Shown here: piece after piece, positions 1 through 64,000 of the stretch
How positions within the stretch are numbered: position 1 is the first letter of the stretch
Layout of the letters: each line of letters starts with the position of its first letter
Source of the DNA: an uncultured Spirochaetota bacterium
GTDB lineage: Bacteria; Spirochaetota; Spirochaetia; SZUA-6; Fen-1364
DNA length: 64,000 nt
Assembly: GCA_963820525.1 (NCBI GenBank)
Contig: CAWGAA010000001.1
Coordinates: forward strand, 192,001-256,000
Direction: 5' to 3'
Translations under genes and position numbers: made by a program
Notes under the pieces: model-generated
Databases searched by the model: none
Told to the model about the DNA's origin: nothing
What the model saw: the letters and a program-made list of their open reading frames with translations, nothing else

Positions 1-721
1 TATTCGAGCAAAGGGGGAATGTATAGAGAAGCACTTCTCGATCCTCAAGCAGAGATACGGCGAGAAGAAGCTGAAACAGGCGGCGCTGCGGCGGGCTCAC
101 CTCAACTACCAGCGCATCCACATCGGAGACAATCCCGGAAGCGGCCGGGTCAAGTTCCTCCTCGCCCAGATGCACCAGAACTACTACTTCGGATTCTCCG
201 AGAGCGCGTGCATCCTCGCGGGCACGCTCCTGGAGCAGGGGCTGATCTACCGGCTCGGCGGCCTGATGGACACGAAGGGGCCGCTGCGCTTTCGAAAGAA
301 CGGAGAAACGAAGTGGCTGCAGACCCGGCACGACCTGCTTGACCTGGAGCTGGTTGACATGCTGGATCTCGCCCGCGCCGAGGGGATCCTCAGGGAAGGC
401 AGGATCATCCTCCTGGCCCACGAGTTGCGCTGGATCAGGAACATGGTTGTGCACGACAAGATCCCCCTCTTTGCCGGCCGCGACGCGCGATTCTTAGAGA
501 TGTCCGTGGTGAAGAGTAGAAGGGGGAGAGTGAAGTATGCTAAGATACTCCTCGAAAAATCGGAAGTCGCCGAGCTTTCAGGCTCGCGCGCCGAGCTTAC
601 CGCGTACTTCTGCGTGAGCCGGGCGCGCATGATCCTGAGGAGCCTGTTCAACACTGCGGAAACGGAGGCGGGCAAGAAGAATGAGAGTAGTGGTGATCTT
701 TTTCTCTGGAAAGAATCGTGA
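1..721 (+). CDS. HEPN/DUF4145-like domain protein, 5' truncated at window edge
   Basis: The frame of ORF 170..721 stays open back to base 2. The protein has ACILAGTLLEQGL and an R-x4-H motif (RNMVVH, 437-454). Confidence 0.5.
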   Translation, partial: IRAKGECIEKHFSILKQRYGEKKLKQAALRRAHLNYQRIHIGDNPGSGRVKFLLAQMHQNYYFGFSESACILAGTLLEQGLIYRLGGLMDTKGPLRFRKNGETKWLQTRHDLLDLELVDMLDLARAEGILREGRIILLAHELRWIRNMVVHDKIPLFAGRDARFLEMSVVKSRRGRVKYAKILLEKSEVAELSGSRAELTAYFCVSRARMILRSLFNTAETEAGKKNESSGDLFLWKES

Positions 722-1094
722 CCGGCTGATGAACGTCGCCAAGGCTCTGGGAAGGGGCATCGAGAAGCAGGGAAACCAGGTCGACGTGTTCGATGGCGTC
801 AAGGACGCCAACGTAAAGCTCACGATGTACCAGTACGTCGTCATCGGAGCCGAGCCCATGGGCGCTTTCGGGGGAAAAATCCCGCAGGCTGTGAAGCCGT
901 TCCTGGAGACGGCCGGCATGGCTTCCGGAAAGAAGAGCTACGCTTTCGTGACCCGGACGGCAATCGGGGCCGAAAGATCCTTGGGCGCGCTCATGAAGAG
1001 CATGGAGCATGAAGGGCTGTATCTGAAAAACTCCGATGTTCTGCGTTCAGCCGAGGAGGCCGAGGAGATCGGCCGCAGGCTCCACGTGAGCTGA
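681..1094 (+). CDS. flavodoxin-like protein
   Basis: Flavodoxin-fold pattern: VVVIFFSG..., AKALGRGIEKQG, YVVIGAEP, GKKSYAFV. Confidence 0.6.
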   Translation: MRVVVIFFSGKNRDRLMNVAKALGRGIEKQGNQVDVFDGVKDANVKLTMYQYVVIGAEPMGAFGGKIPQAVKPFLETAGMASGKKSYAFVTRTAIGAERSLGALMKSMEHEGLYLKNSDVLRSAEEAEEIGRRLHVS

Positions 1095-1148
1095 GACCCG
1101 CGTCAGGCGCCCAACGGGTGCCCGACGCGGCGTGCGGGGGGCTCCCCT

Positions 1149-1922
1149 TCATTCCTTCCAGGGGAAGATCATCCCCTTCAACGTTCGTTTTCCAACCCGC
1201 TCCCTGTCCTCGATGAGAAGCGCGTCCCAGGGGATCTGTCTCCGGTTCGCCTGAGGATTCTTCTCGATATAATCGTACTTGTACAACCGCAGCTTCACAG
1301 CCACGTTCCACAGGAGGAAAACGGTCGAGAGCCCGGGGAGAATGAAGGCCACGAAAAGGGAGACCCCCGTGGTGATCAGGGTGCAAAGGAAAAGCCCGAT
1401 GGTGAAGCCCGAGTTGTCCAGGAGGACGAGGAAGCTCTTTCTCACCATCTTTCTGAAATTCCGATCCAGCCGCGACTGGATGGGGAAGATGTACTGCCCG
1501 GCGAGCAGGAGGATTACGGTCACCCAGAACAGGAGCGAGACAGCAAGGGGACCGACTATGGATTGAAGGCTTCCATAATAGCGGAAAGCAACCCTGACGA
1601 CGAAGACGTACACGGCGATAACGAGGGCCAGCAGAAGACTCGTGGGAAACGTCTCCTTCACGAAACGCCAGAAATCGCCGAACCCTGGCTGCTTGTAGTC
1701 CGCGATCTCCGAGGTCATGCGGCTCACCGCCCCCATGTAGACAGCGAGCAGGGCGATGCCGATCACGAGGGTCGCCAGAGCGAGGGCGGGGATGGAACCG
1801 AACAGAGGGTTGAGAACGAAAAAAATCGCCATGACGACGATGAATCCGAGGTTCATGATGATGATGCGGAACATGTTGTCCCACATATCGAAGAACGTCT
1901 TCTTGAGAAGGAATCCAAACAT
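1149..1922 (-). CDS. integral membrane protein (DUF624/YesL-like)
   Basis: About 6 hydrophobic segments. Start taken at MFGFLLKKTFFDMWDN. Confidence 0.6.
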   Translation of the reverse strand: MFGFLLKKTFFDMWDNMFRIIIMNLGFIVVMAIFFVLNPLFGSIPALALATLVIGIALLAVYMGAVSRMTSEIADYKQPGFGDFWRFVKETFPTSLLLALVIAVYVFVVRVAFRYYGSLQSIVGPLAVSLLFWVTVILLLAGQYIFPIQSRLDRNFRKMVRKSFLVLLDNSGFTIGLFLCTLITTGVSLFVAFILPGLSTVFLLWNVAVKLRLYKYDYIEKNPQANRRQIPWDALLIEDRERVGKRTLKGMIFPWKE

Positions 1923-2119
1923 GGCAAAACCATAGCATTCACCGTGAAAATGGTCAAACCTCGGCAGCGCCGGCCCCGGAGGCTCGGCCCTCGGGCGGCC
2001 GTCAGCCTGCCAGATCAATCCCGCGGCGACGTCAGCCCGGCGCACGCCGCCCCCGGGTGGCTCTCGCCGCCTTGACAAGGAGTGACTCCGTTAGCATCAT
2101 AGAATCTGTAAACCGCGCG

Positions 2120-2929
2120 ATGGTGAACTACTACGAGATCCTTGGGATCGGCCAGAACTCGACGACTCAGGAGATCAAGAAATCCTTCCGCAAACGCGCG
2201 AAAGAGATGCACCCGGACCTCAGCAGGGATGACAAGGACCGCTCGGAAGAGCGGATGCGCCTCCTGCTGGCGGCCTACGAAGTCCTGAGCAACCTCGAGA
2301 AGCGCCTGGAGTACGACCGCGCCCTCGGCGTGTTCCTCAGGGAGCGGGGATTCGACTACCGGGAGTTCCTCAAGCGCAGGAAGAACGACCCCTATAGCCA
2401 GTCGAAGCTCATTTTTCACGACCTGCTGACGAATCACAAGGACGAGGCGCTTGCTCTCTATGAGTCGCTCACCCTTACCCGCCGGTTCAACCTCGAGATG
2501 TACCTGTCGCGCGAGGACTACATGGACTGCGCTTTCCTCCTGGCGGAGCTGTTCGAGGGCAGGCAACGCTTCGCGGAAGCCTATGAGCTGTACAAGAAGC
2601 TCTATATCTACGAGCTTCAAAAGCCGTATTTCCACCATTTCACGGAGGAGATCGTGGACCGGCTTCGCAGCATCATCTGCTTTCACCTCGTCGGCCTTCT
2701 CTCCCCGCAGGAGTCCATCCGGTACCTCAACGAGATGATCCGCTTCGATTTCTCCCGCAAGGACAACGCGTTTTTCTACAAGAAGCTCGCCGAGGTCTAT
2801 TCCGCCCTGGGAGAGACTGATATGGCCGTCCAGTGCCTCCAGAAGGGGCTCCAGCTCGACCGCAAGCTCTCCGGGGTCAAGAAGCTCATGGAGAGGATCG
2901 GCTACTCGGTGTGCCTTGACAATCCCTGA
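2120..2929 (+). CDS. DnaJ-domain protein with C-terminal TPRs
   Basis: NYYEILG...HPD...AYEVLS J-domain, then TPR-like helices. Confidence 0.85.
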   Translation: MVNYYEILGIGQNSTTQEIKKSFRKRAKEMHPDLSRDDKDRSEERMRLLLAAYEVLSNLEKRLEYDRALGVFLRERGFDYREFLKRRKNDPYSQSKLIFHDLLTNHKDEALALYESLTLTRRFNLEMYLSREDYMDCAFLLAELFEGRQRFAEAYELYKKLYIYELQKPYFHHFTEEIVDRLRSIICFHLVGLLSPQESIRYLNEMIRFDFSRKDNAFFYKKLAEVYSALGETDMAVQCLQKGLQLDRKLSGVKKLMERIGYSVCLDNP

Positions 2930-2944
2930 TCTCTCCTGTTTACT
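2916..2944 (+). promoter_or_regulatory. putative sigma70 promoter for the PPIase-nusB genes
   Basis: TTGACA, 17 bp spacer, TTTACT. Confidence 0.5.
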
Positions 2945-2998
2945 TTCCCCCGTTCTCCTCAATCCAGCGGAATCGCATTCAAGGAGCGAGCATTCACG

Positions 2999-4051
2999 AT
3001 GAAACGGATCTTCGTTTTTTGCCTTTTTCTGGCGGCAGGGGCGGCATCCCTCTTTGCCCAGGCCATCGACAAGCCCGCCGCCACGGTCAGGCTTACAAAG
3101 CCCGAGGCGATAACGGTCAAGCAGCTTCGAAAGCTCGTCGATCCCCTGGAGGATCGGACGAAGAGGCAGCTCTCGAAGGAAGAGCGCATTCAAGTCCTTG
3201 ACAACATGATAAACCGTGATCTGCTCGAACAAGCCGCGGAGAGAGACAAGGTTGTCGTTTCGGACGCCGAGCTGAAGGCCAGGATGGATGAAATGAAAAA
3301 GGCGGCAGCTGCCCAGCTTGGCAGGGACCTGAGCGACGCCGACATGCTGAACATCGTGAAATCGCAGAACATGACGTGGGACGACTACGTCAGGGGGATA
3401 AAGGATTCGCTTCTGTTCCTCAACTACGCACGATTCAAGAACAAGGGGTTATTCGATTCGGTCGCCCAGCCAACGAATGATGACGCTCGCGACTACTATG
3501 AGCAGAACAAGACCAAGGAGTTCGTCTGGGACGACACGGTGAGGCTCCGCTGGATCCTCATCGACACGACACGGCTTGCTTCGAAAGATGAGCGGGACAA
3601 GGCGTCCAAGCGCGCCGATGACATCAACAAGGAGCTTCGGGGCGGCGCAAAGTTCGAGGACCTGGTGACGAAGTATTCTGACGACACATCCTCGAAATAT
3701 CGGGGAGGGGACGTGGGATGGCTCGTTCGGGGCGATGAGCAGCGGCGGCAGTTGCTGGGAAGCGACTTCAGCGACGCTATTTTCGCCCTCAAGAAGGGCG
3801 AGACCAGCGGCGTTGTCTCCTGCAAGGTCGGCTTCGCCATCGTGCAGGTGACGGACAGGATCGACGCGAAGATCCTCGGCTTCGAAGAGAAGATCCCGCC
3901 TCTGTACCAGACCATGGTGAAGGATTTCATCAAGAGCAAGCTGCTCATGCAGCGGCAGAACGATACATTCACGAAAGCCCTCACCGATATCGTCGCGGCC
4001 CTGCGCAAGCAAGCCGAAATCAAGGTCTTCGACGAAAACTTAAGCTGGTGA
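2999..4051 (+). CDS. SurA/PrsA-like parvulin peptidylprolyl isomerase
   Basis: Signal peptide, SurA-type N-domain, and rotamase motif FEDLVTKYSDD..SKYRGGDVGW. Confidence 0.85.
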   Translation: MKRIFVFCLFLAAGAASLFAQAIDKPAATVRLTKPEAITVKQLRKLVDPLEDRTKRQLSKEERIQVLDNMINRDLLEQAAERDKVVVSDAELKARMDEMKKAAAAQLGRDLSDADMLNIVKSQNMTWDDYVRGIKDSLLFLNYARFKNKGLFDSVAQPTNDDARDYYEQNKTKEFVWDDTVRLRWILIDTTRLASKDERDKASKRADDINKELRGGAKFEDLVTKYSDDTSSKYRGGDVGWLVRGDEQRRQLLGSDFSDAIFALKKGETSGVVSCKVGFAIVQVTDRIDAKILGFEEKIPPLYQTMVKDFIKSKLLMQRQNDTFTKALTDIVAALRKQAEIKVFDENLSW

Positions 4052-4130
4052 TGCGACGGCGCCGGCGGACAGGCCGCAGGCGGCGCGGGGGCTCGCCGGC
4101 GCGAGGGCCGCGAGGAACCGCCGGGTAGCC

Positions 4131-4556
4131 ATGGGAGCACGCAGAAGGGGAAGGATCATTGCCTTCCAGACTCTCTATCGATTCGACCTCTCGGGGGCGT
4201 GCCTCGAGGAGCTGCTCGATTTTTCCTGGATCGACGCTGAGAAGCTCACGAAGCTTCCCCACGAGGCCCTGCTTTTCTCGCGTCTTCTCATCCAGGGAAC
4301 CCTGGAAAACCTGGAGCACATAGACTCCGCAATAAAAAAGCAGCTGGAGAACTGGGACTTCTCGCGGCTTTCACGGGTGGACCTCGCGCTGCTTCGAATC
4401 AGCACCTACTGCCTGCTCTACCAGAAGGACATCCCCCCGACCGTGACGATAGACGAAGCGGTTGACATCTCAAAAACCTACGGCGCGGAGGATTCCTATC
4501 GATTCATCAATGGTGTTCTCGACGGGATCCATAAGCAGCTGGATCCCGGCCGGTGA
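4131..4556 (+). CDS. nusB: transcription antitermination factor NusB
   Basis: ARRRGRIIAFQTLY, RLSRVDLALLR, IDEAVDISK, FINGVLD. Confidence 0.97.
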   Translation: MGARRRGRIIAFQTLYRFDLSGACLEELLDFSWIDAEKLTKLPHEALLFSRLLIQGTLENLEHIDSAIKKQLENWDFSRLSRVDLALLRISTYCLLYQKDIPPTVTIDEAVDISKTYGAEDSYRFINGVLDGIHKQLDPGR

Positions 4557-4571
4557 CGGACGCGGCTAAAC

Positions 4572-4600
4572 TTGAAGCGCCGGCGGAACAATGGTATCCT
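4572..4600 (+). promoter_or_regulatory. putative sigma70 promoter for bactofilin-map
   Basis: TTGAAG, 17 bp spacer, TATCCT with an extended TG. Confidence 0.45.
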
Positions 4601-4631
4601 TCCCGCCGACGGCTCATCGAAAGGAGACGGC

Positions 4632-5099
4632 ATGGCACCCAACAAGAGCGATACGACGAATTGCATCATCGGCGAAGGGTCGATCTTCGACGGCCGGTTC
4701 TACGTTAATGGCTCGATCCTCATCGAGGGCAAGTTCCAGGGCGACATCAAGACGGACGATCAGCTCGTGGTGGGGCCGACGGGAAAGGTGAAGACCGATA
4801 TCGTGGCGCGAAGGGTGACCGTTGCGGGAACGCTGATCGGCAACATCTCCGCCTCGGAGGAGGTGACTCTCCTGCACACGGGCAAGGTACTGGGCAACAT
4901 CAACACCCCGAAGCTGACGGTGGAGCCGGGGGTCATCACCGAGGGCAAGGTCATCATCACATCGGGCCAGACCGACGACGCCAAGAAGATCATCGAAGAC
5001 TCCTTCGGAACCAACACGGACGACTCCTTCCTGTCCATCATGAAAGACAGGAAGAAGGATCGCGCGAAGGAAAGAGAGAAGGAAGATCCGGGCAAATAG
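4632..5099 (+). CDS. bactofilin (polymer-forming cytoskeletal protein)
   Basis: IIGEGSIFDG...IEGKFQGDI...GKVLGNINTPKLTVEPG beta-helix repeats. AAGGAG RBS. Confidence 0.92.
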   Translation: MAPNKSDTTNCIIGEGSIFDGRFYVNGSILIEGKFQGDIKTDDQLVVGPTGKVKTDIVARRVTVAGTLIGNISASEEVTLLHTGKVLGNINTPKLTVEPGVITEGKVIITSGQTDDAKKIIEDSFGTNTDDSFLSIMKDRKKDRAKEREKEDPGK

Positions 5100-5106
5100 G
5101 CCGCGT

Positions 5107-5866
5107 ATGATCCGCTTGAAGAATGAAAAGGAACTCGCCGGGATACGTGAATCGGCGAGTCTTCTCTCCCAGACCATGCGCGAGGTCGCCCGGCGCGTTG
5201 GAGAGGGCGTTTCGACGCGTGAGCTGGACGCCTTCGCCCGCTCGTACATCGAGAAGCACGGCGGGACGCCGTCCTTTCTCGGCTACATGAATTACCCCGC
5301 TTCACTGTGCGTTTCGGTGAACAGCGAGGTCATCCACGGCATCCCCGGCGCGCGAAAACTTCGGCAGGGCGATATCGTGAGCCTCGACCTCGGCGTGAGC
5401 CTCAACGGCTACTTCTCCGATATGGCCGTGACCCTGCCCGTAGGCGACATACCGGCGGCCAGGAGGAAGCTCCTCGATGTGACGCGCCGGTGCCTCAGCG
5501 CGGGGATCGAGCAGGCGGTCCCGGGAAACCGGGTGAGCGACATCTCCCGCGCCGTCTTTGAGCTCGCCGATAAAAACGGCTTCGGCGTGGTTCGCGAGTA
5601 CTGCGGCCACGGCGTCGGCTTCGCCAACCACGAGGACCCGCAGATCCCCAACTACGTGGGAGCCGGACCCAACCCGCGCCTGCGGGAGGGCATGGTGCTC
5701 GCCATAGAACCGATGATAAACGCGGGAACGGGCGACATCGAGCTTCTCTCCGACGGCTGGACGGTCATCACGGCAGATGGTTCCCCATCGGCCCACTTCG
5801 AGCATACCGTGGCAGTAGTCCGGGACGGCGTGGAGGATCCTCACGTCTTTCGACTACGAGGGGTGA
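5107..5866 (+). CDS. map: type I methionine aminopeptidase; +1 frameshift near 5835
   Basis: VIHGIP, DLG, SDMA, GHGVG, IEPM and SAHFEHT motifs. Removing one G at 5835-6 restores the end ...VEILTSFDYEG* (TGA 5864-66). Confidence 0.95.
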
Positions 5867-5869
5867 GCC

Positions 5870-6460
5870 ATGAGGAAAGAGTTTCTCCCCTTCCAGACCG
5901 TGCGCAATAATGCGCTGAAGCTCGCCGCCCGCATCTACCGGGAAGGCTTCCTCCCCGACGTGATCTACGTGTCGCTTCGCGGCGGGGCCTATATGGGCAA
6001 CGTGCTCAGCGAGTTCTTCAAGATCGTGCACAAGGGAAAGCGCCCCGTCTACTATGCGGCCGTCGTGGCCCGCTCATACACAGATATCGGAGAGCAGGAT
6101 CGGGTGAGGGTGGACGGCTGGACCTACGATCCCGAGTACCTGCGGACCGGCGACAGGGTCCTCCTGGTGGACGACATCTTCGATTCAGGCAGGACGGTCA
6201 ACCACCTCGTGGAGATCATCATGGACAAGGGCATCCCTCGCGACGACGTGCGGGTGGCGGTCCACGACTACAAACTGCGCCGCTACCTCTCCCGCCAGCT
6301 CCCCGTCCAGCCCGACTACTGGTGCCGCTTCCACGACCTCGCCGGGCCCGAAGACGACTTCTGGATACACTACATGAGCCACGAGCTCGTGGGATTGACC
6401 GAGGATGAGAAGAAGCTGCATTACTTCGATGAGGACCCCGAGCTGAAGGGAGTCCTGTAG
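5870..6460 (+). CDS. type I phosphoribosyltransferase (purine PRTase-like)
   Basis: PRPP loop VLLVDDIFDSGRTV and SLRGG. Confidence 0.85.
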   Translation: MRKEFLPFQTVRNNALKLAARIYREGFLPDVIYVSLRGGAYMGNVLSEFFKIVHKGKRPVYYAAVVARSYTDIGEQDRVRVDGWTYDPEYLRTGDRVLLVDDIFDSGRTVNHLVEIIMDKGIPRDDVRVAVHDYKLRRYLSRQLPVQPDYWCRFHDLAGPEDDFWIHYMSHELVGLTEDEKKLHYFDEDPELKGVL

Positions 6461-6480
6461 GGAGGAGTCTCCCTACTGGA
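6453..6480. terminator. hairpin between convergent genes
   Basis: GTAGGGAG-gagt-CTCCCTAC. Each arm contains one of the two facing stop codons. No U-tract. Confidence 0.45.
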
Positions 6481-7591
6481 TTGTCCAGCCGGAGACGCCG
6501 CTGGCGTTCGTGGCGTCCAATTTGCCCTTCCACAGGCCATTGCCGGCGGTGCAGGCGAACACGATATTCGTCGACGTATCGATCACTATCTTTCGGATCA
6601 CCGCGGTATAGAGGCTGAGGGTGATCATGGTCGTGTCCGCGGACCGCGACAGGGTGTTTGACGTGAGGTCAAGGTAGTAGTAGCCGTATCCTTCGGAACC
6701 GATGAGAAGCAGGTTGTGGCCCGAGGAGCCGGTGACGGGCCCCGAGATGCCGAAGTAAGAAACCGCGGTGCCGCCCTGGGTATCGGCTGAGATCGAGTTC
6801 CAGGCGCCGTTGTAATAATAGATCCCGCTCGCCTTGGAGGAAACGTAGACCACGCCGGAATTCAAGAAAACACCCTGAAGGACGTCCCCGGTGTTGATAT
6901 TCATGGAAGAAAGCGGGCTCGCAGCTCCCCGGTAGACCTGGCTTCCAGACACCGCGTAGTAGTTGGCTCCGTCATAGGTAGCGTCATTGATGGGGGTTTT
7001 CCAGCTCGATCCACCGAGAAGGGGATTGTATGTTGTCCCATCCGTGGAGTAGTAAAGGGTGTAATAGAACGGCTGTTCTGAAGGGCCTGCGCCGGAAATC
7101 GGCGTTGCCATGATGATGAGAAGCTGGCCATTGGCGACGATCAGCTTCGTAACCTGCGCCTTTGGGTCTGCGCCAGGAATCGAGACCAATGTCGAGGTAG
7201 AGAAGTCAGTTCCAGTTGCCTTGTACAATCCGAGGTTCGATCCTGGGGTAAAGAAGCCGCCGTAGAGGTTGGTTACCGTGGCGACGGTGAAGGCGACGAG
7301 CGCGTTGCACAAAGCTCCGGACTGGGGAGGGCTCTTCTTATCGACAGGCACCCATTGGACATTCCCCGTCCCGTCTCCGACGCCCTTGAATATGGATCCC
7401 GCTGCGGCGTAGAAGTCGTTTCCGATCTTCGCCACATCGAAGATGCTTAAGAGGTTTCCCAGGTTCGACTGCGGCTGCTCGGTCTCGTTTTCCAGGATGT
7501 AGAATATCAAGCCTCCGTTGGGCGTGCACGAAACCAGGAGCGCGGCGAGAATCACCGCGGGAATGACACGGAAAATCGGGCGTGGATTCAT
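6473..7591 (-). CDS. spirochaetal lipoprotein, beta-rich (propeller-like)
   Basis: Lipobox LLVSC. G/S/T/Y-rich sequence with lower GC than the flanks. Confidence 0.65.
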   Translation of the reverse strand: MNPRPIFRVIPAVILAALLVSCTPNGGLIFYILENETEQPQSNLGNLLSIFDVAKIGNDFYAAAGSIFKGVGDGTGNVQWVPVDKKSPPQSGALCNALVAFTVATVTNLYGGFFTPGSNLGLYKATGTDFSTSTLVSIPGADPKAQVTKLIVANGQLLIIMATPISGAGPSEQPFYYTLYYSTDGTTYNPLLGGSSWKTPINDATYDGANYYAVSGSQVYRGAASPLSSMNINTGDVLQGVFLNSGVVYVSSKASGIYYYNGAWNSISADTQGGTAVSYFGISGPVTGSSGHNLLLIGSEGYGYYYLDLTSNTLSRSADTTMITLSLYTAVIRKIVIDTSTNIVFACTAGNGLWKGKLDATNASGVSGWTIQ

Positions 7592-7605
7592 CTCTTTTGT
7601 TTCCC

Positions 7606-8205
7606 CTAATAGTGGTAGAGCGCCGAGAAGGAGACCTCAAGGAAGTTCCCGACCCGGGATTGGCTTGGATCGGCCGCGAACTGCATGTCCCACCAGTAGA
7701 CGGTGTTCACGCCGAATGACCAGGAGGAGTTGAAGATCCAGAACAGGGAGGCGCCGGGCTTGAGGAGCGGGTCGATGATCGAGCTGTCCTGGTACTTGAC
7801 GATGTTCATGCCTGCTCCCAGGTAGATCGGGATCTCGAAGGGATAGATCGTGAAGCTGTAGGAAATCTTCGCCGTGATAGGGAGCATGAGCAGGAGGTTC
7901 GAGTTGGGGCTCAAAGCGAACAGGCCGCCGACTTCGATCCCCAGGCGGATGTTCGGCGTAAGGTACGCCTGCCACTGGAGGGAGCCGATTCCGCCCACGC
8001 TCAGGTGCGTGCTGTAGGCCGCCGGCTGCCAGGACATGAAAAACAGCGGCATGAAGATCCCGGCGTTTACCGCCAGCGTTTGATCGCCAAGGGAGTACTG
8101 GGGAGCCGCCTCGGGGCGTGTCTCCTTCTGCTGGGCGAAGAGGGGGGAAAGGATGCACAGGACAAGGGAAAGAACCATCAAGGTCCGTACGACTGCTTTA
8201 TTCAC
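7606..8205 (-). CDS. TP0733-like (OmpW-like) outer-membrane beta-barrel
   Basis: Signal peptide, GDQ motif, amphipathic strands, C-terminal ALYHY. GTG start with GGAG RBS. Confidence 0.75.
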   Translation of the reverse strand: MNKAVVRTLMVLSLVLCILSPLFAQQKETRPEAAPQYSLGDQTLAVNAGIFMPLFFMSWQPAAYSTHLSVGGIGSLQWQAYLTPNIRLGIEVGGLFALSPNSNLLLMLPITAKISYSFTIYPFEIPIYLGAGMNIVKYQDSSIIDPLLKPGASLFWIFNSSWSFGVNTVYWWDMQFAADPSQSRVGNFLEVSFSALYHY

Positions 8206-8239
8206 GCGTTTTCTCCGTACTTGATGTGTCGGTATAAAG

Positions 8240-8268
8240 ATCCTACCATCAGCGGGAAGTTTTTTCAA
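8240..8268 (-). promoter_or_regulatory. putative sigma70 promoter for the OMP gene
   Basis: TTGAAA, 17 bp spacer, TAGGAT with an extended TG. Confidence 0.5.
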
Positions 8269-9128
8269 GTTTCAGCGAGGCCCTCGGCGTTCTCTACGTC
8301 GAGCACGAGGTTTCGGATGGGGCCGTCGATGGAGATTTCCACGCTCCTCTGGGAGTCCCGCACACCCGTGCTCACGAAAGATCCGTCTTCCATCCGCTCG
8401 AGGTCGCCCTGGGGATAATCGACCCGACAGAAGGGGTTGAGCAGGACCACCTGAGCATAGGCGCGGGAGGGAAGCACAATGGACAGGTCTGCGCTGGAGG
8501 AATATATCTGCGCCGTGAGCTTTTTCTGCAGCCCACCGATGTAGATTTCCTGTTTTCCGTATCCCGCCCGCATGTCGATGCTCTCGACGCTGAGCCGGCG
8601 CAGGTCCATGAGGAGATTGGCCTCGTGGAGGTGGAGCTCCAGCCGGGCCGGAAGTGAGCGGGGCAGCCCGAGGTGCCAGGTATTGAGGAGCTGGAAATAC
8701 GAGGGAAAGAAGGGCTGGCTCGTCGTTATCGCAAGGATCGTGGTTGCGCCCCGCGTTTCGCGCACGATCGCCGGATCCCCCATGGGCCCGATCTGCTCCG
8801 CGGTCAGGATGGGGCTGCCCTTTGCCGCACACAGGTTGAGCGTGCCATAGGAGAAATGCACCCTGCAGAGAAGCTCTGCGGAGTCGGGCTCCATGGGGAG
8901 AGGGAATTCCTTTCGCTGCATCAGAGACGAGCGGGTGAATCGCCGCTTCATGAGCGAATCCGTCAGAAGGAGGATCCCCGCCAGGATGAGCACGAGGGGC
9001 CAGAGGTCGACGACGGCCTGTTTGGTGGCTTCGGGGATGAGCTGAAGGTTGTACCCGAGGAGGAACAGCCCGAGGATCAGGCAGAAGGCGGAGACCAGGA
9101 GGGTGATCCTCTTGGTGAGGGGGTGCAT
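8265..9128 (-). CDS. LiaF/LiaI-like membrane-anchored protein
   Basis: N-terminal LILGLFLLGYNL...LWPLVLILAGILLL helices, then a beta-rich domain. Confidence 0.6.
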   Translation of the reverse strand: MHPLTKRITLLVSAFCLILGLFLLGYNLQLIPEATKQAVVDLWPLVLILAGILLLTDSLMKRRFTRSSLMQRKEFPLPMEPDSAELLCRVHFSYGTLNLCAAKGSPILTAEQIGPMGDPAIVRETRGATTILAITTSQPFFPSYFQLLNTWHLGLPRSLPARLELHLHEANLLMDLRRLSVESIDMRAGYGKQEIYIGGLQKKLTAQIYSSSADLSIVLPSRAYAQVVLLNPFCRVDYPQGDLERMEDGSFVSTGVRDSQRSVEISIDGPIRNLVLDVENAEGLAET

Positions 9129-9134
9129 GGCGCT

Positions 9135-9164
9135 ACTCTAGGCGCTTTGGCGGCCGGTTGTCAA
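9135..9164 (-). promoter_or_regulatory. putative promoter, possibly leaderless
   Basis: TTGACA, 18 bp spacer, TAGAGT, then 6 nt to the ATG at 9128. No SD sequence. Confidence 0.45.
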
Positions 9165-9236
9165 TGAGAGCTCCGTGGCCGCGAGTAGACAGCGGAAGAA
9201 CGCGTGTGTACATTAAAGAGCGTTTGGAGGTGCTGC

Positions 9237-9596
9237 ATGAGTGACATCGTGCCCAGGAGCCAGTTGAACAAGAGAGGCGTCCAGGGGGTTGCCGCAATCG
9301 CGGGAGGAATCGGCGTCTTGATACTGTCGGCCTTCGGCGGGCACCTGATCGGCGGCCTGCTCGTGGGAGGCGCCATCACCATTGTCGGTCTCGCTCTCAG
9401 CGGCTCCAGGAATGACAGGACCGTGGGCCTCGTGACAGCGGCTTTGGGGGCGGCGACCATTATCTCATCCATCCCGTTCCTGCGGGGCATCGGCGGGTTT
9501 TTCCATGGCTTGATGGTCGCCTCAGGCATCGTTCTCCTCGGAATCGGCGGTCTCTCACTTTTCCGCTTCATCTCGGGCCTGCGCAAGAGGATGTAG
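9237..9596 (+). CDS. small Gly-rich membrane protein
   Basis: GGAGG RBS and about 4 TM segments. Confidence 0.7.
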   Translation: MSDIVPRSQLNKRGVQGVAAIAGGIGVLILSAFGGHLIGGLLVGGAITIVGLALSGSRNDRTVGLVTAALGAATIISSIPFLRGIGGFFHGLMVASGIVLLGIGGLSLFRFISGLRKRM

Positions 9597-9614
9597 CGGG
9601 GCTCATTTCTTCCC

Positions 9615-10925
9615 ATGCCGCAAAAAACAGTTTGGATTGAGACCTACGGCTGCCAGATGAACAAGGCCGAATCCGAGGCCTTGCTCCTCGAGCTGGTGCG
9701 CGAGGGTTGGGCCGAAGGGGAATCCCCCGACGCCGCGGACCTCGTGGTCATCAACACATGCTCCGTGCGAGAGACGGCTGAAGAGCGCATCCGGGGCCGG
9801 CTCGGCCACTACCGCAGCCTGAAAAAAGGCCGTCCCTTCACGCTTGCGCTCGTCGGGTGCATGGCTGAAAGGCTCCGCAGCGGCATCGCGGCGGAGTTTC
9901 CCGAGGTCGACGTCGTCGCGGGGACCTTCCGCAAGCGGGACCTCGTAGCGGCCGTGCGCGAATCCGAGCGCGAGAGAGAGCGAGTCGTTCTCACCGGCGG
10001 AGAGGAATACTCCTTCGCCAAGGTCCACTGCGCGGGCGGATTCAAGGCGTTCGTCCCTATAATGCACGGATGCGACAACTTCTGCACGTACTGCATCGTG
10101 CCGTACGTGCGCGGCCGCGAAGTATCCCGAGATCCTGATGAGATCCTGGCCGAGATTCGGTCCCTCGAGTCAAAGGGGGTGAGGGAGATCACGCTGCTGG
10201 GACAGAACGTGAACTCCTACCATTTTCAAGCGCGCCCGCCCGCCGTTGGCTTCGCTCGGCTGTTGAGGATCATCTCCCGCTCGGTATCCGGAATCCATTG
10301 GGTCAGGTTTCTGACCTCTCATCCCCGCGACCTCACGCAGGAGATCATAGAAGAGATAGGGGAGAATCCCCTGTTCTGCCGTCACATCCATCTGCCCATC
10401 CAGAGCGGCTCAAGCAAGATACTGCAGGCCATGAACCGCGGCTACACGAAAGAGGAGTATCTGCGGCTGGTGGAGGGGATCCGCAAGGCCCTCAGGGGAG
10501 TCTCGATCACGACCGATATTCTCATTGGGTTCCCGGGAGAGACCGAGGAGGATTTCATGCAGACCCTCGATCTCATGGAGCGCGTCGGCTTCGACGATGC
10601 TTTCATGTATTACTTCAATCCGCGGGAGGGAACCCCGGCGTTTGACATGGAGCGCCAGCTCGCATCTGAGGTGAAGCTCGAGCGGCTGGCCCGGGTGATC
10701 GAGACGCAGAGAAGGATTGTGGACCGCCGCATGGCGGAGCGGCTGGGAAACGAAGTCGAGGTCCTCGTTGAAGGCATTTCGAAAAAGAACGACGGAGAGC
10801 TTCTTGCCCGAACGGAGTGGGACGGCATGGCCGTGTTCCCAGGGCCCCTTTCCCTCATTGGAAGCTTCGCGCGCATCAGGCTGGAAGGGCAGAGCGGCAG
10901 TACTTTCCGCGGCCGGCAGATCTGA
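9615..10925 (+). CDS. miaB: tRNA i6A37 methylthiotransferase MiaB
   Basis: TYGCQMN, NTCSVR, radical-SAM CDNFCTYC, TRAM domain. Confidence 0.96.
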   Translation: MPQKTVWIETYGCQMNKAESEALLLELVREGWAEGESPDAADLVVINTCSVRETAEERIRGRLGHYRSLKKGRPFTLALVGCMAERLRSGIAAEFPEVDVVAGTFRKRDLVAAVRESERERERVVLTGGEEYSFAKVHCAGGFKAFVPIMHGCDNFCTYCIVPYVRGREVSRDPDEILAEIRSLESKGVREITLLGQNVNSYHFQARPPAVGFARLLRIISRSVSGIHWVRFLTSHPRDLTQEIIEEIGENPLFCRHIHLPIQSGSSKILQAMNRGYTKEEYLRLVEGIRKALRGVSITTDILIGFPGETEEDFMQTLDLMERVGFDDAFMYYFNPREGTPAFDMERQLASEVKLERLARVIETQRRIVDRRMAERLGNEVEVLVEGISKKNDGELLARTEWDGMAVFPGPLSLIGSFARIRLEGQSGSTFRGRQI

Positions 10926-12198
10926 CGCCCGTCGGGCCTCTTTCATCCTCCTGATTGCCTTTCTTCTCCTCCTTCCCATACAGCGAGCAGGCGCGCAATC
11001 CGGCAAGCTCGACGAGGCGGGCAGGCTGGAGCGGGGAGGGGATTCTCCGGCAGCGCTTCGGCTCTACCGCGAGCTTTTGGCGGAGCTTCCCTCCGGCCTG
11101 GAGCTTTTCTCCGCCTTCGACGGGTATTTCCGGCTGGAAATGGATCTGGCCGCGCTGCTGTCAGCTTCGCGGGACCTGGTGGCGAAGGTGAAGGAAGATC
11201 CGCTTCCCGATGGGCTGGCCGTAAAGATAGCGCGCCTGTTGGAGCTTGCCGGACGCGGGGATGAAGCTTTCGCGCTCTACAAAAGGGATTTCATGAAAAG
11301 CGGCTCCACCGATTCCCTGGCGGCCGCGGCCAGACTGTGTATCGAGATGAACGACCTCGCGGATGCGGAGCGGATTCTCGCCGGAAGCCAGGGCGCGGCG
11401 GCCGGAGTGCTTGCGGGACAGATCGCGCTCCAGCGCGGCGACTACGAGCAAGCGCGGGCCCGTTTCCTTGCGGTCGCCAATGGAAGCGCTGGCTCCGAGG
11501 AGACGCTCCAGGCGATGTACGGATTGTACGCAGCTGCAGTCTTGAAGGGAGATTCCCAGGAGACGGCTGACGCGAGGGAAAGACTTCTGAAAGCCTTTCC
11601 CCAATCTCCGGAGGCGGCGATCGCCCGCAGCCAGGGCGCCGGGTCGCCGGAAATCTCCCGAATCGTTCTTTCTCCGCTGCCCGTTCAGCTGCTGGGGAGC
11701 GTGAACAACGTCCAGGTTGCCGTCGCAGGCTCCCGACCCGAGATACAGGAGCCGGCAAGCCAGCTTGTTGCTGCTCAGACCGCGGTAGGCCAGCCTCCAC
11801 AGTCGCCTGAAGGCCCGCTTCCCCCACTTCCCACCCCTGAGCCCCCTGCAAGCCCGCTTCCCGCGCCCCAGGGGCCGGCAAGCCAGTTGCCTACCCCCGA
11901 GCCCTCAGCACCCTCGCCACCTTCACTCCAGCCGACGGCCGCGAATACGCCCGACAAGCCTTCGCCGAAGGTGTCGGTCCAGGCAGGGTCCTATCAAGTG
12001 CTGGAGAACGCCGAAGACATGGTTTCTGAGCTGAAAAAGAGGGGATTCGCCGCAGTGGTGCGAGAAGAGATGGTTTCAGGCAGGAGATTATTCAAGGCCC
12101 TGGCCGGCGCCTCGCTCGGCATGGATGAGGCGAAAGATGTTCTCGCTCGGCTGGCCAGTCAGGGATTCGAGGGCTTCATCGTCTTCGAGAAGCAGTAG
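10922..12198 (+). CDS. exported TPR + Pro-rich linker + SPOR domain protein; start uncertain
   Basis: Signal peptide RRASFILLIAFLLLLP, TPR helices, C-terminal VQAGSY...NAEDMVSELKKRGF. Confidence 0.75.
11828..11917 (+). repeat. about 30 bp (10 aa) degenerate Pro-rich tandem repeat
   Basis: LPTPEPPASP / LPAPQGPASQ / LPTPEPSAPS. Confidence 0.6.
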
Positions 12199-12213
12199 GC
12201 GGCCTTTTCCCCT

Positions 12214-13721
12214 CTATTTGTTCGATTCTTGAATCCGCTCCACAGTGATCGGATCTCCCGCAGCCTCTTCGAACCCGTCGACGGTGAGCAGGACGGGAGA
12301 GAGAGTCAGGGTCTCGATAGCGCGATCGAAAACGCGCTTTCTTCCCGGCTGCACGAGGAAGCTCTTTGATTCGGCGGGCAGGCCCCGGGCATCGAAGAGC
12401 CGAATGCTCAGGATCCGATGTCCCTCGATGGAGAACACGACGAACGCGCCGGAGCGTGCCTGGGCTCCCGCAGCCCAGATGAGCCGCTGCCCGAGAAAGG
12501 TGATCACCAGGCCGTCCGTGCTCTGATACGTTCCTTCAAGATCCGGGGGGGCAAGAGTCACCGGCAGGGAATCCCGCGTGAGGTATCGACGGGCCACATC
12601 ATCGGTGAGCTTCTGATACACGGCGCTGCTGGAGTCTCCCAGATCGCCGCCCTGGATGGCGATTTCGAGGCTGCTGGTCGAAACGACGCGGATGGAGAAA
12701 GTGCGGGACACCGTATGGACCGCTTCATTCTCCGTGAACACGAGAAGGCGGTCATAGACGGTGCGGATGCTTCCGCCCCAGACGTACATTTCCTCTGTAT
12801 CACCGAGGTACCGTGTTATACGACGGCGATCCGGCTCGAAGCTGACGATCTCCAGGGCTCGGACTTTCTGGGATGGAGCGGTGGGCTCGCTGAGTTCCAC
12901 CCATGGGCCCTGGAGGAACTGCTCGAAGCTTTCCACGTTGGTGCCGGTGAAGAGCCGCGCGAGCTTATCCTGTTCCACTTTTTCGCGCGGGACCTTCTGC
13001 GGGTCCCCGCGACATAGCGATTCTCCGCGTAGCTCCAGGAATAGGGTATCCGAATGAGGTCCATGACATTCATTGAATCGGGGTCCTGGGAATAGGCATC
13101 GATGGGAAAACTGTCGGCGTTCTTCTGCCCCAGCGTGTAGGATTCCGGCCGATCGCTCTGCTCGATCACGATATCGTCGGCGACGATGCTGCACACTTCG
13201 CGCATGACAAGACCGAGGCCGGTGGCGGGAGAGGCTCTCTTGAAAACATTGAGGGTGAGCTTCCCGTGGGTGTTCATCCCGCCAACGACAATCTCCAGGC
13301 CATGATCGCCCACCAGGTCCTTCACGTACATGCTGAAGACCCGCGAACTCGTCGAGGCAGTCGGCGATTCCCAGCTCTGGTAGTAGTAGCGTCCCTTGGC
13401 CGAGTCGCAGTCCGCCAGAATGACCCGAACGGGGGAATCCACCTCGTCGCGCTTCTTTACCGCGATTACCTGCTCGGGGTCCGCGTCCTGATCGAGGTTC
13501 ACGTCAATGACGGACAGGAGCTTGTCCCCGCGATCCAGCGTGATCCTCGGGTGGACTTCCCCCTGCTCGGAGCCCGCATCTGCAGCCGCCCCGATCTGGC
13601 CGGCGGCAACCGTTTGCGGTGCGCTGCTGGGGATGATGAGGGCCGGCTCCGCCCTATGGGACGGGAGACACGCCGACAGGCAGGCCGCCAGGATGAGAAG
13701 AGGGATGTGAAGAGGCTTCAT
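12214..13721 (-). CDS. pallilysin-related adhesin-like lipoprotein; frameshift near 13001-13008
   Basis: Lipobox LSAC, DVNLDQDADPEQVI, DLVGDHGLEIVV. The two ORFs join if one C is restored (AGT-PQKVPREKV). Located near the VWA gene and cfpA. Confidence 0.65.
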
Positions 13722-14695
13722 GAGAAATAGGCCTTCAGCTTGTCCAGGATGATCCGTTTTGTCACGGCGATGGTTTCCTTGCACTTGAAGCCGGCGGCAG
13801 TCTTGTGCCCGCCCCCGCCGAAGAACTGTGCGATCTCTGCCACATTGATGTTCCCTTTCGAGCGCAGCGAGCAGCGGACCAGGCCTTCCGTATTCTCCTT
13901 GAAAAAAACCGATACCCGGATTTCCTCGCTCTTGAGGGGAATATTGATGAGCTGATCCGCTTCCTCGTAGATGGCCCCCGATTCTAGGATCATCTCCTTG
14001 TTCATTGTCAATATGGCGACATGGTTCGCGTACACCAGCTCCAAGGTGGAAAGGACCTTCGACTGGAGGATGAGGGCGGAGATCGAGTTGCTCTCATACA
14101 CGCTTGCGTATATCGTGTTGGGCTCGATTCCCCGCAATACCAGGTCGCGCGCGATGTCGAAGGTGAGGGCCGTGGTCTTGGGGTAGATGAAGGAGCCCGT
14201 GTCGTAGACGATCGCCGTATAGAGAGCCTGCGCGATGGAGAAGTCGATCTCGATTTTCATCTCCCTGAAGAGCTGGAAAAGGATCTCCGCGGTGGAGGAT
14301 GCGCTCTTCTGGATGTAGTTGCCGGAAAGGATGTCCTCCTCGTTTTCGTGGTGGTCGATGATGTAGTGCTCGCGCACGCAGGGCAGCACCAGGGTGGCGA
14401 CCTGGCCGATATTGTGGATGTCGTTCGTGTCCAGCATCAGCAGGGAGTATTCCCCGATATCCGGCGGGAGCTGCCGCTCGTTCTCGAGCACCGTGATGGC
14501 CTTGTCCACGTCGAGGAAGGAGAACTTCTTCGGGGTCGGGTCCGCATTGAAAGCTATGGCTGTCTTGCCGATCTGGCGCAGGGCGCGGTACATGGCGCAC
14601 TCGCTGCCGATGGCATCCCCATCCGGCGTTTCGTGAACGGTGATGACGAACTTCTCCGTGCGCCTGAGAAAGTCGATTACTGCTTCGAACTCCAC
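13718..14695 (-). CDS. nrnA: DHH/DHHA1 phosphoesterase (NrnA-like)
   Basis: HETPDGDAIGS, IIDHH, YDTGSF, GGGGHKTAAG. GTG start. Confidence 0.9.
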   Translation of the reverse strand: MEFEAVIDFLRRTEKFVITVHETPDGDAIGSECAMYRALRQIGKTAIAFNADPTPKKFSFLDVDKAITVLENERQLPPDIGEYSLLMLDTNDIHNIGQVATLVLPCVREHYIIDHHENEEDILSGNYIQKSASSTAEILFQLFREMKIEIDFSIAQALYTAIVYDTGSFIYPKTTALTFDIARDLVLRGIEPNTIYASVYESNSISALILQSKVLSTLELVYANHVAILTMNKEMILESGAIYEEADQLINIPLKSEEIRVSVFFKENTEGLVRCSLRSKGNINVAEIAQFFGGGGHKTAAGFKCKETIAVTKRIILDKLKAYFS

Positions 14696-15834
14696 TTTGT
14701 TCCACCCTCGAAGAAGCTTGTCCCCTTCTTCACGATTTTCTGGCGTCGAAGCTGCGACGCGGTGGCGCCCGGCCCGATGAAGCTTCCGGGCTCCGCGCGA
14801 AACCCGCCCGGCATGGCCACGTTCATCCCGATGAGGGTGAGTCCCTCGCGGATCTGTTCGGGGAAGTCCTCGTTCGCCGCCGTCGGGGACCTGCCGCCGA
14901 TGTCGCAATTCTCCCCGATGTTGGGCGAGTTGCGGGCCCCTTCGTTCGTGAAGGGAAGAATGACGGCGTTCTGCACGGTGCTTCCGGCGCCGATCCTGTT
15001 GTTGTTCGTGACGATGGAGTTCAGCACCCGGGCGTTGGCGCGAACCGTCACGTTGGGGAAAATCACGGAGCCCTCGACGTAACCCTCGACTTCCGCCCCC
15101 GCGGCAATATAGGAGTCTTTGAGGTGGCCGCGCTCGGAGATGCGGGATTCGCCGAGCTTCTCGGCCAGCGGGGGCACGCGGGACACCACCCGGTTGAACT
15201 CCTCCCCGGTGCAGTTGTTCGCCAGCCAGAGATTCCTCCTGTAGAACTCCATGAGGTCGTTCTGAAAGAGCAGCTCTCCGGGAAGCTCTTCGAGGAGATC
15301 GATCGAAGAGAAGAGGATGCCCTCGAATAGGTACTCGCGGCTTCGGCTGTGCTTTCGCACCCTCGGGGCGTGCTCCGTCAGCAGGCGCAGGAGGAGGCTC
15401 CTTCGCGTCAAGTACATCTCTACCGGCGTCTTCTGGATCGAGGCCTTCACGAGCTCACCCCCGCGTCTCGCCCCAAGGTCGAGAAGCGCGCGCGCGTCGA
15501 ATACGCTCACCGAGGAAAGCGAGCACATCGCCACAACATCCGCCGGGTCCTCCTCCAGAAGCCGGATCAGGCCGTCGATTCCATCTTCGAGAACGTGAAC
15601 CTCGGCGGGGGCCTTCTTCCAGCGCCCGCCCAGCGTGAGGGCGAGGGCGCGCGATGATTCATCGAGCACGATCCTCATGGGGGTTTCGGCGCATGAGAAG
15701 AAGTTTGCCAGGCAAAAATCGACGAGGCAGAAATTCCCCCAGAAGGGCAGGAGAGAGAGCGGATATTCCGGGACGAGTCCCGGAATATCCTGAAAAGGTC
15801 CTGTTTCGAACAGGTAGACTGATGCGGTGCTCAG
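14677..15834 (-). CDS. GlgD/GlgC-like nucleotidyltransferase-fold protein with beta-helix; probable CTG start
   Basis: The frame stays open upstream of ATG 15678 through LLPFWGNFCLVDFCLANF. C-terminal hexapeptide repeats. No GGxGxR loop. Confidence 0.6.
   Translation of the reverse strand: MSTASVYLFETGPFQDIPGLVPEYPLSLLPFWGNFCLVDFCLANFFSCAETPMRIVLDESSRALALTLGGRWKKAPAEVHVLEDGIDGLIRLLEEDPADVVAMCSLSSVSVFDARALLDLGARRGGELVKASIQKTPVEMYLTRRSLLLRLLTEHAPRVRKHSRSREYLFEGILFSSIDLLEELPGELLFQNDLMEFYRRNLWLANNCTGEEFNRVVSRVPPLAEKLGESRISERGHLKDSYIAAGAEVEGYVEGSVIFPNVTVRANARVLNSIVTNNNRIGAGSTVQNAVILPFTNEGARNSPNIGENCDIGGRSPTAANEDFPEQIREGLTLIGMNVAMPGGFRAEPGSFIGPGATASQLRRQKIVKKGTSFFEGGTKWSSKQ
15761..15790. repeat. 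perfect 14-bp inverted repeat
   Basis: GGATATTCCGGGAC-ga-GTCCCGGAATATCC. Confidence 0.85.
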
Positions 15835-15860
15835 ATTTGCCGGCCCTCTTTATCCGATTC

Positions 15861-17426
15861 TTACCTGGCGCCTCTCGCGGGGCCGGCGCCGCGCTTGCCG
15901 GATGAACGGCGCTGCGGCGCGGCACGCTTCTTTGAAGCGGTCTTGCCTGCGGCCCGAGTCCGCGGAACGCGCGTAGCCGGCGGACTCGCGTCCTGCCGCG
16001 GGGCGCTTTCTTTTGCGGCGTGCGTCGTGCTGGGCCGGGCGTCTGCAACCCTCAACTCCCTGCTTTTCCCATTCTCCGAGCGGAACGGAAAGCTCTGTCC
16101 GAGCACGTCGTCGTTTTCGCCGGAGAGCTTCGGGAAACGGTCAGCCTTCAGCACGTCGAAGCCCAGTCTGCTCTCCTTGAGGCGGAACCGCGCCAGGGAG
16201 CGGGCGTTGCGCCGGGTGATGAGGCTGAAGGTCCCGTCGGTCTCATTGAGGAAGACCTCGCCGCCGGCCCGCAGGGTCACGGGCGCGGTCATGAGCGGCT
16301 CATTGTCAACGTAGAGGAGAAACCGCACGGCTCTCCCCGATGCAAGCCTCCGTGCGGAGAAGATGGCCAGGAGGACGAGGGCCGCGAGCACCGCCAGAGC
16401 GACGAATGCGAGCCACCAGTAGTTCTCGACGACGCTTCTCACCTCGAGCGTGACGCCGACCTCTGACGGGTTGAAGCGTTCTCCAGAGAGGAACGAGAAG
16501 GAGAGGGTGCCGCTGGTTTTTCCCGCCGGCAAATCATTCGGGAAGCGGACGGGGACTCTCACGTTTGTGGTTCCGGAAGCCGCCACCGTGATGGGCAAGG
16601 ACGAAGGCAGGATGTTGGCGGCCGAGCGGGAGCCGAGGCGCGCCTCGATGCCGGCGATGGAAACCGATACCTCATGCGAGTAGCCCTCGCTCTTCAGAGC
16701 GAAGGAAAGCGAGCTGGATCCCCCCGAGCCGACCGGCGCGACGCTCACCCCGCCCGTAAGCGTCACCGAGCCCAGGAGGTTTTCCGTCTGCGCCTTCAAG
16801 CTCTCCACCGAAGGGTTTCCTGAAATCTGCGCAAAAGAGCCGGAGAGTTGCTGGGCAAGCTCTCTCACCTCGGCTTCCACGCCAATGCCGAGGATCTCGA
16901 TCTTCCAACCCTCTTTCTGGATGGTCTTGATGTTTGCCAGGAACTCGTGGTTGAACTTCCCGCTCGGTGAATAGTACTTGCTTGTGGGAGGAGCTTCCTG
17001 TCTGCCATCAGTCATCATGAGGACGAATTTTTTTCTTGAATCATCGGAAAGCGTTGCAATTTGCTCCTTCATGGCATCAAGTGCATTTCCAATATCTGTA
17101 AATCTTCCATTAGCTCTAATTTTGTCAATGATTGCTTTGATTTTTTGAATATCGGTCTGGTTTTTAACGATTTGAGAAACAATGACGTTCGCTTTCCCGT
17201 AGAAGCCAATGATGATGAGATTGTCTCCGGGAATGAGGACATCGTCGAGCAGCCACGTATTGACGTAGCGTTTGACTGAATCGATCTTTCCGTCCTCCGC
17301 CATCGAGAGGGATTTGTCTACGGCAAGGATGATGTCGATGTTCTCGGTTCGTTTGTCGGCGAATGCCGGGAGTGACAGGACGAAGAGCAGCGCCAGAGCG
17401 AGAAGGGAACTTTTCCGCGTTTGCAT
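15861..17426 (-). CDS. membrane-anchored VWA domain protein
   Basis: Signal peptide, MIDAS DKSLS, TDIGNAL, MTDG, a TM helix and a basic tail. Confidence 0.85.
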   Translation of the reverse strand: MQTRKSSLLALALLFVLSLPAFADKRTENIDIILAVDKSLSMAEDGKIDSVKRYVNTWLLDDVLIPGDNLIIIGFYGKANVIVSQIVKNQTDIQKIKAIIDKIRANGRFTDIGNALDAMKEQIATLSDDSRKKFVLMMTDGRQEAPPTSKYYSPSGKFNHEFLANIKTIQKEGWKIEILGIGVEAEVRELAQQLSGSFAQISGNPSVESLKAQTENLLGSVTLTGGVSVAPVGSGGSSSLSFALKSEGYSHEVSVSIAGIEARLGSRSAANILPSSLPITVAASGTTNVRVPVRFPNDLPAGKTSGTLSFSFLSGERFNPSEVGVTLEVRSVVENYWWLAFVALAVLAALVLLAIFSARRLASGRAVRFLLYVDNEPLMTAPVTLRAGGEVFLNETDGTFSLITRRNARSLARFRLKESRLGFDVLKADRFPKLSGENDDVLGQSFPFRSENGKSRELRVADARPSTTHAAKESAPRQDASPPATRVPRTRAAGKTASKKRAAPQRRSSGKRGAGPARGAR

Positions 17427-17491
17427 ACAGCCCCCCATCTTCGTATACTTATGTTTGTAGCATGCACCATATCGGGATAAATTGGAAGAGT

Positions 17492-17535
17492 AAAAAAAAA
17501 ATGTGCTTGAAAGGGTAGGGGTTTTGTGGTTTACT
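17492..17535 (+). promoter_or_regulatory. putative cfpA promoter with A10 tract
   Basis: A10 (17492-17501), then TTGAAA, 17 bp spacer, TTTACT with an extended TG. AAGGAG RBS. Confidence 0.4.
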
Positions 17536-17570
17536 AGGAAAGCGAGAATACACGAGTAAAGGAGAATGGT

Positions 17571-19601
17571 ATGGCAGGTATTGACCTTCCCAAAAGCCCG
17601 AATGTGTTCCACCCGGAGAAACCGAGTGCAGTCGGGTCCCGCAACTCCCTCGCCCAGGAGTTCAGGGATCAGCAGGCTGAGGTCGACCTCCTTCTCAGCG
17701 AAGAAGTAGATAAAGTACTGAATCATCTCACCTCGAAACTACCAAAGGAAGTCGCCGAAAAACTCGACGTCATGGGTGGGTTGAAGGAGAAGCTGTACAA
17801 CTACTTCAACCAGAACTACCAGAACATGTTCAACCGCTACATCGTCACCACGGAAGACGAAATGGTGAAGAAGGTGCGGAACTTCATCGACAAGGAAGAG
17901 ATGAAGGCCCTCGCCCGCTACACTCCCAAGGAGATCGCGGCCCTCCTGGATCAGGTGGGCGGCATCGACAAGTTCAACACGGGTGAAATCGAGAAATCGA
18001 TTGTCAACATGTTCGGCCACTTGCAGGGCCACATCCAGCGCGGCGTCAACGATCTGGAGAACCTCACCAACAGCCTCCTCCGCCAGAAGACCGACGTCGG
18101 CGCGTTCATCAGGGGCGAGAACGCGTACTCCATCGTGAAGTGCTCCTTCAAGGACAACGCGATAAAGCCCAAGACCGTCACTGACGTGAAGCTCTCGGTC
18201 AACATCCTCGACTCCGAGCTCATCAGCCCCATCTTCCACTATCAGGTCACCGTGGAGTTCCTGATCAAGGACCTCATCTCCAAGAACATCATGGACCTGA
18301 TCGACAAGGAGATCGAGAAGCTCAAGGACCAGCTGGTGGACGAGGGCAAGGAAGAGCTCTCCGACGGCGAGATCCTCTTCGAAAAGATGGAGAGGGTGGA
18401 GAAGTTCACCTCGGACGACAAGGACGACCCCAAGTCCAAGAGGTACAGCTTCTTCGCCAAGAGCCTGATGGACAAGATCGAGGGTCTGCGCGCCGAGATC
18501 GATCCCGAGGAATACGATCCGGTCAACGTTCGCGAGAACCTGAAAAAGATCATCGACCTTGAGAACATCAGGAACAGGGGCTTCAACACGGCCATCAACT
18601 CCATCACCTCCATCCTCGACACCTCCAAGATGGGCTACCAGCACGTGGAGAACCTCAAGAACGCCCGCGAGCTGGTGCTGAGGGAGTATGAGGACACGGA
18701 TGCCAGCCAGGTGCCCGATGAGAGGTACTCCATCCGGCTGAAGTATTACGACCAGGCCCAGCTGCTGGAGGAGCGCAAGTCCTACGACGTTCAGGCCAAG
18801 AGCTTCGAGGTCGAGGTCCAGCACCTGTGGGACGTGCTCGAGATGGTCTATGAAGACTCCAAGTTCATGAAGGGCGTGGTCGATTTCAGCGACCTGGCCA
18901 GGAGAATGAAGGGAAAGATCAAGAGGAGGATCAAGGCCAAGACGGGAGATCCCCTCTACGAAGACATCGAGAAGTCGTGGGACGAGATCATCTTCGTCCG
19001 GCCGGGAGACACCGAGGTCGAGCGGATGAACCGCACCTACATCCCCGAAAAGGACAAGATCAAGAGACGGATCATCCTCATGAGGGACAAGCTGCAGAAG
19101 CTGTACGGCTACCGCTACCCGATCCAGCGCCGGGTCATGGAAGATCGGCTTACCTATCTCGAGAAGGATTTCCTGAAGTTCGAATACATGATCAACCCGT
19201 ACCACATCCAGCCCGGCCTTCTGCTCGACGTGGACATCACCTCGATCAAGAGGAAGAAGGCGACCCTTGACGGAATGTCCAACGTGCTCAACGAGTTCCT
19301 CTATGGAGTGTCGAAGGGATTCCAGGATGCGGCTTTCGCTTCCTTCTCCCGCAGGCGCTCCACGGTCAGGGCGGACATTGCCCAGTCCTTTGCCGGCACT
19401 TCCCCCGGGCAGGAGCAGCCAACCGAGGGCGCGCCCTCCAAGGGCTCCGAGTACCTCGACATGATCAATGTCCCCGCGGCGGCGGAGTCAAAGGCACCCG
19501 CCCGCACTCCGGGCGTCGTGGACGTGTCCAAGCGAGGACGGAGACCCGCCAGGAGGGGCAGGCCCCGGAGGGGCGGTGACGCGGGCTTGAGAGAAATCTA
19601 A
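17571..19601 (+). CDS. cfpA: cytoplasmic filament protein CfpA
   Basis: [25 protein letters not shown]...[19 protein letters not shown]...[17 protein letters not shown] matches treponemal CfpA as I recall it. Strong codon bias. Confidence 0.95.
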
Positions 19602-19619
19602 GTCCTCTCCATGAGATAG

Positions 19620-19657
19620 ATGGTGACCTTCTCACGGAGGTCACCATTTTCATTTTT
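19620..19657 (+). terminator. intrinsic terminator or attenuator after cfpA
   Basis: ATGGTGACCT-8 nt-AGGTCACCAT followed by T-rich runs. Confidence 0.7.
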
Positions 19658-19692
19658 CAGCGTTTTTTGAGCAGAGATAGAGGGAAGAACAC

Positions 19693-20727
19693 ATGCAGGA
19701 ACAACTCCATCTGTTTGACGGGCTCAGCACACGCGATGGGTTCAACAAGTCTCTCAAGCACTTCAAGTTCATCGCGAATGTCATTGGCGAGTTCGAGAGA
19801 AACCGCAATCTTGCGGAAGTCCTGAGTGACAGCCTGGCGGAAAAGTCGATCGAGCCTGACCAGGTTCTTCCCACGATCTGCGCCATCCTCGTGGACAAAT
19901 ACCACTACGCGTACCGCTCGTACAACCTCGAGGAGAACTTCGAGGATTTCGACGCGGTAGCGGCGGAGGCGAGCAAGTGGAAGGCCGTGGACCTCGTCGT
20001 GGCCTACTTCCACCCCGAGCTCGGCGTCGTGGCGGTCAATCCCAAGAACCCTGCCCACTGGAGCGTGGTCCAGAGCCTGAAGAAGAACGAGCTGGTCACC
20101 GTTTTTGCCGGCGCGTTCCAGAAAACGACCACAAGCGATACGTACATGCAGGCGATCGAGCTCCTCCTCTCCATGATCCAGGGGGGGAAGGTCCGCACCC
20201 CCGCGGCGCTCACCAAGGGCCGCTTCGTGCAGAGGGCACCCTCCAAGGCGCCGGCTCCCGCGGCCGCACCCAGGCGCGTGGGCCGTCCAAAGTCAGCCAG
20301 AGCGGCTTCGGCTGCTCCCGCCGGCGCGGCACCTGCCGCGGCCTCGGTGGCAGCGGCCGCGGCCGCCGCTCCCGCAGCCGCTCCATCCGGCGCGCGCAAG
20401 AAGATGACTCCCATGTACGGGATCGTCGTGACGAACGAGCTGTTCCACAACGGGAACGTGGAGGCCTGGAAAAAGATCATCCAGAGCTATACGACGAAAT
20501 ACCCCGGATTGGAGGTGTACGTCTTCTACGAGGGCGAGCGAATCCACGACATCAACACCCTCTTCAAGTGGGGGAAGGTGAAGCACGGGAGCGCCATCAT
20601 GATCTCCGTGGCGGGAGACGATATCAGGGACGTCGCCAAGCTCAACCGTTACCTGAAACAGGGAGCGAGCCATATGTTCGAGGCTTTCCTGAAGGCTCCC
20701 GTCAACGCGATTCTCAATCTCTTTTGA
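19693..20727 (+). CDS. conserved hypothetical protein with Ala-rich linker and C-terminal HPr-like domain
   Basis: IVVTNELFH...LEVYVFYEGERI...GSAIMISVAGDD resembles HPr. His252 at 20446-48. Confidence 0.65.
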   Translation: MQEQLHLFDGLSTRDGFNKSLKHFKFIANVIGEFERNRNLAEVLSDSLAEKSIEPDQVLPTICAILVDKYHYAYRSYNLEENFEDFDAVAAEASKWKAVDLVVAYFHPELGVVAVNPKNPAHWSVVQSLKKNELVTVFAGAFQKTTTSDTYMQAIELLLSMIQGGKVRTPAALTKGRFVQRAPSKAPAPAAAPRRVGRPKSARAASAAPAGAAPAAASVAAAAAAAPAAAPSGARKKMTPMYGIVVTNELFHNGNVEAWKKIIQSYTTKYPGLEVYVFYEGERIHDINTLFKWGKVKHGSAIMISVAGDDIRDVAKLNRYLKQGASHMFEAFLKAPVNAILNLF

Positions 20728-20830
20728 GCGGCGTTTGCCTTTGGCAGGCCGCTGATTTAGCGCGGCGTACGGAACAGGTAAGCCGCCGCTGATACAAGAG
20801 CGGCGTTTGCCTCCGGCAAGCCGCCGCTGA
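20726..20830. repeat. three REP-like imperfect palindromes
   Basis: GAGCGGCGTTTGCCT at 20726 and 20798; AAGCCGCCGCTGA at 20780 and 20818. Confidence 0.7.
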
Positions 20831-20850
20831 GGTGCAAGGGAAGGAAAGGC

Positions 20851-23492
20851 ATGAAGAAGAACATCTATTTCTTCGCCCAGGGCGAAGCGAACACCAAGCC
20901 CCAGGTCCTCGAGAGGATCGGCATCCGCGGGCGTCTGGCCATGGAGCTTGCCGACCTCGATCTTCCCATACTCCCCGGTTTCATCATCGACGCGGACGTC
21001 GCCTCCCACCTCAAGGACTACAAGATCCGGCCGGCCCTCGAGCCGTGGTTCGACAAGCTGGCCAAGCTCACCGGCAAGAGCTTCGGTGACGCGGACAATC
21101 CCATGCTGGTGAAGATCGTCATCAGCCCCAACCTCGTGATCGCCACCTATCCGACCCTCCACAACTACGGCCTTACCGAAAAGACCCTCAACGGGTTCAA
21201 CGCCTTCGTCGGGGAAAACTTCGGCCTGCACGAGCTGCAGTTTCTCACCCGGGGAAACCTCGAGATCGAGCTCGCTATAGCCGAGATCGAGGGGCGAGAG
21301 AAGGAGGCCAAGGCCCTGAAGCAGTCGATCAAGCAGCTGGATGCCGACATGGATTCCGAGATGGACGCGAAACGAAGGAGGGAGTGCGTCACCAAGTACA
21401 TGGCAATGCTTCCCGAAGGCTTCTTCGCGGACTCGTTCTCCCAGCTGGAGATCGCGCTCAACAGGATCAGCCATCTTCTTTCCATAAACGACCAGAACCA
21501 GGAAGACACGGCGCTCCTCATCCAGCCCATGGTTTACGGAAACTATGGAAAGGATTCCGCATACGGGCAGTTCTACACCCGAAACATCGTCACCGGAGAC
21601 AAGCAGATTCAAGGCGAGTTCTTCCAGAGCAAGTTCAACGCCATCGGCGCCTCCGGGTCAGAGATCGAAAAGATCGCGAAGAACTACTTCAACGATCTGG
21701 AACGGATAGCCCACAGGGTGGAGGACCATTTCAAGGAGATCCGCTCCATCCGCTTCACCGTCGAAAACAAGAGGCTGTGGCTCATCGATCAGCGCTCCGT
21801 GATGACCAAGTCCACGCAGTCGGACATCCGCACCCTTCTGGACCTGCACTCCAGAAAGATCGTGAACGACGAGTACGTCATCAACCAGATAAAGCCGGGA
21901 CAGCTGAACGAGATCCTGCACCCCATCATCAACCTCTCCTCGGTGCAGAAAATGAAGAACCTCTCCGGCGGCATCGCGGGTGCCCCGGGGGCGGCCATCG
22001 GACGGGTGTTCTTCAGCACGGCCGGGCTTCTGGACGCATTCAAGAGCGCTCAAAAACTGGGCCAGGACACCAAGCTCATCCTCTGCCTGCCCGCAAGCTT
22101 CGCGGAGGACGTCAAGGCGATCGAGGTCGCCACGGGGTCCTCTCCACGGAAGGCGGCTATTCGGCCCACGCCTCCGTCGTTGCGCGCCAGTACGGGAAGG
22201 TGTCGTTTGTGAAGCCGGACATGAAGATCCGCGGCAACCGCGCTACCGTGGGGGACACCGTGATCAAGGAGGGTGATTACCTCACCCTGAACGTCCCCTT
22301 CTACGGAATTCCCTCCGTCTACCTCGGCAAGGCCGAGCTCATCGAGCCGGATCCCGAGGAGTCGGGGATGCTCGACTTCCTGAAGATCGTCCAGAAGTTC
22401 GTGACGCGCTTCCACGTGAGGACCAATGCCGACACTCCCCGGGACGCGGCTCTCGCGCGGACATTCGGGGCCCGCGGCATCGGGCTGTGCCGCACCGAGC
22501 ACATGTTCTTCGCCGAAAAACGGATCAACGTTTTCCGCGAGATGGTGATCTCCGGCTCCCTGGAGGAGAGGAAAAAGGCCCTGGCCAAGCTGCAGCCCAT
22601 GCAGCAGGCGGACTTCTACAAGCTGTTCAAGATCATGGAGGGAAACCCCGTCATCATACGGCTGCTCGACGCCCCGCTCCACGAGTTCCTGCCCCATAAC
22701 GAAACGGAGATGGAGCAGTTCATGAGCTACCTCAACGCGGGCAAGAAGGCCGACGCCCGGCTGCCCGAGAGGGAGGTGCGGGCGCGCTGCGATGCCCTGC
22801 ACGAGTTCAACCCGATGCTGGGCCACAGGGGATGCCGAATCGCCGTCTCGTATCCCGAGATCTACGAAATGCAGGTCCGCGGTATCTTCGAGGCCGTCTA
22901 TACGCTGAAAAAGGAAGGGATCAAGGTCCAGCCCGAGATCATGATCCCGATCATCATGAACGAAAACGAGCTGAAGCTCATCATCTTCGGCAAAAAGATC
23001 GAGGGCAAGCACATCCGCGGCCTCGTGGACGTCGAGAAGGACGTTCGGGACAGCTTCAAGGCCAGGCCAGCGGAGTACATGATCGGGACCATGGTCGAGC
23101 TTCCCGCCGCGGCGCTGGGAGCCGACCACCTGTCGCGATACGCCCAGTTCTTCTCCTTCGGGACCAACGATCTCACCCAGACCACGATCGGGCTCTCTCG
23201 CGACGACTTCAACACCTTCATGCCGGACTACACGCAGTTCGACCTTCTCGAGGGAAACCCCTTCCAGCTGCTCAATCCCCAGGTGAAAGAGCTGATCCAG
23301 ATGGCGGTCAAGCGCGGCCGGATGTCCCGGCCGGACCTCGAGGTGGGTCTCTGCGGCGAGCATGGGGCCATCCCGGAGAACGTGCGTTTCTGCATCGACG
23401 CGGGGCTCGATTACGTTTCCTGTTCCCCGTACTCCGTGCCCATCGCGAACCTGGCCATCGCCCAGATCATGATCGAGAAAGCGGCGAAATAG
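20851..23492 (+). CDS. ppdK: pyruvate phosphate dikinase-like PEP-binding protein with degenerate ATP site; frameshift at 22134-37
   Basis: QPMVYGN, GGYSAHASVVAR, GIGLCRTEHMF, FSFGTNDLTQ, GLCGEH. Adding one G to the G4 run joins the two ORFs. Confidence 0.85.
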
Positions 23493-23516
23493 CTGGGCGA
23501 GACGCGACCGAAAGCA

Positions 23517-23548
23517 ATAAAAAAGGGGGCGAAAGCCCCCTTTTTTAT
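23517..23548. terminator. bidirectional intrinsic terminator
   Basis: ATAAAAAAGGGGGC-GAAA-GCCCCCTTTTTTAT between convergent genes. Confidence 0.92.
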
Positions 23549-23583
23549 CGTCACTGCGCTGATTGACGGGCCTGCGGCACCCG

Positions 23584-24135
23584 CTACTTGGCCCAGATGC
23601 TGAAGCGATTCAGGCACTTCTCGACGAGGCCGGCAACCTTGTCGGCGTCGTCCTTGGGAACATTCGCTTCCTTGTTGAGAGTGGTCTCGAAAAAGCTCTT
23701 GATGGTTTCCATGACGTCGGCAAGGTTGTAGAAGAGGAAAGCGAAGTTGATTCCCGACGGCTTGATGATCGTGAAGGATCCATAGGTGAGAATGGGCTCC
23801 TTGCTCACCATCACCTTGGTCTGGTTCTTCGAGGTGAGGATCTCCAGCTCCGAGAAGCGGTGGGGGATCTGCTCCTTTGACTGCCTGCGGAACGGCTCAA
23901 GGTGCTTCTGGGCATAATTGGGAGGCTCGCTGAGGACGAAGAGCTTGTTGCCGTCGGTCTGGAAGGTGAGGCCCTCCTCGGAAAGGTAGATGCTCTTCAC
24001 CCCATTGTACGCAACGACTTCATACTTCGAATATGCCGAGTTCTCGTCGAGGAAAGAGGAGATGATGTATCCCCCCTCCTTGGGCAGCTTGTTCTCGCCG
24101 TAGGCCTGAAATAAATCGAGGGCTTTCGTTGCCAT
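23584..24135 (-). CDS. conserved hypothetical soluble protein
   Basis: AGGAG RBS, strong codon bias, its own promoter. Confidence 0.8.
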   Translation of the reverse strand: MATKALDLFQAYGENKLPKEGGYIISSFLDENSAYSKYEVVAYNGVKSIYLSEEGLTFQTDGNKLFVLSEPPNYAQKHLEPFRRQSKEQIPHRFSELEILTSKNQTKVMVSKEPILTYGSFTIIKPSGINFAFLFYNLADVMETIKSFFETTLNKEANVPKDDADKVAGLVEKCLNRFSIWAK

Positions 24136-24156
24136 ACCGCTCTCCTCCTAGAGACG

Positions 24157-24184
24157 ATTATATCAGGAAGAACGTGAAATTCAA
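24157..24184 (-). promoter_or_regulatory. sigma70 promoter
   Basis: TTGAAT, 16 bp spacer, TATAAT. Confidence 0.6.
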
Positions 24185-24249
24185 GGAACAGATCCGACTC
24201 AGCCGTATCGAAGGGGCCCTTTCTCAAGGCAAAGCCATGCACCCCCGCC

Positions 24250-26154
24250 TCAGCTCTCCACGCCGGCGGCCCTGCGGTACTCCTCGGCGCGGGAGAGGAA
24301 TGTAGTGGCGAACTCGCCGTTTCCCATCTTGCGGTAGACCATTCCGAGGTTCCGGTATGCCCTCCAGTCCCGGGGCGAGAGGGAGATCGCCCTGCGGAAA
24401 GTCTCCGCCGACTTCTCCATCGCCTTCTCCTGGAAGTGCAGGACACCGAGCATCAGGAGAAGCGAGAGCTTCTCCCCGTGCACCTTGAGGAACCCCTCGA
24501 TGACCTGGATCCCGATGTTGCGGGCCCCCAGCTTGTCCAGGCAGTAGACGACGGCCTTGACCAGCTCCTCGGAGTCCGGCTTCTCGCGCAGCAGGTCCTT
24601 CAGGATGATCAGGGCGTCCGAATACTTTCCGCTCCTCCTGAAGCAGAGGGCAAGCATCGATTTGAGCCTTCCGTTTTTCGGTTCGGAAGGAAGAAGCCGC
24701 GCGATGTGCACCGCGGCATCGGCGAAGTCTTCCAGCTCCAGAAGGATTCGAACGAGAGCCCTGCGCGTCTTTCTGTCCTCGGGATTCAAATCGAGGTAGC
24801 GCGCGTAGACGCCCTTGAGCTTTTCCCTGTTGCGGAGGGAATCGTAGATGGAGGCCAGGGCGAGAAGGGCGCCTCCGTCATCCGCGGAGACCTTCAGCGT
24901 GCGGATGAACCATCCTTCGGCCAGCTCGGGCAGGCCCGCCTTCAGGTACGTACCGGCGAGGGCGGACATGAGCAGGGGGTCGGGGCCCTTCACGCGGATC
25001 TGCTGCTGCAATGCCGTGATCGCCTCCTCGGCTGGAGCGCCGGTTCTGGCCAGGGCGAGTGAGTTGAAGTACAGCGCCACCGGGTCGGCGGGATGGTTTT
25101 TCAGTATCCTTCGGGCATGGGAAAGGAGCTCTCCATGCTCGCCCAGCTCCCACAGAACGGCGAGCAGGGCGCAGTGTATCTCCAGCGATTCCCTGTCTCT
25201 CTCAATGGCGCGAAGGTAGTGGTTTCTGGCCTTGACGTAGTCGCCGAGGTTGCGGTACGCCTCGGCGACGAGGGCGTGAAGCTGGGGGTCGTCGTACGCT
25301 CCCTTGAGCAGCTTGGTGGCGGAGAAGATCGCCTCCTTGTAGCGCCCCTCGCTGAAGCGCCGCACGGCGATGATGCGAAGGATCTCCTCGGGGTTCTGGC
25401 CGACGGCGGTCTCCGTCTTGAGGAAAGCAGTCCCCGCTCGGATCTCTTCCCCGGCTGCTGTCTTCCTGCCCAGGTCCAGGAGCACGAGGGATTTCTGGAG
25501 GTGAAGGAGGGGATCCTCGGGGGAAATCCGGCAGGCGGCGTCGATGTGGAAGAGGGCCTTCTCCCCCTCGCCCAGCTCGCGATAGATCGTGGCGAGATAG
25601 AGGTGGGGCGCCATGGCGGGGCCGCGCAGGCGCAGGATCTCATCGAACAGCCCGGCGGCTTCGATGAGCCTTCCATGGTAGAAGAGCTTTATGGCAGCCA
25701 CCAGAGTTGCGTTGAGCAGGCCCGCGAGCAGGCTCTTGCTGGCCGGGTCGAGCTCCAGGGCCTTTCTGAAGAAAGCGAGCGATCTCTCGGGCCTGCGCGC
25801 CTTGAGGCAGGCGAAGCCGAGCAGGCCGTATGCCTGGGAAAAGTCGGGGTTTCTTTCAACGGCTTCCCGGAGGCTGCGGATTGCGGCGGGATACATCTCC
25901 AGGGCGATCAGTGACCTGCCCAGGAAGAAATGACCGGCCGCCGAATCGGGCTTCAACCGGACATAGGAATCGAGGGCGCGGACCGCCTTCTCCAGCTCTC
26001 CCAGGGCGTGGTAGCTCCTGCCGAGATAGAGCAGGGCCTGGGGGTAGCCGTCCGAGGTGCCCACCAGGCGCGTGAGAAGCTCCACGGCTTTTGCGTAATC
26101 CCGCCGCCTGCCCGCTTCGATGGCTTGCTGGAACACCTCTGCGCTGTCGCGCGT
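24250..26154 (-). CDS. multi-TPR protein; possible ACG start
   Basis: Continuous TPR repeats. AAGGAGG sits 8 nt before an in-frame ACG. Confidence 0.8.
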   Translation of the reverse strand, partial: TRDSAEVFQQAIEAGRRRDYAKAVELLTRLVGTSDGYPQALLYLGRSYHALGELEKAVRALDSYVRLKPDSAAGHFFLGRSLIALEMYPAAIRSLREAVERNPDFSQAYGLLGFACLKARRPERSLAFFRKALELDPASKSLLAGLLNATLVAAIKLFYHGRLIEAAGLFDEILRLRGPAMAPHLYLATIYRELGEGEKALFHIDAACRISPEDPLLHLQKSLVLLDLGRKTAAGEEIRAGTAFLKTETAVGQNPEEILRIIAVRRFSEGRYKEAIFSATKLLKGAYDDPQLHALVAEAYRNLGDYVKARNHYLRAIERDRESLEIHCALLAVLWELGEHGELLSHARRILKNHPADPVALYFNSLALARTGAPAEEAITALQQQIRVKGPDPLLMSALAGTYLKAGLPELAEGWFIRTLKVSADDGGALLALASIYDSLRNREKLKGVYARYLDLNPEDRKTRRALVRILLELEDFADAAVHIARLLPSEPKNGRLKSMLALCFRRSGKYSDALIILKDLLREKPDSEELVKAVVYCLDKLGARNIGIQVIEGFLKVHGEKLSLLLMLGVLHFQEKAMEKSAETFRRAISLSPRDWRAYRNLGMVYRKMGNGEFATTFLSRAEEYRRAAGVES

Positions 26155-26276
26155 GGCGCATCCCTCCTTTTCGCCCTGCCGCGCTCCGAATATACCATCG
26201 AACGAGATTGCTTTACAAACCCGCCAATCTCCTTTACAAATGGACTCCATGGGTCGCGACGGCAACGGGGATCGAA

Positions 26277-27716
26277 ATGGAATCTCGTGACATTTTCTCC
26301 AACATCTCGCCTCTGGACCACCGCTACTCGCTGTCCGACCCCGACCTGTTCCACGAGCTGCAGGGGTACTTGAGCGAGGATGCGGCGGTGCGTGCCTGCG
26401 TGCGGGTGGAGGTCGCCCTCCTGAAGGCGCTCCTTTCCCGGGACGCCGTGCTGGCAAAGCGCGTGGACCTCATTTCCTCGCTTGACGCGATCGGGCAATC
26501 CATCAGCCCCGAGGACGTCTACGCCGAGGAGGAGAAGACCCGGCACAACATCCGCGCCCTGGTGAACGTGCTGAAGGCCAGGGTTGCCGAGGAGGCGAAA
26601 CCCCTCGTTCACCTCGGCGCGACTTCCGTGGATATCCTCGATACGGCCGCCTCGATCCGCTACAGGGACGCGGTTCGCCGCGTGATCCTCCCGCTCCTCC
26701 TCGACCTGGAAGAGGAGCTGATTGCCCGAGCCAGGCAGGAGGTGGACACGCCGCAGATCGGCCGCACGCATGGACAGCATGCCGTGCCCATCACCTTCGG
26801 ATTCGCCATGTCCCTGTACGTTTCCCGGCTGGGCAAGTCCATCCAGCGCCTCGAAGCGAAGGCGGGTAACCTCCGGGGCAAGCTCTCCGGCGCCGTCGGC
26901 GCCTACAACGCCACCTCGCTCCTGGTCAAGGATCCCGAGGAGTTGGAGCGCGTATTCCTCGCAGGCCTGGGCCTCGAGCCGTCGGAGACCTCGACGCAGC
27001 TGGTGGAGCCCGAGCACCTGCTCGAGCTGCTCTTGGAGATGAATACGGCCTTCGGAATCATCGCCAACCTCGCGGACGATCTTCGAAACCTCCAGAGGAG
27101 CGAGATCGGCGAAGTGCGGGAGGAGTTTGCCGAGAGCCAGGTCGGCTCATCCACGATGCCGCAGAAGCGAAATCCGTGGAACTCCGAGCATGTGAAGAGC
27201 CTGTGGAAGGCGTTTTTCCCCAGAGCCATGACCTTTTTCATGGATCAGATATCGGAGCACCAGCGGGACCTCACCAATTCGGCGTCGTCGCGGTTCGTTG
27301 CCGACTACATGGCGGGATTCGCCTGTGCGGTCTCGCGCGCCCGAACCGTCGTGCGCTCCCTCTCCGTCAACCGCACCCGCATGGCGGAGAACCTCGCAAA
27401 AAGCGGAGACTTGGTGTTCTCCGAGCCTCTCTACGTCCTTCTAGCCCGTGGAGGAGTCCCGGACGCTCACGAGCGGATCCGCAGGGCAACTCTTCGAGCC
27501 GAAAAAAGCGGGGAGCGGCTGCGGGATGTGCTTCGCCAGGATGCCGAGCTCTGGCGGATCCTCGATAGAAACCTCTCCGAGACAATCGGGATGAACGCGG
27601 AGGGCTTCCTCTCCGATCCGTCGAAGTACACGGGGCGCGCGGCTGCCAAGGCCGCTGCAATCGCCGAGAGGTATTCGACCCTGGTGGATGCCCTTCGCAA
27701 GGAGTTGAAGTCATGA
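26277..27716 (+). CDS. purB: adenylosuccinate lyase
   Basis: ISPLDHRY, HLGATS, GRTHGQHA, GSSTMPQKRNP. Confidence 0.95.
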   Translation: MESRDIFSNISPLDHRYSLSDPDLFHELQGYLSEDAAVRACVRVEVALLKALLSRDAVLAKRVDLISSLDAIGQSISPEDVYAEEEKTRHNIRALVNVLKARVAEEAKPLVHLGATSVDILDTAASIRYRDAVRRVILPLLLDLEEELIARARQEVDTPQIGRTHGQHAVPITFGFAMSLYVSRLGKSIQRLEAKAGNLRGKLSGAVGAYNATSLLVKDPEELERVFLAGLGLEPSETSTQLVEPEHLLELLLEMNTAFGIIANLADDLRNLQRSEIGEVREEFAESQVGSSTMPQKRNPWNSEHVKSLWKAFFPRAMTFFMDQISEHQRDLTNSASSRFVADYMAGFACAVSRARTVVRSLSVNRTRMAENLAKSGDLVFSEPLYVLLARGGVPDAHERIRRATLRAEKSGERLRDVLRQDAELWRILDRNLSETIGMNAEGFLSDPSKYTGRAAAKAAAIAERYSTLVDALRKELKS

Positions 27717-28943
27717 AACTCGTGGTGATCGGGGCTCAGTGGGGAGATGAGGGCAAGGGGAAGATCGTCGATTTCCTCGCCCAGAACGCTGATCTCGTCC
27801 TTCGTTTCTCCGGCGGAGCGAACGCCGGCCATACCATCGTCAAAGGCGGGCAGACCTTCAAGCTCCACCTTCTTCCTTCCGGCATCGTCTATCCGGACAA
27901 GACCGTCATCCTGGGCATCGGCATGGTTATCGACCCACAGGCGCTCTTCGATGAGCTGGCCATGATCGAGAAGTCGGGAATCCGATGGGAGGGGAGGGTG
28001 CTGGTGTCAGACAGGGCTCACATGGTCCTGCCGCGTTACCGGGAGATCGACAAGCAGAAGGATGGGTCGCGCATCACTCCCATCGGGACCACGGGGCGCG
28101 GGATCGGCGTCACCTATGCCCTGAAGGCGGACCGTGACGGGATCCGCGTGGCCGACCTCTACGACTCGAAGGTGTGGGCCCGCATCCCCGCCGGCGACAA
28201 GGCCTACCTGGAACCCTTGAAGGAGAGGCTTCGCCCTATGGTCGTCGACGTCTCGCTGTACCTGGCAAAGAGCGCGGCGCGGCAGATTCTCTTCGAGGGG
28301 GCCCAGGGGACCCTCCTCGACCTTGACTTCGGCACCTATCCCTATGTCTCCTCGGGAATCTCGGCGGCGGCGGGGGCCCCCATCGGTGCGGGGATCGGGC
28401 CCCATGCGATAGACCGCGTCATCGGGGTGTTCAAGGCATACTCGACGCGTGTGGGCAATGGCCCGTTTCCCAGCGAGTTCAAAGAAGAGCGCGACGGAAA
28501 CCTCTGCGATACGGTGCGGGGCATCGGCCAGGAGTACGGGGTTACTACGGGAAGGCCGCGGCGCTGCGGTTACCTGGACCTGGTGGCCCTGCGTTACGCC
28601 TGCCGTTCCAACTCGATCGACTCGCTGGCCCTCACGAAGCTCGACGTGTACGACGGCTTCGACGAGATAAAGGCGTGCATCGCCTATGAGTATGCCGGCA
28701 GTCGTCTCGAGGAGTTCCCCGCCACGCTGGAGGTGCTGGAATGCGCCGCTCCCGTCACCGTGAGCTTCCCCGGCTGGAAGGAGGAGGCCAAGAAAGCGAG
28801 ATCCTACGGCAAGCTTCCCTCGGAGGCCAGAGAGTATATCGCGTTCATCGAGAAGTATGTCGGGGTTCCCGTCTCGATCGTCTCCGTGGGAAGCGAGCGG
28901 GATCAGACCATTGCTCAGGAAGGACCCGTGGACAAGATCCTGA
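27713..28943 (+). CDS. purA: adenylosuccinate synthetase; as written it reads in frame into guaA
   Basis: GAQWGDEGKGK, GGANAGHT, FEGAQG, GVTTGRPRRCG. Removing G28913 gives the end ...LRKDPWTRS* at 28943. Confidence 0.93.
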
Positions 28944-30481
28944 TCCTGGACTTCGGCAGCCAGAGCACGCAGCTCATCGGCAGGCGGGTGCGGCAGCTCG
29001 GGGTCTACAGCGAGATCGTGGCGGGAGATTCGCCCGTCGGTGATATCGACTTCACGGACGCCAAGGGAATCATCCTCTCCGGTTCGCCGTTTTCCGTCTA
29101 CGAGGAGGGAGCCCCCGTCGTGGACCGGGAGATATACTCCAAAGGCCTGCCAGTGCTCGGAATCTGCTATGGGCTTCACAGGCTGGCCACGGACCATGGA
29201 GGCACGGTCTCTTCCCTCGGCCACAAGGAGTACGGGAGGGCCCGCATCGAGCTCAAGGAGAAAACGAAGCTGTTCTCCCGGGTGCCCCGGCGATCCTTCC
29301 TCTCGTGGATGAGCCATGGCGACACGGTGACGGAGACGCCGCCCGGGTTCCGCATCATCGCCACTTCAGAGGCGGGACTGCCCGCCGCTTTCGCGGGAGA
29401 CTCCGGCATGAGCTGGGGAGTGCAGTTTCATCCCGAGGTGAGCCACTGCCAGTACGGCATGGAGGTGCTCGAGGCCTTTGTCCTGGACATCAGCGCGGCA
29501 AAGCCCCAATGGGACATGGAGGCTTTCCTCCGCCGCGAAAGAGAAACGATCAGGATTGCCGTGGGCGGCACCGATGTGGTTCTTCTCATCTCCGGCGGGG
29601 TCGATTCCTCCGTCGTTGCTGCCCTCCTGCTCAAGAGCCTGGACCCTGGCCGTGTACGCCTCCTCTACGTAGACACGGGACTGATGCGAAAGGGCGAATC
29701 GCGGGAGGTGATCGAGAACCTCTCGGGCCTTGGGGCTACGTACGTCACCACGGTGGACGCTTCCGATCGATTCTACAGGACGCTGGCAGGCGTGACCGAA
29801 CCCGAGGAGAAGCGCAGGATAATCGGGGACCTGTTCATCAGGGTTCAGGAAGAGGAGATCCGAAAGACGGGTCTCACCGAGTATTTCCTGGCGCAGGGGA
29901 CCCTCTACACTGACCTCATTGAATCGGGCAGGGGGGTGGGGAAGAAGGCCAATGTGATCAAGACGCATCACAATGTACGCTCCCCCCTCGTCGAAGAGCT
30001 GCGCAGCCGCGGCCGCATCATCGAGCCGCTCTCCACGCTCTACAAGGATGAGGTGAGGAAGCTCGGCTTCACCCTCGGGCTTCAACCCTCCATCGTCTAC
30101 AGACACCCTTTCCCCGGGCCCGGCCTTGCAGTCCGCATCCTGGGTGAAGTGACGCGGGAGAAGTGCGAATTGCTGAGAGAAGCGGATGCGCTTTTCCTTT
30201 CCGAGATCAGGGCCAGGGGGCTGTACGACAAGATCTGGCAGGCATTCTGTGTCCTTTTGCCCGTGAAATCCGTGGGAGTCTCGGGAGACATGAGACGCTA
30301 CGGCCACGTGCTCGCGCTTCGGGCGGTAGCTTCGCTGGACGCTATCACGGCGGACGTTTATCCGTTCCCTATCCAGGACCTTTTGGAGATCTCCTCCCTC
30401 ATCACGAACAGAATCCCGCAGATCGGCAGGGTTGTTTACGACATCTCCAGCAAACCGCCCGCTACGATCGAGTGGGAGTAG
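28928..30481 (+). CDS. guaA: GMP synthase (glutamine-hydrolysing)
   Basis: ILDFGSQ, LGICYG, QFHPEV, SGGVDS, KPPATIEWE. GTG start with AGGAAGGA RBS. Confidence 0.96.
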   Translation: MDKILILDFGSQSTQLIGRRVRQLGVYSEIVAGDSPVGDIDFTDAKGIILSGSPFSVYEEGAPVVDREIYSKGLPVLGICYGLHRLATDHGGTVSSLGHKEYGRARIELKEKTKLFSRVPRRSFLSWMSHGDTVTETPPGFRIIATSEAGLPAAFAGDSGMSWGVQFHPEVSHCQYGMEVLEAFVLDISAAKPQWDMEAFLRRERETIRIAVGGTDVVLLISGGVDSSVVAALLLKSLDPGRVRLLYVDTGLMRKGESREVIENLSGLGATYVTTVDASDRFYRTLAGVTEPEEKRRIIGDLFIRVQEEEIRKTGLTEYFLAQGTLYTDLIESGRGVGKKANVIKTHHNVRSPLVEELRSRGRIIEPLSTLYKDEVRKLGFTLGLQPSIVYRHPFPGPGLAVRILGEVTREKCELLREADALFLSEIRARGLYDKIWQAFCVLLPVKSVGVSGDMRRYGHVLALRAVASLDAITADVYPFPIQDLLEISSLITNRIPQIGRVVYDISSKPPATIEWE

Positions 30482-30535
30482 GGGCTTTAGATAATAGCTA
30501 TACGTTTCCGATAAATAGGGTAGCGAGGAAAAGCC

Positions 30536-30937
30536 ATGCCGCCAGATTTGCCGGAAAACCCTTCCATCACTGAGATGCTGACATGGATCATGTCGAACTA
30601 CGATATGACCAAATCCGGCCTCGCCCGCATGTTCCAGAAAACCCAGTCCACAATCCACCACTGGCTTCGAACGGGACAGATATCGCACAAGAACCTCATG
30701 AAGGTCCGCTCCAGCTTCTTCTTCCTCCATGACGCCAGGGATCCGCATGCCAACGAGAGGCAATGTGAGCGGTGCGCGAAATGGCTTCCCCTGAGCGAGT
30801 TCCGTGAAGGGAAAGCCATCTGCCACTCCTGTGAGAACTCCCGGACCCTCCAGTACTACTGGGCCCACCGCGACGAACAGCTGTCGAAGCGCAAGGCCAA
30901 GAACTGGTACAACAAGAGGTCGCTCCGCGGTTGTTGA
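30536..30937 (+). CDS. Cro-like HTH + C4 zinc-finger protein
   Basis: MTKSGLARMFQKTQSTIHHW; CERC...CHSC; basic tail. Confidence 0.6.
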   Translation: MPPDLPENPSITEMLTWIMSNYDMTKSGLARMFQKTQSTIHHWLRTGQISHKNLMKVRSSFFFLHDARDPHANERQCERCAKWLPLSEFREGKAICHSCENSRTLQYYWAHRDEQLSKRKAKNWYNKRSLRGC

Positions 30938-31016
30938 GCGCTGTTTCCCGCGCCGGCAGGCGGCGGCGCTGGCAATGCAGATCGAAATAAGCTATAGTAG
31001 CTGCCGGGAAAACGCA

Positions 31017-31625
31017 ATGCGAACAATCTTTCTTTCGCTCGTCGCGGCTCTCGCTCTCACCTCATGCGTGGGCATCGACAGCAAGATGGTCGTGCGTGCG
31101 GACGGTTCCGGCACCATCGATCTCACCTACAGGATTTCCCAGATGATCGCGGACCTCGGCAAGACCGGCACCGAGCAGGTCCCGCTTCCGCTCCCCGTAA
31201 CCCGCGAGGACTTCGAGCGCGGGCTTGCGGGAGTTCCCGGCGTCCAGCTGAGAGGGTTCGCGCGCACGCAGAACGAGAAGGACATCATCATCAAGGCCCA
31301 GATATCGTTCGACCGCGTCGAATCCCTGGCCCAGGTTGCCGCATTCCGCGCGGAGGCGCCCAGCCTTGTAACTTCGGAGGGGCGCCATACCTTGAGCCAG
31401 CTCATCGTGAAGGGGACCAGGCAGGAGATGAGCCCGGACAGCCTTCAGATGATGGATACCTTATTCCAGGGGTACGCTATCTCGGTTTCGGTCGAAGCTC
31501 CCGCCGCGATCCAATCCACCACCTTGGGCACCGTTTCCCCGGATAAGAGGACTCTGACTTACAATGCATCCGTGAAGGATCTTGCCACCGCGAAAAACGA
31601 CGTGGTCCTTTCCCTTACATGGTAG
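31017..31625 (+). CDS. lipoprotein
   Basis: Lipobox LTSC; VRADGSGTI motif. Confidence 0.75.
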   Translation: MRTIFLSLVAALALTSCVGIDSKMVVRADGSGTIDLTYRISQMIADLGKTGTEQVPLPLPVTREDFERGLAGVPGVQLRGFARTQNEKDIIIKAQISFDRVESLAQVAAFRAEAPSLVTSEGRHTLSQLIVKGTRQEMSPDSLQMMDTLFQGYAISVSVEAPAAIQSTTLGTVSPDKRTLTYNASVKDLATAKNDVVLSLTW

Positions 31626-31636
31626 GAGGAACCGCC

Positions 31637-32821
31637 ATGCAACGCGCACTGAAGCTGCTTTTGGCATGCTGCACATCGATCGTTCTTGTTCTGTTCTCAT
31701 GCGCCACCGCGGGCGGCAACAAACCGGCCGCTATTAACGCGCCGCCCGTAGAATCGTCTTCGGATACCGGCCAGAGCGCCCGCGACGCGGAGAAGCGGAT
31801 GAAGGGGTTCCTCGACAATGGAATGGAGAAGATCGAAGACGGCAGCGTCTCCGAGGGGATTCAACAGCTCGTCGCCGTGCTCGCAGTCAGGGACTCCCTC
31901 GACACCCCTTCCAAGGCGACCGACGATCTGGCGCGCAAGGCCGAGACGGAGCTCACAATGATCGGCTCCGCGCTCACCCTCGATACGGGCACGGAGTGGG
32001 TGGACGTGAACAAGAACCAGATCGCGGGAAGCGTCCTGGACGTCGGCACCACGAAAGCAATCCAGCCCAGCGTGATCCTCTCCTACGACATGGGCCACGG
32101 CAGGACCCTCGTGCCGGGGGCCCCCATCCGCTTCGAGTTCGTCAGGGGCTCGGGGACCATCACGGCGTACGTCACGACGAACGAGTACGGCCAGGCAAAC
32201 TCCACGATCGCTAAGCTCGATTCCCAGACCCAGGAGCAGATCATCCGCGCATCCCTGGAGTACACGGTGGGCGGATACACCTACAAGTTCCAGGGGGTTG
32301 TGAAGGATTTCGCCTACATTCCCCCGGCGCGCAAGGCGACGATCCTCGTGCTTGAGCGCTCTCCCAGCGGGCCCAACCAGCCCCCCCTCATCCTGGACTC
32401 GGTGTACAACACCTTGAAGGGGGTAACCTTCGATCTTTCCCACTATGACGGCACTCTCATCGGAGACAGCTTCATGAAGGTCTTTTCCGGGGATCCCGCG
32501 GCCATCAAGGCTCTGGGCGTGAAGAAGGACGTCTCGTACCTCGTCACCGTGCTCAGCGACTGCCTTTCCGCGAATCAGGTCGTGCTGGAAGGCAAGAAGT
32601 ACAACCTGTACAAGTCCAAGACCACCGCCACAGCCCGGATCATCCGTGTCGCGGACGGAAAGATCCTCTACTCCGCGGCTCTGCAGGGCGTTTCCGGCCA
32701 GGGAGGGACTCCGGATCAGGCCATCCTGGATGGGTACAAGAACGCTTCACTCGGCATGGCGGAGAAGCTCAAGGGAGATCTCGCGGAGATCAATCAGGCG
32801 CTCAATCCGAAGGCGAAATAG
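31637..32821 (+). CDS. lipoprotein with Ig-like middle region
   Basis: Lipobox LFSC; GGAGG RBS; TTNEYGQA motif. Confidence 0.7.
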   Translation: MQRALKLLLACCTSIVLVLFSCATAGGNKPAAINAPPVESSSDTGQSARDAEKRMKGFLDNGMEKIEDGSVSEGIQQLVAVLAVRDSLDTPSKATDDLARKAETELTMIGSALTLDTGTEWVDVNKNQIAGSVLDVGTTKAIQPSVILSYDMGHGRTLVPGAPIRFEFVRGSGTITAYVTTNEYGQANSTIAKLDSQTQEQIIRASLEYTVGGYTYKFQGVVKDFAYIPPARKATILVLERSPSGPNQPPLILDSVYNTLKGVTFDLSHYDGTLIGDSFMKVFSGDPAAIKALGVKKDVSYLVTVLSDCLSANQVVLEGKKYNLYKSKTTATARIIRVADGKILYSAALQGVSGQGGTPDQAILDGYKNASLGMAEKLKGDLAEINQALNPKAK

Positions 32822-32836
32822 GGAGAGAAGGACGGT

Positions 32837-32865
32837 TTGACAGCCATTGGGCTGTCTGCTAAGAT
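32837..32865 (+). promoter_or_regulatory. sigma70 promoter of the ATPase operon
   Basis: TTGACA, 17 bp spacer, TAAGAT with an extended TG. Confidence 0.75.
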
Positions 32866-32895
32866 CGCTTCCGTTACCCCGTAGAGGTTTATACT

Positions 32896-33201
32896 ATGGA
32901 TGTCCTCAAGGAAATCCAGCAGGCCGAAAGGCAGGCTGCTGACACGGAACGAGAGTTTCACGCGAAGGGGCAAGCGCTGGCTTCCGGAGTTCCCGCCGAG
33001 CTGGAAAAAGAGAGAGCCCGGCTGGAATCCGAGCTTCTCACGGAAGAGCGGGCTCTTGCCGCAGGCAGGGAGAAACGCCTTGACCAAAGCAAGCGCGCCA
33101 TTCTTTCCCAGGCGGCCGAGGAGCGCGAGGCGCTGGAACGCACCGCAAAGAAAAACCAGCCCACGGCCTTAGAAATCCTCCTCAAGAAGCTGGGCGTCTG
33201 A
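32896..33201 (+). CDS. V/A-type ATPase subunit H/G
   Basis: MDVLKEIQQAERQA coiled coil; first gene of the operon. Confidence 0.75.
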   Translation: MDVLKEIQQAERQAADTEREFHAKGQALASGVPAELEKERARLESELLTEERALAAGREKRLDQSKRAILSQAAEEREALERTAKKNQPTALEILLKKLGV

Positions 33202-33202
33202 G

Positions 33203-35226
33203 ATGGCGATCGCACGGCTCCTGAAGGCGGACATCGTCTGCGCATCGGGGGAGGATTCCGTCCTTCTCTCGGAGCTGGAAAAAGCCCGCCTCATCCATAT
33301 CGAGGACGTTCACACGGATCTCCAGCAGGAGCTCACCGAAATCGAGGAGGACCCGAGCTCGTGTCTCCCGATATCGATGCGGGAATCCAGAAGGCGAAAC
33401 TCGTCCTCGCCGCTTTCTCCTCTTCACTGCCGACTAAAAAAGGGCTCCTTGAGAACTTCTTCGGGTCCCCCCCGTACATCGAGGAGCCCGCGTTCAAGGA
33501 CACGGTCTCGCGCATCGATATCGAAAGCTACGAGGAGCGCATTCGGGGAATCACCGCGGAGATCGACTCGATCAATGCTCGCATGGCCAAGCTCACGGAG
33601 CTCGATGAACAGCTCCAGCCGTGGAGCGGGCTTTCCGCAAGGCTCTCTTCCATCGTGCGGATGCGCTACGCTTCGGTTTTCCCGCTTGTCGGATCGCCCG
33701 CCTACATCGAAGCAGCGCGCCGGAACTGGGAAAAAGGGAGCGCGGGAAGCGACCTCGAATGGCTTGAGATCGAGCGAAGCGAGAAAAGTGTGGCGGGGAT
33801 CCTCTTTGTCGCCCTGGAAAAGGCAGGCGAAGCAGAAGAGTGGATTCGGGCAGCCGGGGTGGAGCGTGTGGAGCTTCCAGACCTCGACGAGACCCCCCGT
33901 GAAGCCCTCGAGAGGCTTGCCGCGGAAATAAACGAGCTTCTGGAAAAGAAGGCGAGCCTCGAGGAATCGCTCCGCGCCGAGGCGGCCTCCAACCGATATC
34001 TTGTCCAGGCCGCCTTCGACGAATACTCCAACCTCAAGAAAAATACCCTCGTGCGCAGGAAGATCTTCTACACGCGAAATGTCCTTGTTGTGCGCGGGTG
34101 GGCCCTCGAGCGCGATCGGGAGAAGCTCCAGAATCTACTCGCACAGAAGATCCCGGGCGCGGAGGCGCGCTTCTCGCCTCCGGCAAAGGGCGACAACCCC
34201 CCCGTGAAGCTGGAAAACCCGGCGGTGCTGCGCCCCTTTCAGACCCTGCTGGAGATGTTCGGGCTTCCCATGTATTTCGGAATCGACCCCACGTGGTTCA
34301 TTGCCATCGCGATGACCCTTTTCTATTCCATCTGCCTCGGAGACGCGGGATACGGCGCAATGCAGATTCTCATCTCGCTGTGGCTTGTGCGGAAGTTCAA
34401 GCCGGCCGAAGGCACACGCCTCTTCCTCAGGCTCTTCACGGAGATGGGGGTTGCAACGGTGATCTTCGGCATCCTCACATGGTCGTTTTTCGGCATGAGC
34501 CCCGGATATGTGCATGGCGGCCCAAAGATCCTGGGCTTTCTGCCCCTTTTCTCCCCGACCTCCGATATTCTCACGATCATTGCAGTCGGCGCGGTGGTCG
34601 GTGCCATATTCCAGCTCAGCTCCATCCTGATCGGGTTCTATGCCAGCCTGAAAAGCGGAGATCTTGCAGCGGCGTTCTACGACAAGCTGGCCTGGTTCGT
34701 GTTTCTGGTCGGATTGATAGGATGGGCCCCCTCCTGGTTCATGCCGGGCTTCCCGAAGGCCATTTGCATGCCCTCTCTCTGCCTCTTTTTCATTGGCGGC
34801 GCCGTCATCCTCCTTTTCGCGGGCAGGAAGAGCAAATCCATCCCCGGCAGGCTGATGGTCGGGGTAATCTCTTTCTATGGTATTCTTGGGTATTACGGGG
34901 CGGTTTCCTTTTTCGGAGACGTTCTTTCCTACCTCCGTGTCGCCATCCTCAACCTCACGGGGGGATTCATCGCTTTCGTGGCCAATGTGATCGGGCAGCT
35001 CCTCATGGGCAGCGGGAGCCCAATCTTCGTGGCTGTCACCGTCGTCATCGCCCTGCTTCCCATGCTCCTTTTCCATACGCTGAACCTCGTTCTTTCCATG
35101 ATGGGCGCATTCGTCCATTCACTGAGATTGAATTACCTGGAGTCCTTCTCCCGCTACTATGGCAGCGGAGGGAAGGTGTTCGCCCCGTTCAAGAAGGAGG
35201 GGCAGTTCCATCGATTCGAGCAATAG
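33203..35226 (+). CDS. ntpI: V/A-type ATPase subunit I; frameshift near 33352-54
   Basis: IDPT, GDAGYG, DVLSYLRV, HSLRLNYLE. Adding one C joins ORF 33203 to ORF 33361. Confidence 0.92.
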
Positions 35227-35235
35227 GAGGAGAAG

Positions 35236-35721
35236 ATGTTTTCCATCGGTTTTGCGATCGCGATCATTGCAGCCGGTCTTGCGGCGGGTCTCTCGGCAAG
35301 CGGCGCCTCCATCGGCGTGGGGCTCGCTGGAGAGATGGCCGCGGGTGTGCTGTCCGAAGATCCGGACAAGATCGGTTCTATACTGGTTCTCCAGGCTCTC
35401 CCGGGAACCCAGGCCTTCTACGGCCTGGTGACTGCCATCCTGGTGCTTGTGAAGCTTCAGGTATTCGGAGGCAACGGCCTGTTCGACCTCTCGATCGAAA
35501 AGGGCGTTTCCGTTCTCGGGGCATGCCTTCCCGTCATCTTCGGAGAGTTCATTTCGGCGATCTGGCAGGGACGTGTTTCCGTGGCCTCGATGGGCACCGT
35601 GGCTAAAAGGCCCGACGCGTTCGGCAAGGCTGTCATTCTTCCGGCAATGGTCGAAACCTTCGCGCTTCTCTCTCTCATCGGCTCCATCGTCATCCTGATG
35701 GTGGGCGTGAAGCTCGCGTAA
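35236..35721 (+). CDS. ntpK: V/A-type ATPase subunit K (4-TM, Na+-type)
   Basis: LPGTQAFYG, SAIWQG, MVETFALL. Confidence 0.95.
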   Translation: MFSIGFAIAIIAAGLAAGLSASGASIGVGLAGEMAAGVLSEDPDKIGSILVLQALPGTQAFYGLVTAILVLVKLQVFGGNGLFDLSIEKGVSVLGACLPVIFGEFISAIWQGRVSVASMGTVAKRPDAFGKAVILPAMVETFALLSLIGSIVILMVGVKLA

Positions 35722-35731
35722 GGAGGGAACA

Positions 35732-36307
35732 TTGGCAGAAGGGGGCATCGTCGAAAAAATCCTCGAGACGGCTCGCGAGCGCGGCAGGAAGATCCTCGCC
35801 GAAGCCGAGGCAAAGCGGAAAGTGGAGCTCGCTTCCGGCACGGCCAAGCTGGCCGCCGAGTTCGAGGCCCGAAGACGTGTTGTTCGAAAACACGCCTCCG
35901 AGGCTGAGGAGCAGGAACTCTCCGCGTTCCGCCTGGAGGAGAGGAACAAGACGCTGAAACTGAAGCGCCGGCTCCTCGACGGAGTATACGAGGCCGCCTG
36001 GAAGAAGATCCTGCAGCCGGACGTCTACCGTCGCTGGGTGGAAAGCCAGATGGCCTTGTTCTGCCGGCCAGGCGACTCGCTCGTCGTGTCTCAGGAGCAG
36101 TCCTCCCTCTTTAAAAACGATTTCTCGGCTCTTCTGAAGAAGCACGATGTCTCCCTGTCCACGGAGCAGGGACGGTTTCGTGCCGGCTTCATCGTGGAGA
36201 GGGGAAAGGTGCGCCTGAACTGCACCCTGGACGAGGCGATGAAGAGCGCGGCGCAGGAGTGTGAGATCGAGGTCTCCCGCCTCCTCTTCGGGCAAGGAGC
36301 GGGATGA
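35732..36307 (+). CDS. ntpE: V/A-type ATPase subunit E
   Basis: TTG start after AAGGAGG; IVEKILETA; GFIVERGKVRLNCT. Confidence 0.85.
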   Translation: MAEGGIVEKILETARERGRKILAEAEAKRKVELASGTAKLAAEFEARRRVVRKHASEAEEQELSAFRLEERNKTLKLKRRLLDGVYEAAWKKILQPDVYRRWVESQMALFCRPGDSLVVSQEQSSLFKNDFSALLKKHDVSLSTEQGRFRAGFIVERGKVRLNCTLDEAMKSAAQECEIEVSRLLFGQGAG

Positions 36308-37326
36308 AAGCGGTCGGCGCCGATTTCAACTTCCTCTGCGGTATTTTCAGGAGCAGGGAAAAGGCTCTCGTCAGCCGCCAGAAGCTGGACGCGATCGCGA
36401 GCGCGCGAAGCCTCCCGGAAGCCGCCTCCCAGATGCCGGAAGGCGGGTTCGGGGCCCGGTTTCGCGCGGATCCTGGCGTGAACGGCATCGAAGGCGGCTT
36501 CAGCGAAGAGCTCACCGATATTCGGGAGCTCCTCACCAGATTCTCGCCGCGAGCGGATTTCACCCGCCTTATCTTCCTGCCGTGGGATTTCCACAACCTC
36601 AAGGCCGCGGTTTTGACCAGGCTCAGCGGCAAGGCCGCTGGGGAGCAGTCGCCCGCCGGCAGGGGAGGGCTTTTCGGGCCGGAAGGGGAGGTGAGCGTCA
36701 GCCGGCTTGCCGAGATGGCGCAGGCCATGGAGTTTGGCGGCCTTTCTCCCCATCTCGCCGCCGGGCTCGAGCAGGCCTGGATTGCCTATTACGATTCGGA
36801 CAAGGACTCGCAGTGTTTCGAGCTTGCCCTGGACAGGCAGAAACAGCTCGCGCTGGAAGAAATCTCCCGCTCCATCTCTTCGGCCATTCATGAGCACTTT
36901 CACGTGGTCTCGGATATATCGGCGGCCGACGTGTTCTTCCGCGCCTATTTCTCCCGTCTGTCCTGGAAAAGGGCATCCTGGAGCTTTACGGGACATCCCG
37001 ATCTCGAGAAGCTGAAGGTGCTGCATACCATGAAGGTCGAAGATTGGGGCGGACGGCTCACGTCACTTTCCCGCAAGCTCCTGCAAAAGCTTTTCCTGGC
37101 AGTCCGGACCCCGGTCGACGCATCAGAGGCGGTCGCACGGGAGAGGCATGCGCACCTTGCGTCCATGACGGATTGGGGCTACAAGCCTCCATCGGTCGAG
37201 TATGCATACTATTTCCTCACGCGGAAGCTCGCGGACCTTTTCAATCTGCGGCTGGTCCTTTTATGCATGCTCAACGGCATTCCCGAGGCCGAGTTCCGCG
37301 GGAGGGTGAACGATGCCTTCATATAA
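36304..37326 (+). CDS. ntpC: V/A-type ATPase subunit C
   Basis: WDFHNLK and NLRLV motifs; operon position. Confidence 0.85.
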   Translation: MKAVGADFNFLCGIFRSREKALVSRQKLDAIASARSLPEAASQMPEGGFGARFRADPGVNGIEGGFSEELTDIRELLTRFSPRADFTRLIFLPWDFHNLKAAVLTRLSGKAAGEQSPAGRGGLFGPEGEVSVSRLAEMAQAMEFGGLSPHLAAGLEQAWIAYYDSDKDSQCFELALDRQKQLALEEISRSISSAIHEHFHVVSDISAADVFFRAYFSRLSWKRASWSFTGHPDLEKLKVLHTMKVEDWGGRLTSLSRKLLQKLFLAVRTPVDASEAVARERHAHLASMTDWGYKPPSVEYAYYFLTRKLADLFNLRLVLLCMLNGIPEAEFRGRVNDAFI

Positions 37327-37699
37327 GATCGCCATGATCGGGGATTCTTCAACGGTGAGCGGGTTCGCCGCCGCGGGAGTCGTGGGTTTTCCGGCGTACC
37401 AGAGCGCCGAGGCGCTTTCAGAGCTGAAGCGCCTCGTGCAATCGCGAGAGTACGCCATCATCTTCATTACCGAGAACCTGGCGGAACCGATCCTGGCGGA
37501 CATCTCGCGGCTGCCCGCCGCTTCGATGCCGGCCATCATCGTGATTCCGGACCAGGGAGGCGCTCGAGGGATCGGCTACAAGAAGATCCGCGTCGCGGTT
37601 GAAAAGGCGCTGGGAATCGACCTGCTGGGAAAGACGTCGGAGCAGCCCGACCTCGGGGAGGCGCAGCCGCCCGACAATAGGGCAAAGCCGCAGGGCTGA
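37313..37699 (+). CDS. V/A-type ATPase subunit F
   Basis: KIAMIGD..TVSGFAAAG, YAIIFITE, VEKALGIDL. Confidence 0.93.
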   Translation: MPSYKIAMIGDSSTVSGFAAAGVVGFPAYQSAEALSELKRLVQSREYAIIFITENLAEPILADISRLPAASMPAIIVIPDQGGARGIGYKKIRVAVEKALGIDLLGKTSEQPDLGEAQPPDNRAKPQG

Positions 37700-37721
37700 G
37701 AATCAGGAAGGGAAAGCGAAG

Positions 37722-39509
37722 ATGGCGGGAAAGATCGTCAAAGTCTCCGGGCCTCTGGTTGTCGCACAGGGCCTCGAGAACCCCGTGATGTACGAGGTTG
37801 TCAAGGTTGGAGAGCTGGGACTCTTCGGCGAGATCATCGGGCTGCGGGATGATCGGGCCTCCATTCAGGTCTACGAGCAGACCGAAGGCGTCGGGCCGGG
37901 CGAGCCGGTGAAGACCACGGGCGAGCAGCTCTCCGTGGAGCTCGGGCCCGGGCTCATCCAGCAGATCTATGACGGAATTCAGAGGCCTCTCCCCATCATC
38001 GCGGCAAAACACGGGGATTTCATTGCCCGGGGAATCGAGGAGCCCGCCCTTTCGCGGGAAACGCGCTGGGAGTTCGTTCCCACCGCCAAGCTCGGAGAGA
38101 AGGTGGCGGGCGGCCACAGGCTGGGCTACGTGGAGGAGAGCGAAATCGTGCGGCACTGGATCATGGTGCCCCCCGGGCTTTCGGGAACGCTCCGCGAGCT
38201 TTCAGCCGGGCGATTCACGATCATGGATACGATCGGCACGCTCCTGGATCAAACGGGCGGCCTTCGGGATCTGAAACTCATGCAGAAATGGCCCGTGCGC
38301 CAGGGACGGCCGTATTCGCGAAAGATCAACCCCGCCGTTCCCCTGGTCACGGGGCAGAGGGTCCTCGACACCTTCTTTCCCCTGGCAAAAGGGGGCACCG
38401 CATGCGTTCCGGGGCCTTTCGGCTCGGGAAAGACCGTGGTCCAGCACCAGCTTTCCAAGTGGGCGGACGCGGACATCATCGTGTACGTCGGCTGCGGCGA
38501 GCGGGGAAACGAGATGACCGACGTGCTTCTCGAGTTCCCCCAGCTCACGGATCCGCGCACGGGAAAGCCGCTCATGGAGAGGACGGTCCTGATCGCCAAC
38601 ACATCCAACATGCCCGTCGCTGCCCGCGAGGCATCGGTTTTTACAGCTATTACGATTGCCGAGTACTACCGGGACATGGGATACAACGTGGCCCTGATGG
38701 CAGACTCAACATCGCGCTGGGCCGAAGCCATGAGGGAGATCTCCGGCCGCCTGGAGGAGATGCCGGGTGAAGAAGGCTACCCCGCGTATCTCGCCTCAAG
38801 GATTTCCGAGTTCTACGAGAGAGCGGGCAGGGTGGTTCCCCTTGGCGCCGGGGAGGAGAAGTCGCCCGGTGAAGGAGAGGCTACCCTCTCGGTAATCGGG
38901 GCGGTGTCCCCTCCCGGCGGCGATCTCTCGGATCCCGTCGTGCAGGCTACCCTGCGGGAAGTCCGCGTGTTCTGGGGTCTCGACGCAAAGTTGGCCTATG
39001 CCCGCCACTTCCCCGCCATAAACTGGCTCGCCTCCTATTCTCTCTATTCTGACGCCATGGGTGCCTTCTATGATGCCAAGATCTCGAAGCGTTGGCTCTC
39101 CCAGCGGGCTGAAGCATTGCGGCTGCTGCAGGAGGAAGCCGAGCTCGAGGAGATCGTGAGGCTGGTCGGCATAGACGCTCTCTCCCCGCGGGACCGGCTA
39201 ATCCTTGAGACCTCACGCTCGATCCGCGAGGATTTCCTCCACCAGAACGCGTTCCATGAAGTGGACACCTATTCTTCGCTTGAAAAGCAGTTCCTGATGC
39301 TCGGCGCCATCCTGGCATTGCACCAGGCGAGCCTCGAGGCGATAGAGAAGGGTGCGCCTCTGGAGGAGGTCCTTGGAGTGGATGTGAAGGAGGCCCTTGC
39401 GCGGATGAAGTACATCCCCGAGACAGACCTCGATTCGATCAAGCGCCTACCCGAGACCATCAGGGCACGCATCGGTCAGATGAGCGCGACAGGGAGGGTC
39501 CCCGCATGA
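37722..39509 (+). CDS. ntpA: V/A-type ATPase subunit A
   Basis: [35 protein letters not shown]. Confidence 0.98.
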
Positions 39510-40948
39510 TAAAGGAATACAGGAATGTCCGGGGCCTGGAAGGTCCCCTCATGATCGTGGAGGGGGTCGAGGGAGTGAAGTTCGGAGAGCTTGTGGAAGT
39601 GGAGCTGGGGGACGGAGCTGTGCGCCGCGGCCAGGTCCTGGAATCGAGCGAAGGCAGGGCCCTCGTGCAGCTTTTCGAGTCTCCCCAGGGCATTGCCGCC
39701 ACGCAGGCCACCGTGCGCTTCCTCGCGCGGGGAATGACGGTGCCGGTCTCCCGCGAGCTTCTCGGCCGCATTTTCAACGGCGTCGGCGAGCCGATAGACG
39801 ATGCGGGCATCGTGATTCCCGAGAGACATGTCGACATCAACGGCGCCCCGATCAATCCCTTCAGGAGAGACTACCCCTCCGAGTTCATCCAGACCGGCGT
39901 ATCGGCCATTGACGGCCTTCTTACGCTGGTCCGCGGCCAAAAGCTTCCCATCTTCTCGGGCTCGGGCCTGCCCCACGCGCAACTGGCCGCCCAGATCGCC
40001 CGCCAGTCGCGGACCCTCGGCCATGCAGAACAGTTCGCCGTTGTTTTCGCGGCCATGGGAATAACCTTCGAGGAGGCCAACTTCTTCATCGAGGATCTCA
40101 GGCGGACCGGCGCCATCGAGCGCGCGATCCTGTACATCAACCTGGCGGATGATCCCGTTATCGAAAGGATCGCCATCCCCCGGGTGGCGCTTTCCGCTGC
40201 CGAGTACCTGGCCTTCACCCTCGACATGCACGTCCTGGTCATCCTCACGGACATGACGAACTACTGCGAGGCCCTTCGGGAGATTTCAGCGGCGCGCAAA
40301 GAGGTTCCGGGCAGAAGAGGGTACCCCGGGTACATGTACACCGACCTTTCCACCATCTACGAGCGGGCGGGCAGGATCAAGGGCAAGAAGGGTTCGATCA
40401 CCCAGTTTCCCATCCTCACCATGCCGGAGGACGACAAGACGCATCCCATCCCCGACCTTACGGGGTATATCACCGAAGGCCAGGTCTTCCTCGGCCGTGA
40501 CGTGTACAGGAAAGGAGTGCTGCCCCCCATAAACGTCCTCCCATCACTGTCGCGCCTCATGCAGAAGGGGATCGGGTCCGGAAAGACCCGGGAGGACCAC
40601 TCCGACGTGGCAAACCAGCTCTTCGCCGCGTACGCGCGAGGAGTGGAAGCCAGGGAGCTTTCCGTTGTTCTCGGCGAGGCTGCCCTGACTCCGGCGGACA
40701 GGATCTATGTGAAGTTCGCCGACGAGTTCGAGCAAACCTTCGTCAACCAGGGCTTTACCGAGAACAGAACGATAGAAGAGACCCTGGACATCGGCTGGAA
40801 GCTCCTCGCAATCCTCCCGCGAGGGGAGCTCAAGCGCGTGCGAACCGCGTATATCGAAAAGTACCTCGGCGTCAAGGATCAGGCCGCCGACGCTGCTCTC
40901 CAGGGCGGCGGCAGCGGCGAGACGGCCGCCGCGGGCGCAAGAGCGTAG
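39506..40948 (+). CDS. ntpB: V/A-type ATPase subunit B
   Basis: [40 protein letters not shown]. Confidence 0.98.
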
Positions 40949-40953
40949 CCAAG

Positions 40954-41571
40954 ATGGCGATTCAGGTCAACCCTAACAGGATGGAGCTTCTCCAGCTCAA
41001 GAAGAAGCAGCAGGTGGCAATCAGGGGCCACAAGCTTCTCAAGGACAAGCTGGAGGGCCTCCTTCGGGATTTCTTGCAGATCGTGAGGGCCTACCAGGAG
41101 CTGCGCCACAGGGTCGACGATCAGATCGGCTCCGTGTTCAAGAACCTCATCCTCGCCTCGGCCACCATGCCGCGCGAGGTATTCCTCACAGCCCTGGCAT
41201 TCCCCCAGTGCAGCGCCAGTCTGGAGGTGGAGGAGAGGCTGATCATGAACGTCCGGGTCCCCGCGTTCAGCTTCAAGCTCGAAGGGCGGCTTCTCTCCTA
41301 CGGGCTTGAATCGACCAACGGCGACCTGGATAGTGCCATGGGCGCGGTGCGGCAGGTGCTCGAGAGCATGGTGCGGCTTGCCGAGACGGAAAAAACCATC
41401 GAGCTCGTGGCCTTCGAGATAGAAAAGACGCGCCGGCGCGTGAACGCCCTGGAATACATCCTCATTCCCCAGCAGGAAGAGGCAATCCACTCCATAGAGG
41501 GAAAGCTCGACGAGCTGGAGAGGGGGAACATCACACGGCTGATGAAGTTCAAGCAGCTTCTCGGCATGTGA
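40954..41571 (+). CDS. ntpD: V/A-type ATPase subunit D
   Basis: NPNRMEL, RGHKLLKDK, TRRRVNALE. Confidence 0.97.
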   Translation: MAIQVNPNRMELLQLKKKQQVAIRGHKLLKDKLEGLLRDFLQIVRAYQELRHRVDDQIGSVFKNLILASATMPREVFLTALAFPQCSASLEVEERLIMNVRVPAFSFKLEGRLLSYGLESTNGDLDSAMGAVRQVLESMVRLAETEKTIELVAFEIEKTRRRVNALEYILIPQQEEAIHSIEGKLDELERGNITRLMKFKQLLGM

Positions 41572-41605
41572 GCCCTGGGGGTCCGCGCGTCGAAAGGCGT
41601 AATCC

Positions 41606-42682
41606 ATGAGCGATTCCGAGATACAGAAGAGAAAGACCCGGGCCGTGAAGGTGGGGCGCGTCATCGTCGGAGGCGGCTTCCCTGTGTCCGTCCAGACCAT
41701 GTGGAAGAAAGCGCTCTCACCCGCAGATTTGCCCTCCGTTGTATCCGAGCTTGAGCGGCTTTCCCGGCTGGGATGCGACATCGTGCGCTTTGCCGTTCCT
41801 GACGCTGCCGCGGCCGAGCTCCTCGGCAGGCTCTCCCGTTCCACTGAAATGCCCCTGGTGGCAGACATCCATTTCGACTATCGTCTGGCGCTCAGATGCC
41901 TCGATTTTTCCATTGCCAAGATCAGGATCAACCCGGGCAATATCGGGGAAGAGTGGAAGGTGAGGGAAATGGTGGAGAAGGCGATCGGGCAGGGGATACC
42001 CTTGAGGATCGGAGTCAACGCCGGGTCCCTCCCGAGGAGCCTGGAATCTGAAAAGGACGTTGCCCTTGCCATGCTAAAGGCCGCGGAGCTCGAGATGGAA
42101 GTGATAGAGCGGCTCGGTTTTCGGGATGCCGTCTTCTCGCTCAAATCCTCGGATGTGGAAACCACGCTGCGTGCGAATGCCCTCTTTTCCAAGACATGCG
42201 ATTATCCCCTGCACATCGGGGTTACCGAGGCAGGCCCCCTGATTGCCGGGATCGTCAAGAATACACTCGGAATAACCGGCTTATTGCAGCAGGGAATAGG
42301 GGACACGATCCGTGTCTCGCTCACAAGCCCCTCCGAGGACGAGGTGCTGACAGGACTCGAGATACTGCGGTCCGTGAAGTTGAGAAAAGCCGGCGTGCAG
42401 ATAATCTCTTGCCCGAGATGCGGCAGGTCAAGTTTTGATGTTCAAGGATTTCTTGAAGATGTATCCGAATTCATATACAGCATTCAAAAGCCGCTTACAA
42501 TTGCGGTAATGGGATGCGTTGTCAATGGACCGGGAGAGGCAAAAAAAGCAGATATCGGGATTACAGGCGCTGGCAAATATGCTATTCTTTTTCGACACGG
42601 CGAGATGGTACGAAAGGTGCCCTACAAGGACGCGGTAATGGCGTTCAAGGAAGAGGTGCAAAGGCTATGCGGACCAGATTGA
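41606..42682 (+). CDS. ispG: HMBPP synthase IspG
   Basis: VADIHFDY, RINPGN, HIGVTEAG, CPRCGR, MGCVVNGPGE. Confidence 0.97.
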   Translation: MSDSEIQKRKTRAVKVGRVIVGGGFPVSVQTMWKKALSPADLPSVVSELERLSRLGCDIVRFAVPDAAAAELLGRLSRSTEMPLVADIHFDYRLALRCLDFSIAKIRINPGNIGEEWKVREMVEKAIGQGIPLRIGVNAGSLPRSLESEKDVALAMLKAAELEMEVIERLGFRDAVFSLKSSDVETTLRANALFSKTCDYPLHIGVTEAGPLIAGIVKNTLGITGLLQQGIGDTIRVSLTSPSEDEVLTGLEILRSVKLRKAGVQIISCPRCGRSSFDVQGFLEDVSEFIYSIQKPLTIAVMGCVVNGPGEAKKADIGITGAGKYAILFRHGEMVRKVPYKDAVMAFKEEVQRLCGPD

Positions 42683-43584
42683 TCTCATTCCTTTGTCTGG
42701 GGCTTTGTGGATTTGTTTTCGATGCTTATTGCCAGCCGGTAAAAGCACCGTACTGGCTTCTCTATGAGCAGGGGAATGCTTTCTATTCAAAAAAGGAATA
42801 CGGTGCTGCGCTTCAAAAGTATCAAGAGGCTATTGCGGCTTATGCTTTTTTTCCTGAAGCTGAAATGGCTATAGGCGATGTATATAGGCAGGAGAGCGAG
42901 AGCGATCTCGCTATCAAGCAGTATCAAAAAGCATACAATTTAAAGAATTACTTTTACATTCCTTCCATAAAATATGATGTGCTTTATAGAATTGCAGCAA
43001 TCGATCAAGAGCAGCAGCTCTATAAACAGATGGAAGACTCGCTCATGTCCATTATCAACGAAGATAAAAGCTATAATGAGCCTGTGACATCCAAGCTCAA
43101 GGAGCAGATCGAAGCTAACTACTTTGGCAAGGGCATCGACTATGTTCTACGCCTCTATCGTCTGCCGAACCTCTTTGCTGCAGATGCATATTCGCAGCTG
43201 GGATTGTTCTATTACAGGTCAGGAAGGTTCAGGCAGGCGAACCTCCTTTTGATCTACGCCGTGACCTATAAAATAGGCGAGGCTGGTCGCTTCCTTTCAG
43301 AGCAGGATGTTGACTTTCAGTTTACATCTTTAAGTGATTTCTTACATATTGCAGAAGCGGATAAAACTGTAGCGCAATATCTTACTGAATCTGATGTCTA
43401 CAAGGACTTGTATTACCTTGCGGGCTCAAGCTTCGGCGCTGAATATCCTGCACATTCGATGAGCATCTGGAAGCTCTTATCCCAATCAAAGCTGTCCGGA
43501 AAATACGCTGATCTCTCACGGCGTCAGATCACAGCGCCCTGGATCGAGCCATATCTGCAGCTGCCGCGAACAAAAGGATCTTGA
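42667..43584 (+). CDS. exported TPR protein, AT-rich codons
   Basis: Signal peptide; TPR-like helices (PYWLLYEQGN...). Confidence 0.75.
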   Translation: MRTRLISFLCLGLCGFVFDAYCQPVKAPYWLLYEQGNAFYSKKEYGAALQKYQEAIAAYAFFPEAEMAIGDVYRQESESDLAIKQYQKAYNLKNYFYIPSIKYDVLYRIAAIDQEQQLYKQMEDSLMSIINEDKSYNEPVTSKLKEQIEANYFGKGIDYVLRLYRLPNLFAADAYSQLGLFYYRSGRFRQANLLLIYAVTYKIGEAGRFLSEQDVDFQFTSLSDFLHIAEADKTVAQYLTESDVYKDLYYLAGSSFGAEYPAHSMSIWKLLSQSKLSGKYADLSRRQITAPWIEPYLQLPRTKGS

Positions 43585-43694
43585 GCGACACACTAACTGC
43601 CATCTCAAGGCAATCGGATGTTCCTATTAGTAGACAGAATATATATTATCGGAAGTGAAAGATGTCATGAAATTGAATCGAAGAAGGAGGTAAT

Positions 43695-44726
43695 ATGTCG
43701 TACACCGCGTCAGGAAGCCGCTATGGGTCGATGAAGTACAATCGCTGCGGAAGAAGCGGCCTGCTCCTCCCTGCAGTCTCCCTGGGGCTTTGGAACAACT
43801 TCGGAGGTCCGGCGCCTATTGAAAACATACGTCGGATGATATTCAAGGCATTCGACCTTGGGATAACCCACTTCGATCTTGCCAACAACTATGGGCCGCC
43901 GCCAGGCTCGGCAGAAGAGAACTTTGGAAAGATTCTGGCAAAGGAGCTTTCTAGCTTCAGAGACGAGATGATAATCTCGACCAAGGCCGGATACCTGATG
44001 TGGCCAGGACCATACGGAGAATGGGGCTCTCGGAAGTACATGCTTTCAAGCCTCGACCAGAGTCTCAAGAGGATGGGACTCGAGTACGTGGACATATTCT
44101 ACTCCCACCGCTTCGATCCCCAGACGCCCCTTGAAGAGACCATGGGAGCCCTGGAAAGCGCGATAAAGCAGGGAAAGGCACTTTATGTGGGCATCTCTTC
44201 CTACTCAGCAAAGAAGACCGCAGAAGCTGCCGCAATGCTCTCCTCGATGGGCATCCACTGCCTGATCCATCAGCCGTCCTATTCCATGCTCAACCGCTGG
44301 ATTGAGGGAGGGCTCCTTGACGTGCTGGGCCGCGAGGGAATCGGCTGCATTGCCTTCTCTCCCCTCGCCCAGGGCCTCCTCTCTGACAAATACCTCGGGG
44401 GGATTCCGAAGGGCTCCCGCGCCTCAGAGAAAGAAGGACCTTTCGATAAAGGTTTCCTTACGGAAGGAAACCTGACAAAAGTCCGAGGACTGAACGAAAT
44501 CGCCTCGCGGCGCGGCCAGAGCCTGGCCCAGATGGCCCTTTCCTGGTGCCTCCGGGACCCGCGGGTTACCTCGGTTCTCATAGGAGCAAGCAGCCCTGAG
44601 CAGGTGGAGCAGAACGTCGCGGCCCTCGGAAAGCTTGAATTCTCAGCCCAGGAGCTTTCCCAGATCGACAGATTCGCGACGGAATCCGGGCTCAACCTTT
44701 GGGCTCAGTCCAGCGAGGCCGGCTGA
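43695..44726 (+). CDS. aldo-keto reductase (L-glyceraldehyde 3-phosphate reductase, YghZ/MgrA-like)
   Basis: ITHFDLANNYGPPPGSAE, STKAGY.MWPGPYGEWGSRKY. Confidence 0.9.
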   Translation: MSYTASGSRYGSMKYNRCGRSGLLLPAVSLGLWNNFGGPAPIENIRRMIFKAFDLGITHFDLANNYGPPPGSAEENFGKILAKELSSFRDEMIISTKAGYLMWPGPYGEWGSRKYMLSSLDQSLKRMGLEYVDIFYSHRFDPQTPLEETMGALESAIKQGKALYVGISSYSAKKTAEAAAMLSSMGIHCLIHQPSYSMLNRWIEGGLLDVLGREGIGCIAFSPLAQGLLSDKYLGGIPKGSRASEKEGPFDKGFLTEGNLTKVRGLNEIASRRGQSLAQMALSWCLRDPRVTSVLIGASSPEQVEQNVAALGKLEFSAQELSQIDRFATESGLNLWAQSSEAG

Positions 44727-44798
44727 AACCTGCCGGTGTCAATCTGCGGCCGGATGCTCGGGGAACCGGCTGAGACAGTGTCTGGACCCGGCCGCTCC

Positions 44799-45281
44799 CT
44801 ATACGGCCAGCCTCTTTCGGAAGGCGATCTCACCCGGGACTACGAGCATCTCTTTCCAGAGCCTGGCGGCCCAGAGCTTTCCATGCTCCTCACTCAGCGC
44901 CTTGAAATCGGTCTTTTCGAAGCCCCTGGAGAGGATCAGGCCCACGGACCCGGCGTTGTCCTTCCGTGCGCTGGCGAGCACTTCGCGGGATCCCGAGACC
45001 CTGAAGACCTCCACGGCAGCGTCCAGAAGCGTTCCCCCGATGCCGATGCGGCGCTTCGACCGCGCAACCGCTATGTAGTAGATGTATCCAATACCGCGCG
45101 GGATGTGCTCCAGCATGGAGAGGCCGGCCGCCTCCCCATCGAGCACGGCCCTTTGGACCAGCTCGATCTCCCTGAGGGTCTTCTTCGCGTGCCAGAGGTA
45201 GATGCCCGTGAAACTCTCTTCCAGTATGGAATCGAGGCTTTCCCGAAGCCCTGCCGGCACTTCCTCGATCATGGGGACCAT
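44799..45281 (-). CDS. GNAT N-acetyltransferase
   Basis: IAVARSKRRIGIGGTLL; N..S.GL..SRGF. Confidence 0.85.
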   Translation of the reverse strand: MVPMIEEVPAGLRESLDSILEESFTGIYLWHAKKTLREIELVQRAVLDGEAAGLSMLEHIPRGIGYIYYIAVARSKRRIGIGGTLLDAAVEVFRVSGSREVLASARKDNAGSVGLILSRGFEKTDFKALSEEHGKLWAARLWKEMLVVPGEIAFRKRLAV

Positions 45282-45305
45282 CGTGATGCCCCCGGGCAGC
45301 CTCCC

Positions 45306-45584
45306 CTACCTCGGATAGCTCGCCTTGGAGAGGAGCCAGATCATGAAAAGTGATGTGCCCACCGCGGCAAAGACGTTCACCGAGTTGAAGTCGGAAAGGT
45401 ACTTGATGACGTTCTGGAAGAGCTGGTCGATAAGCCCGCCCACGAAAGATCCGATGAGCCCGACGATCAGGGCGCCCCAGAACTTGCCCAGGATGGGCTT
45501 TCTGAGGATGAAGAAGAAAAAAACGGCGGTTGCCACGCCGATGGTCAGGTACGTCAGCCCAACATTGAAGTAAAAGAACCACAT
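45306..45584 (-). CDS. small membrane protein (GlsB/YeaQ/YmgE-like)
   Basis: ALIVGLIGSFVGG; GAGG RBS. Confidence 0.6.
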   Translation of the reverse strand: MWFFYFNVGLTYLTIGVATAVFFFFILRKPILGKFWGALIVGLIGSFVGGLIDQLFQNVIKYLSDFNSVNVFAAVGTSLFMIWLLSKASYPR

Positions 45585-45602
45585 GGTGTATTGCCTCTCG
45601 TC

Positions 45603-46349
45603 TTATTGGCTGGTGATTATTTGAACATAGCCAAGGTATACTGGTGTTGAGTAGATATCGGTTGTAATATCCTGTTTGCCATAGCTCAAAGCGTAGATTG
45701 CCAGCGTCAGGCCATTGCCAGGTGTTTGCGCAATCGACAGAATCCCCTGGACATCGACGTCAGTGCTTGCATACGTTGGAGGGTCTGAAGGATTTCGACG
45801 AATGAAGAACTTGGGCTGGGTGTACGTTGTGCTGCCGAGCACATTATCGCCGACATTACGTCGAATCCAGTCATTGGCTGCGGGCTGAGTTGGAGCCGTT
45901 GCTCCCGAATAGGTTACAACCGGCTGACTTGTGTCAATATTGCCGTTAAGGCTCACGAAATTTACGGTAATCGCAAAACTCGTTCCCCTGTCCCCAATCT
46001 GAACCGGCAGGAGCGGCTTGTTCACATGGAGATTGCCTGTCGTGGCGCCTGGGTCAAGCGACGAGCAGATCGGCACATACCCGTAGATGTTGCGGAGATC
46101 GCTTTCAAGGGTGTTGCTGGGAACGAGCTGGATCTGGCTCGAGTCGGAATAAAACTTGTAGTACAGCTCGAATCCCCTGAACTCGATCTCATTGTTCGCG
46201 GTCGTTGCCTGGACTGTAAATGTCGGCGTCAAAGACGATGCGAGCCCCGGCGTTCCCGGCGGATTGAGAAACGTCAGAAACTCCAACCCGCAGCCCTGGA
46301 TGAGGAGCGGAATGGCCGCCAGGATCGGGATGACTTTCGAAAGACGCAC
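45603..46349 (-). CDS. lipoprotein, lower GC
   Basis: Lipobox IQGCG; FRGFELYYKFY motif. Confidence 0.7.
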   Translation of the reverse strand: MRLSKVIPILAAIPLLIQGCGLEFLTFLNPPGTPGLASSLTPTFTVQATTANNEIEFRGFELYYKFYSDSSQIQLVPSNTLESDLRNIYGYVPICSSLDPGATTGNLHVNKPLLPVQIGDRGTSFAITVNFVSLNGNIDTSQPVVTYSGATAPTQPAANDWIRRNVGDNVLGSTTYTQPKFFIRRNPSDPPTYASTDVDVQGILSIAQTPGNGLTLAIYALSYGKQDITTDIYSTPVYLGYVQIITSQ

Positions 46350-46361
46350 GGTCCCCTCCCC

Positions 46362-48788
46362 TTACCGCGCCCTCCCCTTGCCGGCAAGCGGCTGGGGAGG
46401 CTGCAGGCCGTCCACGATGTCGATGAGCTCGTAGATAAGGACCGACTTGTTCTTGCCCTTGACGCGGATGTAGTCAAGCTCGCGGGCCACCACCTTGTCC
46501 TTGACCAATTCGTGGGTGTACTCGCTCATGATGATCTTGGTGAAATACAGCTTGTTGACGCCCTCCAGGCGCGCCCCGAGGTTGACATTGTCGCCCGTCA
46601 GCGTGTAGTTCATCCGGCCCAGCGAACCCATGTTTCCGACCGTCATGATTCCGCTGTTGAGCCCGATCCCGATGTCGATGCGTTTCTCCGGAGGCCAGAG
46701 GGCATTGAGCTGGCCCAGCACTTCCATCTGCCTGAGGGCGCACTTGCAGGACAAGAGCGCGTGTTCCGGCTGGGGAAGCGGGGCGCCCCAGAAGCACATG
46801 ATCTCGTCTCCCACGTACTTGTCCAGCGTGCCCTGGTAATCGAGGATGATGTCCGTCATGGCGGAGAGGTACGCGTTCAAGTGGTTGACGAGCTCCTGGG
46901 GGGTCATAATTTCGGAAAGCGTCGTGAAACCGCGGATGTCGGAGAAGAAGACGGTCAGCATCTTGTCCACTCCGCCGAGCTCCGGCGGGTTTTCCAGGAT
47001 TTCCTCCACGACGCTGGGGCTCACGAACTTGCCGAACATGTCGCGGATCCGCCGCTTGTCCTTTTCCTCCGTCATGGTGCGATAGGCGACGACGGCGAGG
47101 AAGCAGAGGATCGAACCGACGATGGGAGACGACATGGTGAGCACGTAGTCGTTCAAGTCGAAAACGAGGATGACGACGAAGAAATACGCGAGGATGGCCA
47201 GCAGTGTGGCCGCCAGGGACCAGTTGGTGGAAAGCCGCGACGCCATGAAGGACGTGAGCATGACAAGGGCGAAAATAACGAGCGCGGTGACCCAGGGGTC
47301 CGCGTAATGGAGGAAGTTGCCCATCAGGATCGTGTTCAGGGCATTGGCGTGGATCTCGACGCCGTACATCAGGCCGAAGGGCGACGGTTTATAGTCTTCG
47401 GCCAGACCCGGAGCGAAGATGCCCACCATGAGGATGAAGTTGGCCACCTTCTTGGTCTGCGGCCACTTCGCGGGGTCCGGGGAAGACTGCGCCGCGGCGT
47501 AGCCGGCGTAGGATCTGATAGGATAGGTCTGTTGTCCGTCCGGATTTGAGCTGGAGGGGTCTCCCATGAAGTTGATGAGCATCGCCCCCCTCTCGTCAAT
47601 GGGGATGCGGATTTCGGGAACCTCGCGGAAGACGCCCGGCGTGACCTGGTTTCCGTCGGCATCGTATTGCGGGGCAATGACCACCTTCTTGTACGGCTCC
47701 CACTGCTGGGTCTCGACGTTGAACTGCTGCGGGGAGGGGATCAGGATGTATTTGCCCAGCACCACCTCGATGTCGGAGAGCTTCTTGTGGAAGTACTCCA
47801 GGGCGAGGGAAAGGGTGATGGCGGGAACGAAGGTGTCCTGGTACTTTCGAACCACGTAGTAATAGCGGTCCGGCTTGTTGTCGTTGTTCGTGTCCTCGGC
47901 CTTGGGAGGGGCGTTCTTCTCCACGTCGCGCTTCAGATCCGAGATGACCCGGGGGGTGAGCGGATAGGCCACCTCGTGGATCTGGCTCTCCTTGTCTTCC
48001 CATGCCAGCCGCTCGAAGTTCGCCCTGTCGATCGGCTCGTTCACCGTGAGCTCATCCAGGGGGATTTCCTTTTCCAGGTGGGCAAGCTTCGATACGAGGT
48101 GCTGCCTCCTGTACACCTTGTCGGCATCCTCGAGGAAGGTCGCGTTTCCGTAGCCGTAGGCCGCCCTCGCGTACGGCTTCAGCGGGGAGAGCACGCTGTT
48201 GAAGGTGGCCACCTTCACCCAATCCCCCGTGACGTTCCGGATCGTTCCCAGCCGGTCGGTGAGAACTTTCTCGCGCGCCACGAAATCGTCCTCGGTTCCC
48301 GGAGCGTAATCGGATTTCTGCAACACGGTTTCGAGGAACACGCGGCCGCTGTCCTTGAAGCTCTCGATGAGCCGCGCGTCGTTTTCCGCGTCCTTGTCCG
48401 GCTCAACGAAGAAAATGTCAATGAAGAGCGCCCTCTCGCGCTCGGCCTGGTTCTTGATATGGCTGAAACCATCGATGAGATCGGCATGCCGGTAGCGGGG
48501 GAACGGCCACTTGCCGAACCTGCTCAGGCTCTTGTCGTCGATGCCGACGATGAGGATCTCGGGAGAGATCTTCGGGTTTCTCTGGACTATGGAGACGCCT
48601 TCCTGGATGCGCGTTCGCTCGAACCGGTTTTTCAGCCTGAAGTTGACGTCGAGGGCCTTCTGCTCCAGGTTCTTGATCAGGTTGGTGCCGAAACTCAGCC
48701 CAGAGAACGCCGCAAAGACAGCCAGCCCGATGACCAGACCGAAGTACCGCGTCTCGATGAAGCGCGTCCAGAATCTCTTCTCCGCCAT
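46362..48788 (-). CDS. CHASE2-domain class III adenylate cyclase
   Basis: IVGIDD...WPFPR, GVEIHAN, 3 TM helices, FSDIRGFT, DKYVGD, GDNVNLGARLEG. Confidence 0.92.
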   Translation of the reverse strand: MAEKRFWTRFIETRYFGLVIGLAVFAAFSGLSFGTNLIKNLEQKALDVNFRLKNRFERTRIQEGVSIVQRNPKISPEILIVGIDDKSLSRFGKWPFPRYRHADLIDGFSHIKNQAERERALFIDIFFVEPDKDAENDARLIESFKDSGRVFLETVLQKSDYAPGTEDDFVAREKVLTDRLGTIRNVTGDWVKVATFNSVLSPLKPYARAAYGYGNATFLEDADKVYRRQHLVSKLAHLEKEIPLDELTVNEPIDRANFERLAWEDKESQIHEVAYPLTPRVISDLKRDVEKNAPPKAEDTNNDNKPDRYYYVVRKYQDTFVPAITLSLALEYFHKKLSDIEVVLGKYILIPSPQQFNVETQQWEPYKKVVIAPQYDADGNQVTPGVFREVPEIRIPIDERGAMLINFMGDPSSSNPDGQQTYPIRSYAGYAAAQSSPDPAKWPQTKKVANFILMVGIFAPGLAEDYKPSPFGLMYGVEIHANALNTILMGNFLHYADPWVTALVIFALVMLTSFMASRLSTNWSLAATLLAILAYFFVVILVFDLNDYVLTMSSPIVGSILCFLAVVAYRTMTEEKDKRRIRDMFGKFVSPSVVEEILENPPELGGVDKMLTVFFSDIRGFTTLSEIMTPQELVNHLNAYLSAMTDIILDYQGTLDKYVGDEIMCFWGAPLPQPEHALLSCKCALRQMEVLGQLNALWPPEKRIDIGIGLNSGIMTVGNMGSLGRMNYTLTGDNVNLGARLEGVNKLYFTKIIMSEYTHELVKDKVVARELDYIRVKGKNKSVLIYELIDIVDGLQPPQPLAGKGRAR

Positions 48789-48827
48789 GCCGAGCCCCCA
48801 GAACGGCCCCAGCCGCCGAATGCGGGG

Positions 48828-49541
48828 TCAATTCCCCGTTTGCTTTATCTTGCCTTCCACCTTCAGGGCAATGATTCTGTTGTTTGCCAGCTTTGTCCAC
48901 CCGCTCTGGGGATAGTCGGACCCGAGCTGCTCATACTTCTTCTGGGCCTGATCGAAGGCGCCTTTCGCCTCGTCGAGGCGGGCCGCATCGAAGAGGGCGC
49001 GGGGGACAATGGCCGAATCTGCGAATCCATCGACAACCTTCATGTACGCGGCCGCGGCGGCGTCCTTGTCACCCTTCTGCTCGAGGCAGACGCCGGCGTC
49101 GAAAAGGGAGATGGGAGCGAGGTAGCTTTCGGGGAAACTCTTGGCTAGCTCCTGGTAGTCTTTGGCCGCCTTTTCCCACTCCTTCTGCTGGTAGAAGAGA
49201 TTGGCCCGCATGAACAGGCTCCGCTCGCCGCCGTACTGGCGGGGATACTTGGCCACGATCTGGTCCACCCGTTCCATGAGCTGTTTCTCGAGGGTGGCCT
49301 TCTTGTCGGCATTGGACTCGGCGGACCACCGATCAAAGAGGTCCTGAGCCTCCTCAGCGGCCATTGTGGAGTCCACGGCGCGCTTTTTGTTCCATTCACT
49401 CCAGCCGAAGTAGCCGATGAGGAAAACCGCGGCAAGGATCAGGACCGTCCACAGCACGTATCGTCCGGTATGGACGAAATGGGCGAGAACCTCGCTCGGT
49501 CTTCTTCTCTCCTGGTCGCCCCTCGCTTGCGTAGGCTCCAT
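48828..49541 (-). CDS. membrane-anchored TPR protein (YfgM-like)
   Basis: Single TM helix followed by TPRs. Confidence 0.75.
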   Translation of the reverse strand: MEPTQARGDQERRRPSEVLAHFVHTGRYVLWTVLILAAVFLIGYFGWSEWNKKRAVDSTMAAEEAQDLFDRWSAESNADKKATLEKQLMERVDQIVAKYPRQYGGERSLFMRANLFYQQKEWEKAAKDYQELAKSFPESYLAPISLFDAGVCLEQKGDKDAAAAAYMKVVDGFADSAIVPRALFDAARLDEAKGAFDQAQKKYEQLGSDYPQSGWTKLANNRIIALKVEGKIKQTGN

Positions 49542-49546
49542 GCGTT

Positions 49547-51067
49547 CTATTCCCCTCTTTCCTTCATGATGTCCAGTTCCCGAATGAGCTTCGAGAGATA
49601 GCTGCGCTGGATGTCGAGGGCCTTGGCCGTCCTCGTCTGGTGCCATCCGTTGGATTCGAGAGCTTTGGTAATAAAGTGTTTTTTGAAAATATTCAATGCC
49701 TCTTTCAGCGTCTTGCGCGCATAGCTCTCGTCGGCCAGGACGGAGGTTGAGGCCAGGGTCAGCGATTCGGCGCTGACAAGCTCGTCCCGGGAGAAGACCA
49801 CGGCCCTCTCAACCGCATTCTCCAGCTCCCGGACGTTGCCCGGCCATGCGTAGCCAAGGAGCGCCTCCACTGCATCGTCCGTGAAGCCGCGAAGCTGCTT
49901 CTTGGTCTCGCTGGAGTGCTTTTTCAGGAAAAACTCGGCGAGGATCGGGATGTCTTCCTTGCGCTCCCTCAGGGGAGGAATCGTGATGGGGAGCACGTTG
50001 AGGCGGTAGTACAGGTCGGATCGAAACCTCCCCTGCGAAACCTCTTTCTCGAGCTCGCGGTTGGTGGCGGCTACGATGCGCACGTTCACCGTGGTGGGCT
50101 CGCTTGCCCCGACCCTCTCGAAAGTTCTCTGCTGGATGACGCGCAGGAGCTTCGCCTGGATGGGCAGGGGCATGTCGGCGACCTCGTCGAGGAAGATCGT
50201 GCCTCCGTCTGCAAGCTCGAAGCGGCCCCGCCTGTCGGTCACGGCGTCCGTGAAGGCGCCCTTCACGTGGCCGAAGAGCTCGCTCTCCAGGAGGCCCTCG
50301 GGAAGCGCGGCGCAGTTCACCCTGATGAAAGGGCCGTTCTTGCGCGGGCTGTTCAAGTGGATCTGCTCCGCGAAAAGCTCCTTGCCTACCCCGCTCTCCC
50401 CCAACAGCAGCACGGAGGAATCGGTCTCCGCCGCTTTCCAGGCGATCCCCAGCTTTTCCTTGATCTGCCGGCTTTCCCCGACGAAGGTGTGGTATCCCTG
50501 GACCGTCTGGACCTTGTCTTGGAGGATATTCAGCTCGTCCTTGACCTTCTTGAAGGAGAGGGCGTTCTGTATCGCGAGGGCGGCCTGCGTGGAAAATATC
50601 TCCAGCCACTCGCGGTCTTCTTCCGTGAACTTTTTCCCGCCCTTCTTGTTGAGGATCTCGATCACGCCGACGCACCGGTCCTTCACGCGCATGGGAACGG
50701 CGAGGATGGAGGATGTGGGAAAGCCGATCTGCGTGGAGATCTCGGGGTAGAATCGCGGATCCGAGGTGGCGTCGTTCACGATGAGAGAGGCGTTCTTCTC
50801 CGCCACCCACCCCGCGATGCCCTCCCCCATGTTCACGGAGTAGCGTTTCGCGCTGGCCCCCTTGGGGCCGAGGGCGATCTCGAAATAGAGCTTGTTGTTT
50901 TCGGGGTTGACCAGGAGAAGAGAGGACGCTTCGCCCTCGGTAAGCTCCGTTGCGCTGGTGATGATCTGCGTCAACAGCGCCTTGGAGTCCATATAGCTGG
51001 AGTTGATCCGCGCGTAGATCTCGAGAAGGATTTCGAGCTTTTGCGAGTCCGCGGCGATCCTCAGCAT
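49547..51067 (-). CDS. GAF-domain sigma54-dependent Fis-family activator
   Basis: GAF domain, GESGVGKE, ESELFGH, GAFTDA, FLDEV, WPGNVREL, HTH. Confidence 0.93.
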   Translation of the reverse strand: MLRIAADSQKLEILLEIYARINSSYMDSKALLTQIITSATELTEGEASSLLLVNPENNKLYFEIALGPKGASAKRYSVNMGEGIAGWVAEKNASLIVNDATSDPRFYPEISTQIGFPTSSILAVPMRVKDRCVGVIEILNKKGGKKFTEEDREWLEIFSTQAALAIQNALSFKKVKDELNILQDKVQTVQGYHTFVGESRQIKEKLGIAWKAAETDSSVLLLGESGVGKELFAEQIHLNSPRKNGPFIRVNCAALPEGLLESELFGHVKGAFTDAVTDRRGRFELADGGTIFLDEVADMPLPIQAKLLRVIQQRTFERVGASEPTTVNVRIVAATNRELEKEVSQGRFRSDLYYRLNVLPITIPPLRERKEDIPILAEFFLKKHSSETKKQLRGFTDDAVEALLGYAWPGNVRELENAVERAVVFSRDELVSAESLTLASTSVLADESYARKTLKEALNIFKKHFITKALESNGWHQTRTAKALDIQRSYLSKLIRELDIMKERGE

Positions 51068-51102
51068 CCCGCCGGGGCGCTCCGAACCCTCTCACCCATG
51101 AA

Positions 51103-52803
51103 TCAGCCCTTGTTCCGATCCTTGATGATGTCTCCCAGAGAGACGGTCTCCTCTTTGGATTCGTCGTGAATGTACTTGTCCATCTCTTCCTTCTGAAGGC
51201 GCCTGGCGTAATCCTTCAGGGAGAGGGAGAGCTTCTGTTTGGAAGAGCTCAGCTCGATGACGACGGCCTGCACCTTGTCTCCCACCTTGAACTTGGCCAG
51301 CGCGTTCTCCGCCGGCTCGACGCGGTCGTCCGCGATATTCACCTTATGGATCAGGCCCTCGATGCCGCCCTGGACCTTCACAAAAAGCCCGAAGTCCGTG
51401 ATGTTGGTGATCTCGCCTTCGATCACGCTGCCCTTGGGGAACGCCTTGGCAACGGAGTCCCAGGGGTCCTCGGAGAGCTGCTTCACGCCGAGCTGGATCT
51501 TGCCCTTCTCCTTGTCGATGCCGATCACCATCACTTCGATGTCATCGTCCACCTTGGCGAAGGAGGAGGCGTTCCTGATCTTCTTGGTCCAGGACATGTC
51601 GTCCACGTGGAGAACCCCGTCTATCCCTTCCTCGATCTCGAAGAACAGGGCGTAGGGGCTTGCGCGCACCACCTTGCGCGTCAAGCGCATGCCGACGGGG
51701 TAGCGCTGGTCGATCTCGTCCCAGGGATTGGGGAGGACCTGCTTGAGGCCCAGGGAGAGCTTGCCCTGCGGCACGTCGAAGTTGAGGATCTTTGTCTCCA
51801 CCACGTCGCCGACCTTCAGGACTTCCTTGGGGTGCTTCACCTTTCGGACCCAGGAAAGCTCGGAGATGTGGGCGAGGCCCTCGATCCCTTCCTCGATCTC
51901 GATGAATGCGCCGAAATCGGCGAGCTTGGTCACGCGGCCCTTGACCACGTCTCCAATGTTGTACTTCTCCTCGAAGTGGTTCCACGGATCTTCGCTGAAA
52001 TGCTTCAGGCTCAGGTTTATCCGGTTCTCCTCGGGCTCCAGGCGGATGACCTTCAGCTGGATCTGCTCGCCCAGCTTCACGAAGTCCTTGGGCCGGGTGA
52101 CGTGTCCCCAGCTCATGTCGTTGATATGGAGAAGGCCGTCAAACCCGCCGAGGTCCACAAACGCGCCGAAGGAGGTGAAGCTCTTCACCGTGCCCTCGAC
52201 AACATCTCCGATCTTCGTGTTCTGGAAGAACTCGTCGCGGCGCTTCTTGACGTCCTGCTCCAGCCAGTCGCGGCGGGAGACCACGATGTTGGTCTTGCCC
52301 TTGGCATAGAGCCTGTCGATGTAGAAGCTGGACTTCACGCCGACGTAGTCGGAGCCCTCGCTGGGCCGCTTGATGTCAACCTTGGACAGGGGCAGGAAGG
52401 CCCGGATTTCGTTGCCGAGGTCCACCTCGTAGCCGCCCTTTATCTTCTTGTCGATGACGCCCTGGACGGGAAGGTGATCGTCGAAGGCCTTGCGAAGGTC
52501 CTTCCAGAAGATCTTCTCGTCGGCCTTGCGCTTGGAGACGATGACCTGGCCTTCCCTTCCCTCCTTGCGGATGAGAATGACGTAGACCGTCTCGCCAAGG
52601 CTCGGCTTCGTGTCGAACTCCGCGGTCGGGATCTTGCCCTCGGACTTGTATCCCACGTCGACGTACACGTAATCCTGGTCGACCTCGATAACCTTGCCCG
52701 GGATCATCTGCCCTTCCTCGATGGGCTGCAGGGACTGGACGTACTGCGCCTGCAGATTCGTCTCGGTTCCTGGGGCGAGGTTCTTCTTCTCTTCTGTGCT
52801 CAT
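51103..52803 (-). CDS. rpsA: 30S ribosomal protein S1
   Basis: Six S1 repeats (DVGYKSEG, FGAFVDLGGFDGLLH). Confidence 0.97.
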   Translation of the reverse strand: MSTEEKKNLAPGTETNLQAQYVQSLQPIEEGQMIPGKVIEVDQDYVYVDVGYKSEGKIPTAEFDTKPSLGETVYVILIRKEGREGQVIVSKRKADEKIFWKDLRKAFDDHLPVQGVIDKKIKGGYEVDLGNEIRAFLPLSKVDIKRPSEGSDYVGVKSSFYIDRLYAKGKTNIVVSRRDWLEQDVKKRRDEFFQNTKIGDVVEGTVKSFTSFGAFVDLGGFDGLLHINDMSWGHVTRPKDFVKLGEQIQLKVIRLEPEENRINLSLKHFSEDPWNHFEEKYNIGDVVKGRVTKLADFGAFIEIEEGIEGLAHISELSWVRKVKHPKEVLKVGDVVETKILNFDVPQGKLSLGLKQVLPNPWDEIDQRYPVGMRLTRKVVRASPYALFFEIEEGIDGVLHVDDMSWTKKIRNASSFAKVDDDIEVMVIGIDKEKGKIQLGVKQLSEDPWDSVAKAFPKGSVIEGEITNITDFGLFVKVQGGIEGLIHKVNIADDRVEPAENALAKFKVGDKVQAVVIELSSSKQKLSLSLKDYARRLQKEEMDKYIHDESKEETVSLGDIIKDRNKG

Positions 52804-53465
52804 ACTCGGCGTATATCTCCCAGATGATTTTTTCTCAAGAGAATTGCTTGAACCACTCTCTCACAAACTTGATTGATGGTCAAGTGAGAGCTATCAATGT
52901 AAAGCGCGTCGGCGGCCACGTCAAGCCTTCCCACGGGCTTCGACCTGTCAACGCGGTCCCTTTCCGCGATTGCCTTCTCGATATCGGCAAGGGTGAGGTT
53001 GCTCACCCCCTGGCGGAACCTCCGCCGGGCGCGCGTGCGCACGTCTGCGTCGAGGAAGACCTTCACTTCGGCGTCGGGAAAGACCACGGTGCCGATGTCG
53101 CGCCCGTCGGCAACCACGTCGCCGCCTTCCGCGATCCGCCGCAGCAGGCGATTGACCACCTCGCGGACCTCCGGAATGCTCGAGTGGCGGGCCACCCACA
53201 TGTCCACCTCGTCGGAGTGGATGAAGGATTCAACCTCCTGCCCGTCCAGGGTGAGCGACCCGTCACTCATCTCCAGGCGGCAGGCTCGGGCCACGCGGAT
53301 AACTTCTGACTCATCGCTGGGATCTCCGGCGGACGTGAGGGCCGCCCACGTCACGGCGCGATAGAAGCTGCCCGAGTTCAGGTAGAGAAACCCGGCCGAC
53401 CGGGCTACGGCCTGGGCAACCGTGCTCTTCCCCACCCCCGCGGGACCGTCAATTGCCACTACCAT
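52800..53465 (-). CDS. cmk: cytidylate kinase
   Basis: AIDGPAGVGKST, DGRDIGTVVFP. Confidence 0.97.
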   Translation of the reverse strand: MVVAIDGPAGVGKSTVAQAVARSAGFLYLNSGSFYRAVTWAALTSAGDPSDESEVIRVARACRLEMSDGSLTLDGQEVESFIHSDEVDMWVARHSSIPEVREVVNRLLRRIAEGGDVVADGRDIGTVVFPDAEVKVFLDADVRTRARRRFRQGVSNLTLADIEKAIAERDRVDRSKPVGRLDVAADALYIDSSHLTINQVCERVVQAILLRKNHLGDIRRV

Positions 53466-54180
53466 GGTCGAAGAACCACCGTACCTCCCTCTGCGTGAGC
53501 TTGCGGAACCTGCCCGGCGCGATCCCCTTCAGGGTGACCGTGCCGATGCGGATCCTGTGCACTCTCTTGAGGCGGATATTCCTGCTCGTGAAAACGTTCC
53601 TGATCTCCCGGTTTTTGCCCTCCAGAAGGGTGAGCAGCGCGGACCGCTCTGATTTTCTGGAGTAGGCGGCGCAGCGGTACAATGTGTCTCCGACGCGGAT
53701 CCCCCTCTTGTAGTGCTCCAGAAAAGCCTCCTCGATGGGGCGGGCGGCCTCCACGAGGTACTCCTTTTCTATCCGGGAGCCGGGATGGCTCACCAGGCGG
53801 GCGAACTCTCCATCGTTTGTGTAGAAAATGAGGCCGGTGGAAAGGAAGTCCAGCCGGCCAACGTGGAAGAGCCTCTCCTTGATGGCCGGAGCGAAGAGAT
53901 CGCTGGCGAGGGGCCGTCCGTGGGGATCGGAGTTTGCGCAGATAAAGCCCTGCGGCTTGTGAAGCGCGATGTAGGAAAGCCCTTGGGTAGGCTTCACCCT
54001 GCGGCCGTCCACGGCCACGATGCAATCGGGCCCGACCTTGGACCCCATGCGGATCATGCCCTGACCGTTGACGGTGACGCGGCCTTCCCGGATGAAATCC
54101 TCGCATGCCCGTCGGGAGCCGAGGCCGGCTCTCGCAAGATAGACCTGGAGACGGATTTCCCGCGATGTATCCTTATTCAA
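53449..54180 (-). CDS. rluB: rRNA pseudouridine synthase (RluB/RsuA family)
   Basis: S4 domain, VGRLD, EGKNREIR; follows scpB. Confidence 0.85.
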   Translation of the reverse strand: MNKDTSREIRLQVYLARAGLGSRRACEDFIREGRVTVNGQGMIRMGSKVGPDCIVAVDGRRVKPTQGLSYIALHKPQGFICANSDPHGRPLASDLFAPAIKERLFHVGRLDFLSTGLIFYTNDGEFARLVSHPGSRIEKEYLVEAARPIEEAFLEHYKRGIRVGDTLYRCAAYSRKSERSALLTLLEGKNREIRNVFTSRNIRLKRVHRIRIGTVTLKGIAPGRFRKLTQREVRWFFDHGSGN

Positions 54181-54709
54181 ACCTTTCCCTCTCCAGACCG
54201 TCCAGCTTGGGCAGGTCCGCTATCGTTGAAAGCCTGAAAGCCTTGAGGAACTCCTTTGTTGTGCCGTATTGAACCGGTTTTCCGGGGGCGTCCTTCTTGC
54301 CCACTTCCTTGATGAAGTTCTTGCTCAAGAGAAGCTTGATCATCCCGTCCGCGGAAACGCCGCGGATTGCCTCGATCTCCGCCCGTGTTATGGGCTGGGA
54401 GTACGCAATGATGGCAAGCGTCTCGATCGCCGCCTTGGAGAGCCTGTTTTCATTGGACTTCCCATACCTCTCCCGAAGCTTTTCCCAGAGATCCCGGCGG
54501 GGAGCGAAGGAGAATCCGCCCCCGATCTCCACGATCTCAAGGCCGTGTTGGTCCGCCTCGAGGGCCTGGCGGAGCTCAGAAATCGCCTGCTCCACAGCCT
54601 CGATTGCGAAGCCTGCCGCCGCCGCCAGCTTTTTCACCTCCGCAGGCTCGCTCTCCAGAAGCAGGATTGCCTCTATGGTGGCGGCTTCTTTACTCAATTC
54701 CATCTGCAT
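54173..54709 (-). CDS. scpB: SMC-Scp subunit ScpB
   Basis: ETLAIIAYSQPITRAEIEAIRGV, YGTTKEFL. Confidence 0.96.
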   Translation of the reverse strand: MQMELSKEAATIEAILLLESEPAEVKKLAAAAGFAIEAVEQAISELRQALEADQHGLEIVEIGGGFSFAPRRDLWEKLRERYGKSNENRLSKAAIETLAIIAYSQPITRAEIEAIRGVSADGMIKLLLSKNFIKEVGKKDAPGKPVQYGTTKEFLKAFRLSTIADLPKLDGLERERFE

Positions 54710-55457
54710 GCATCTCCCTGTCGGCCTTTTCTTCTATCCGCGCTCTGATCCTGATGTCCCCGAAGAGCCTGTTCTGGAAAACCAGGATCCGTCTTTCCTT
54801 GACAAGCTCCAAAACGGCGAAGAAGGCGCACACGATGTCCAGGACCGTCCCGTGCTTGACCAGGTCCGTGAAGAGGAACTCGGAGCGCGACTCGAGGATC
54901 TCGTTCACAAGGGTGATCTTTTCATTGACGCTCACCTCCTCGTACAGGTCTATGATCCTCTCCGAGGAAAGCGTCGAGAGAAGCGACGAGAAGGTCTGAA
55001 GCAGGTCCCAGACGCTCACCTGGTCCCAGATTCCGTCGTCCGTGAAGGGCAGGATTCTCTGGCTCTGGGTCCGCTCGACGATCCACTCGACCTCGCCCTC
55101 CTTGTCCGCCATCAGGTCGCTCAGCTTCTTGAACTTCTGGTACTCGATGAGCTTCTCCACCAGCTCGCGGCGCGGGTCCTCGATCTCGTCTTCCATGGAC
55201 AGCTCCACGGGGAGAAGCATCTTGCTTTTGATGTACAGGAGGGTGGACGCCATGAGGTAGAACTCGGTCATTGTGTCCAGGTCCACTTTCGTCGCGTACG
55301 TGAGGTAGGACAGGTACTGCTCAGTGATCGAGGCGATGGGAATGTCGTAGACGTTGATCTCGGATTTCTTGATCAGAAAAAGGAGGAGATCCAGCGGACC
55401 GTCGAAGTCGCCGAGATGAAAATGCTGTTTCTCGCTCGCGCTTGTGTCCGCCATCAT
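54690..55457 (-). CDS. scpA: SMC-Scp subunit ScpA
   Basis: FDGPLDLLL.LI, IKSKMLLP, DPRRELV, AVLEL. Confidence 0.96.
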   Translation of the reverse strand: MMADTSASEKQHFHLGDFDGPLDLLLFLIKKSEINVYDIPIASITEQYLSYLTYATKVDLDTMTEFYLMASTLLYIKSKMLLPVELSMEDEIEDPRRELVEKLIEYQKFKKLSDLMADKEGEVEWIVERTQSQRILPFTDDGIWDQVSVWDLLQTFSSLLSTLSSERIIDLYEEVSVNEKITLVNEILESRSEFLFTDLVKHGTVLDIVCAFFAVLELVKERRILVFQNRLFGDIRIRARIEEKADREMHADGIE

Positions 55458-55566
55458 TGGACGAGATCGAACCCCCTTCGAAGGTATTTGCATGAACCGG
55501 ACGGTGAATCGACCCGCCCCAGGGGTGGCATCACGCGGCTCGGAAGCGTAAAGAATTCGATAAAAA

Positions 55567-55595
55567 AGTATACTACGGGGGGGAATAAGAGTAAA
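55567..55595 (-). promoter_or_regulatory. putative promoter for scpA and downstream genes
   Basis: TTTACT, 17 bp spacer, TATACT; about 100 nt leader. Confidence 0.5.
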
Positions 55596-56064
55596 CACCC
55601 TGGCCCGCGACCCCGCTCAGATCGTCCCTGTAGGGGGCCCCTGTGCGAGGATCTTTCAAGCCGGGGGCAAGCTCCAGCAGAGGCACCAGCACGAATGCGC
55701 GTTCCCGCATCCGAGTGTGCGGAATCGTGAGGTTTGTGCTGTCCAGGACGAGATTTCCGTAGAGGAGAACGTCGATATCCACGGCCCGCGGTCCCATCCT
55801 CCTCTCCCGTCTCCTGTCCCTGCCCAGTCCCGCCTCTATCTCATGAATCCGGTACAACAGCTCTTCAGGCTCGAGATCCGTCACCCCTTCGACGGCCGCA
55901 TTGAGAAATGGCGGCTGGTCTGCCACGTACAACGGAACGGTCTGGTAGATGCGCGACATGCGAAGATCGCGGCAGAACTCGGACAGAGCCTGGAAAGCCC
56001 TGCGAAGATTGGATTCCCGGTCTCCGATATTGGAGCCCAGGGAGAGGTATATTCTTTCAGCCAC
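55573..56064 (-). CDS. folK: HPPK FolK
   Basis: LSLGSNIG, FLNA, GPRAVDIDVL, IPH...RAFVLVPL. Confidence 0.96.
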   Translation of the reverse strand: MAERIYLSLGSNIGDRESNLRRAFQALSEFCRDLRMSRIYQTVPLYVADQPPFLNAAVEGVTDLEPEELLYRIHEIEAGLGRDRRRERRMGPRAVDIDVLLYGNLVLDSTNLTIPHTRMRERAFVLVPLLELAPGLKDPRTGAPYRDDLSGVAGQGVYSYSPP

Positions 56065-56072
56065 GATCCGCG

Positions 56073-57266
56073 CTAAAGGAGCTCCTTCTTTTCGTCGGAG
56101 TCGGGAGCGCCCTCATCTTCCACGGAAGCTGAGCGCACTGCCGCGGCCTGGGCCTTGAGCCCTCCGCGAGGGGCGGGTTCGCTCTTGGCTTTATCCGCCT
56201 CAGCCGGCTGCTCCTTGACCGCACTCGAGGCCTTGGGGAAGAGGATCTCTCTCACCTGCTTTTCTATCTCCGCCCCCACGGCTGGATTGCTTTCCAGGAA
56301 GAGGCGCGCATTCTCCGCGCCCTGCCCGATCCTCTCCTTTCCGTAGGAGTACCAGCTTCCCGCCTTCTCCACCACGCTGCACTGGACCGCGGCCTCCAGA
56401 AGGCTCGCGCTTGCCGAGATCCCCTTTCCGAAAATGAGGTCCAGCTCAGCCTTTCGAAACGGCGGGGCGATCTTGTTCTTGACCACTTTTACTCGGACCT
56501 TGTTTCCCACGACTTCGTCGTTGCCATGGGTGATGCTCTCGACCTTGCGAACCTCCAGGCGGATGGTGGAGTAGAACTTCAGGGCCAATCCTCCCGTCGT
56601 CGTCTCGGGGTTGCCGAACATGACCCCGATCTTCATCCGGATCTGGTTGATGAAGATGAGGCAGGTCTTTGTCTTCGAGATGGTGGCAGTGAGCTTTCGA
56701 AGTGCCTGGCTCATGAGGCGGGCCTGGAGCCCGACGTGGGCGTCCCCCATGTCGCCCTCGATCTCGGCCCTTGGGGTGAGGGCGGCCACGGAATCCACCA
56801 CGATAACGTCCACGGCACCGGACCTGATGAGCGACTCAACGATTTCCAGGGCCTGCTCCCCCGTGTCCGGCTGAGAGACCCACAGCTCGTCGACGTTGAC
56901 CCCCAGGTTCTTGGCGTAGGTCGGATCCAGGGCATGCTCGGCGTCCACGAAGGCCGCGATGCCTCCCTTTTTCTGCGCCTCCGCGATGGCATGGAGGGCG
57001 ATGGTCGTCTTTCCCGAGGATTCGGGGCCGTAGATCTCGATGACCCTCCCCTTGGGGTATCCGCCTACCCCGAGAGCCGCGTCCAGGAGGATGGAACCTG
57101 AGGGTATCACCTCGACGTCGACTCCCACCGGGGATTCCCCCAGCTTCATGAGCGAGCCTTTTCCGAACTGCTTCTCGATCTGGAGGCGCGCGGCCTCCAG
57201 GGCGCGGAGCTTCTCCTCGATGACGGGTGATTTCTTCTCTGCCGCGGCGGCCTCTTTCTTCGCCAT
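56073..57266 (-). CDS. recA: recombinase RecA
   Basis: [40 protein letters not shown]. Confidence 0.99.
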
Positions 57267-57366
57267 GTTTCCTCCAGCGTTTATGAAATAGAGAAACGGC
57301 CGAAAAGATACGGCGCTTCTCCCCACTCGACAGGCACAGCCGATAAGTATACAGAGAAGGTACGGG

Positions 57367-58050
57367 ATGTCCAGTAGAAACGGATTGATCGCGGCAATGG
57401 TGGCCCTGGAGGCGCTTCGGGCATGGGCGGCCGTTCCGGGCTGGGAAGGCTTCGTGGAAGGAAGCGACCGTTCTGCCAATCCCGCGATCATCCAGCTCGT
57501 TTCCACATCCGATTTTGCCGAAAAGAAGGCCCTCCTCTCCGCGATCGGCCGCCGCGCCGAGCCGTACGCCGGGGACATCATCGAATCGCTTGCAAGCGGA
57601 TACCTCGGCAGGGAGGAGTTCAAGGGCGAGCTGCTCTTGAGGATACTCCTCGACTCGCTCTTCTCCACCGCCCTGCCCCCCTCAACACGCGCTGACCGCA
57701 TCCAGGCCAACAGGGAGGCATTGGGTGGCATTGTCCTGCGGCTGACTCATTTCAGCGATCCGCAGCTTGCCGGAGTCATCGTCCAGATCATCCCGGATCT
57801 CGGCCAAAAACAATACTTCCCCATCCTATCGGAGCAGGCCGCCATTCTCATTGCTCGAATGGAAAAGCAGAAGGGTGAGCTTTCTCCGATGGATACGGAT
57901 CTCCTGCTCGCCCTCCTCGACTGCTTCATCGCCAATCCCTCGGCCGACTTTCTGGAGATCTGCCTCACCGCGGCGCGGATCTCCAGAAACGAAGCCACGG
58001 TTTCCCGGTCGCGGTCCGCTGCCGCCGCGATCGCGGCCGCTTTGCATTGA
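57367..58050 (+). CDS. hypothetical alpha-helical (HEAT-like) protein
   Basis: Leu-rich helical ORF divergent from recA. Confidence 0.55.
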
Positions 58051-58105
58051 TCGAGGGAAGAGACTCGCTTGGAACGGCCGCGTCCTTCGTGCTAAACTGC
58101 CGGCC

Positions 58106-59179
58106 ATGCGGGGGAAACTGATCGTCTTCTCCACGCGCGCCCTGCGCGATTACGCAGACGAAGTCGTGGCGGCGCTCTCGGCCGGCGGCGGGAAGATGGC
58201 TGAAGATATCAAGGGGGAGCTCTCCATCTCCCGATTTGCCGACGGCGAGATGGAGGCCGAGATCGGCACCTCGGTTCGCGGCCGCGACGTGTTTCTCTTC
58301 GCGGGCGCCGCGCGAAACGCCCTGGGGCTGACCACCGAGGAATGCAAGATCGAGATCTACAATACCGTGGACGCTTTGCGGCGGGCCCAGGCGGGGCGGA
58401 TCACGCTTTTCGAGCCGTTCTGCAGCCCCGGCCGTTCCGACAGGCTCACCCGGAGAAACTCGGTGGGCCTCTGGGTCCACTTCAAGATTCTCATGAGCCT
58501 CGGGGTGAACCACTACATCACCTTCCAGCTTCACTCGGAGAAATCAAAGACATTCATCGATCCCCTGGTCTGCGACGTGGACGACATCCCCGCGCAGGCC
58601 CTGCTCCAGCGCTACATCTGCGATACCTACATAAAGACGCGGGATCGCCTGCTGGATGAAGTGCGAAAGCGCTGGGCCTTCTGCTCGGTTGACGCCGGAG
58701 GGGAAGCCCTGGCCAAGAAATTTGCCACCTCGTTCGGCACGCAGATGATCATCTCCCAGAAGCAGAGGGACTATTCGACGCCGAACACTGTAGAGTCAAT
58801 CAACATACTCTCGAGCGAGCCCGTGAAGGGAAAGACGGTCTGGATCGTGGATGACATGATCGACACGGGCCATTCCATCTACAAGCTGTCCATGGAGCTT
58901 GAGAAGCTGGGCCCGGCGGCCATCAATATTGCGATCGTCCACCCCGTGTTTTCTCCGCCGTCGCTCGACAGGCTCGGAGAGCTCTGCTCGAGAAAGCTCG
59001 TCCAGTCAATCCTTGTGACGGATTCGATAGGATGCAGCAGCGAGATAGCCTCAGAGTTGTCGTGCCTGCGCGTGGTGCCGTCGGTCCGGCTTGCCGCCGA
59101 CATCGTGCAGAGGCTGAACAATGAGCTTCCCCTCTCGCCCCTTCTCGCGCCGTTCAACGCATTCGAATATTTGAAATAA
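58106..59179 (+). CDS. prs: ribose-phosphate pyrophosphokinase (divergent)
   Basis: RFADGE, SVRGRDVF, VDAGG, IVDDMIDTG. Confidence 0.8.
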   Translation: MRGKLIVFSTRALRDYADEVVAALSAGGGKMAEDIKGELSISRFADGEMEAEIGTSVRGRDVFLFAGAARNALGLTTEECKIEIYNTVDALRRAQAGRITLFEPFCSPGRSDRLTRRNSVGLWVHFKILMSLGVNHYITFQLHSEKSKTFIDPLVCDVDDIPAQALLQRYICDTYIKTRDRLLDEVRKRWAFCSVDAGGEALAKKFATSFGTQMIISQKQRDYSTPNTVESINILSSEPVKGKTVWIVDDMIDTGHSIYKLSMELEKLGPAAINIAIVHPVFSPPSLDRLGELCSRKLVQSILVTDSIGCSSEIASELSCLRVVPSVRLAADIVQRLNNELPLSPLLAPFNAFEYLK

Positions 59180-59204
59180 GCCCGCCGTCGGCGGGCCCCG
59201 CGTA

Positions 59205-60026
59205 TTATCTCAGTGTATAGCGCCGGCCTGTGCGTACCAGGAAGCCTTCGTCGACCAGCGCGGCGAGGAGAGGCCTGATGCGTTCGCGTCCCGTTTGGCA
59301 GGCCCGGGCGAGAGTCGTTTGCGATTGCGAGCCTTCATCCAGGAGCGCCTGCAGGATCCTGCCGCGGATCTGACGGTCGGAGCCCTCGAAACGGGGCTGC
59401 CGGGCATACTCCGTGCTCCTCCGATTGGGATTCTTCATTCCTTTTGCCAGGCTGGCGCCGTAGTCCATGAGGGCGGAGTACCATTCCCGCGGATTCTCCC
59501 TGTCGAGAGTCGCTTCCACCAGGGGAATGATCCGGGAGTCAGAAACCCTCGATGCTCCGGGGAAGTAGACGTGGATGAAGACCCGCCTGATGTTCGTTTC
59601 GATAAAGGGGTGGGCGATGTTGAAAGCGAACGCGAGAATGGCCGAAGCCGTCGCCTTGCCGATGCCCGGCAGGCGTGAAAGCTCATCGAGGCTTCGCGGA
59701 ACCCTCCCGCCATGCTGGTTTTTGATGATCTGTGCCGCCTGCCGGAGGGCGAGAGCCCTCCGGTTGTAGCCGAGACCCTTCCATGCCTTCAGAACTTCTC
59801 CCACGGAGGCCGCTGCAAGTCGGGTGAAGCCGGGGAAAGCCTTCAGGAACTGCCCATATTTTTCTGCAACCCTCTCCGTTGAAGTCTGCTGGAGCATGTA
59901 CTCGGAGACGAGGATCCTGTAGGGAGTTATGCTGCGGCGCCAGGGCAGGTCCCGGGAGTTTTTTCGATAGAAATCGAGGATGAGCTTTCGAAACCGTGCC
60001 GGCGAGGGGCCGGCTCTTGCTTTCAG
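59205..60026 (-). CDS. mutY: MutY-like HhH-GPD glycosylase lacking Fe-S cysteines; probable CTG start
   Basis: The frame extends upstream of ATG 59897 through RDLPWRR..PYRILVSEYMLQQT. Also WKGLGYNRRA and LPGIGKATA. Confidence 0.8.
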   Translation of the reverse strand: MKARAGPSPARFRKLILDFYRKNSRDLPWRRSITPYRILVSEYMLQQTSTERVAEKYGQFLKAFPGFTRLAAASVGEVLKAWKGLGYNRRALALRQAAQIIKNQHGGRVPRSLDELSRLPGIGKATASAILAFAFNIAHPFIETNIRRVFIHVYFPGASRVSDSRIIPLVEATLDRENPREWYSALMDYGASLAKGMKNPNRRSTEYARQPRFEGSDRQIRGRILQALLDEGSQSQTTLARACQTGRERIRPLLAALVDEGFLVRTGRRYTLR

Positions 60027-60472
60027 AACTTCTTCTCCGTATCGATGAGGATCGTGACAGGCCCCACATTGGTGTACGTGACTTCCATGAGAGCGGCAAA
60101 CTCTCCGCTTGCAACAGTCAGGCCCGTGGCCTCGAGCTCCCTGAGCGTATTCTCGTACAAGGCGCGTGCCTTGTACGGCTGGGCCGCATCGGAGTACGAC
60201 GGCCTTCGGCCCTGCCGGGCATCCGCGTACAGGGTGAATTGGGAGACGACGATAATGCCGCCCCCCGTCTGTCGGATGGAGAGGTTCATTTTTCCGGCGT
60301 CATCGGGAAAAACTCTCACGTTTATTATCTTGTCGACGATGGCGTGCACGTCCTGGTCCGTGTCGTTTCTGCCCACCCCGAGATAGACGAGGAGACCGGC
60401 GCCAATGCTCCCCGTCTCCCTTTCCCCCACCCGCACGGAGCAGCGGGATACCCTCTGGACCACGGCGCGCAT
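60023..60472 (-). CDS. dtd: D-aminoacyl-tRNA deacylase
   Basis: MRAVVQRV, VSQFTL, GRRPS, NVGPVT. Confidence 0.97.
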   Translation of the reverse strand: MRAVVQRVSRCSVRVGERETGSIGAGLLVYLGVGRNDTDQDVHAIVDKIINVRVFPDDAGKMNLSIRQTGGGIIVVSQFTLYADARQGRRPSYSDAAQPYKARALYENTLRELEATGLTVASGEFAALMEVTYTNVGPVTILIDTEKKF

Positions 60473-60490
60473 GCTCGGATCCTTGGCAAT

Positions 60491-61573
60491 CTACTGAGGC
60501 ACGAGCTTGTGCAGCGATATCCCGTCCAGAGCAAGCCTGCCGTCCTCGGAGGAGACTCGGGCGAGAACCTCGAGGGGCATTCCGTTTTGGAGCTCCGCGG
60601 CGAAAGACAGGCTGACGGGAACGATGCCCTCGAGCTCCTTCTTCTGGTCGTAGCCGACCAGGAAATCGAAGCGAATGGCGTCCTTGCCCACCGAAAGGTT
60701 CGCTACCAGGCCTTTCCACAGCACGCTGGCCCCGTCATACAACGGCGGATCCTTGGCCACGTCCCTGTAGGAGAACCCGTCCCTGAAGGTGGTGAAACTG
60801 GGCTTTTCTACAAAGCCCTTGAGAATCCTGACGCGCTCCTTGACGGGAAGCGAAGCATTGGACAGGAGGATTCGATTGATCTCGACGGCCGCCAGGTTGT
60901 CCCGGGATGAGAGCAGGTCCCTCTTTGCCTGCTCGAATCCCCTGAGAACCTGCCTCTCGGTGAGGGTGTAGGGAGAAGAAGAATCGGCTGCGCCGTTTTC
61001 GATGAGGCGGGGAAGGTTGTTGGGGATCTCCACTTCAGCGATTCCCCGCCTGGCGGGCGGGGGAAACGGAATGACGCGATAGCCTATGTATCCGAGCCCG
61101 ACCGCGATGAGGGCAACGAGAATCCCAACGACGAAGGGTACCACGGTGATGCGGGGGGGAAGAGGCGGATACAGCCGGTTGATTCGGGAGGAATCGACCA
61201 GCTCCTGGAGCTGATCGGGGGCGAGCCCCCTTCTCAGGATCTCCATGCCGCGCCTGGCCACCGCATTCGAGGGCTCGCTTTCCAGCACCTCGAGCCACAG
61301 AGCGAGGGCCTTCTCGGTTTCCGCCCGCCGCACGTGGATTGCCGCGAGGCCGAGGGCGGCCTTCACGTTTCCGCCGTCGAGCTGCCGCGCCCTGCCGAGG
61401 TACGAGAACGCGCCGCCAAGGTCGCCGGTGCGCAGGCAGGAGAGCCCGAGGAGAAGGAAATAGTCGATGCTTTCCCTGAAACGGAAGACTTCCGGCTCGA
61501 GGAACCGAATGACATCGGGGAACTTCCTGGCTCGAAAGAGTCTCTTCGCCTCCCCAAGGCTCTTGCCCTGCAT
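60491..61573 (-). CDS. TPR-TM-OB-fold-like membrane protein
   Basis: N-terminal TPRs, one TM helix, C-terminal VLWKGLVAN...LEVLARV. Confidence 0.7.
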   Translation of the reverse strand: MQGKSLGEAKRLFRARKFPDVIRFLEPEVFRFRESIDYFLLLGLSCLRTGDLGGAFSYLGRARQLDGGNVKAALGLAAIHVRRAETEKALALWLEVLESEPSNAVARRGMEILRRGLAPDQLQELVDSSRINRLYPPLPPRITVVPFVVGILVALIAVGLGYIGYRVIPFPPPARRGIAEVEIPNNLPRLIENGAADSSSPYTLTERQVLRGFEQAKRDLLSSRDNLAAVEINRILLSNASLPVKERVRILKGFVEKPSFTTFRDGFSYRDVAKDPPLYDGASVLWKGLVANLSVGKDAIRFDFLVGYDQKKELEGIVPVSLSFAAELQNGMPLEVLARVSSEDGRLALDGISLHKLVPQ

Positions 61574-61596
61574 CCGACGGCTCCCCCGCTTCACTT

Positions 61597-62673
61597 TCAG
61601 TTCTTCTGGTACGAGGCGATGCGTCTCTTCAGCTCCGTCAGCGCCTGAGTCATGAGGGCAAGCTCGTCGTCCGTCACGGGCTGCCCGGAGGCGAGCTTGG
61701 CGTCGATGGATTCGAGAAGCGTGTTGATCGCGTTCAGATCCGCGCGCGCAGCCAGTTCCTTGTCCGGGATGTTCTTCGAGGCGTCGAGGGCCTGCTTCAG
61801 CGCGGCGCTGAGGTCCCGCGCGCCCCGGGCGGAGGCGGGGAGAATCGAGAACCCTTCGGGGGCCGAGCGTCCCATCACGGTGACCACCCGCCATTCGGCG
61901 CCCTGGTCGAGCGGCCGCGGATCGAAGTAATGGCTGACGGCGGAGTCATTGACGGAATACGGCAGGAGGTTGAAGTTGCGCGTCCCCGAGGTCTCGTACC
62001 CCCAGCTCGCGTCGCTCAGTCTCTTCCAGTTGGCGAACACCACCCGGTCGGGCACGCTGATCCCCTCTCCGGAAAGCATGCACATCAGGCCGAACTGCTC
62101 CGGATCTCCCACCAGGGGAGAGATCCAGGAGAGGGCTCTGTCGTCCTTGGCGAGCGTGAGCTCGCGGCTGATCTCGGGAATCTTATCAGTGCGGAAATGG
62201 ACGTAGCTGGGCTCTCCGAGGGAGGTGTCGAAGAGGTAGCGCACCCCCACGGTGAGCGATTGCTGGGAGACATTCTTGAGGACAAGGTCGATGCGCACGC
62301 CGTCCGCCAGAGGCGATCCGGCGGACGAAACGAAGGAGAAGTCCTCCGTCACGCGAAGCATCGGGGAAGTCCAGACGAAACGGGCGCCGCCGTCCGTGCG
62401 TTCGACGGATCCGCGAAACTCGGAGCTTTCCCCCAGGCGGTAGACCTTGTTGCCGATGGCGAGGCTGACAAACGAGGTCCGCGGGTCCTTGTCGGAGAGA
62501 AGCGCCTTGTAGGCTCCGCCCTTGACGTCGATCAGGTAGGCCATCGAGAAACGCCCGAGCCCCTCGAAGAGGGTCAGCTTCATTCTTCCCTGTTTCAGAT
62601 CCAGCGACCAAAGCGTTGGGCAGAGCAGCACCAGTGCCGCCACAGCGCCGAAGATTCGTGAACGCGCCGCCAT
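61597..62673 (-). CDS. exported beta-rich hypothetical protein
   Basis: Signal peptide; VRYLFDTSLGE; helical C-terminus. Confidence 0.7.
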   Translation of the reverse strand: MAARSRIFGAVAALVLLCPTLWSLDLKQGRMKLTLFEGLGRFSMAYLIDVKGGAYKALLSDKDPRTSFVSLAIGNKVYRLGESSEFRGSVERTDGGARFVWTSPMLRVTEDFSFVSSAGSPLADGVRIDLVLKNVSQQSLTVGVRYLFDTSLGEPSYVHFRTDKIPEISRELTLAKDDRALSWISPLVGDPEQFGLMCMLSGEGISVPDRVVFANWKRLSDASWGYETSGTRNFNLLPYSVNDSAVSHYFDPRPLDQGAEWRVVTVMGRSAPEGFSILPASARGARDLSAALKQALDASKNIPDKELAARADLNAINTLLESIDAKLASGQPVTDDELALMTQALTELKRRIASYQKN

Positions 62674-63728
62674 CACCGTTTCCCCCCGTTGCGCTCGAGC
62701 CACGCGAGGTATGCCTCCTTCAGGGCAAGGGCATCCTGCTTGACCTCGAGCATCCGCGAGACGCGATCCAGATCCGCTTTGCGCTTCTCGATGTCCTGGA
62801 GGCTCGCCGCTGCCGCCGCCGCCTGCGCCTGCGCCGCCGCCACTTCGGCCGGAGACGGGGCCGTTGCCTGGGCCTGCGCCGTGGCCAGCGCCGCCGCCTG
62901 GTCCGCCAGCTGATCCTTCAAGTCCTGGATCTGGGCGGATAGGGCTTCCGCTTCCGCGCTCTTTTTCTCCAGAGAGCTTCGAAGGTCGGCGATTGTTTTT
63001 TCATCCTGGAGCTGGCCCGTGGAGGCGAGTTTCTTCTGCAGAGACTCGATGGCCTGCTGGTAGGTTCTCTCCCGGAGCTGGAACTGCTCCACGCTCTTGA
63101 GGAAATCCTCGTGGCTCCATTTCACCAGCTTGGTCAGCTCCAGCTCGCGGCGCACAAGGTCGATCACCGAAAGCCGGTATTGAGCCGTCTCCACCTTGAA
63201 GCTCGAGGGGTAGTCGACGACGATTTTCTTGAATACGGCGCTCGCCTCGTCGAGCCTGCCGAGATTGTAGAGGCTCTCCGCAACCCAGAAATATGCGTTG
63301 GCCACGAGAGAAGATTGGGGATACTTGGAGAGGAACTGCTGGAGCTGCTGGATGGTATTATCGTATTCCTCCTGCATGAACAGGAGCCTGCCCTTCTGGT
63401 AGAGGGCCTCGCCGTAGTCGACGCCTCCCGGAAAGCTGGCGAGGTAGGTCTCGAGGTATTTCTCCGCCTCTTCCAGCCTTCCGACCGCCATGTAGGCCTT
63501 GGCGAGCCAGAAATACCCGGAGGCCTTCAGCACGGGAGTGGCCGACGTGTCGAGTAGGACGTTTTGAAACGCCGTGATGGCATTATCGTAGAGACCGCTG
63601 GTGAACAGCCGTATCCCTTCCTGAAGGTCCTCCTTGGCCCCCTCGTTCGCCGCCGGGAGAGAGGGCGCCACCGCCATGAGGAGCGACAGGATCATGGGCA
63701 GGATGCTCGCCTTCGCGATATATGCCAT
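62673..63728 (-). CDS. exported TPR (CpoB/BamD-like) + coiled-coil protein
   Basis: FLSKYPQSSLVANAYFWVAE; Ala/Gln-rich coiled coil. Confidence 0.8.
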   Translation of the reverse strand: MAYIAKASILPMILSLLMAVAPSLPAANEGAKEDLQEGIRLFTSGLYDNAITAFQNVLLDTSATPVLKASGYFWLAKAYMAVGRLEEAEKYLETYLASFPGGVDYGEALYQKGRLLFMQEEYDNTIQQLQQFLSKYPQSSLVANAYFWVAESLYNLGRLDEASAVFKKIVVDYPSSFKVETAQYRLSVIDLVRRELELTKLVKWSHEDFLKSVEQFQLRERTYQQAIESLQKKLASTGQLQDEKTIADLRSSLEKKSAEAEALSAQIQDLKDQLADQAAALATAQAQATAPSPAEVAAAQAQAAAAAASLQDIEKRKADLDRVSRMLEVKQDALALKEAYLAWLERNGGKR

Positions 63729-63823
63729 GAGCGTATTCTTCTCCTAATTAGTCTTTCGACCCGGGAAAGAAAGAACTCAAATCCAAATTTCCTCCCCCAT
63801 GGTTCGCGGCGACCTTCTCTCCC

Positions 63824-64000
63824 CTACCGTGCGGGGCCGCCGCGAAGCATCTCGACCTCTGCCTTGGGATCCGGAGAGTCGAATATCGCGGAGCCGGCCA
63901 CGATGACCTCGGCTCCGGCATCCAGTGCAAGGCGGATCGTCTTGCTGTGGATCCCGCCGTCCACCTCTACGAGGTAGCTGTAGCCTTTCTCCTCCTTGAG
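63824..64000 (-). CDS. rpe: ribulose-phosphate 3-epimerase, 3' end (partial)
   Basis: My translation: ...YLVEVDGGIHSKTIRLALDAGAEVIVAGSAIF...*. Confidence 0.92.
   Translation of the reverse strand, partial: LKEEKGYSYLVEVDGGIHSKTIRLALDAGAEVIVAGSAIFDSPDPKAEVEMLRGGPAR

What the first reader, a model, noticed from the sequence alone, without database searches (positions are those of the whole stretch)
17571..23492. cfpA, an HPr-like protein and an ATP-site-degenerate PPDK: candidate PEP-driven phosphorelay on the spirochaete cytoplasmic filament
Seen: three co-directional genes that end at one strong terminator (23517-48). Gene 2 ends in an HPr-like domain with a His, and gene 3 is a PPDK homologue that appears to keep only the PEP-to-His half-reaction. 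Known: PTS Enzyme I shares its PEP and His domains with PPDK and phosphorylates HPr His15. CfpA forms treponemal cytoplasmic filaments implicated in division and DNA segregation. Inference: the 'PPDK' acts as a private Enzyme I for the neighbouring protein, coupling PEP/pyruvate status to the filament. I recall a similar gene order in Treponema but am not aware of this function being described.
Basis: partly seen in the sequence, partly recalled or inferred. Interest (0 to 1): 0.9.

Follow-up and report, generated by a model that had tools for sequence, protein, structure and literature searches.

The report
Filament-linked PPDK look-alike and HPr-fold partner
Spirochaetes keep the gene for their internal cell filament beside a protein built from two copies of a phosphate-carrier fold and a copy of the enzyme PPDK whose ATP site has been rebuilt, which points to an unstudied link between sugar metabolism and the cell skeleton and suggests that the syphilis bacterium's only 'PPDK' is not a normal one.

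Summary
The window carries cfpA (17571-19601), a TP0747-family gene (19693-20727) and a PPDK homologue (20851-23492), ending at a bidirectional terminator (23519-23547).

- The PPDK gene is broken by a missing G at 22134-22137. Contigs from two other runs and 74 of 74 related loci are intact, so this is probably an assembly error.
- cfpA has its own conserved terminator hairpin.
- Gene 2 contains two HPr-fold domains, not one.

The C-terminal HPr-fold domain has His252 at the HPr His15 position, conserved in 140 of 140 sampled genomes. In 42 of 42 copies of the PPDK paralog the nucleotide-site residues are replaced, while the catalytic His and the PEP-site residues are kept. The three genes are essentially all present or all absent across 401 Spirochaetota genomes.

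One 1.14-Mb genome whose layout matches that printed for T. pallidum has this paralog as its only PPDK and has no pyruvate kinase.

Phosphotransfer from the paralog to gene 2 is plausible but untested (confidence about 0.4). The complex predictor was unavailable. The gene order is already in print for Treponema. I found neither the altered ATP site nor the HPr folds in the papers I searched. This scan has flagged the same trio before on other DNA.

The parts
17571..19601 (+). cfpA, cytoplasmic filament protein A (676 aa)
   Evidence: ORF. NCBIfam NF040882 scores 1184.7 bits, cut-off 500. Orthologues are 52-78% identical in 148 of 401 sampled Spirochaetota genomes.
19618..19668 (+). Terminator or attenuator-like hairpin (14 pairs, 19618-19649) followed by T-rich tracts, between cfpA and gene 2
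   Evidence: A comparable GC-rich hairpin plus T run sits after cfpA in 66 of 75 related loci, against 1-8 of 75 in ten shuffles.
19693..20727 (+). Gene 2, TP0747 family (Pfam PF27497 TP_0747_N in precomputed annotation), 344 aa
   Evidence: ORF. 2451 relatives, all carrying PF27497, named TP_0747_N. Model pLDDT 87.7.
19906..20187 (+). Gene 2 residues 72-165: first HPr-fold domain, no conserved His at the active-site position
20215..20403 (+). Gene 2 residues about 175-237: Ala/Pro/Arg-rich low-complexity linker
   Evidence: pLDDT 47-69 over residues 190-230. Length and sequence vary between orthologues.
20404..20724 (+). Gene 2 residues 238-344: second HPr-fold domain, nearly invariant in sequence
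20446..20448 (+). Codon of His252, the residue just before helix 1 of the second HPr-fold domain
   Evidence: DSSP helix 253-269. With model residue 7 on HPr residue 1 (1poh), this His falls on HPr position 15, or on 14 with the other offset seen. His in 140 of 140 sampled genomes and in 61 of 63 cluster representatives.
20851..22134 (+). PPDK paralog, 5' part in frame 1: remodelled ATP-grasp-like N-domain and linker
   Evidence: Aligns to solved PPDKs over residues 2-428, E 2.9e-34 to 3e-24. Pfam PPDK_N scores 26.8 bits, below the cut-off of 27. Residue changes.
22134..22137 (+). Run of 4 G where relatives have 5: a frame break in the window's copy
   Evidence: 74 of 74 related loci have one extra codon, Gly in 63 of 63 where readable. 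Contigs from runs X2 and X5 carry an extra G behind 22133.
22137..23492 (+). PPDK paralog, 3' part in frame 3: swivel His domain (GGYSAHASVVAR, His codon 22167-22169) and PEP/pyruvate domain
   Evidence: Pfam PEP-utilizers_C scores 241 bits. The catalytic His and six PEP-site residues are kept in 42 of 42 paralogs.
23519..23547 (.). Bidirectional intrinsic terminator shared with the convergent gene 23584-24135 (-)
   Evidence: Read directly. Flagged on the minus strand.

Best explanation
The three genes encode one conserved module of filament-bearing spirochaetes. The parts are the CfpA filament protein, a tethered carrier protein, and a PPDK paralog.

The carrier protein has a helical N-terminus, an HPr-fold domain without the active His, a long Ala/Pro-rich flexible linker, and a nearly invariant second HPr-fold domain with His252.

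Proposed mechanism:
1. The paralog is phosphorylated by PEP on its swivel His. This is inferred from the intact PEP site and His.
2. The His domain swings to the N-domain. That domain no longer has the AMP/PPi chemistry and instead presents or docks the mobile second HPr-fold domain of gene 2.
3. The phosphoryl group passes to His252. This is inferred and is not shown here.
4. The N-terminal half of gene 2 would hold the carrier at its site of action, possibly the CfpA filament. The PEP/pyruvate state would then be read out near the division and segregation apparatus. This is speculative.

The frame break in the window's copy is most likely an assembly error.
For: Linkage and co-occurrence:
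- In 80 of 80 related loci the paralog follows gene 2 on the same strand. cfpA precedes gene 2 in 76 of 80. The other four end within 330 nt of gene 2.
- In an even sample of 401 Spirochaetota genomes, gene 2 was found in 146, cfpA in 148 and the paralog's N-domain in 145. Two of the 145 are canonical PPDKs.
- From the listed places, 140 genomes hold all three genes. Gene 2 and the paralog are adjacent in 132 of 141, and cfpA and gene 2 in 119 of 142.
- One family of small genomes (f47, 7 genomes) keeps all three genes unlinked.

Carrier protein:
- Two HPr folds.
- His252 is His in 140 of 140 sampled genomes.
- Ala/Pro-rich linkers are typical of swinging carrier domains. This is established knowledge of PTS IIAB and lipoyl domains, recalled rather than tested here.

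Paralog, 42 paralogs against 7 canonical spirochaete PPDKs:
- The K of GGKGANL is R in 42 of 42.
- The R of SVRSGA is V or I in 42 of 42.
- The D and E of DxEFT are both absent in 42 of 42. E becomes R in 37.
- The Q of LQxR is D, E or N in 42 of 42.
- The catalytic His and the residues R, R, E, N, D and C of the PEP site are kept in 42 of 42.
- Of the positions invariant in canonical enzymes, the paralogs keep 21 of 131 in the N-domain and 85 of 109 in the PEP domain.
- Paralogs and canonical enzymes split on one branch with 100% SH-aLRT support.
- The paralog scores 668 and 609 bits on TIGR01828, cut-off 843.45.

Other:
- The window's genome also has a canonical PPDK, a pyruvate kinase, an Enzyme I-like gene and an HPr. 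The paralog is therefore not needed there for the standard reaction.
- Published microarray data list T. denticola TDE0842-44 as repressed together (PMC3914990, Table 5, passages read).
Against: - No phosphotransfer or binding evidence of any kind was obtained.
- The C-domain has no sequence similarity to HPr. Pfam gave no hit. hhalign against the genome's own HPr gave probability 0.3.
- The HPr Arg17 position is Gly254.
- 2 of 63 cluster representatives have Ser or Asn in place of His252.
- The paralog has no counterpart of Enzyme I's helical HPr-docking subdomain. Its N-terminus aligns to the PPDK N-domain.
- The N-domain is still conserved. Mean pairwise identity is 51%, with 24 invariant positions of which 13 are paralog-specific, including R26, K88, S92 and Q314. 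That could mark a new small-molecule site.
- G102 has neither pyruvate kinase nor a canonical PPDK. There the paralog might have to carry glycolytic flux, which a protein relay cannot sink. However, a GTP-type PEPCK and oxaloacetate decarboxylase are present as a bypass.
- In the published T. pallidum two-hybrid tables, TP0747 as bait has five low-score preys, none being TP0746 or TP0748. TP0746 does not occur in the files that were searched (supplement file 1 of PMC2386257; one file could not be read).
Confidence: 0.4

Rival explanations
1. The paralog is still a metabolic enzyme that interconverts PEP and pyruvate. Its rebuilt N-domain uses a different small phosphoryl acceptor, for example Pi to PPi, or another nucleotide. 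Gene 2 is a non-phosphorylated adaptor or regulator that positions or controls it, possibly at the filament.
For: - The N-domain is under purifying selection with new invariant polar or charged residues at or next to the old catalytic positions. These are R for K, K two residues before the lost R, and Q next to the lost Q.
- The second Arg of the LQxR motif is kept in 33 of 42 paralogs.
- G102 has no pyruvate kinase and no canonical PPDK.
- HPr-fold proteins often act by binding alone. PDB titles include HPr with glycogen phosphorylase, Rsd and a fructose regulator.
Against: - No enzyme with such an acceptor is known to me (recalled).
- This reading gives no reason for the strict conservation of a His at the HPr active position in 140 of 140 genomes.
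- Several lineages alter or drop the N-domain. One is a 587-aa form lacking it in G347. Others are 965-972-aa forms whose first roughly 175 residues were not matched by the window's N-domain query.
- G102 has a PEPCK plus oxaloacetate decarboxylase bypass.
Confidence: 0.3
2. The gene 2 protein and the paralog are mainly structural partners of the filament, for example the unidentified bridging or anchoring components. Catalysis is vestigial, or is used only to sense PEP or pyruvate by binding.
For: - The three genes show all-or-none co-occurrence with cfpA.
- The near-invariance of the whole C-domain surface suggests several simultaneous contacts.
- A 2004 tomography paper is titled as revealing 'novel bridging and anchoring components' of treponemal filaments. 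I saw only the reference title, in PMC3398590.
Against: - Retention of the catalytic His and all six checked PEP-site residues in 42 of 42 paralogs argues for retained chemistry. So does retention of 85 of 109 canonical-invariant PEP-domain positions.
- PMC3398590 describes the filaments as having 'single protein composition' (passage read).
Confidence: 0.12
3. Gene 3 is an ordinary PPDK, as the databases say, and its place beside cfpA is a historical accident.
For: - It is printed as 'pyruvate, phosphate dikinase' for TP0746 and 'putative' for TDE0844 (PMC3373638, PMC3914990).
- It has the full three-domain length and aligns end to end with solved PPDKs.
- It is the only PPDK homologue in G102.
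Against: - All five nucleotide or Mg-site positions checked are changed in 42 of 42 paralogs.
- It scores below NCBIfam's equivalog cut-off and below Pfam's PPDK_N cut-off. The same genome's canonical copy, in a control lacking its first ~76 residues, scores 142 bits on PPDK_N.
- It forms a separate clade.
- Linkage and co-occurrence are far too regular to be an accident.
Confidence: 0.08

Closest known systems
PTS Enzyme I with HPr, including regulatory versions without sugar transport such as PtsP-NPr (the latter recalled)
   Same: - A PEP-utilising C-domain plus a swivel phospho-His domain, encoded next to a small beta-alpha-beta-beta-alpha-beta-alpha carrier fold.
- The carrier has a His at the N-cap of helix 1.
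- NPr (5t17) is among the structural matches.
   Different: - The upstream enzyme is of PPDK descent. It scores 104 bits on TIGR01417, cut-off 341.7. It carries a remodelled ATP-grasp-like domain instead of Enzyme I's helical HPr-binding subdomain.
- The carrier is a 344-aa protein with two HPr folds and a long linker.
- The carrier has no sequence similarity to PF00381 and no Arg17.
- The module travels with a cytoskeletal gene, not with sugar permeases.
Pyruvate, phosphate dikinase (EC 2.7.9.1; TIGR01828; solved 1VBG, 5JVJ, 1DIK/1KBL, 2X0S)
   Same: - Three-domain order and length.
- The catalytic His and the PEP/pyruvate-site residues.
- 48% mean identity in the PEP domain.
   Different: - The nucleotide or Mg-site residues are replaced in every member.
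- 25% identity in the N-domain.
- Below the curated family cut-offs.
- A separate clade that co-exists with a canonical PPDK in most genomes checked.
Rifampin phosphotransferase (PMC4844700, passages read)
   Same: - A swivel phospho-His enzyme of the PEPS/PPDK lineage whose His domain delivers phosphate to a non-standard acceptor site.
- That paper notes that one subdomain of its acceptor-binding domain resembles HPr.
   Different: - Its phosphate comes from ATP at an intact ATP-grasp domain and goes to an antibiotic.
- Here the PEP end is intact and the ATP-grasp end is altered, and the HPr-like folds are on a separate protein.
Printed Treponema cfpA loci: T. pallidum TP0748-TP0747-TP0746 and T. 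denticola TDE0842-TDE0843-TDE0844
   Same: - The same gene order and product lengths: 678 and 901 aa printed for TP0748 and TP0746.
- G102 has 678-aa and 904-aa open frames at about 810-816 kb.
   Different: The papers I read treat the middle gene as hypothetical and the third as PPDK. None that I found discusses the altered nucleotide site or the HPr folds.

Membership tests
Pyruvate, phosphate dikinase (TIGR01828 / EC 2.7.9.1) | Three domains in order: ATP-grasp N-domain, swivel His domain, PEP/pyruvate TIM-barrel domain | tested here: met
   End-to-end alignment to TIGR01828 (3-875 of 880) and to solved PPDKs. Pfam PEP-utilizers_C 238-248 bits and mobile domain 31-34 bits.
Pyruvate, phosphate dikinase (TIGR01828 / EC 2.7.9.1) | Catalytic His and PEP/pyruvate-site residues | tested here: met
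   His and six site residues are identical in 42 of 42 paralogs and 7 of 7 canonical enzymes.
Pyruvate, phosphate dikinase (TIGR01828 / EC 2.7.9.1) | Nucleotide, phosphate and Mg-site residues of the ATP-grasp domain. These are Lys22, Arg92, Asp321, Glu323 and Gln335 in C. symbiosum numbering. The numbering and the roles other than Lys22 are recalled from Ye et al. 2001, which I could not read. Lys22 is cited in PMC4844700. | tested here: not met
   0 of 42 paralogs keep any of the five. 7 of 7 canonical enzymes keep all five.
Pyruvate, phosphate dikinase (TIGR01828 / EC 2.7.9.1) | Score above the curated family cut-offs | tested here: not met
   TIGR01828 scores 668.1 and 609.3 bits, cut-off 843.45. 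Pfam PPDK_N scores 16.8-26.8 bits, cut-off 27. The canonical copy of the same genome (control lacking its first ~76 residues) scores 142 bits.
PTS Enzyme I (TIGR01417) | Curated score, and an N-terminal helical HPr-binding subdomain | tested here: not met
   TIGR01417 scores 104.4 bits, cut-off 341.7, and matches only the PEP domain. The N-terminus aligns to the PPDK N-domain instead.
HPr (PtsH, PF00381) | Open-faced beta-sandwich, beta-alpha-beta-beta-alpha-beta-alpha fold | tested here: met
HPr (PtsH, PF00381) | Phosphorylatable His at position 15, at the N-cap of helix 1 | tested here: met
   C-domain: His252 directly precedes helix 253-269 and maps to position 14 or 15 by the aligned ranges. 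It is conserved in 140 of 140 genomes. First domain: no conserved His there. No residue-level superposition was available.
HPr (PtsH, PF00381) | Arg17 next to the active His (role recalled) | tested here: not met
   The sequence is H252-N253-G254-N255. Gly254 is in 62 of 63 representatives and Asn255 in 63 of 63.
HPr (PtsH, PF00381) | Sequence-family membership | tested here: not met
   No Pfam family at E <= 0.01. hhalign of the family profile against the genome's own HPr gave probability 0.3.
HPr (PtsH, PF00381) | Phosphoryl acceptance from a PEP-dependent kinase | not testable with these tools
   Needs a biochemical assay. The complex predictor was unavailable.
CfpA (NF040882) | Curated equivalog score | tested here: met
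   1184.7 bits, cut-off 500, covering 1-604 of 605.
TP_0747_N (Pfam PF27497) | Family match | tested here: inconclusive
   Precomputed PF27497 on all 120 listed relatives, and named TP_0747_N on 94-98% of members of the nearest Atlas clusters. The model is not in the local Pfam copy, so the window's protein was not scored directly.

The most novel reading that the evidence does not exclude
The spirochaete 'PPDK' beside cfpA, including the only PPDK homologue of the T. pallidum-like genome G102, is not a dikinase. It is the PEP-driven kinase of a tethered, filament-associated HPr-fold carrier. This would be a PTS-like phosphorelay rebuilt on a PPDK scaffold that reports glycolytic state to the cytoskeleton controlling division and nucleoid segregation. 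PEP-to-pyruvate flux in that reduced genome would then run through PEPCK and oxaloacetate decarboxylase, and its published energy budget would need revising.
Probability: 0.3. Interest if true: 0.85.

Novelty: new variant of a known kind. Interest (0 to 1): 0.7.

Why it matters
How the CfpA filament is regulated, and what it binds, is not known. The cfpA mutant of T. denticola shows chromosome condensation, filamentation and loss of pathogenicity in a mouse model (PMC3398590, passages read).

This module supplies two conserved, testable partner candidates and a concrete chemical hypothesis. The test is PEP to swivel His to His252.

Independently of that hypothesis, the residue evidence matters for metabolism. 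The enzyme listed as PPDK in T. pallidum and as putative PPDK in T. denticola belongs to a clade whose nucleotide-site residues differ in every member. In the 1.14-Mb genome G102 there is no canonical PPDK or pyruvate kinase to back it up. Metabolic reconstructions that assign ATP formation to this protein rest on an unchecked annotation.

Tried and rejected
- **Complex prediction.** I sent the full paralog of L005 plus the C-domain of its neighbour, as alignments A4 and A5.
- **Fused forms.** I searched for gene 2 fused to a longer protein (603-2000 aa). None scored E <= 0.001, and the tool itself calls this weak evidence.
- **His-less relative P0158.** I looked for its genomic context in metagenome contigs. 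Only four loci came back, at 46-47% identity, so this is not that lineage. I could not check whether loss of His252 goes with changes in the paralog.
- **RNA evidence.** No RNA holder was listed among 20 runs. No statement on expression is made from it.
- **Run X1.** The best holder had no contig bridging the G run.
- **The two HPr-fold domains against each other.** BLASTP found no alignment at E <= 100.
- **Promoter scan.** Two sites against 1.9 expected. The site at 17420-17449 before cfpA is not above chance.
- **Terminator scan.** Six sites against 8.6 expected. The hairpins are therefore argued from their length, and for the one after cfpA from conservation, not from this scan.
- **Papers not held.** Ye et al. 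2001 (JBC), PMC94139 and PMC2519799.
- **Literature searches.** I looked for a printed account of the altered ATP site or of TP0747/TDE0843 function in the held library only. Only PMC3914990 names TDE0843/44 in its text.

Full report
**What is in the window.**

Three co-directional ORFs occupy the stated span.
- cfpA is at 17571-19601 (676 aa).
- Gene 2 is at 19693-20727 (344 aa).
- A PPDK homologue starts at 20851 and ends at 23492.

cfpA is a full-score member of NCBIfam's CfpA equivalog, at 1184.7 bits against a cut-off of 500. Positions 23519-23547 read A6-GGGGGC-GAAA-GCCCCC-T7, a symmetrical hairpin shared with the convergent gene at 23584-24135.

Two things were missed.

First, the PPDK gene is not one open frame here. 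Frame 1 stops being the homologous frame at 22134, and frame 3 takes over at 22137, inside a run of four G just before the catalytic motif GGYSAHASVVAR.
- In 74 of 74 related loci where both halves reach the junction, the halves are in one frame with exactly one more codon. 73 of the 74 have no stop.
- That codon is Gly in 63 of 63 where it can be read directly.
- Contigs of two public runs from different studies (X2: 524 nt with 1 other letter; X5: 287 nt with 3 other letters) carry an extra G behind 22133. The best holder, X1, has no bridging contig.
- The break is therefore most likely a homopolymer error of this assembly, not a pseudogene.

Second, a 14-pair hairpin with T-rich tracts (19618-19649) follows cfpA. 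My script found a comparable hairpin plus T run after cfpA in 66 of 75 related loci. Ten mononucleotide shuffles gave 1-8 of 75. At -15 kcal/mol or lower the counts are 63 against 0-1. So cfpA has its own conserved terminator or attenuator, and gene 2 and the paralog form the tighter pair.

**Gene 2.**

It has 2451 relatives at E <= 0.001 among the 8000 candidates scored. All 120 listed carry precomputed PF27497, which the Atlas names TP_0747_N. An all-against-all HMMER search of 1.84 billion representatives found only 196 clusters.

The AlphaFold model, built from a 63-sequence alignment, has pLDDT 87.7. Its parts are:
- a helical N-terminus (residues 9-69);
- a beta-alpha-beta-beta-alpha-beta-alpha domain (72-165);
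- an Ala/Pro/Arg-rich stretch of low confidence (about 175-237);
- a second domain of the same topology (238-344).

The C-domain was folded alone (pLDDT 93.6).
- HPr fills Foldseek's first ten rows (E 0.0096-0.026, probability 0.96-1.00).

His252 directly precedes helix 1. By the aligned ranges (model 7 or 8 to HPr 1) it falls on HPr position 14 or 15.
- It is His in 140 of 140 genomes of an unbiased phylum sample.
- It is His in 61 of 63 cluster representatives. P0158 has Ser and P0191 has Asn.
- The 80 loci cannot be counted for this, because one retrieval pattern contained the His motif.

Points against a classical HPr:
- There is no sequence similarity.
- Gly sits at the Arg17 position.
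- The first domain has no conserved His at the active-site position.
- The two domains show no sequence similarity to each other.

**Gene 3.**

The N-terminal 428 residues align to solved PPDKs (E 2.9e-34 for maize 1VBG). Pfam's PPDK_N model scores only 16.8-26.8 bits, below its cut-off of 27. The genome's canonical PPDK, in a control lacking its first ~76 residues, scores 142 bits. NCBIfam's PPDK equivalog scores 668 and 609 bits against a cut-off of 843.45.

I aligned 42 paralogs with 7 canonical PPDKs from spirochaete genomes, including the window's own. Residue numbers and roles are C. symbiosum numbering recalled from Ye et al. 2001, which I could not read. Only Lys22 is backed by a passage I read, in PMC4844700.
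- The Lys of GGKGANL is Arg in 42 of 42 paralogs.
- The Arg of SVRSGA is Val or Ile in 42 of 42.
- The Asp and Glu of DxEFT are never kept. Glu becomes Arg in 37.
- The Gln of LQxR becomes Asp, Glu or Asn.
- All 7 canonical enzymes keep all five residues.
- The catalytic His and six PEP/pyruvate-site residues are identical in all 49 sequences.

Of the positions invariant in the canonical set, the paralogs keep 21 of 131 in the N-domain, 19 of 41 in the linker and His domain, and 85 of 109 in the PEP domain.

The N-domain has not simply decayed. Mean pairwise identity among paralogs is 51%. There are 24 invariant positions, 13 of them specific to the paralog, and some sit beside the lost catalytic residues. 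'Remodelled' describes it better than 'degenerate'.

A quick maximum-likelihood tree separates paralogs and canonical enzymes on one branch with 100% SH-aLRT support. The careful search did not finish, and only spirochaete canonical enzymes were included.

**Distribution.**
- In the 80 best of 537 confirmed loci of the species-level genome collection, the paralog follows gene 2 in 80 of 80. cfpA precedes gene 2 in 76 of 80. The other four loci end within 330 nt upstream of gene 2.
- In an even sample of 401 Spirochaetota genomes, gene 2 was found in 146, cfpA in 148 and the paralog's N-domain in 145. Two of the 145 are canonical enzymes at 30-31% identity.
- From the listed places (143, 148 and 145 genomes), 140 genomes hold all three genes. 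Gene 2 and the paralog are adjacent in 132 of 141, and cfpA and gene 2 in 119 of 142. Three gene 2 genomes were not in the printed place rows.
- The non-adjacent cases are partly contig ends. The rest are real: seven small genomes of family f47 keep all three genes apart, and one genus of f23 has cfpA elsewhere.
- The largest families without the genes (f20, 0 of 75; f25, 0 or 1 of 38) lack all three.

**Other genes for the same chemistry.**

The window's genome also has a canonical PPDK, a pyruvate kinase, an Enzyme I-like gene and an HPr.

G102 is a single 1.14-Mb contig. Its gene lengths and positions match those printed for T. pallidum TP0746 and TP0748 (PMC3373638).
- Its only PEP-utilizers_C hits are an Enzyme I-like gene and the cfpA-linked paralog.
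- It has no pyruvate kinase.
- It does have a GTP-type PEPCK and an oxaloacetate decarboxylase beta subunit.

So the annotation 'PPDK' for that organism rests on a member of the altered clade. A bypass from PEP to pyruvate exists on paper.

**What it most likely does.**

What is shown:
- a conserved three-gene module;
- an enzyme that keeps the PEP-to-His half-site;
- a neighbour with a tethered HPr-fold domain bearing an invariant His.

What is inferred: the paralog's phospho-His passes its phosphate to His252, with the remodelled N-domain as the docking site. I give this 0.4.

The main rival (0.3) is that the N-domain has gained a new small-molecule acceptor and that gene 2 is a binding partner only. 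A mainly structural role (0.12) and an ordinary PPDK (0.08) are less likely.

The link to the filament itself rests on co-occurrence and gene order only. Published two-hybrid tables for T. pallidum list five low-score preys for TP0747. None is TP0746 or TP0748, and one supplementary file could not be read. T. denticola microarray data list TDE0842-44 as repressed together (PMC3914990, Table 5).

**Novelty.**

The gene order is in print for T. pallidum and T. denticola. I found no paper in the held library that discusses the altered nucleotide site, the HPr folds or a function for TP0747/TDE0843. Subscription journals are mostly not held.

Earlier notes of this scan describe the same trio on other genomes. 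My tests were made independently on this window and agree with them. Their report of the cassette in a non-spirochaete genome was not tested here.

Noticed in passing
G000 contig C2, about 155546-159598 (locus L003): The genome's canonical PPDK (987 aa from the first Met) ends in a tail of about 100 residues rich in Lys, Ala and Pro. The tail gives a sub-threshold hit to the histone H1-like HC2 family (23 bits, cut-off 40).
   Followed up: partly
window 15864-17429 (-): A VWA-domain protein with a signal-peptide-like start is encoded divergently upstream of cfpA (VWA_2 at 37.6 bits). As listed, the ORF runs on to 17726 and overlaps the cfpA start, so its true start is probably internal. Earlier scan notes call this a conserved cfpA neighbour.
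   Followed up: partly
L088 (G347:C1:2403000-2416000) and G347:C1:2249885-2251651: In G347 the PPDK-like gene next to gene 2 lacks the whole N-domain (587-aa open frame). cfpA lies 160 kb away, inside a 2159-aa open frame with one stop.
   Followed up: no
L100 and L101 (G056, G032), and seven more genomes of families f28, f36 and f14: The paralogs are 965-972 aa long. They have the usual GIRG start, but their first roughly 175 residues were not matched by the window's N-domain. This suggests an insertion or strong divergence in the first subdomain.
   Followed up: partly
Genomes G076, G086, G103, G146, G191, G221 and G256 (family f47, 1.3-1.9 Mb): All three genes are present but on different contigs, and a canonical PPDK is present as well. 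This is co-occurrence without linkage.
   Followed up: partly
P0158 and P0191: Two full-length family representatives have Ser or Asn in place of His252. Their genomic context could not be recovered.
   Followed up: partly
window 22134-22137: A one-base homopolymer loss in a conserved gene suggests that this 4-contig assembly may carry other such indels. Frame breaks elsewhere in the window should be read with that in mind.
   Followed up: no
window 23587-24135 (-): A 183-aa ORF converges on the shared terminator and has no Pfam family at E <= 0.001. A TPR-repeat protein follows it at 24253-26001 (-).
   Followed up: no

Follow-up and report, generated by a model that had tools for sequence, protein, structure and literature searches.

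A spirochaete protein encoded beside the cytoplasmic filament gene cfpA is predicted to consist of two HPr-fold copies connected by a flexible linker, the second of which keeps a histidine at the HPr phosphorylation position. It lies in a 64,000-nucleotide stretch of DNA from an uncultured Spirochaetota bacterium (hereafter the window, meaning that whole stretch). Here the first-pass annotation had marked 20404..20680 on the plus strand, residues 238-329 of a 344-amino-acid reading frame, as a cryptic HPr-like domain with a candidate phospho-histidine; the peptide that it quoted, which starts MTPMYGIVVTNELFHNGNVEAWKK and ends DDIRDVAKL, is present in that frame. The proposal is supported in part: it holds for the predicted fold and for the position and conservation of the histidine, whereas the HPr signature and detectable sequence homology are absent. 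The function that we favour, tentatively and at somewhat less than an even chance, is that of an HPr-fold docking or regulatory adaptor linking a PPDK-like enzyme with the CfpA filament, and not that of a PTS component. From its amino terminus, the protein would start with a three-helix segment and continue with a first HPr-like fold, a disordered linker whose length varies, another fold of the HPr type, and a short carboxyl-terminal extension:

19693..20727, plus strand: target open reading frame, 344 amino acids, TP_0747 family (open reading frame list, translation, and homologue search)
19732..19899, plus strand: predicted three-helix N-terminal segment, residues 14-69 (AF2 model)
19906..20190, plus strand: first predicted HPr-like fold, residues 72-166 (VIA-align on the full model)
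20233..20400, plus strand: predicted disordered Ala/Pro/Arg-rich linker, residues 181-236 (low pLDDT)
20404..20673, plus strand: second predicted HPr-like fold, residues 238-327, the feature marked at first pass (domain-only AF2 model, VIA, and Foldseek)
20428..20472, plus strand: most conserved motif, V-T-N-E-L-F-H-N-G-N-V-E-A-W-K, residues 246-260 (conservation among 65 homologues)
20560..20589, plus strand: second conserved motif, L-F-K-W-G-K-V-K-x-G, residues 290-299, on helix 2 and the next loop (conservation)
20674..20724, plus strand: C-terminal extension past the HPr core, residues 328-344, with a conserved L-x-L-F end (AF2 and conservation)

A homologue search with the target protein returned 2451 matches at E<=1e-3, and all 120 of the homologues listed carry a precomputed PF27497 annotation (E 1.5e-221 to 1.1e-133). 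The nearest Atlas clusters carry PF27497 in 94-98% of members. Taken through the PF27497.1 annotation of its homologues, and not through a score of its own against PF27497, the target protein is a member of the same family. PF27497 is named TP_0747_N (Pfam 38.1). By that name it describes the N-terminal part of the protein (the C-domain had no Pfam family listed), and the family takes in TP_0747 of the syphilis agent. Its distribution is restricted to spirochaetes. A literature search for 'TP0747' found the term in none of the papers searched.

The carboxyl-terminal residues, about 90 in number, are confidently predicted to adopt the HPr-type β-α-β-β-α-β-α open-faced sandwich. The domain-only AF2 model (pLDDT 93.7, pTM 0.88) has this topology, with strands at residues 242-245, 274-279, 282-284, and 301-307, and helices at 253-269, 287-291, and 314-324. 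Among 48,161 PDB representative chains, VIA-align ranks 1 through 4 are all HPr (PtsH, PF00381), with Z of 7.6, 7.4, 6.7, and 6.7, rmsd of 2.1-3.0 Å, and 78-82 residues aligned to chains of 84-88; the best of them matches 78 of 85 residues at 2.1 Å. Element order is that of HPr, and the predicted match spans the whole HPr chain. Foldseek, one of the comparisons that the first-pass annotation had proposed, agrees: HPr leads, and HPr or Crh makes up 30 of the 43 matches listed, with probability up to 1.00. The domain differs from HPr in being the C-terminal part of a two-module protein, in a helix 1 that is five residues longer, and in its extension, where one modelled helix (327-332, full numbering) is followed by coil. 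Conservation in the extension is strong at F332 (60 of 65 homologues), L343 (62), and F344 (64).

The HPr likeness is real at the level of the predicted fold and does not rise above chance in sequence. An alignment with HPr had been made by eye at first pass; in sequence it stands at chance level, and what survives of it is the likeness in predicted fold. PF00381 matched neither the whole protein nor the C-domain alone at E<=1, and its sole match in a six-frame scan of the whole genome was a canonical 88-amino-acid HPr elsewhere. Profile searches of PDB sequences, and Pfam and NCBIfam searches, returned noise only, with the target protein and with its C-domain. Comparison by hhalign of the C-domain profile with 30 spirochaete HPr sequences gave probabilities of 0.4-0.6%, and pairing the N-domain with the C-domain, or either domain with HPr, stayed below 2% each time; neither internal duplication nor HPr homology can therefore be claimed from sequence. 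(One weak hhalign alignment, of query 39-88 to HPr 30-81, has the same register as the structural match.) The TP_0747 family provides an example of HPr-type folds that sequence profiles miss.

The first-pass annotation had set down an unknown N-domain of about 180 residues; the size is right, and the domain is modelled at pLDDT ~90, but an HPr-like fold at residues 72-166 had been overlooked. For this segment VIA-align puts E. coli HPr first (9s8b_C, Z 8.4, rmsd 2.3 Å, 81 of 85 residues), followed by 7ff5_A (Z 7.8), 1pch_A (7.5), and 1kkl_H (7.0); these four HPr chains align over 79-81 residues at 2.3-2.5 Å, and residues 72-166 are, in the model, HPr-like over the whole HPr chain. NPr also matches both domains in structure, the N-domain at Z 6.4 and the C-domain at 4.8. 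Three helices precede the fold (14-35, 40-49, and 55-69; pLDDT 74-92). The helix-1 N-cap residue of this first copy is D85, which is variable, and there is no histidine there; the HPr fold itself therefore does not imply phosphotransfer. Between the two copies lies the Ala/Pro/Arg linker of about 55 residues described at first pass: residues 185-234 are rich in these amino acids and have pLDDT <50 in the full AF2 model. The aligned stretch that contains the linker (residues 172-240 here) varies from 25 to 158 amino acids, and in composition, among 65 homologues. GRP/RGR motifs that might mark the linker as an AT-hook are found in 22 of 47 close relatives and in only 3 of 65 diverse ones, and so are not a family feature.

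Could so small a domain have arrived at this shape independently? A convergent α/β domain might have an unrelated role, such as metal, small-ligand, or nucleic-acid binding via its polar N-E-x-x-H-N-x-N-x-E patch, in which case the HPr likeness says nothing on function. The best Z scores, 7.6 and 8.4, are below or near 8, within the range that the aligner gives as typical of models lacking a clear relative; a two-layer fold this simple could therefore have arisen by convergence. Non-HPr folds are close behind in the C-domain comparison (GlmM C-domain, 6.4; aIF2-α C-domain, 6.1; designed ferredoxin folds, 5.5), and the lack of an hhalign signal for HPr homology is in keeping with this reading. 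However, two aligners and two separate domains each put HPr first over the whole chain, the conserved patch sits at HPr's active-site location, and the neighbouring gene encodes a PEP-utilising enzyme. Convergence seems distinctly improbable.

In HPr, His15 is located immediately before helix 1, within the active-site signature H-[STA]-R-P that includes Arg17. Helix 1 of the C-domain model begins at N253, and His252 (codon cac, 20446-20448) is the residue directly before it, at the H15 position assigned at first pass. Its invariance, a check proposed at first pass, is nearly complete: His252 is kept in 64 of 65 diverse homologues, and N248, F251, N255, E257, A258, and W259 are kept in all 65. 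With His252 aligned to His15, the helix-1 hydrophobics V256, W259, I263, and Y266 fall on A19, L22, A26, and F29 of the genome's own HPr. By topology and helix periodicity, and not by residue-level superposition, His252 is thus the predicted equivalent of HPr His15. The signature itself is absent. The replacement of R-P was read correctly at first pass: His252 is followed by N-G-N (N253, 61/65; G254, 64/65; N255, 65/65), which leaves no equivalents of Arg17 and Pro18.

The second motif is also well conserved, with L290, F291, W293, and G294 in 65 of 65 homologues and K295 in 64. Together these two best-conserved blocks of the C-domain (246-260 and 290-299) cover the helix-1 N-terminus and helix 2, so the conserved surface, too, resembles that of HPr. 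Other candidate phospho-sites were rejected. Position 289, in the region of HPr Ser46, is serine, alanine, threonine, or asparagine in 27, 20, 17, and 1 of the 65 sequences, respectively, and both H285 and H298 are variable among them.

The favoured adaptor would use precisely this surface: the C-domain's two most conserved motifs lie on its presumed binding face. Each HPr-like module would bind a partner by HPr's own face, the helix-1 loop and N-terminus plus helix 2. The likeliest partner would be the co-inherited, usually adjacent divergent PPDK paralogue. This enzyme would be kept at the CfpA filament by the other module or by the linker, and His252 would be a key residue at that interface or site. 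That the protein binds the PPDK-like enzyme or CfpA, and that it affects the enzyme's activity or location, are points that we infer only. A near-invariant histidine at the HPr active-site position exceeds a plain adaptor's needs. A search for fused forms bearing the C-domain (residues 236-344) in proteins of 603-2000 amino acids found none, which is weak evidence.

HPr folds that serve as regulatory or docking modules have precedents outside the sugar PTS in NPr and Crh. FPr and DhaM also contain HPr-like domains with roles outside that system, and Crh lacks the histidine and still acts by binding. Sequence identifies all four as PF00381 members, and enzymes of the Enzyme I type serve them; neither holds for the TP_0747 family. 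Elsewhere, the window's genome encodes a canonical HPr, an HprK, and an Enzyme I of its own. No other tandem pair of cryptic HPr folds turned up in the searches made.

The main clue to function, overlooked at first pass, is a conserved triad of cfpA, a TP_0747-family gene, and a divergent PPDK paralogue, in that order in the window:

17571..19601, plus strand: cfpA, cytoplasmic filament protein A, 676 amino acids (NCBIfam NF040882 cfpA_ASD, 1184.7 bits versus a cut-off of 500)
19618..19649, plus strand: terminator-like hairpin between cfpA and the target gene (pattern scan; 14-bp stem, T-rich tail)
20726..20830, plus strand: three GC-rich, hairpin-forming repeats in tandem, each 34-38 nt, in the spacer ahead of the PPDK-like gene (repeat families D1 and D2)
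20851..23492, plus strand: divergent PPDK paralogue (reading frames 20851..22212 and 21384..23492)

The triad was surveyed in 121 sampled spirochaete genomes, with the TP_0747 family counted on strong matches. The family is present in 48, including 47 of 47 CfpA genomes; only one genome (G048) has it without detected CfpA. A PPDK-like paralogue lies directly downstream of the TP_0747-family gene in 44 of the 48, and cfpA adjoins that gene in 37 of 47. Five of the 44 (G010, G011, G039, G073, and G115) have cfpA elsewhere; the reverse, a relocated PPDK-like gene with cfpA still adjacent, occurs in no sampled genome. Of the 48 genomes, 47 have the PPDK-like clade; the exception, where none was found, is G105 (80% complete). 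Taking the best 80 loci, CfpA precedes the family gene in 76 and the PPDK-like gene follows it in 79. The triad is broken in three genomes, all from one family, f39 (G076, G086, and G103), where the TP_0747-family gene adjoins neither partner. This speaks against the adaptor, and so does the lack of any sequence-level connection of the two domains to HPr or to each other. The 444-amino-acid reading frame that follows the TP_0747-family gene in G086 has no Pfam family, does not resemble the PPDK-like protein, and has a single weak NCBIfam match (E 7.8e-4, 19 bits) that is far below cut-off.

These distributions bear on a simpler proposal, that the protein is an accessory of the CfpA filament only, a bridging, anchoring, or assembly factor of the filament ribbon with the PPDK-like neighbour as operon passenger. 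Near-perfect co-occurrence with CfpA fits this well, and two globular modules on a flexible linker fit a cross-bridge. Moreover, Izard et al. 2004, as cited in PMC3398590, reportedly described 'bridging and anchoring components' of treponemal filaments. However, the link to the PPDK-like gene is the tighter of the two by adjacency and outlasts relocation of cfpA; the PPDK-like clade itself co-occurs with the family; and a terminator-like hairpin stands between cfpA and the target gene in the window. (This hairpin is a consensus match only, one of 4 such sites in the scanned region versus a mean of 3.9 in shuffles.) An exclusive filament role is unlikely.

Returning to the adaptor's presumed partner, the intact orthologue from L012 matches the full length of TIGR01828 with 661 bits, short of the 843-bit cut-off. 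Full-length identity to the L012 copy across genomes is 45-63% for PPDK-like proteins versus 36-40% for canonical PPDK, although one of the 44 downstream genes, in G078, is only 37% identical. The clade keeps the catalytic His (EGGYSAHASVVARQYGK), RTEHMF, GTNDLTQ, and the catalytic Cys in 31 of 31 sequences. Its nucleotide-binding domain is divergent, with a PF01326 score of 21.9 bits against a cut-off of 27. Canonical PPDK is also kept in four of five genomes examined and in the window's own genome. Genome G102, of 1.1 Mb, has no PPDK-type gene other than the divergent paralogue and one for a 711-amino-acid PEP-utilising protein, and there the paralogue presumably does ordinary PPDK chemistry.

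PPDK and PTS Enzyme I are members of one family of PEP-utilising enzymes, and in the ptsH-ptsI order the HPr gene lies directly upstream of the Enzyme I gene. The arrangement here is similar: an HPr-fold gene, then within a few to ~120 bases a PEP-utilising family member with a phospho-His swivel domain. The enzyme differs in being of the full-length PPDK type (ATP-grasp, swivel, and PEP barrel), and not Enzyme I. This invites the idea of a phosphocarrier, in which His252 would receive a phosphoryl group, with the phospho-His of the adjacent paralogue as the most plausible donor, and the flexible linker would bring this group to CfpA, for instance, or to a factor in division or segregation. 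The placement and conservation of His252, the helix-1 match to the genome's own HPr, the gene order, the retention of catalytic motifs beside a diverged nucleotide-binding domain, and the keeping of a separate canonical PPDK all argue for it. Set against these are H-N-G-N, without Arg at +2 or Pro at +3 and with an invariant acidic residue, E257, nearby; the failure of PF00381 to match; an N-domain with the same fold and no histidine; and the presumed ordinary chemistry in G102. To our knowledge, PPDK also lacks the helical subdomain by which Enzyme I binds HPr. We rate a phosphocarrier, whichever its target, as doubtful, at a low but appreciable probability.

A more ambitious version is a long shot: the TP_0747 protein and the divergent paralogue might form a second, PTS-independent phosphorelay of the HPr/Enzyme I type. 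PEP would charge the phospho-His of the enzyme, from which phosphate would move to His252 on its flexible arm; the arm would deliver it to the CfpA filament or switch binding there. If so, the cytoskeleton, division, or nucleoid organisation of the spirochaete cell would be tied to its PEP/pyruvate state. A literature search joining 'HPr-like' and 'pyruvate phosphate dikinase' matched a single paper, on SixA and NPr by its title and abstract. Complex prediction of the L012 PPDK-like protein (881 amino acids, alignment of 31) with the L012 C-domain (111 amino acids, alignment of 65), run without controls, gave ipSAE 0.00 both times, a result that weighs on neither side of the question of binding.

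Treponemes and related spirochaetes are characterised by their CfpA filaments, and we know of no identified component of the filament system beyond CfpA. The predicted folds now give a structural handle on a protein that accompanies cfpA in every sampled CfpA genome, and whose closest genomic partner is a specialised PPDK paralogue. This pairing suggests a link, physical or phosphoryl, between central carbon metabolism and the bacterial cytoskeleton. Loss of cfpA in Treponema denticola leads to chromosome condensation, filamentation, and lost infectivity (PMC3398590). In the same species TDE0842 (cfpA), TDE0843 (conserved hypothetical), and TDE0844 (putative PPDK) were repressed together, according to a transcriptome table (Table 5 of PMC3914990). 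From gene order we infer that TDE0843 is a TP_0747 family member. The term CfpA was absent from the matches listed in a literature search combining it with cryo-EM, filament, and spirochete.

Two further features of the window concern the third gene of the triad. The paralogue is read in two frames, with the break at a G-run (22134-22137) where contigs of two other runs have one extra G; its catalytic His codon is at 22167-22169. The repeats in the spacer before it give an RNA fold of -61.7 kcal/mol (z = -2.9).

The gene between cfpA and a divergent pyruvate-phosphate-dikinase paralogue (PPDK-like) encodes a member of the TP_0747 family, with the following features.

19693..20727, + strand: target open reading frame, 344 aa
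20404..20680, + strand: C-domain region taken as HPr-like by the first-pass annotation, residues 238-329
20446-20448, + strand: codon for His252, followed by N-G-N

The peptide, coordinates, His252 and H-N-G-N described by that annotation are all present in this frame. In a full-length AlphaFold2 model (alignment of 47 homologues) the N-terminal domain has pLDDT of about 90; it is followed by an Ala/Pro/Arg-rich stretch, residues 185-234, at pLDDT <50; and a C-terminal domain with element order b-a-b-b-a-b-a. The modelled regions match the Ala/Pro/Arg linker and N-domain reported at first pass, so the descriptive part of the annotation holds. Among homologues, the linker-containing aligned stretch (residues 172-240 in the target) spans 25-158 aa and varies in composition.

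The annotation also proposed a cryptic HPr-like domain, for which the evidence divides between sequence and fold. PF00381 gave no match at E<=1 to the whole protein or the isolated C-domain; its sole match in a six-frame scan of the whole 5.05-Mb genome is the canonical 88-aa HPr, encoded elsewhere, which carries G-M-H-A-R-P and G-K-S-I-M-G. The target-family profile matched none of the sequences of solved structures, and when a C-domain profile was compared by hhalign with 30 HPr sequences taken from spirochaete genome loci, the probabilities were 0.4-0.6%. By sequence comparison, then, the likeness to HPr does not exceed chance.

The predicted fold is what stands. Modelled alone (residues 234-344, 83 aligned sequences), the C-domain reached pLDDT 93.7 and pTM 0.88. 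Foldseek against the PDB returned nothing at E<=0.001, though HPr or Crh chains made up 30 of the 43 rows shown (E 0.019-0.22, probability up to 1.00, TM (target) up to 0.66); among the remaining rows the main family was MoaE. VIA-align, which is independent of Foldseek and compared 48,161 PDB representatives, gave HPr chains at ranks 1-4, each matched over the whole HPr chain. The scores were Z 7.6 for 9s8b_C (rmsd 2.1 A, 78/85 residues), and 7.4, 6.7 and 6.7 for 7ff5_A, 1kkl_H and 1pch_A, followed by the C-domains of GlmM (6.4) and aIF2-alpha (6.1); Z <8 can reflect a common arrangement, so HPr leads only modestly, by about one Z unit. Because two aligners agree and coverage is full-chain, an HPr-like fold is very probably the best structural description of the predicted C-domain. 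A convergent fold with an unrelated role is very unlikely.

The N-domain, called unknown at first pass, is predicted to be HPr-like too. In the full-length model, VIA-align matched residues 72-166 to 9s8b_C at Z 8.4 (rmsd 2.3 A, 81/85 residues), to other HPr chains at Z 7.8, 7.5 and 7.0, and to NPr at Z 6.4; hhalign of the N-domain against the C-domain revealed no sequence relation. The residue preceding the first helix of this fold, D85, is variable; conserved residues include N78 and N116-P117-K118. Three helices (residues 14-69) are predicted ahead of it. With both domains HPr-like, the protein would be a tandem of sequence-cryptic HPr-type folds, with the linker between and three helices in front.

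Helix 1 of the C-domain-only model starts at N253, immediately after His252, and His15 of HPr likewise sits just ahead of helix 1. With His252 placed on His15, helix-1 residues V256, W259, I263 and Y266 fall on A19, L22, A26 and F29 of the genome's HPr; a one-residue shift breaks this hydrophobic match. Topology and helix-1 periodicity thus place His252, in the model, at the HPr active-site position, as first proposed. Conservation was assessed from a search with the family profile among 1.84 billion cluster representatives, of which only 211 matched at E<=0.001. From the 150 matches listed, 64 were aligned with the target (n=65); these are two-domain sequences only, fragments and single-domain pieces being left out, and are 27-50% identical to the target. 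H252 is kept in 64/65 (P0161 has Ser), and N248, F251, N255, E257, A258, W259, L290, F291, W293 and G294 in 65/65 each; H285 and H298 vary, as does position 289 (S, A or T). The best-conserved C-domain blocks are residues 246-260 (helix-1 N-terminus) and 290-299 (helix 2); HPr meets its partners through the face formed by the helix-1 N-terminus and helix 2. In contrast to HPr, the C-domain lacks the Arg17 and Pro18 signature, in line with the R-P replacement noted earlier.

The genomic setting of the target gene comprises four further features.

17571..19601, + strand: cfpA (NF040882, 1184.7 bits), upstream of the target gene
19618-19649, + strand: terminator-like hairpin (14-bp stem, T-rich tail), between the cfpA stop codon and the target-gene start
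20726-20830: three tandem GC-rich repeats (34-38 nt unit, GAGCGGCG...GCCGC), in the spacer from the target gene to the PPDK-like gene
20851..23492, + strand: PPDK-type gene, downstream of the target gene

The hairpin may terminate transcription in part and so keep cfpA expressed more strongly than the two genes that follow it. The 131-nt region around the repeats folds at -61.7 kcal/mol (z = -2.9 versus shuffles); a REP-like element is one possibility for the repeats, a regulatory structure another.

Among 121 spirochaete genomes, HPr occurs in 120, CfpA in 47, and strong TP_0747-family matches in 48 (a weak match in G066, 19.6 bits, was discounted). The family is present in 47/47 CfpA genomes; G048 alone has it without detected CfpA. 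Adjacency was tallied from the coordinates of target-family, CfpA and PPDK-like matches. The PPDK-like protein of locus L012, as query, separates the PPDK groups: full-length cross-genome matches are 45-63% identical (780-1265 bits), versus 36-40% and <=565 bits for canonical PPDK. In 44/48 genomes, including G078 (copy just 37% identical), the gene immediately downstream of the TP_0747 gene is PPDK-like; the two are non-adjacent in G076, G086 and G103, and no PPDK-like gene was found in G105 (80% complete). cfpA is directly upstream in 37/47, non-adjacent in 8, and split off by contig ends in 2. In five genomes (G010, G011, G039, G073, G115) cfpA is elsewhere and the TP_0747 gene is still joined to the PPDK-like gene; the reverse was seen in none of the sampled genomes. 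In G076, G086 and G103, all of family f39, the TP_0747 gene adjoins neither partner; in G086 (L132:2415-3749) the next ORF, of 444 aa, lacks any Pfam family and has a single weak NCBIfam match, well under the cut-off (E 7.8e-4). In a species-level genome collection, 76 of the best 80 loci have CfpA upstream and 79 have the PPDK-like gene downstream, contig ends accounting for most misses. The three-gene unit is inherited together, and its tightest bond joins the target and PPDK-like genes. Table 5 of PMC3914990 has T. denticola TDE0842 (cfpA), TDE0843 (conserved hypothetical) and TDE0844 (putative PPDK) repressed together; gene order suggests that TDE0843 is a TP_0747-family member.

Co-occurrence with CfpA would suit a role in the filament only, as would the "bridging and anchoring components" to which the title of Izard et al. 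2004 refers; such a role leaves unexplained why the target gene stays with the PPDK-like gene when cfpA moves, and is distinctly improbable.

The L012 PPDK-like orthologue matches TIGR01828 end to end at 661 bits (cut-off 843), and the Pfam score of its nucleotide-binding domain falls short of the threshold. A canonical PPDK (1139 bits) is encoded elsewhere in the window's genome; the two proteins align colinearly with 33% identity, and the PPDK-like one carries no extra domain. Both types occur in 4/5 genomes examined; the 1.1-Mb G102 has the divergent type only, plus a 711-aa PEP-utilising protein. EGGYSAHASVVARQYGK (the catalytic His motif), RTEHMF, GTNDLTQ and the catalytic Cys are invariant in 31 aligned orthologues. 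In six genomes (G032, G104, G056, G119, G018, G044) the frame is ~970 aa and the query matches only from residues 143-184 onward, so the N-terminal region there exceeds that of other lineages in length or in divergence. In the window the gene lies in two frames, broken at a run of four G (22134-22137); contigs of two other public runs (X2, 524-nt; X5, 287-nt) have one extra G and so read through in a single frame, as the orthologues do. A homopolymer assembly error or a strain variant, rather than death of the gene, probably accounts for the break. T. pallidum TP0746 is treated as the glycolytic PPDK in PMC10013896.

The main alternative to the adaptor role preferred below, true phosphotransfer from a PPDK-like phospho-His to His252 in a ptsH-ptsI-like pair, is unlikely: the Arg17 equivalent is missing; an invariant Glu lies near His252; the N-module has the same fold without the His; and PPDK lacks the HPr-binding subdomain of Enzyme I. 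The genome also encodes HPr adjoining HPr kinase (G000:C1:2662392-2663204; loci L001, L003) and a 586-aa Enzyme I (G000:C2:410475-412064; L002, L143), so an ordinary PTS-type phosphorelay coexists with the cryptic HPr-fold protein.

Our tentative preference, somewhat short of an even chance, is a docking or regulatory adaptor of the PPDK-like enzyme to the CfpA filament. Its observed base is the two predicted HPr-type folds, the conserved polar patch with its near-invariant His, and the co-inherited unit. The HPr-type face of the C-module would bind the enzyme; the tie to the filament would come from the linker or the other module. No fused forms were found among proteins of 603-2000 aa with residues 236-344 as query, a result weak as evidence.

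The family is already catalogued, as PF27497 (TP_0747_N, Pfam 38.1; assigned to Spirochaetota in the protein Atlas), which is precomputed on all 120 close homologues among the matches listed; it is annotated only as "hypothetical protein" and is not a PF00381 member. The searched literature does not contain the term "TP0747", nor does it link HPr-like folds with CfpA or the divergent PPDK clade. As a variant of the HPr-type module the target protein is new: it is sequence-cryptic, and both its architecture and its context are new as well.

AT-hook-like GRP cores occur in both the CfpA tail (RRGRPRRG, 19540-19598) and the target linker (RRVGRPK, 20260-20300). The linker core was rejected as a family-wide feature, being confined to close relatives (22/47 close versus 3/65 diverse homologues). 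In G120 (C125:5181-6074) the TP_0747 homologue matches as two pieces a few bases apart (profile positions 1-176 and 204-322), which suggests a frameshift or split gene. G005 has three full-length CfpA-type genes (C97, C69, C102), and only the C97 copy adjoins the TP_0747 and PPDK-like pair.
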